Below are positions 1-21,099 of a stretch of DNA of 21,099 nt, piece by piece (the stretch's first letter is position 1; each line of letters starts with the position of its first letter). The stretch is taken from assembly GCA_043804695.1 (NCBI GenBank), contig JAZDIV010000030.1, forward strand, positions 1-21,099, written 5' to 3'. The position numbers and the translations under genes are program-made. Below the pieces are notes generated by a model. That model saw only the letters and a program-made list of their open reading frames with translations, was not told where the DNA came from and did no database searches. Source of the stretch: PVC group bacterium. Its GTDB lineage: Bacteria > Auribacterota > Erginobacteria > Erginobacterales > Erginobacteraceae.

Positions 1-141
1 ATCAGCCGCCGCTCGAAGGTCCCGGTGAGTAATAATCACGACCTTGGATCCACGGATCGGATAATCCGACCAGGATATATGCACCAGGGAAAAGGCGATT
101 AAAAACGCCCCTAAGGTAGTGATAAGGATCTTATGCTTCAA
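1..141 (-). CDS. 5' part of a secreted protein, possibly C25 (gingipain-like) cysteine peptidase family; runs off the window
   Basis: Not in the ORF track. The minus strand has an AAGGAGG RBS, then TTG at 141, reading MKHKILITTLGAFLIAFSLVHISWSDYPIRGSKVVIITHRDLRAAAD. This is a signal peptide followed by VVIITHxxLxxAA, resembling the first strand-helix of C25 peptidase domains. Confidence 0.55.
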   Translation of the reverse strand, partial: MKHKILITTLGAFLIAFSLVHISWSDYPIRGSKVVIITHRDLRAAAD

Positions 142-385
142 TGATGTCCTCCTTTATCAATGATGGTATTTTTATAATGCTTAACTATATAGGATTCCAA
201 ATTTCTAACCTGGGAGAGGCCACCCATTCTTTGTGGGAAACGACCAATTCTACAAAATTAAACAGCCGATGATTAGAGTATATAATACTGCTTAATAAGT
301 CAAGTTGGAATCTGTTATAAAGGAAAAAAATGTTATAGAGACTTATGGGAAGAATTAATGTTCCGGGTCCTTTCCGGGGAAGGTT

Positions 386-1148
386 CTAACCGGATAATCC
401 TTCCCGCTTATGATGATCTTTAAGCCGGTCGATCACGCCCATTATCGCCCGGTAGAGGGAACCACGCCAGGATATCTTTCCGCAACCGGAACATATCCGA
501 AAATCATCATAGGCTATCTTCATCTTCGGCGGCAGGCAATCAATTATCTTTTCTTTGGCTACTTCTTTGATTTCTCCGTTGTAGGCCAGGCATCGCTTAA
601 ATGGTTTGATCTGCGAGAAGAGATCAAAACGCTCGAGCGCTGCCCGGGCCTGGTCTGTCGGTTCCTGGGAACTGATCCAGCAGCCGTGAGTTACCAGGGA
701 GTTCTTCAAAAGCCTCCGGTCCCGGGTCAGGATGATGCGCCGCTCTTTCAAGGAGATACGGACAATCTCCGGATCATCATATTAGTCAGTCCATAATTGT
801 ATGGACATCGAGGATGAAAGCGGTCTTCCGGAGCGGTTTTCCTCTCAAGCGGATCAGCGGGGAGATGTCCAGGCTCTCAAAGACCGGATAGACGGAGACC
901 CGGTCCGAGACCCGGAGAGGGTAGTCGAAGCCGACCGATCGGCCGTTCACCAGGATAACGTCCACTTCCGGGTGAGGCACTCCCAGAGCCTCAATCGCGT
1001 CCTTGACGGCGGGGGAGCCGCTGAAGCTGAAGGAGAATTCCTTCTGCTTTTTCTCCGGTTCGAGAAAATCATTGAGCTCGGCGTAAAAACGGGACCGGGC
1101 TGTCTTCTCATAAACGGGAAGTTCTGAATTTCCCGCAGTTACGCCCAC
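386..1148 (-). pseudogene. Mut7-C family gene (ubiquitin-like domain + PIN-type RNase/Zn ribbon), disrupted
   Basis: ORF 786-1148 carries RFYAELNDFL...KDAIEALGVPHPEVDVILVNG...VYPVFESLDI...FILDVH. Region 386-782 carries YDDPEIVRISLKERRIILTRDRRLL...RCLAYNG...CSGCGKISWRGSLY. The connecting segment (typically about 20 codons) is replaced by repeat-derived DNA containing a stop. Normally conserved RCxxCN and YWxGSH motifs appear degraded. Confidence 0.85.
780..808 (+). repeat. 29-bp left end of hairpin-headed element (TATTAGTCAGTCCATAATTGTATGGACAT), copy 1, inside the Mut7-C gene
   Basis: Identical to 15900-15928 and 20869-20897. Contains the hairpin GTCCATA-ATTG-TATGGAC. Confidence 0.95.
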
Positions 1149-1654
1149 CGCTCGTATCTCACGATCGCCTCCCGGGGCAACCGCCGCTTTTCTGCCGGAC
1201 CGGGGTCACTCGGGTACCCGATCGGGAGGAGTTCCACGACCCGGATTTTTGGGGGTATATTGAGAATCTCTTTAACCTGTTCTTCTGAGAAAGCCCCGAT
1301 CCAGCCGGTCCCCAGTCCCTCTGCGACCGCGCAGAGGGTAATCTGGTCGATCGCGATGGCGACGTCGATAGGATAGCAAAGCTGGCCGCAGGTCATGACA
1401 TGATTGTCAATCTCCGCGCAACAAACCAGAACTACCGGGGCCTTGGCGACGTAACTCTGTCCACCCGCCGCCATTGCCAGCTTCCGCCGTGTCTCCGGAT
1501 CACGCACTACCACGAAGCGCCACTCTTGAAAGTTCTTCGCCGATGGGGCGAGTCTCGCGGACTCCAAGAGCCGATGGATAACATCTTCATCGACATCCCG
1601 TTCCTGGAAGGCGCGGACACTCTTACGCAACTTGATAGCCTGATAAACATCCAT
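1139..1654 (-). CDS. nitroreductase family protein
   Basis: 171 aa with AIKLRKSVRAF, ARLAPSAKNFQEWRFVVV, DVAIAIDQITLCAVAEGLGTGWIG and LLPIGYP. GAGGAG RBS upstream. Confidence 0.93.
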   Translation of the reverse strand: MDVYQAIKLRKSVRAFQERDVDEDVIHRLLESARLAPSAKNFQEWRFVVVRDPETRRKLAMAAGGQSYVAKAPVVLVCCAEIDNHVMTCGQLCYPIDVAIAIDQITLCAVAEGLGTGWIGAFSEEQVKEILNIPPKIRVVELLPIGYPSDPGPAEKRRLPREAIVRYERWA

Positions 1655-1785
1655 GAAATTTCTCCTCGCAATTTTTGAATACTGTTCGTTATTCCTATCC
1701 AGTGTCTTTTAACCTCATTAAAATTGACTAAAAAGCCCCAGGCTGAGAGATACGAATCCGAGCCTGTCAAGTTCGCCGAATCTAA

Positions 1786-2071
1786 GAGGGATGATCCCTT
1801 CCCTGACTACGACAACGAACCGGTGATGATGTCCGCGGATGATTGAAACGCCCCGGCAGGGGTGGTCTATCTTCGGCACGCTGCTCAGCTCGCGAAGACG
1901 TGTCCAACCTGCCGGGCGCGGCATCCCCGTCGAGGAGGCGTGTCTCAACCACCGTCAGTCTCGCGCTCCTTCCCTCGCTTTGCTTCACTCATCTCCATGA
2001 AAGTGCTTCTTCAGCCCGGTTTCAACGGGCACGGGCCCGCCCTGCCTAAAAAGCGATTTCTTGTCAATTTA
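1786..2071 (+). mobile_element. IS91/ISCR-like remnant, copy 1 (putative transposase C-terminal tail + oriIS-like end)
   Basis: About 290-bp direct repeat of 4242-4538. Begins with codons for DDPFPDYDNEPVMMSADD* (TGA 1844-1846) and ends in a CGGGC-N4-GCCCG hairpin followed by AAAAAGCGATTTCTTGTCAATT. The repeat is certain; the IS91 assignment is by resemblance. Confidence 0.65.
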
Positions 2072-2194
2072 AGTCTTGCACTCCTTTCCGCGCTTTACTA
2101 TATTATCTCCATGAAAATGCTTCTTCTGTCCGGTTCCGGTTCGGTTTCCACGGGCGCGGGCCCGCCCTGCCAAAAAGCGATTTCTTACTCAATT
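2072..2194 (+). mobile_element. IS91/ISCR-like end, shorter divergent copy 2, directly abutting copy 1
   Basis: AGTCTTGCACTCC...ATCTCCATGAAAATGCTTCTTC...CGGGCGCGGGCCCGCCCTGCCAAAAAGCGATTTCTTACTCAATT aligns with the last ~115 bp of copies 1 and 3. Confidence 0.65.
2076..2104 (+). promoter_or_regulatory. sigma70-type promoter inside repeat copy 2, facing the 511-aa gene
   Basis: TTGCAC (2076-2081), 17-bp spacer, TATATT (2099-2104). Confidence 0.6.
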
Positions 2195-2223
2195 GACAAA
2201 CAACGATTAAATGGAGGTGATAT

Positions 2224-3759
2224 ATGAAGAGGAACAAGATGGTTTCAAAAGGCTTACTGTCAGTTATTCTTCTAGTTCTTGCATGTTGCTTTAACCCTGA
2301 AAATGCTCTTTGTATTTGCTTGAGTACGGAAACAGTTGAAGTTCAGCCTTCCGGATTAAGCAATACCTCGCTTGCATTCGATTGGGCTAGTCAACCGCAT
2401 GTCTGCTATACGGCTCCATTATCGCGCAGCGATTCCGATATATGGATTAAGTACGCCTTCAGAGATAAGGGAATTTGGAAGGTCGAGCCGGTGGTGCCGC
2501 AGGATGATCTGGGCATAATTAATAAAGCGATAATCAAGTTAAACAAGGAGGGCAAGCCTTACATTTTCATAGGTTTCTGGGCAGACAATCAATATAACGT
2601 GAGCAGGATATATAAGATGGATTCTATCTGGCAGATCGATGATCTGTACCAGAGCGAAGCCGGTGATGATTATCTGCTCGGCGCAGGCTGCACCTTTGCC
2701 CTGGATATTAGAACTGATCCGGTTCTTCTTCGACCCCACATTGTCCTGATAGCCACCTCCCGCCCCGAGAACAGGAGCGAAATACGTTACGTGAGACCTG
2801 ATGGTTCAGGATGGATTCCGCACATACTGGCGGAGCATAGCAGCGGAAATAATTACTTTTTCAGCCCTTCCCTTGCCATAGACAGGCTCGGCCGCGCGCA
2901 TATAGTTTACTCCAGCCATTGGCTCGAGAACTTTTGGGGCAACTGGTGGACTATGGGCAAGTTTGAGTATGCCCAGTGGGACGGGTCAAGGTGGACAAGA
3001 GAGCTCCTGCTGGGGCCGATAAATGATGGATTATACCAGGGTTTCCCATCCCGTCTCGTCTTAGATTCGGGAAATAGGCCGCATATCTGTTTGAGCATAT
3101 TCAGAGCAAGGGGGGGTGGGTTGATTTACCTCCGCAGGGAAGGTTATTACAACTGGGAATCTGAAATAATTGGCTATGGCATTCACAGCTCAGAGTTTGC
3201 ACTGACTGTTGATTTTGATGATAACGCTCATATAGCCTACCACAGTTACAATCCGGATGATGCGGACGAGCCGGGAGAGGTACGGTATTTGGTAGGGGAT
3301 GGTTCATCTTTTGAAGAGGAGTTGGTCGAGGCCAATCATGAAAGCAGCGAATTCTCCATAGGAATAGATTGGCAAAAGAAACCTCATATTATATACCATG
3401 ATTATAATCAGGGTTTGAATCATGCCTGCGAGGGATATTCCATAGCCGGAAAGATTAGCGGCTGGCCTTGGGTTTGGGATCGCGAGAACCGGATGTTTCG
3501 GACCAGTGGAATAGCGGGGGTACAGGTGACGGTGCAGGACGCCCGCGGAACCATTCTCCTTGCGCATAGCGCCTATACCAATGCTGAAGGCTACTATACA
3601 GTTGAGTGTCTTCCAGGACAGAAAAACTATACGGTAGTTCCCTCAAAGTTCAGCTACCGATTTTATCCCGCAGACAAGAGCCTCTGGTTGTGGAGAGATA
3701 CAGAGAATATATCGTTTTCAGGCCTGCCGTTTTATGTGTCATTTGGCTTGGCAGATTAA
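2224..3759 (+). CDS. secreted beta-propeller protein with C-terminal carboxypeptidase-regulatory-like (transthyretin-fold) domain
   Basis: GGAGGTG RBS and signal peptide. About 7 blades of type S-L-A-h-D-x-x-G-x-P/A-H-I-x-Y (SLAFDWASQPHVCY, SLAIDRLGRAHIVY, RLVLDSGNRPHICL, ALTVDFDDNAHIAY, SIGIDWQKKPHIIY). C-terminus GIAGVQVTV...TNAEGYYTVECLPGQKNYTVVPSK. Visibly more AT-rich than the core genes. Confidence 0.8.
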   Translation: MKRNKMVSKGLLSVILLVLACCFNPENALCICLSTETVEVQPSGLSNTSLAFDWASQPHVCYTAPLSRSDSDIWIKYAFRDKGIWKVEPVVPQDDLGIINKAIIKLNKEGKPYIFIGFWADNQYNVSRIYKMDSIWQIDDLYQSEAGDDYLLGAGCTFALDIRTDPVLLRPHIVLIATSRPENRSEIRYVRPDGSGWIPHILAEHSSGNNYFFSPSLAIDRLGRAHIVYSSHWLENFWGNWWTMGKFEYAQWDGSRWTRELLLGPINDGLYQGFPSRLVLDSGNRPHICLSIFRARGGGLIYLRREGYYNWESEIIGYGIHSSEFALTVDFDDNAHIAYHSYNPDDADEPGEVRYLVGDGSSFEEELVEANHESSEFSIGIDWQKKPHIIYHDYNQGLNHACEGYSIAGKISGWPWVWDRENRMFRTSGIAGVQVTVQDARGTILLAHSAYTNAEGYYTVECLPGQKNYTVVPSKFSYRFYPADKSLWLWRDTENISFSGLPFYVSFGLAD

Positions 3760-3790
3760 TAAAGGCTCAACCTAAAAAAGAGGTAAGCTG

Positions 3791-4170
3791 ATGAGAACAA
3801 AGTTGCTGGCAACAGTTGCTTTGATATCTCTGGTTACGTTTTTCCCGAAGTATCTTTTTAGTCAATATGCCCTGAATAGCAGTATAACCCTTTAAAAACC
3901 TACCAAACTACGGGTACTCTTACTCCTGAGACCAGCATAGATAGTACAAAGCTCACGGCGATTCAGCAGAATGGACCCGCTGCGGTAGCCGTCCCGGAAA
4001 TTGAGACTGATTCCTTTTTCTCGGATTTTGCGCATGCTGCAGGATCAAAACCAAAACTCTGCGATATTGACATAACCAGGACGGATAATCTAATTAATGT
4101 AGTGGCAAACTTTGAGAAACCAGAAGTTAAGCAGGTTGGTAAATATCACAGGGTAAGAGTTTCATGCCCG
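3791..4170 (+). pseudogene. frameshifted, 3'-truncated gene for a secreted protein (end coordinate approximate)
   Basis: GAGGT RBS and ATG 3791, reading MRTKLLATVALISLVTFFPKYLFSQ (signal peptide) to a stop at 3893-3895. A second frame is open from ~3880 (QYNPLKTYQTTG...DNLINVVANFEKPEVKQVGKYHRVRVS) and runs directly into the IS-like tail. Confidence 0.55.
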
Positions 4171-4241
4171 CAGCTTTCAGTCGAGCCCCGGCTTGGCTGC
4201 CCGCCGGAGCCCGCCGTAGCTTCAGCGAAGGCGGGGCGAAG

Positions 4242-4538
4242 GAGGGATGATCCCTTCCCTGACTACGACAACGAACCGGTGATGATGTACGCAGATGATG
4301 GAGACGCCCCGGCAGGGGCGGTCTGTCTTTGGTAGGCTGCTCAGCTCGCGAAGACATGTCCAATCTGCCGAACGTGGCATCCTCGGCGCGGCGGCGGGCC
4401 TCAACCACCCCTCAACCACCGTCAGTCTCGCGCTCCTTCCCTCGCTTTGCTTCACTCATCTCCATGAAAGTGCTTCTTCAGCCCGGTTTCAACGGGCGCC
4501 GGCCCGCCCTGCCCAAAAAGCGATTTCTTATCAATTTA
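4242..4538 (+). mobile_element. IS91/ISCR-like remnant, copy 3
   Basis: Direct repeat of 1786-2071 encoding DDPFPDYDNEPVMMYADD. Contains an 11-bp tandem duplication CCTCAACCACC (4399-4420) and ends AAAAAGCGATTTCTTATCAATTTA. Confidence 0.65.
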
Positions 4539-4679
4539 TCGGCGACCTCTGGTGCGAGCCGAGATATTATTTCGGTAGGGCAGTGGATTTTGTGGCGATT
4601 AAGAAGCCTGACATCTCACCACTCCCCAGTCTTGTAAAGACTGTGGAAGGTGCTAAGTTATAGAGGGGGTTCCAGGAAA

Positions 4680-5792
4680 GTGAGGCGACTGGTATCGATT
4701 GATATCCTCCGCGCGATTGCCATCCTGTTGATGATCCAGGTGCATTTCGTCGAGAACCTGTCTCCGCGGGAGGCGTCCTCGGAGATACTTTACCAGCTAT
4801 CTGCTCTCTTCGGCTTGCTGTCCGCCCCCCTCTTTACCTTCCTGGTGGGACTCAGCCTGTGGCTTTGGCTGCGTAAAGAGGAGGCCCTTGGCAATGTCGG
4901 GCCTGAGGCAGGCAGGTTCATTCTCCGCCGCGGCCTGTACCTGTTCGCGGGGGGCCTGATCTTCGCCGTCATCATCTGGCTTCCGAGGGAGGTGTTCGAT
5001 TGGGATGTCCTGACGCTTATAGGCGCGGCGACGTTGATCCTTTTGCCCCTGCGCAGGTTGAGGCTCGGAGCGCTTGTCGGGCTGGCGTTGCTGGTGCTTC
5101 TCATCAGCACGCCTCTCCGGGGGCTCACGGACTACGACTCCCACTGGGTGGACAGGGAATATGTCTACCAGTTCACGGTGAAGGATGTGGTCCTTGGGTT
5201 CCTGCTGCAGGGTTACTTCCCGCTCCTGCCCTGGCTCGTCTATCCTGTCCTGGGTTATGCCACGGGGGAGTATTTCTTCAAGGATGGGCCCGAGGGGTAC
5301 GGAGTTAGCTGGAGGATGCCCTTAGTCGGTCTGGCGCTGATTGCACTGGCATGGGCCGGTCACTGCCTGAGGTGGAGGTTCTCCCCTGTTTTTAGTGGAC
5401 TGGACGCCTTGAGCTTCTACCCCGCCTCGATGACGTTTATCCTGTGGACGCTGGGCTGGATCCTGCTGGGACTATGGGGAATGTACCGCTGGCTGGACAG
5501 CCGCGATAGCCCTGCAGAGGGACCGGTCTTGTCATTCTTCGGGCGATACAGCCGTTTTTCTCTTACGACTTACATCGTGCATCACGCTGTGACTATCTGG
5601 CCGATACTGCTACTGGCCGCATTGGAGGGGCGGGGTGACCCATGGTGGTACTATCGTGACGCGGTGAGCACGCCCGTGGCTCTTTTGCTGGCGCTCCTTT
5701 TCGTGGCCGGCTTCTATGTTGTGCTGATTTTCTGGGACAGGCGAAGGAAATACAGCTTCGAGTGGTTCCTGCGCTGGTTGAGCAGTCGATAA
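4680..5792 (+). CDS. DUF1624 / heparan-alpha-glucosaminide N-acetyltransferase-like multi-pass membrane protein
   Basis: RLVSIDILRAIAILLMIQVH, APLFTFLVGLS, RRGLYLF, WDVLTLIG, GYFPLLPWLVYPVLG and GRYSRFSLTTYIVHH, with many TM helices. GTG start at 4680 follows AGGAAA (ORF track start is 4650). Confidence 0.8.
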   Translation: MRRLVSIDILRAIAILLMIQVHFVENLSPREASSEILYQLSALFGLLSAPLFTFLVGLSLWLWLRKEEALGNVGPEAGRFILRRGLYLFAGGLIFAVIIWLPREVFDWDVLTLIGAATLILLPLRRLRLGALVGLALLVLLISTPLRGLTDYDSHWVDREYVYQFTVKDVVLGFLLQGYFPLLPWLVYPVLGYATGEYFFKDGPEGYGVSWRMPLVGLALIALAWAGHCLRWRFSPVFSGLDALSFYPASMTFILWTLGWILLGLWGMYRWLDSRDSPAEGPVLSFFGRYSRFSLTTYIVHHAVTIWPILLLAALEGRGDPWWYYRDAVSTPVALLLALLFVAGFYVVLIFWDRRRKYSFEWFLRWLSSR

Positions 5793-5810
5793 GCTGCAAT
5801 AGGGGACGGT

Positions 5811-5912
5811 CTTAACTTACTGCTTCGGAATTTTCAGCCTGAGGCTTCAGTCAGAGGCTTCAGCCTGAGGCTGATCCGCCTCGGGAGGAGATCCGCCTCT
5901 GGCGCACAATAA
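5811..5912 (+). repeat. mini-hairpin-module element, expanded copy
   Basis: CTTAACTTACTGCTTCGGAATTTT, then three TCAGCCTGAGGCT-like and two GATCCGCCTC modules, then GGCGCACAATAA. Homologous to the reverse complement of 15679-15737. Confidence 0.85.
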
Positions 5913-5980
5913 ACCGCGGATTAAACGGATTAAGCGGATTGTTTTTTCTTTAATCAGCATAATCCGCACAATCCGCGGTT
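5912..5980. repeat. inverted array of 9-bp CGGATT units
   Basis: AACCGCGGATT (5912-5922) pairs with AATCCGCGGTT (5970-5980), with three 9-bp-period units on each arm. Confidence 0.8.
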
Positions 5981-6148
5981 AAATAATAGTCGGCCCGGCT
6001 TGCCTCCCGGCGCTCGCTAGACCCCGCCAGTTGCGCTTACACCTCGGGATCGATCCGCACCCGGTCATCGGGCACGACGCCGACATGCTCGCTGAGCCAA
6101 TCGGGGGACCTATGGGCAAGCCCATGATCTTCTGCGGCAGATAAGAAA

Positions 6149-6180
6149 CGGCCCGGGGGAGATTAATCTCCCCCGGGCCG
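6149..6180 (-). terminator. intrinsic terminator of the Spy/CpxP-like gene
   Basis: Perfect 32-bp palindrome CGGCCCGGGGGAGATTAATCTCCCCCGGGCCG followed on the minus strand by TTTCTT, just after the stop at 6204. Confidence 0.75.
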
Positions 6181-6203
6181 GAGAAAGGAATGTATCGGGA
6201 GGT

Positions 6204-6749
6204 TCAATCCTGGTCTATCTCTGCCTCCGCTCCTTCCGGCCGGTGCATCCGCATCATTCCTCGTCTCTGTCCTCCCTCCGGGGGGCCTCCCCCTTCCTGC
6301 CGTCCGCCGCGGCCGTCTCTCCGCATCTGCCGCCGCCGGTGCTGGCGCCCCTGTTCCAGCTGGGACCACTGATCGGAGGAGAGAACCTGGCGGACCGAGA
6401 TCTGTTTATTCACGCCCAGTTTCGCCAGGGCCGCGGTGGCGGCGCTGATCTCTTCTCCCATCCGCTGGGTATCATCGGCGGAGCAGGTATCCTGCGAGAG
6501 CAGGTGATCCAGCTCCAGCCGGGCCCGCTTCAAACGGGTGTCCGGATCAAGACTGTCCATCCTGAAGGTGTAGTCGATCTCATTCAGCCGGGCGATCTGG
6601 TCCGGGGTCAGGGCCAGCTTTTCGACGATTTTTTCATTTTTCCAGAATGGGAAGCCGCCCGGCCGCACTCCGCCCGGCTGCGCCATGACCGGAGCAACCA
6701 GACCGAGCAGAACCGGCGCCATCACCAGGGTTGTGATCCATCTTTTCAT
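6204..6749 (-). CDS. Spy/CpxP-like periplasmic helical protein (LTXXQ motif)
   Basis: Signal peptide ending VMA-Q, motifs KLALTPDQIARL and VLSSDQWSQL, Gly/Arg-rich tail, GGGAG RBS. Confidence 0.8.
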   Translation of the reverse strand: MKRWITTLVMAPVLLGLVAPVMAQPGGVRPGGFPFWKNEKIVEKLALTPDQIARLNEIDYTFRMDSLDPDTRLKRARLELDHLLSQDTCSADDTQRMGEEISAATAALAKLGVNKQISVRQVLSSDQWSQLEQGRQHRRRQMRRDGRGGRQEGGGPPEGGQRRGMMRMHRPEGAEAEIDQD

Positions 6750-6948
6750 TCGGCATCTCCCTTGTTGCCGTGTTGAGTTTTTCGATTGTGAACACTGAAC
6801 GCCGCGCTATATGTAAAACGGAGATCGGGAGAAAAGGTTTAACTTATTTTTTTCTCCCGGTTTCACCGGGAGGAAAAAATAATGAAGAGAATCCTGCCCT
6901 GGAACAGCCCCCGGCCGCCTGACTGTCTTGCCCGAACTTTTCCGGGTA

Positions 6949-6977
6949 TTGACATTCCCCGGCAACTGGGCTATATC
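6949..6977 (+). promoter_or_regulatory. sigma70-type promoter for grpE-dnaJ
   Basis: TTGACA (6949-6954), 17-bp spacer, TATATC (6972-6977). Confidence 0.55.
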
Positions 6978-7040
6978 TCTTGCTGTTTTGCAATGGAGAG
7001 ACTGCAATTATCGCCGAGCAAAAATTATCAGGGAGATGAA

Positions 7041-7643
7041 ATGACGACCGGGAAGAAACATCACGCCGTTCACCAACCGAAAGCCGCCGAGCAGGCTGAA
7101 ACCGGAGAAAAGCTCCCGGAAATGGTGGAGATCCCCGCGCCGGAACTGGAGGAGCTCCGCCGGAAGGCCGCCGCCGACTCCGAATATAAGGAGAAGATGC
7201 TGCGGGCGATGGCCGACATGGAGAACCTCCGCAAACGAATGGAGCGGGAGAGGAAAGACTACATCGATTACGCGAATCAGGAACTGATCTACGAGATCCT
7301 GCCGGTCCTCGACAACTTTGACCGCGCCCTCCAGTCCGCCGAGAAGACGGCCGCGTCCGCTCCGTACCTTCAGGGCGTTGAGATGATATACAAGCAGCTG
7401 GAGGAAGTGCTGAAGCGCCAGGGGGTGGAAGAGATCAAGGCCGGGGGAGAGCGGTTTGACCCGCATCTCCACGAGGCCGTGCAGACGGAAGAGACCGACC
7501 GCTACCCCGAGGACACCGTCCTGGACGTCATCATGAAAGGGTACCTGTTCCGGGGCAGGCTCCTCCGTCCCGCGGTGGTCAAGGTCTCCCGGCCGGTTGT
7601 TCCTCCGGGGAAAAATAAAAATGAACAAGCGCAACTATTATGA
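7041..7643 (+). CDS. grpE: nucleotide exchange factor GrpE
   Basis: [34 protein letters not shown] and [18 protein letters not shown]. Start placed at ATG 7041 after GGGAG. Confidence 0.96.
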
Positions 7644-8778
7644 GATCCTGGGCGTCAGCCGGCAGGCGGCCTCGGAAGAGATCAAGAAAGCCTACCGGCG
7701 CCTGGCGGTTGAATACCATCCGGACAAGAATCCCGGAAACCCCGAGGCGGAGGAGCGATTCAAGGAAGTTGCCGAGGCTTTCGAGGTCCTGAGCGACCCC
7801 CGGAAGCGGGAGGTGTACGATATATACGGCCGCGAGGGACTGCGGGGCCGGGGGTTCGGCTTTCACGACCCTGCTGATATTTTTCAGCAGTTCATGGGCG
7901 CCGCTTTCGGGGGCGGGATCTTCGGGGACATCTTCGGCTTCGGGGAGCAGGCCCGGCGCGGGCCGGTGAGCGGCGCCAATATTGAATACGAGATGGAGAT
8001 CAGCCTGGATGAAGCGGCCGCCGGGGCGACCAGGAAAGCGGCCATCAGCCGCCGGGAGGTCTGTCCCCGCTGCCGGGGCGAAGGGGCGGAACCGGGAACC
8101 GACCGGACGGCCTGCGACCGGTGCCGGGGAGCGGGAAGAATCCGGCAGGCCAGAAGAACGCTTCTGGGGACCTTCGCCACCGAGACCCCTTGTCCCGCTT
8201 GCGGGGGAGAAGGGAGCACCGCCGCCACGCCCTGCCGCGAATGCGCCGGCCGACGGACGGTGGAGCGGGAGAGGGAAGTTACCGTCAAGATCCCTCCCGG
8301 GGTCGACGATGGTTCCATTCTTCGGCAGCGGGGAGGGGGAGAGGCGGGTCCCGGGCGCGGGCCGTCCGGCGATCTGATCATTTATCTGCGCCTGCTGCCG
8401 CACCCGATCTTCCAGCGCTCCGGCGATGATATTTTCTGCGAAATCCCGATCAGTTTTCCCCTGGCCGCGCTGGGGGGGGAGATCCGGGTTCCGACCCTCC
8501 AGGGGCATACCGAGTTGAAGATCCCGCCGGGAACCCGGAGCGGGCAGGTGTTCCGCCTCCGGGGCCGGGGTATACCGCATCTCCATGGTTCGGGCTCCGG
8601 CGATGAACAGATCGCCGTGACCGTGGAGATCCCCACCCGCCTGAACAAGGAGCAGCGTGAGCTGTTGCGCCGTCTCGAAGATTCTTTTTCCGATAAGAAC
8701 CGTCCCCTCCACCGGAGTTTCACGGAGAAATTCCATGACTTCCTCGCCCGGCACGGGGTTGTGAAAGGGGAAGAATAA
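7621..8778 (+). CDS. dnaJ: molecular chaperone DnaJ
   Basis: J domain (NYYEILGV...YHPDKN), G/F region, four CxxCxG repeats (CPRCRG, CDRCRG, CPACGG, CRECAG) and C-terminal domain. ATG at 7621 overlaps the end of grpE. Confidence 0.97.
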
Positions 8779-8862
8779 AATAAGTTGGGAGAAAGGAAAA
8801 CAATCCTGATCAGTTCATTTCCTTCGCGATCTTCGTGCCGCGGTTTTAATCGCTTGGCTGGT

Positions 8863-8907
8863 ACTGATTACCGATTACCGATTACTGATTACTGATCACT
8901 GATTACC
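8863..8907 (+). repeat. 7-bp tandem repeat AC(T/C)GAT(T/C) x6
   Basis: ACTGATT ACCGATT ACCGATT ACTGATT ACTGATC ACTGATT ACC. Confidence 0.9.
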
Positions 8908-8909
8908 TC

Positions 8910-10220
8910 ATGCCCATGTTCCCGCCGCATATGATTGAGAACAACCTCTCCTTTGCCATCTCCACCCTCGGCTGCAAGGTGAACCAGTATGAGAGCCAGG
9001 TGATCAGGGAACGGCTGCAGGCGGCCGGCGGTCGTGAAGATCCCGCTTCCCCCGGTCTGGTCGTCGTCAATTCCTGCGCGGTGACCGCCCGGGCCGAGAT
9101 GAAGACGCGCAAGTGCATCCGCCGCTGGCTCCGCCGGGCGCCCCGGGCCCGCCTCCTCCTCACCGGCTGCGGCCTGACCTATTCCGAGGTCAGGAACCGG
9201 AGCCTCTGGGAGATGGTTCCCGCCCCCCGCCGCGGCGAGCTGCCCCCGGCGGCCGCCGGGGCCGATATCCGGGGGATCAGTTACCTGGCCGGTCACCGCC
9301 GCGCCTTTGTCAAGGTGCAGGACGGGTGCGGCGCGTTTTGCTCGTATTGCGTCATCCCTTTTCTGCGCGGACGCCCGGTCAGCCGGCCGCCGGAAGCGGC
9401 GGTCCGGGAAACCGTCGTCCTGGTCCGGAACGGATACCGGGAGATCGTCCTGACCGGGATCAACCTGGGAGCCTATGCCGGAAGGGTGTCCGGCCGCCGG
9501 GTTGACCTGGCCGGATTGGTCGAGCTGCTCCTAAAGGTGGAGGGGAACTTCCGGATCCGGCTCAGTTCGATCGAGCCGAAAGAGATTACCCCCGGTCTCT
9601 CCCGGCTGATCGCCGGGAACAGCGGTCTCTGCCCGCACCTCCACATCCCCCTCCAGAGCGGCTCCGACCGGGTGCTCCGGCTGATGAACCGGAATTACAC
9701 CTACCGGGAATACGCCGGGATCATCAGTTCTCTGCGGGAGTGCTGCCCGGAGATATCCATCTCCACCGACTGCCTGGTCGGCTTCCCCGGGGAAAGCGAG
9801 GATGACTTCCGGGCCACCTGTCGGGCGATCCGGGGGACCGGTTTCAGCCGGACGCACGTATTCCCTTACAGCCCCCGCCCCGGGACCCGCGCCGCCGCCG
9901 ATCCTCCGGTGCCGGCCGAGACGGTGAAGCGCCGGGCGGCGGCGGCCGACAAATCCGCCCGGGTCGCCGCCGCCGAGTACCGGGAAAGGTTTTGGGGCCG
10001 TACGGTCGAGGTCCTGATCGAAAAAAGCGGTGGCGGCGGCACCGTCTGCGGATTTGACCAGCATTATCTCGCGGTCGCCGTCACCGGAACGGATCTCCCC
10101 CCTGGTTCGCTCTGCCGGGTCAGTATCACCGGCGTCGGCGAAGACGGTCTCAGGGGAGTCCCGGCGGGGGAGAAGATGACTGCTGAACGTTCAACATCCA
10201 GCGGCGGCCTGACAAATTAA
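8910..10220 (+). CDS. mtaB: tRNA methylthiotransferase, MtaB type (MiaB/RimO radical SAM family); start may be 8931
   Basis: TLGCKVNQYES, NSCAVT, RAFVKVQDGCGAFCSYCVIP (CxxxCxxC), RIRLSSIEP, HLHIPLQSGSD, HVFPYSPRPGT and a TRAM-like C-terminus. Its position after dnaJ is typical. Confidence 0.9.
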   Translation: MPMFPPHMIENNLSFAISTLGCKVNQYESQVIRERLQAAGGREDPASPGLVVVNSCAVTARAEMKTRKCIRRWLRRAPRARLLLTGCGLTYSEVRNRSLWEMVPAPRRGELPPAAAGADIRGISYLAGHRRAFVKVQDGCGAFCSYCVIPFLRGRPVSRPPEAAVRETVVLVRNGYREIVLTGINLGAYAGRVSGRRVDLAGLVELLLKVEGNFRIRLSSIEPKEITPGLSRLIAGNSGLCPHLHIPLQSGSDRVLRLMNRNYTYREYAGIISSLRECCPEISISTDCLVGFPGESEDDFRATCRAIRGTGFSRTHVFPYSPRPGTRAAADPPVPAETVKRRAAAADKSARVAAAEYRERFWGRTVEVLIEKSGGGGTVCGFDQHYLAVAVTGTDLPPGSLCRVSITGVGEDGLRGVPAGEKMTAERSTSSGGLTN

Positions 10221-10285
10221 GAAAAAACAGTATGCCGGGACCGTCCAACCGTGGTTGCTATAGGTTACTTCTTGAACGAGGTAGA

Positions 10286-10336
10286 TAACCGGGATGATTC
10301 ATGAAAATTGACAATTTTCATGAATCATCCCGGTTA
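10286..10336. repeat. 51-bp palindrome (two perfect 25-bp arms, 1-nt centre), TA at both ends
   Basis: TAACCGGGATGATTCATGAAAATTG-A-CAATTTTCATGAATCATCCCGGTTA. Confidence 0.95.
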
Positions 10337-10338
10337 AC

Positions 10339-10367
10339 TTGACATTCCGGAAATAATATGTTAAAAA
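10339..10367 (+). promoter_or_regulatory. sigma70-type promoter for dnaG-rpoD
   Basis: TTGACA (10339-10344), 17-bp spacer ending TGT, TAAAAA (10362-10367). Confidence 0.55.
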
Positions 10368-10376
10368 TAAGAAATT

Positions 10377-12152
10377 ATGTCTCCGCTCTATCCTCAAGAA
10401 CAACTCGACCTCATCAACTCCTACAATGACATCGTGGAGGTTGTCTCGCAGTATCTCCCTCTGAAACGGTCCGGCCGGAATTTCAAGGCTCTCTGCCCGT
10501 TTCATTCGGAAAAGACCCCCTCTTTTACCGTCAGTCCCGAGAAGCAGATCTTTCACTGTTTCGGCTGCGGGGCCGGGGGCAACGTCTTCTCTTTCGTCAT
10601 GCGCAAAGAGAACCTGACCTTCCCGGAAGCGGTTCGCTTTCTCGCCCGGAGGGCCAACATCGAGCTGCCGGAATTCGACTCCCGCGCCGCTTCGAAAAAG
10701 GAAATCCTTCTCAAAATCCACGAGCTCGCCGCCGGTTTTTTTCACTGGGGCCTCACCGGCGCCCGGAGCGGCGCCGGTGCCCGGGCCTACCTCAGGGAAC
10801 GGGGCATATCGGACGCCGCGGCGCGCACCTTTCAGCTCGGGTACGCGCAGCCGTCCTGGGACAGTTTCCTCAAGCAGGCGCGGAAGAAAGGATACGATCC
10901 GGAAACGCTCCTGGAGGCCGGGCTGATTCTCCAGCGTCCGAAAGAAGACGGCTATTACGACCGCTTCCGCCACCGCCTGATTGTCCCGGTCTGCGACGGG
11001 CAGGGGCGGGTCATCGCTTTCGGCGGCCGGGTTCTCGACGACTCCAAGCCGAAGTATATCAATTCGCCCGACACGCCGTTGTTCCACAAGGGCAGCGTTC
11101 TCTTCGGCCTCCACCTGGCCCGGGAAGCGATCGGGAAGAGCGGAGAGGCGGTTCTGGGGGAAGGATATTTTGACGTCATCCGGGCCCATCAGGAGAAACT
11201 GGAGAACATGATCTGTTCCCAGGGAACGGCGTTCACGGATATCCAGGCCCAGGTCCTGCGGCGTTATACCGACAAGGTGGTGGTGGCTTACGACGCCGAC
11301 CAGGCGGGGACGGAGGCCGCCCTCCGGGGGCTGGCCGTCTTTCTCCGGAAGAATTTCGAGGTCAGGGTGGTCATCCTGCCTCCCGGGGAAGACCCGGACA
11401 GCTATATCCGCGTCTTCTCCCCGGCGGCGTTTGCAGGGCTGGTGGCGGAGAGTGCCCCCCTCCTCGACTTCAAGCTGGACCGTCTCTGCCGGGACCACGA
11501 CATCGCCGCCGATCGCGGCCGGCTGGCCGTGACCCGGGAGATGCTGGGCATCATCTCCCTGATCGAGAGCGCGGTCCTCCGGGAGACCTACGCCAGGAAA
11601 CTGGCCGATCGCCTGGGTATTTCCACGGCGGCTGTCTGGGAGGAGTACCGGAAGCTCGCCGCCCCCCTCTCCCCGCCCCCCGCCGCCCGGCCGTCCCCGG
11701 CCCGCCCGGCGGATAAATATCAGGAACGCCTCTTGAAATATCTGGTGGAGAATGATACATTACTCTCCCGCGTTAAAGATGAAGTGGATCCGGCCGCTTT
11801 TTCTCCGTCGCTCCGGCCAATCGTGGCGCTGATGCTCAAACTGCTTCAGGAAGGCAAGACTCCCCTCTCCAGAACGCTGGTTGCCGCTCTTCGGGACAGG
11901 GATGCTCAAGAGACGGTTGCGCGCTGGCTTCTGGAGCCGCCGTCGGCGGGGCCGGGAATCTCCGAGGTGGCCGAACTGCTGATCAGCATTCAAAAAAAGC
12001 GGATCCACGCGGAGCTCGTCGGATGCCGTAAATCGGTCGCGGACCGGGAGGGGGGGGAAGCGAGGAAGTCCGCCATTCTGCGCAGGAGCACAGCCCTGGC
12101 GAGGGACCTGAAAGAATTTCCTTCCCGGATCCGGGACAAGATGGGTGTATGA
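10377..12152 (+). CDS. dnaG: DNA primase
   Basis: CHC2 zinc finger ([11 protein letters not shown]...[10 protein letters not shown]), [28 protein letters not shown] and TOPRIM motifs ([17 protein letters not shown]). Confidence 0.97.
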
Positions 12153-13813
12153 AAATATCCGATAAAGACAGAAGAATTAAAAAACTGATCGAGCTTGGTT
12201 CGGGGAAGGGGTTTTTGACCCCCATCGACCTCGCCCAGCAGCTTCCGGAAGAGCTGATCAACCCCGAGGAGCTTGAGTCGATCAAAATCCTTCTCCAGGG
12301 CCTGGGAGTTGAGATCCTGGATATCCCGGAGGCGCCCTCGTCGGAGGAGCCGCTCCCGGAAGAACAGGTGAAGGCCCAGCCGACCCGGCCGTTCGAGATC
12401 CTGGACGATCCGGTCCGGATGTATCTCCGGCAAATGGGACAGGTCCCCCTTCTCACCCGGGAACAGGAGGTGGAGATCTCCAAGAGGATCGAGCGGGCTG
12501 AAAAGCGGGTCTATAATTTAAGCCTCCGGTTCGGCATCATCCCCCGGGAGATGATCGTCATCTGCAAGCGGCTTCTCAACGGCAAGGAGCGGTTTGACCG
12601 GGTGGTGGTCGAGCGCAAGGGGCGCCGCCGGGAGCGGTACCTGATCGATCTGCCGGCCCGCCTCGATGCCATTGACAAACTGGCGGCCCGGATCAGGATT
12701 AAGGCCCTGGCTGTTCGCGCCAGCCGCCATCACGATGCCCAGAGGGAGAAACAGAAGGAGAGCCTCCTCGATCTGCGGCGGGAGATGATCCGGGAGCTGA
12801 AGAAATTCCGCTTCAAGCAGGCGGTGGTCGAAGATTTCTACCCCGCCCTCCGCAAGCTGAACTGCAAGATCGTCGTGATCCAGGACGGCCTGGAGCCGCT
12901 GGTGGTCAAGGTCCGGAAGTCGCAGCAGATTCGGAGCCGGATCAAGAACGACCGGCGCAAGCTCAGGCGCCTGGAAACCAACCTGGAGATGGAGGTCGAG
13001 GAGTTTCAGGAATATTTTGATGAGCTGACCGGGGCGCTGGCCGAGGTCCGCCGGGCGAAAGGCGAGATGGTGGAGGCCAACCTCCGCCTGGTGATCAGCA
13101 TTGCGAAAAAATATACCAACCGGGGGCTCTCCTTTCTCGACCTGATCCAGGAAGGGAACATGGGCCTGATGAAAGCGGTCGATAAATTTGAATACCGCCG
13201 GGGCTTCAAGTTCTCCACATATGCCACCTGGTGGATCCGCCAGGGGATCACCCGCGCCATCGCCGACCAGGCCCGGACGATCCGGATCCCGGTCCACATG
13301 ATCGAGACCATCAACAAGCTGATGCGGGTGACCAAAAAACTGCTCCAGGAGCGGGGGAAGGAGCCCTCGGCGGAGGATCTGGCCGACGAGATGGACATCC
13401 CGATCGACAAGATCCGGGACATCATCAAGATCGCCCAGCACCCGATCTCTCTGCAGGCTCCGATCGGGGACAAGGACGAGAGCCAGTTCGGCGATTTTAT
13501 CGAAGACCGGGGAGCGGAGTCCCCCGCCACCGCCACCAGCTACTCCCTCCTCCGGGAGCAGATGAAGACGGTCCTCTACACCCTGACCAAGCGGGAAGCC
13601 AAGGTGTTGACCCTCCGCTTCGGGATCACCGACGGCTCTCCCCGCACCCTGGAAGAAGTAGGCAAGATATTCAACGTGACCCGGGAGCGGGTCCGCCAGA
13701 TCGAAGCCAAGGCCCTGCGGAAGATGCGCCATCCCACCCGGAGCAGGAAGCTCCAGGGTTTTCTTGATCTGGCCGATGATGACGGCCGGACCGACACGAT
13801 CTGGGATATGTAA
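12149..13813 (+). CDS. rpoD: primary RNA polymerase sigma factor RpoD
   Basis: Region 1.1, region 1.2 ([12 protein letters not shown]), non-conserved region, region 2 ([25 protein letters not shown]), region 3 and region 4 ([18 protein letters not shown]). ATGA overlap with dnaG. Confidence 0.98.
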
Positions 13814-13848
13814 TTTCTCAGGCCGATTTCCATCGGCCTGAGAAATTA
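13811..13848 (+). terminator. 17-bp perfect stem-loop starting at the rpoD stop codon
   Basis: TAATTTCTCAGGCCGAT-TTCC-ATCGGCCTGAGAAATTA. There is no U-tract, so the terminator role is uncertain. Confidence 0.55.
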
Positions 13849-13967
13849 AATAGTTGGATATACTGTGTCATCTTTTGTTCCGACCACTTAAACACCCCTA
13901 TCATTCTCCCTGAGTTCCGTTGATTACCACTGATTTCTGCAAAGTTTGGTAACTGTTTGGCTACTGT

Positions 13968-14009
13968 AAAAAAAGGGACGGTTCAATCAATCGAGAACCG
14001 TCCCCTTTT
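13968..14009. terminator. bidirectional intrinsic terminator between convergent genes
   Basis: A-run, GGGACGGTTC-N10-GAACCGTCCC, then CTTTT. Confidence 0.7.
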
Positions 14010-14060
14010 CTGATCAAATTCGATTATCTTATCTTGTCACCGGGACATCACCGGATCTCC

Positions 14061-15557
14061 CTAAAAGCTCTGTCCCACCACCGGTATATCGCCATCTACT
14101 CCATAGCGCTGCTTGAAGTTGGGGCCGGACGGGTTGTAGATGTACCATCTCCTCTCCCCGGGCCGGAAAATGCCGAAGTTGGACGCCCCGTCCCCGTCGA
14201 AGTCCCCCGCCACCGGGGTGTCGGCCGCGTAGCCGTACCTGACTTTACCGATGTTCCGGAGGAACCAGACCGTATGGTAGTCCCCGTAAATCCGCCAGAC
14301 AACGGGATCGCTCACCCCGTCCCCGTTATAGTCCAGGGCCCTGACCCGGTCCTCCGGGTATCCCCAGAGAAAATTGTAATTATTCCCGTCGGCTTCCCGG
14401 ACCAGCCAGCGGAGACTGGCGCCGCTCGTTCGCACCAGCGCCCGGTCGCAGGTCCCGTCCCCGTCGAAATCCCCCGGGATCGGGATGTCCCCGGTATTCC
14501 CGAAACACTGCCAGGCCGAGGCGGCACCATAGATATGCCAGTAGCCCAGGCTCCCGGAGGGGCTCCAGGTCGCGTAGTCGGTTGTCCCGTCCCCGTCGTA
14601 GTCCTCCGGGACCGGGATATCGTCGTAAAGCCCCCATTTCAAGCCGCTGGTTATCACTTCCCCGGTCAGCGTGTCCTTCACGTACCAGCGGGCGCTGAAA
14701 CGGTTGTAGTAAGCGATATCGCCCGTCCCGTCACCGTTGTAATCGCCGGGGGCCGGGATGGCCCCCTCCTCGTCCCCCCAGATAACTCCTTCCGTGATCA
14801 CGGTGGCGGTCTGTGCGTCCATGATATTCCAGGCGCCGGCGGTAAAAAGAGCGTAGTCAGTGTAGCCGTCGCCGTTGTAGTCGTCCCAGCCGATCACCAG
14901 GTGGATCGAAGTCGGCGCCGGAACCGGCGTTGGGCTCTTGAACACTTCCGGTGTCGGAGACACAGTGGGAACCGGGGTAACCGATGGGGTCGGCGTCGCG
15001 GACGGGACTGGTGTCGGTGGAACTGTCGGAATCGACGTTGGGGTAGGTGTTGGCGTGGCGGAAGACGTGGACGTGGGCGTGATGGTGGCCGTGGGGGTAG
15101 CAGCATGCTCCAGTCGACAGGCGAAGGAATCAGAATCGCCGCGGATAACTGATTGATAAGGATTACTGACTGGGAAATCCCAGGAATCGGTACTGCCGAC
15201 AATATAAGCGAAGTCGGCCGTGTCCACGGCGATCCCGGAGGCCTCCTCGTTGGTGGTTCCTCCCAGATAGGTCGAGTAGACCAGGGAAGAGCCGGAGGAG
15301 GAGAGGCGAGAAATAAAGGCGTCATACTCTCCGGCGGGGACAGACTGGTACCCGTTTTGGCAAGGGAAGTCGGATGACCAGGTATTGCCGGTGATGAAGG
15401 CTGTTCCGTCTGAACCCACGGCCACGTCCCGGCCAACGTCATTCGCGCTCCCTCCCAGGTAGGTGGAGTAACTGAGTTGCACGTCCTGGGCGTAGAGGAA
15501 TTCCGGATTAAGATTGATGAGTAAGACTAACGCAGATAAGATTAATATCTTCTTCAT
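14061..15557 (-). CDS. secreted protein: SBBP repeats + Pro/Thr linker + FG-GAP/VCBS-like repeats
   Basis: Start MKKILILSALVLL at 15557 after AAGAGG. Two YSTYLGG...D/E..G..VAV...G.T.S.DFP repeats, a (TP)n linker and six D(Y/F)(N/D)GDG motifs. Confidence 0.85.
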   Translation of the reverse strand: MKKILILSALVLLINLNPEFLYAQDVQLSYSTYLGGSANDVGRDVAVGSDGTAFITGNTWSSDFPCQNGYQSVPAGEYDAFISRLSSSGSSLVYSTYLGGTTNEEASGIAVDTADFAYIVGSTDSWDFPVSNPYQSVIRGDSDSFACRLEHAATPTATITPTSTSSATPTPTPTSIPTVPPTPVPSATPTPSVTPVPTVSPTPEVFKSPTPVPAPTSIHLVIGWDDYNGDGYTDYALFTAGAWNIMDAQTATVITEGVIWGDEEGAIPAPGDYNGDGTGDIAYYNRFSARWYVKDTLTGEVITSGLKWGLYDDIPVPEDYDGDGTTDYATWSPSGSLGYWHIYGAASAWQCFGNTGDIPIPGDFDGDGTCDRALVRTSGASLRWLVREADGNNYNFLWGYPEDRVRALDYNGDGVSDPVVWRIYGDYHTVWFLRNIGKVRYGYAADTPVAGDFDGDGASNFGIFRPGERRWYIYNPSGPNFKQRYGVDGDIPVVGQSF

Positions 15558-15678
15558 CTCTAACCTCTTCTTAGAACTTACCCTCGCTCCGCTCTGGCAA
15601 CGTTCTGAAGTGCCTAAAGTTAAAAAACTACTCGGCGCCGGCGGCATGGGGACGTTATATTGCTTAGTATTTTGACAG

Positions 15679-15737
15679 TTATTGTGCGCCTGAGGCGCAT
15701 CAGCCTAAGGCTGAAAATTCCGAAGCAGTAAATTAAG
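15679..15737 (-). repeat. mini-hairpin-module element, two-module copy
   Basis: Reverse complement reads CTTAATTTACTGCTTCGGAATTTTCAGCCTTAGGCTGATGCGCCTCAGGCGCACAATAA. Confidence 0.85.
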
Positions 15738-15756
15738 TATAAAAAAGGAGAATACT

Positions 15757-15785
15757 ATGCTAATTTATTTTAGTTTTCTTGTCAA
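15757..15785 (-). promoter_or_regulatory. sigma70-type promoter for the SBBP/FG-GAP gene
   Basis: Minus strand TTGACA, 17-bp spacer, TAGCAT. Confidence 0.55.
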
Positions 15786-15899
15786 GAGAAATTTTAAATT
15801 GGAAAGGGAACAAGCTTTGTCCATACTCTCCGGCTTGAGTTCGGTGGAGAAAGCGGAATTAGAGTTTTAGATTCTAATTCTGGTTTGATACCTTGCCTT

Positions 15900-16054
15900 T
15901 ATTAGTCAGTCCATAATTGTATGGACATGTCATTGCGAGGTGCGAGATCCTTCGCTATCGCTCGGGACAGGCTACGCAATCTCAACTATATGCACAGCAA
16001 GAGATTGCTTCCCGCCACGCTTTGCTCGCGGCTTCGGCTAACGCTCGCAATGAC
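15900..16054 (+). repeat. hairpin-headed nested palindromic element (MITE/RPE-like), longest copy
   Basis: 29-bp head, then GTCATTGCGAG (15929-15939) pairing with CTCGCAATGAC (16044-16054), enclosing GCAATCTC (15976-15983) pairing with GAGATTGC (16001-16008). Confidence 0.85.
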
Positions 16055-16250
16055 CGCAATCCTTGCTGTAAATACTACAACGGTCGGATTAATAAAGGGC
16101 ACAACCGAGTCGCTCAAGCTGTCTGGAAGGGCTGATGCAGCTATCAGACGTTAAATTATTTCCGGGGTAGCATGCTTTCCCCTTCGGCCCCTTCCGGCAG
16201 TTGAGCTTTTCGTTATGCCTTATAAACGGTAAAAAAACGATAAAACATAC

Positions 16251-16279
16251 TTGACATAAATCCACAGATGTCTTACATT
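16251..16279 (+). promoter_or_regulatory. promoter of the TA operon with overlapping putative operator
   Basis: TTGACA (16251-16256), 17-bp spacer, TACATT (16274-16279). Repeated TGT-N3-ACA boxes (TGTCTTACA, TGTTATACA) lie over the -10 and start region. Confidence 0.65.
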
Positions 16280-16286
16280 GTTATAC

Positions 16287-16508
16287 ATGAAAACAGCTAC
16301 TCTGACAATTCGCCTGGATAAGGACCTTGATAAGTTACTGACCAAGGTCAGCCGTCAGGCCGGGAGGAATCGAAGTGAAGTCGCCCGGGATGCTTTACGC
16401 CGTCAACTCCGCATCATTCGGTTTGAGGTCCTGCGAAAAAGAATTATGCCTTTTGCTGAAGCGCGCGGATTTTTGACGGATGAAGATGTTTTCTCCCAGA
16501 TTTCATGA
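16287..16508 (+). CDS. CopG-family ribbon-helix-helix antitoxin
   Basis: MKTATLTIRLDKDLDKLLTKVSRQAGRNRSEVARDALRRQL...AEARGFLTDEDVF. ATGA overlap with the PIN gene. Confidence 0.9.
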   Translation: MKTATLTIRLDKDLDKLLTKVSRQAGRNRSEVARDALRRQLRIIRFEVLRKRIMPFAEARGFLTDEDVFSQIS

Positions 16509-16903
16509 GGGTCTTTCTCGATACCAATGTTCTGGCCAGCGCCACAGCCACCCGGGGCTTGTGCGCCGACGTCCTCAGAGAAGTTCTTGCCCTGCATGAA
16601 CTTGTTGTTTCCCCCCCGTTGTTCAATGAATTAAAGCGAGTCTTGGCTCGGAAGTTTGGGTTGTCGGAAGACATTGTTTCTGATGTACTTGAATTACTCC
16701 AGGAAGACACCATATTTTCAAAGCCGGGAAAATTATCCGATATCCAGATAAAGGACAAGGATGATGTGATTATCTTATCATCGGCTCTGACTGGCAAAGC
16801 GGATATATTCATTACCGGAGATAAAGAATTACTCAAATTGCGAAAAGTTGGCAGGCTGGAGATTGTGTCTCCGAGGGATTTCTGGGAAAGACTAAAGGCA
16901 TAA
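16505..16903 (+). CDS. PIN-domain toxin (VapC-like, PIN_3 type)
   Basis: MRVFLDTNVLASA, ELKRVL, DKDDVIILSSA, ADIFITGDKELL and IVSPRDF. Confidence 0.92.
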   Translation: MRVFLDTNVLASATATRGLCADVLREVLALHELVVSPPLFNELKRVLARKFGLSEDIVSDVLELLQEDTIFSKPGKLSDIQIKDKDDVIILSSALTGKADIFITGDKELLKLRKVGRLEIVSPRDFWERLKA

Positions 16904-16980
16904 CCCTTATAAGGCCTCCTGGTGTCAATAGGGAAAAATAGACGAAAACTTCCCGGAAGTGCGGAATGTAAGCGCAAGGG

Positions 16981-17074
16981 CGAAGCAATCTCATTTGGCC
17001 ACATATAATTCATTGTGGGTCAATGTTTTGAGATTGCTTCGTCCCCCGATATTCATCGGGGTCCTCGCAATGAC
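16981..17074 (+). repeat. partial copy (right part) of the nested palindromic element
   Basis: CGAAGCAATCTCA (16981-16993) pairs with TGAGATTGCTTCG (17029-17041), followed by the CCCCGAT-ATTC-ATCGGGG hairpin and CTCGCAATGAC (17064-17074). Confidence 0.8.
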
Positions 17075-17205
17075 CCGATGATCACCATTTTGCAGGACTC
17101 ATCTGTTCGATGTTATTCGCTATATACTTAATCCTATCACCGGTTCCGCGCGCATTTCAAGGAAAAAGGCTCGTGACAGTCCGGGCGGCGAGACCGGGAG
17201 CCCGA

Positions 17206-17732
17206 TCAATCCTGTTTCAGGGACTTCCGGAAGCCGAGCGGGGTAGGGTAGAAGAAAACCACCAGGTAACAGGAGAGGATCATCGTGATAATCGACGTCA
17301 CCTGGATAAACTGCGAACTCATCATCCCGATCGTACCGGTCTCCAGTGCGAGCACGGCGATGATCAGCGAAAATTCGCTCGACTGTCCCGGAAAGAGAAT
17401 CCCCAGAGAGAGGCGAAGACGGAGCCGAGAAAACAGAATGCGGCGCAGGTGCAGAGCGTAACAACCGCGGTTCGGCGAAAGAGCTCGATCAGGCGCTTCG
17501 GGCGGAGTTCGATCCCCGCCAGGAAAAGAAGGAGGGTGACGCCGATCCGGGAGATCGAATCGACAAAGTGTACATCCTTAACCAGGCCGAGGCCCCATGG
17601 TCCGGCGATCACCCCGCAGAGCAGGTAGGCGATTACGATCGGCTGGCGGGTAAGCAGAGCCAGCCAGGAGAGACCAGCCGCGCAGACCACGACAATACTG
17701 ATGTCCCGGATAAAGCTTTCCATCGGGGTCAT
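17206..17732 (-). pseudogene. cation:proton antiporter (CPA2/Kef-like), internally deleted and frameshifted
   Basis: N-terminus RQPIVIAYLLCGVIAGPWGLG...SRIGVTLLLFLAGIEL...WGFSFRDS joins out of frame to the late-helix motif GQSSEFSLIIAVLA...ITMILSCYLVVFFYPT. A further frameshift would restore PLGFRKSLKQD* (stop 17206-17208). Confidence 0.8.
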
Positions 17733-17880
17733 CCATTCAGACGCTGTACCACTCGGAACTCCAGTAAAAGCCCCGGCATCCCGGCCTCAGCATAACACAT
17801 TCCGACAAAATCATCCGCACAACCCACCTGACCGGAGGGGTCCAGTATATATCCCCGGGGCTGTAGTTTGACAGCCTCTT

Positions 17881-19110
17881 TCACCCCGTGGTCACGGAAA
17901 GACAGAGGATTCCCCAGATGAGACTCAGAATCGTTATGGGAACTCCCGCTTTCAAATATTCCAGAAAGGAGACCCGGACCCCGTGTTTCCGGGCGCGCTC
18001 GGCCATGATCAGGTTGGCGACTGAACCGAGGAGGGTGAGGTTGCCGGCCAGGGTGCTCGCCATGGCCAGTGTCAGCCAGGCCGGACCCGGGTCGGCGAGG
18101 CCGGAAACCAGCGGGCGAAAGAGCATCACCGCGGGGACATTGGAGACGAGGTTGCTGAGAAGCGCGGCCGCCGCGCTGAAAGACACGATTCCCCGTCCGG
18201 CCAGCGGCCAGACTCCCTGAAAAAGAATTCCGCTCACCCCCGTGGTTTCGATCGCCCGGGTGATGACGAAGAGGCCGGAGAAAAAGACGAGCAGCGACCA
18301 GTCCACCTCGCGGAAAATACGCTCCGGCTTGAGGCGGCGGGTAATTAGAAGCAGGGCGGCGGCGACCAGCGCCGCCAGCGGCACCGGTGCTCCGGCAATG
18401 AAGGCGACCAGCATCAGCCCGGCGGCGGACAGGCTTTTCAGGAGCAGCGGCCGGTACACAAAGAACCGGACATCGGACCGGGCGCGGAATCTCCCTTCCG
18501 GGGCAAACTCCTTCCGGTAAACGAACCCCACCACCAGCCAGACGATGATCAGGCCGCCGGCCGCCACCGGAGCCAGGTGGGCGGTAAAAGTGAGGAACGG
18601 AATCCCCGAAGCCGAACCGATCAGGATGTTCTGAGGATTGCCGATGATCGTGGCGGCGGATCCGACATTGGCGGAGGCCGCCAGCGCAATCAGGTACGGC
18701 ACGGGGTTGCGTCCCGCCCGCAGGGCGATTTCCGCCACCAGCGGCGTGAATACCAGCACGATGGTGTCGTTGAGGAAAAGGGCGGAAAGAATCCCTGACG
18801 CTCCCACAACCAGGGCCAGGAACTGGCGGGGCGAGCGAGCCCGGTTGACGATCCTCTCCGCCGCCAGGCGGAAGAAACCGGAGATTCTCAAGTTCCCGTT
18901 GATGACCATCACGGCCAGAAGGAGAACCAGGGTATTCAGGTCAAGGGCCGCATAGGCCTGCTCCAGGGAGAGGGCACCGGCGAGGACCAGGGCGACCGCG
19001 GCCACCAGGGCGATGGTGGCCCGGTTCATTCTCAGCCGCGGAACCCGGCCGACCGCCACGGCGGCCAGGGAAACCACGATAATGGCGATCGATAAAATAA
19101 TCAGGGTCAC
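17881..19110 (-). CDS. ArsB/NhaD (ion transporter superfamily) anion permease
   Basis: LSALFLNDTIVLVFTP, ANVGSAATIIGNPQNILIG, VDWSLLVFFSGLF, LSNLVSNVPAV and STLAGNLTLLGSVANLI. GTG start after GAGGT. Confidence 0.9.
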   Translation of the reverse strand: MTLIILSIAIIVVSLAAVAVGRVPRLRMNRATIALVAAVALVLAGALSLEQAYAALDLNTLVLLLAVMVINGNLRISGFFRLAAERIVNRARSPRQFLALVVGASGILSALFLNDTIVLVFTPLVAEIALRAGRNPVPYLIALAASANVGSAATIIGNPQNILIGSASGIPFLTFTAHLAPVAAGGLIIVWLVVGFVYRKEFAPEGRFRARSDVRFFVYRPLLLKSLSAAGLMLVAFIAGAPVPLAALVAAALLLITRRLKPERIFREVDWSLLVFFSGLFVITRAIETTGVSGILFQGVWPLAGRGIVSFSAAAALLSNLVSNVPAVMLFRPLVSGLADPGPAWLTLAMASTLAGNLTLLGSVANLIMAERARKHGVRVSFLEYLKAGVPITILSLIWGILCLSVTTG

Positions 19111-19169
19111 ACCTCGAGCAGCTGTAAAAAATGGCAGCTTGAATCTAACCGATGCCTGGACCAGAGTAT

Positions 19170-19208
19170 AAGCAGGGACTTAACGCCAAAGGCGCTAAGT
19201 CCCTGCTT
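19170..19208. repeat. stem-loop with 13-bp arms
   Basis: AAGCAGGGACTTA-ACGCCAAAGGCGC-TAAGTCCCTGCTT. Confidence 0.75.
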
Positions 19209-19547
19209 CGGAATTTCAATAAAAGATAACGGTAAGGATAACGATGCCCGAATCGGTGAGGGCAACGGCAACGGCCGCTCTGCCCGGCGCACGCAACCGT
19301 AACCACCAGACGACACGGGTTTCGTCACCGGAACCGTCACCCAGTTGCGCCGAAGGCGCTAACTTATCAGGACTATCTAACCGGCTACCTCGTCACCGGG
19401 GTGTCGGCGCGGGAATCGCAGTAAAACCGGGGCACTCCCCGGACCGCCCAAATGCCGCCGCTGCCCCGGAAGATCTCGATCTCTTCCCGCGAGGCCCCGT
19501 TGTCATCGGCCGGAACCGGACAGTTTCCGGGAGGGAGGTGTCCGCAC

Positions 19548-20819
19548 TCACGTCACGATCTGACCGGTCCCGTCGACCACGAACTTGTACGAGCAAAGCT
19601 CCCGCAACCCGATCGGGCCCCGGGCGTGGAACTTCTGGGTCGAGATCCCCATCTCGGCCCCCATGCCGAAACGGTAGCCGTCCGTGAACCGGGTGCTGGC
19701 ATTCCAGAAGACCGCGGCCGCGTCCACCCCCGCCTGGAAGGCCCGGGCCGCCTTCTCGTCACCAGTGACGATGGCTTCGCTGTGGCCGCTCCCGTGCCGG
19801 TTGATATGGGCGATTGCGTCCTCCAGGGAATCGACCACGGCTACTCCCATGATCAGGGCCAAAAACTCGGTGTCCCAGTCGGCGGGGACGGCGGCTTTCG
19901 GCACCGGATCAAGGTCCGCCGGAGCCAGCGCCCGGGATCGTTCATCCAGGCGGAGTTCAACACCCCGGGCGGAGAGCGCCCGCAGGACGCGCGGCAGGAA
20001 AGACGGGGCGATGGCGGAATGCACCAGGAGCTTTTCGGCGGCATTGCAGACGGCGGGTTTTTGCGTCTTGGCGTTGACGACGATGGCTTCCGCCATCTCC
20101 GGGTCGGCGGCGGCGGCGGCGTACACGTGGCAGTTCCCCGCGGCGGCGAAAAGAAGCGGGACCGTGGCCGTCTTCAGAAGTGCCGCTTTTAGCCCTTCGC
20201 CGCCGCGGGGAATCAGGAGATCGATGTAACGGTCCTGGCGGGCCAGTTCGGCCAGGGCCTCGTGCCCTCCCCCCGACACCAGCGAGAGGGCGCCCTCGGG
20301 TAGGCCGGAACGGCGGAGAGCAGCCGCGGCGATCTCGGTGATCGCCTCATCCGAGCGGCGGGCGATCGACGACCCGCGCAGGATGACGGCATTCCCGGCC
20401 TTGAGCGCCAGGGAAGAGGCGTCCGCCGCCACTTCCGGCCGGGCCTCATAGACGATCGCCACCACCCCCAGAGGCACTCGCACCCGGCGGATCAGAAGCC
20501 CGTTGGGGCGCACGGTACGCTCCAGCTCTTCCCCAACAGGGTCAGGAAGGGCGGCGACATCCCGAACGCCCCGGATGGTCTGCTCGAGCTTGGCCTCCGT
20601 GAGCCGGAGACGGTCGATGAGCGGCGGCGCCAGCTTATCCCGCCTGGCGTCTTCCACGTCCCCGGTATTGGCCTTCAGGATCGCGGGTGAATCCACTTCC
20701 AGAGCGTCCGCCATCGCCCGGAGGGCGGCATTCCTGGTCTCCGTGTTCAGAACCGCCATCCGGTAGGAGGCCTGCTTCGCGGCCCGGCAGATCTTCTCTA
20801 TCCGCGGTACAGTTTTCAT
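19548..20819 (-). CDS. proA: gamma-glutamyl phosphate reductase
   Basis: DRLRLT, LPDPVG, RVPLGVVAIVYEARP, IDLLIPRGG, GNCHVY, VCNAAEKLLVH, SGHSEAIVT and NASTRFTDG...GAEMGISTQKFHARGP. Start set at ATG 20819 after GGGAG. Confidence 0.97.
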   Translation of the reverse strand: MKTVPRIEKICRAAKQASYRMAVLNTETRNAALRAMADALEVDSPAILKANTGDVEDARRDKLAPPLIDRLRLTEAKLEQTIRGVRDVAALPDPVGEELERTVRPNGLLIRRVRVPLGVVAIVYEARPEVAADASSLALKAGNAVILRGSSIARRSDEAITEIAAAALRRSGLPEGALSLVSGGGHEALAELARQDRYIDLLIPRGGEGLKAALLKTATVPLLFAAAGNCHVYAAAAADPEMAEAIVVNAKTQKPAVCNAAEKLLVHSAIAPSFLPRVLRALSARGVELRLDERSRALAPADLDPVPKAAVPADWDTEFLALIMGVAVVDSLEDAIAHINRHGSGHSEAIVTGDEKAARAFQAGVDAAAVFWNASTRFTDGYRFGMGAEMGISTQKFHARGPIGLRELCSYKFVVDGTGQIVT

Positions 20820-20867
20820 TTTTTCTCCCGAATTGTTCACCAAAACACCAGAAATCCAGCATGGTAT

Positions 20868-20956
20868 ATATTAGTCAGTCCATAATTGTATGGACATGTC
20901 ATTGCGAGGAGCAAAGCGATGAAGCAATCTCAACTCTATGCACAGCAAGAGATTGC
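20868..20956 (+). repeat. hairpin-headed nested palindromic element, 3'-truncated copy
   Basis: Same head and GTCATTGCGAGG as the 15900 copy. GCAATCTC-AACTCTATGCACAGCAA-GAGATTGC has one loop mismatch versus 15976-16008, and similarity stops at 20956. Confidence 0.85.
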
Positions 20957-20995
20957 GCAACAGTTTAGCTCCCGCAGAAAAAAATCAAATAAAGC

Positions 20996-21046
20996 TTGAC
21001 CTATATATATTTTTTGATAGTATGTTTATATGCTAATAAGCATATA
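20996..21046 (+). promoter_or_regulatory. sigma70 promoter with downstream palindromic operator
   Basis: TTGACC (20996-21001), TG-A-TAGTAT extended -10 (21015-21023), then TATATGCT-AATA-AGCATATA (21027-21046). Confidence 0.65.
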
Positions 21047-21066
21047 GTACAAAAAGGAGGTGCTTC

Positions 21067-21099
21067 GTGAAAGACCTGAAACAACTCTATAGCCGGAGA
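21067..21099 (+). CDS. start of a gene running off the window (MKDLKQLYSRR...)
   Basis: AAGGAGGTG RBS followed by GTG at 21067, with the frame open to the window end. Too short to identify. Confidence 0.55.
   Translation, partial: MKDLKQLYSRR

Follow-up and report, generated by a model that had tools for sequence, protein, structure and literature searches.

The question raised by this locus is what the three copies of one short sequence are, which lie in the same orientation in the 21,099-nt stretch of DNA analysed here (the window), and whether they have a part in the arrival of the genes that they enclose. The copies had been proposed by a sequence-only reading, and they are borne out by a repeat search of the window (1786-1953 against 4242-4409, 88%; 1944-2071 against 4411-4538, 97%), by blastn against the whole assembly, where copy 1 and copy 3 are 88.2% identical over 297 nt and copy 2 (2072-2194) is 78% identical to both, and by direct reading; the short repeat families D4 and D6 tie all three together. 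Their termini, ...GCGATTTCTT(G/A/AC)TCAAT(T), are located at 2069, 2194 and 4536. The constant stem with a changing loop that had been reported is read in all three copies as CGGGC-N4-GCCCG (loops ACGG, GCGG and GCCG), and 3' of this hairpin each has AAAAAGCGATTTCTT(G/AC/A)TCAATT. A coding tail, RDDPFPDYDNEPVMM(S/Y)ADD, is found at 1787-1846 and from 4243.

Each copy corresponds to the final 120-330 bp of an element, with C-terminal codons of the transposase, the 3' untranslated region, putative palindromes in subterminal position and the invariant terminus ...GCGATTTCTTRTCAAT, and all three copies are on the + strand. Copy 1 (1760..2069), which we assign as a 5'-truncated right (oriIS) end of an IS91-family IS, has the last ~20 codons of the transposase at 1787-1846 (stop codon 1844-1846), a terminator-like hairpin at 1849-1864 and, in its 3' part, the 3' untranslated region, a CCATGAAAGTGCT box, the hairpin CGGGC-ACGG-GCCCG and the terminus ...GATTTCTTGTCAATT. 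Copy 2 (2072..2194) is a shorter right-end fragment of 123 nt that follows head-to-tail, starting 0-3 nt past the terminus of copy 1; its own terminus carries a 1-nt insertion (TTACTCAATT). Copy 3 (4207..4536) is a right-end remnant with a GC-rich palindromic insert (about 4207-4245), and a transposase tail from 4243 whose stop is lost so that the frame is open to 4335. It also has a terminator-like hairpin (4305-4320) and, in its 3' part, an 11-nt duplication of CCTCAACCACC, the CGGGC-GCCG-GCCCG hairpin and the terminus ...TTCTTATCAATT.

The right boundary is constant, the left boundaries vary among the copies, and the flanks of the copies are mutually unrelated. The limits first given for the copies need correction on both sides: on the right the element truly ends with the T of TCAAT or with the next T (2068/2069, 2193/2194, 4535/4536), and on the left the similarity of copies 1 and 3 reaches about 1760 and about 4207 instead of 1786 and 4242. 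This leftward extension, ~27-36 nt long, crosses the GC-rich palindromic insert with indels, and the argument for a discrete 290-bp mobile unit with one sharp left boundary has therefore been dropped. A ter-like tetranucleotide was looked for at the left boundaries and none is held in common. Terminal inverted repeats and target duplications are absent from the window copies, as had been stated, and from two full-length relatives as well.

In IS91/ISCR elements the oriIS lies downstream of the transposase gene and has a AATTCCTAT-like terminal motif; the terminus of the window ends reads ...GATTTCTTATCAAT(T). IS91-family transposases of ~450 aa (Zn_Tnp_IS91 + Y2_Tnp) have the peptide tail as their conserved C-terminus; it aligns to residues 435-452 of full-length proteins at 78-82%, and the window retains only the last 18-20 transposase codons. 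A degraded copy on contig C118 has a Y2_Tnp-like stretch (16.4 bits on the Y2_Tnp profile, under the 20.9 cut-off) followed by ...DDDPFPDHEQEPVFMA and a stop. It has 152 homologues at E<=0.001, nearly all annotated PF04986, among them ~450-aa proteins with PF14319 + PF04986; the full-length homologues end in DDPFPDYDTEPVMAYANG or near variants in 8 of the 10 sequences examined, and an HPHLH/HPHVH motif is seen in them. The domain combination of the IS91 family, an N-terminal Zn-binding domain (PF14319) with an HUH/Y2 domain (PF04986), is thus present in the full-length relatives of the tail, and with these homologue searches the objection that the tail never occurs on an IS91 transposase fails. 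One full-length relative (L040:1333-3020, 1,688 bp) ends in the same terminal motif as the window copies and has a second copy at 94% identity, with neither inverted repeats nor duplications. It and another full-length copy (L111) have unrelated flanks and no junction repeat, the left end being TCTTCATGGGTATGCC and the right end ...TTCTTATCAAT(T/C); the conserved end lies ~225-265 nt past the transposase stop codon. Because the tail is the C-terminus of an IS91 transposase and a full-length relative shares the terminus, the copies are, as judged from sequence, transposase-less, 5'-truncated right (oriIS) ends of IS91-family rolling-circle IS, and in this respect the earlier proposal of oriIS ends lacking a transposase holds.

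How sharply is this end defined? The 20-nt terminal motif turns up in 95 GTDB genome stretches where chance would give about 2 by our own arithmetic, and an exact-pattern scan of metagenome contigs with ATCTCCATGAAARTGCTTCTT returned 0 matches. The bases 3' of TCAATT are random in 82 ends from other genomes (position +1: A27 C20 G17 T18; +2 to +8 likewise unconserved), and the 20th base varies once mismatches are allowed. A conserved CTTG/GTTC-type target tetranucleotide beside oriIS was not found, only a pyrimidine bias after TCAAT (22/32), and the final 1-4 conserved bases might be target-derived. About half of 45 ends have a GC hairpin 9-20 nt ahead of AAAGCG, with stems CGGGC/GCCCG or CGGCC/GGCCG; a 5-bp hairpin is by itself not statistically unusual for so GC-rich a context, being equalled in 38-54 of 200 shuffles. 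In DNA folds the CATGAAAG box pairs with the terminal motif over a longer stretch, with z-scores of -0.6 to -1.9; hairpin tests on single sequences gave no significance, and RNAalifold gives no consensus hairpin for the 45 ends across subfamilies because these vary in length and stem sequence. A sigma-70 promoter scan of 1600-4800, whose consensus may not suit the phylum, found one site, within the 511-aa gene described below (3.1 expected), and none in the ends. Terminator-like sites number 3 against 3.3 expected, two of them being the conserved hairpin right after the transposase stop.

We turn our attention to the DNA between the copies. The segment at 2195..4206 (+) is AT-richer (GC 0.41-0.53 against 0.57-0.65 in the flanks) and is the candidate cargo; a search of 13 relatives did not find these 2.0 kb, which separate copy 2 from copy 3. 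The segment holds an orphan lipoprotein-like gene of 511 aa (2224..3759, +), whose start codon is 30 nt past the copy 2 terminus and whose product bears LVLAC|C in an N-terminal signal and, at the C-terminus, a weak CarboxypepD_reg-like domain under the cut-off; the homologue search gave one match at 26% identity and no clue to origin. A second small secreted-protein gene (3792..4206, +) is frameshifted, with a 35-codon signal-peptide ORF and then frame +2 from 3880, and its reading frame continues into the tail of copy 3. The sole homologue of this broken gene is a repeat in a 3795-aa protein, which offers no clue to its origin or to its former extent past copy 3. Co-oriented and 112 nt downstream of copy 3 lies a membrane acyltransferase gene (HGSNAT_cat / Acyl_transf_3; 4650..5792, +), which was likewise not found in the 13 relatives. 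The conserved left flank is a nitroreductase gene (1139..1654, -) and the conserved right flank starts at 6143. In a same-genus relative the nitroreductase gene is 33 kb from the right flank and inverted relative to it, so that the locus sits at a synteny break, and the flanks are adjacent in 0 of 9 relatives, which leaves the window locus without an empty site. A search for an empty site at the DNA level around another array (G062:C1) in 12 relatives matched short repeats alone because the relatives are too diverged.

The repeat is not limited to this locus, since a genome search finds 8 termini of the family on 5 contigs of the assembly (88% complete), and the family is widespread, mostly in PVC-group genomes. 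Across genomes it is the right end that persists, and most loci that have 3 kb of upstream sequence are without any transposase. The exact abutment of window copies 1 and 2 has counterparts elsewhere, with 47 + 47 nt at L056 and 92 + 36 + 35 nt at L077. In five genomes 17 of 18 neighbouring end pairs less than 6 kb apart are co-oriented, and there are 22 end pairs within 6 kb against about 2.1 by chance (our own arithmetic for the expectation). The arrays have 1-4 genes between ends, often with a transposase remnant just ahead of the downstream end. Both the stacking of ends and the same-orientation arrays enclosing genes, first described for the window, are accordingly seen again in other genomes.

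We consider it fairly likely that the locus is a head-to-tail stack of decayed IS91-family right ends, fossils of one-ended or abortive rolling-circle transposition that were joined at an existing end. The transposase would nick at oriIS and the strand would be peeled off starting from the ori end; an early stop would transfer only the ori-proximal piece, while a run past the left end would carry upstream DNA too. If new pieces were joined preferentially at the nick site of a resident end, exact stacks and same-orientation arrays would result, and 2195-4536 (the orphan lipoprotein gene, the broken gene and copy 3) could be one unit laid onto copy 2. The ends would now be fossils that may still give a 5' leader to genes starting 20-290 nt downstream. 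The patterns are consistent with an origin of the fragments by one-ended or abortive transposition, which we infer from them, and their being common to related bacteria hints at gene capture; such capture, and likewise a cassette system of the integron type, would be plausible. For IS801, right-end fragments of 229, 360 and 679 nt accounted for 26% of the transposition events trapped in the experiments described in the part of PMC3189936 available, and for IS91 the available part of PMC13181058 gives a bottom-strand single-stranded circle and frequent one-ended transposition. Against the one-ended reading, the left boundaries lack a ter-like tetranucleotide, unlike those of the IS801 mini-fragments, the terminus is not followed by a conserved target tetranucleotide, and insertion that is local and strand-biased could also give the same-orientation clustering. 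Identities of 78-96% among the copies mark the events as old, and deletions have certainly played a part as well. Of the earlier proposal of a gene-capture locus, the stacked oriIS ends without transposase stand, while present mobility of the ends, a transposase acting in trans and the shuffling of "surface-protein cassettes" are conjectural; the cargo genes of arrays elsewhere are mixed in kind.

Plain decay is an account that we hold to be rather unlikely. It supposes that full-length IS copies were inserted independently at intergenic sites near one another, that deletions then left their right ends, and that the genes between are an islet acquired otherwise. On this account the shared orientation would come from a single-strand-specific HUH transposase that favours one replication strand and hops locally. 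Deleted or degraded copies do exist (C118, L191 and the internally deleted C46:38793-38908, L189 and L190), some arrays (L189, L191) have intervening genes on both strands, and even single ends commonly lie just 5' of a co-oriented gene (43 co-oriented against 25 opposite at 73 loci, by a rough ORF call). The authors of the IS801 study, in the available part of their paper, judge natural fragments to be mostly products of rearrangement and not of one-ended transposition (PMC3189936). Random deletion should, however, yield left-end fragments equally often, and in five genomes 10 of 12 Y2_Tnp matches are partial, all ten keeping the C-terminal end of the model (starts 96-148); N-terminal-domain matches number only 4, two of them in full copies. 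Deletion also fails to account for fragments that start exactly at the final base of another copy (window, L056, L077), and ends only 22-40 nt long with unrelated DNA upstream still retain a perfect terminus.

That the PVC-group IS91 clade is a working cassette system seems to us distinctly unlikely. Units of "gene + oriIS" would be cut from one ori to the next ori upstream, and the companion step, to which we give as little credence, would have a Y2 HUH transposase, supplied in trans, insert them at any ori junction already present, producing same-orientation arrays of near-promoterless accessory genes. Units between two same-orientation termini, with one co-oriented gene 3-50 nt past the upstream terminus, are present in six genomes; the bracketed genes are accessory, as are those of the window (not found in 13 relatives) and a 469-aa cargo at L075 (in 1 of 25 relatives, at 30% identity); and ends inside one array are up to 98-100% identical (L186, L189). 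A second genome has an 81% homologue of the 415-aa cargo at L045, without ends and in unrelated surroundings, which is weak evidence because this cargo belongs to a 13-member paralogue family. Against such a system, no cassette was found in two arrays, no intact transposase of the clade is in the assembly (88% complete), and the cargo is heterogeneous, some arrays having several genes on both strands.

We regard it as very improbable that the repeats are a local segmental duplication, integron attC sites, 3' fragments of group II introns, or right ends of IS200/IS605 elements with their omega-RNA. Several element types would at first glance account for copies that are cut variably on the 5' side but fixed on the 3' side, with a subterminal hairpin and with neither inverted repeats nor duplications. 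Copy 3, though, matches copies on contig C46 better (93-96%) than it matches copy 1 (88%), and the copy flanks are unrelated, which argues against duplication; Rfam gives no match at gathering score and only chance-level matches at E up to 10, and the coding tail is from a Y2_Tnp protein, not a reverse transcriptase or TnpB. The Rfam result and the Y2 transposase tail rule out a group II intron, omega-RNA or other known RNA. A simple duplication would also keep the gene content between the copies the same in relatives, and this fails with the intervening DNA not found in 13 of them. An integron cassette array is rejected in turn, the repeats being IS91 right ends with a transposase tail and no integrase being found among the annotated ORFs of the window. 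Integron arrays do share same-orientation units, each with a terminal recombination site, and genes near the unit boundary; unlike them, the window has no tyrosine-recombinase integrase among its annotated ORFs and no apparent attC architecture.

Stacking of right ends, as we prefer to read the locus, has precedents by analogy in IS801, with experiment, and in Helitrons. The available part of PMC3189936 (Bardaji et al. 2011) shows experimentally that one-ended transposition, with the transposase in trans, generates IS801 fragments and mobilises them, and its miniature sequences from Pseudomonas syringae resemble the window ends in having no transposase, an intact right (ori) end, a variable left boundary and, often, adjoining accessory genes. 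The window ends differ in belonging to another clade and phylum and in having no ter-like left tetranucleotide or conserved target tetranucleotide; their exact head-to-tail stacking and multi-end arrays are not described for IS801 in that part of the paper. [quoted passage not shown] They differ in being eukaryotic, in their Rep-helicase fusion, and in a fixed 5' and variable 3' end, the opposite polarity relative to the transposase gene (PMC4778049, same portion).

The window ends lack the CTTG/GTTC target rule of IS91/IS1294 and ISCR, have another terminus motif, are right ends only and show no promoter in the sigma-70 scan. It is a common belief that one-ended rolling-circle transposition lets IS91/ISCR elements carry neighbouring genes along. 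The same portion of PMC4778049 calls the evidence for this kind of transduction circumstantial. From the parts of PMC13181058 and PMC6218425 available, IS91/IS1294 and ISCR resemble this clade in an HUH transposase with a Zn-binding N-terminus, an oriIS 3' of tnpA with palindromes near the end that are putative in this clade, the lack of inverted repeats and duplications and, on the reading proposed here, failed termination that mobilises upstream DNA; they add that the ISCR1 ori end has outward promoters and that ISCR elements sit beside resistance genes.

The footprint of this clade is very clean, with an invariant terminus of ~20 nt suited to exact searches, fragments of right ends only, exact stacks, and arrays with accessory genes. 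It opens two testable questions: can the Y2 transposase terminate at an upstream ori, and will it insert at an ori junction that is already resident? If both answers are no, the locus is an ordinary IS-fragment graveyard with an accessory islet at a synteny break. Were the cassette reading true, integrons would have a counterpart based on rolling-circle transposition, and Helitron gene capture a counterpart in bacteria.

We begin with the three copies in the window. A repeat search of the window, blastn against the whole assembly and a reading of the shared hairpin and terminus all bear out the three same-orientation end copies described in the sequence-only reading (copy 1, 1760 to 2069; copy 2, 2072 to 2194; copy 3, 4207 to 4536; all on the forward strand). 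The repeat search pairs 1786-1953 with 4242-4409 (88%) and 1944-2071 with 4411-4538 (97%) and gives short repeat families common to all three copies; blastn gives 88.2% identity between copies 1 and 3 (297 nt) and 78% between copy 2 (2072-2194) and either of them. The conserved stem with a variable loop is likewise found in every copy: CGGGC-N4-GCCCG, with loops ACGG, GCGG and GCCG, is followed by AAAAAGCGATTTCTT(G/AC/A)TCAATT, beyond which there is no similarity. Copies 1 and 3 open with codons for RDDPFPDYDNEPVMM(S/Y)ADD. Of the copy limits first proposed, the abrupt stop on the right stands, but the element ends at TCAAT(T), two bases earlier, and on the left copies 1 and 3 can be aligned with indels for about 27-36 nt more (to ~1760 and ~4207), across a small GC-rich palindromic insert.

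The next question is to which family these ends belong. The repeat is also present elsewhere in the assembly, on contigs C129, C46 (three times) and C102, and a second subfamily with an identical last 22 nt is found on C118 and C40. Upstream of the C118 copy lies a decayed reading frame (...GWKHSGFNLHRSRRV...LAQYIIRSPFSLEKM..., with frame breaks, ending ...DDDPFPDHEQEPVFMA*) that matches Y2_Tnp weakly (16.4 bits, cut-off 20.9). As a protein query this fragment finds 152 proteins at E<=0.001, and its full-length homologues, of about 450 aa, carry PF14319 (Zn_Tnp_IS91) and PF04986 (Y2_Tnp). Eight full-length homologues among ten fetched end in DDPFPDYDTEPVMAYANG, DDPFPDYDTEPQMMYANG, DEDPFPDYEQEPVTMAS and similar, and the window tail matches residues 435-452 of the full-length transposases at 78-82%. 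This match at the C-terminus identifies the tail peptide as the conserved C-terminus of a clade of IS91-family transposases, in keeping with the assignment first made. Rfam yields no match, and there is no tRNA.

The terminus can be placed exactly. GTDB species genomes contain the 20-nt pattern AAAGCGATTTCTTRTCAATT in 95 stretches, where simple arithmetic gives about 2 by chance; going by record titles, most come from Verrucomicrobiota, Kiritimatiellia and Lentisphaerae, and some from Desulfobacterota and other groups. In 82 occurrences that we read, the bases 3' of the motif are random (+1 = A27 C20 G17 T18), and the motif is therefore the exact, invariant right terminus of the element. At one locus in another genome, L040, an entire transposase gene lies about 265 nt upstream of the terminus, and comparison with a further copy in that genome (94% identity) sets the element bounds at L040:1333-3020 (1,688 bp). 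On the left the element begins TCTTCATGGGTATGCC, and it is without inverted repeats and without a duplication. The window copies share with it the coding tail, an CCATGAAAG(T/C)GCT box, the GC hairpin and the terminal motif; in the middle part of the 3' untranslated region the sequences have drifted apart.

A search of the 155-contig, 88%-complete assembly with an nhmmer profile built on the last 95 nt gives eight intact termini: three in the window contig (C30), two on C46, and one each on C129, C118 and C40. An internally deleted copy at C46:38793-38908 still ends in TCTTATCAAT, and the C102 piece is a fragment without a terminus. Using tblastn with eight full-length transposases, we obtain three matches only, namely the decayed copy on C118, the tail in the window and a truncated transposase on C70, 32-35% identical and from another IS91-type clade, in which a stop directly follows the HUH motif. 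The latter is an AT-richer remnant (C70:20689-21147, reverse strand) with Zn_Tnp_IS91 and the first 28 Y2_Tnp positions; its C-terminal piece is separate and lies in a different frame. No intact transposase is assembled at this 88% completeness; one may still exist unassembled, because assemblies of this kind often miss multi-copy elements.

Several smaller features accompany the ends. A terminator-like hairpin (1849-1864 and 4305-4320; CGCCCCGGCAGGGG(T/C)G, then a T-rich run) lies a few bases 3' of the transposase stop-codon position, is kept in copies 1 and 3 and on C129 and C102, and is probably the tnpA terminator. Directly 5' of the DDPFPDY codons of copy 3 is a GC-rich palindromic mini-insert (4170-4245; ...CCCGCC...GCTTCAGCGAAGGCGGG...). 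The unrelated full-length transposase P0001 has a similar insert at the same position, a further-upstream one interrupts the C118 (C118:13380-13500) and P0001 genes, and there is a 26-nt match on C62; this suggests a small repeat that targets the IS91-family element studied here. Elsewhere in the window, a cluster of abundant short (~80-100 nt) hairpin-containing repeats at 5807-5990 has dozens of 80-99% matches, spread over the assembly and over at least four relatives at the family level (G001, G003, G004, G006). A small family, TATTAGTCAGTCCATAATTGTATGGACATG..., with a GTCCATA/TATGGAC hairpin, occurs at 780-823, 15900-15943 and 20869-20912 (with 15976-16008 / 20924-20956) and has exact 29-nt matches on C88 and C77. 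A 28-nt near-perfect palindrome (10283-10339, 96% complementary, 1-nt centre) lies directly upstream of the dnaG start.

We turn our attention to what the fragments retain. Their left boundaries vary, recognisable ends being ~22 nt to ~500 nt long, and most loci with 3 kb of upstream sequence have no transposase at all. In five genomes that hold arrays, the bias is toward the right end: 10 of 12 Y2_Tnp matches are partial, all ten keep the C-terminal end of the model and start at positions 96-148, and the N-terminal Zn domain is matched only four times, twice in full copies and at least once in a copy with an internal deletion that retains its right end. Fragments also abut exactly, one starting at the last base of another, in copies 1 and 2 of the window, at L056 (47 + 47 nt) and at L077 (92 + 36 + 35 nt).

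On a larger scale the ends form same-orientation arrays. The five genomes hold 82 termini at 3 mismatches (none with the reversed-pattern control), 29 of them within arrays; 22 pairs lie within 6 kb, against ~2.1 expected arithmetically under random placement, and 17 of 18 neighbouring pairs within this distance share an orientation. The present genome adds four such pairs, in the window and on C46. Between the ends lie one to four genes, mostly co-oriented with them (on both strands at L189 and L191). A transposase remnant often directly precedes the downstream end of a pair, in some arrays a sole 75-110-nt end fragment directly follows a gene, and ends of one array are 75% to 100% identical.

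The DNA so bracketed is accessory in nature. The middle segment of the window (2195-4206) has a GC content of 0.41-0.53, and the genes flanking it have 0.57-0.65. A gene in this segment specifies a lipoprotein-like orphan of 511 aa, for which 5.8 billion proteins yield one match (26% identical) and 13 relatives no more than weak partial matches in two; the segment also contains a frameshifted small secreted-protein gene whose frame continues into copy 3. The acyltransferase gene 3' of copy 3 (4650 to 5792, forward strand) is not found in the 13 relatives. In a same-genus genome the conserved left flank (nitroreductase) and the conserved right flank (from 6143) are 33 kb apart and inverted, which makes the locus an accessory islet at a break in synteny.

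How might such ends arise? In published work, IS91 transposition runs from oriIS to terIS by way of a single-stranded circle of the bottom strand, and termination often fails (PMC13181058); right-end fragments of 229, 360 and 679 nt made up 26% of trapped IS801 events, in which upstream DNA was also carried along (PMC3189936). We favour, with moderate confidence, right ends as products of early-stopped or upstream-carrying transfer, joined at resident ends. The fragments would be ori-proximal pieces transferred when strand displacement halted early, and longer units would take upstream DNA along; the nick site of a resident end would be a preferred joining point, giving stacks and arrays, and 2195-4536 may be a single cargo-bearing unit placed on copy 2. 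Against this, no event, circle or empty site is seen; as read from sequence, no ter-like tetranucleotide is common to the left boundaries, and the bases after the terminus show no target of the CTTG/GTTC type. Also counted against it are the subterminal hairpin, statistically unexceptional in fold and shuffle tests and consensus folding, and the ends' lack of any predicted sigma-70-like promoter. Natural IS801 fragments, moreover, are attributed by their authors mostly to rearrangement (PMC3189936), which counts against transfer; independent insertions with deletion afterwards, set beside the shared C-terminal ends and exact junctions, seem to us rather unlikely. An actively working ori-to-ori cassette system is doubtful, and any other reading is very improbable.

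IS91-family ends, one-ended transposition and miniature right-end fragments are already known, and eukaryotic Helitrons similarly show truncated copies and 5'-to-3' abutting insertions (PMC4778049). We find no description of head-to-tail right-end stacks, or of same-orientation arrays with genes between, for bacterial IS91-family elements in keyword searches of the open-access literature, the primary IS91/ISCR work being largely in subscription journals.

Ends also lie close to genes. A co-oriented gene starts 20-290 nt downstream of all six intact ends examined in this genome, two of which belong to a tandem duplication that includes the end: on C46, a 570-nt unit (44042-44599 and 48149-48715, 91%) takes in an IS right end, the leader and the signal peptides, identical to each other, of two neighbouring large secreted proteins that carry TSP3 repeats; one of these proteins has a CBM96 domain and the other is an S8 subtilase. 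Across the arrays, start codons come as near as 3-50 nt 3' of the upstream terminus. In other genomes, at L184:3362, L186:5276, L192:7566 and L188:997 (oriented coordinates), an ATG follows the terminus by 3-7 nt (...TCAAT nn ATGA...), CATGA being the conserved subterminal box of the element as well, and at these four loci the IS end would contain the leader of the gene that follows.
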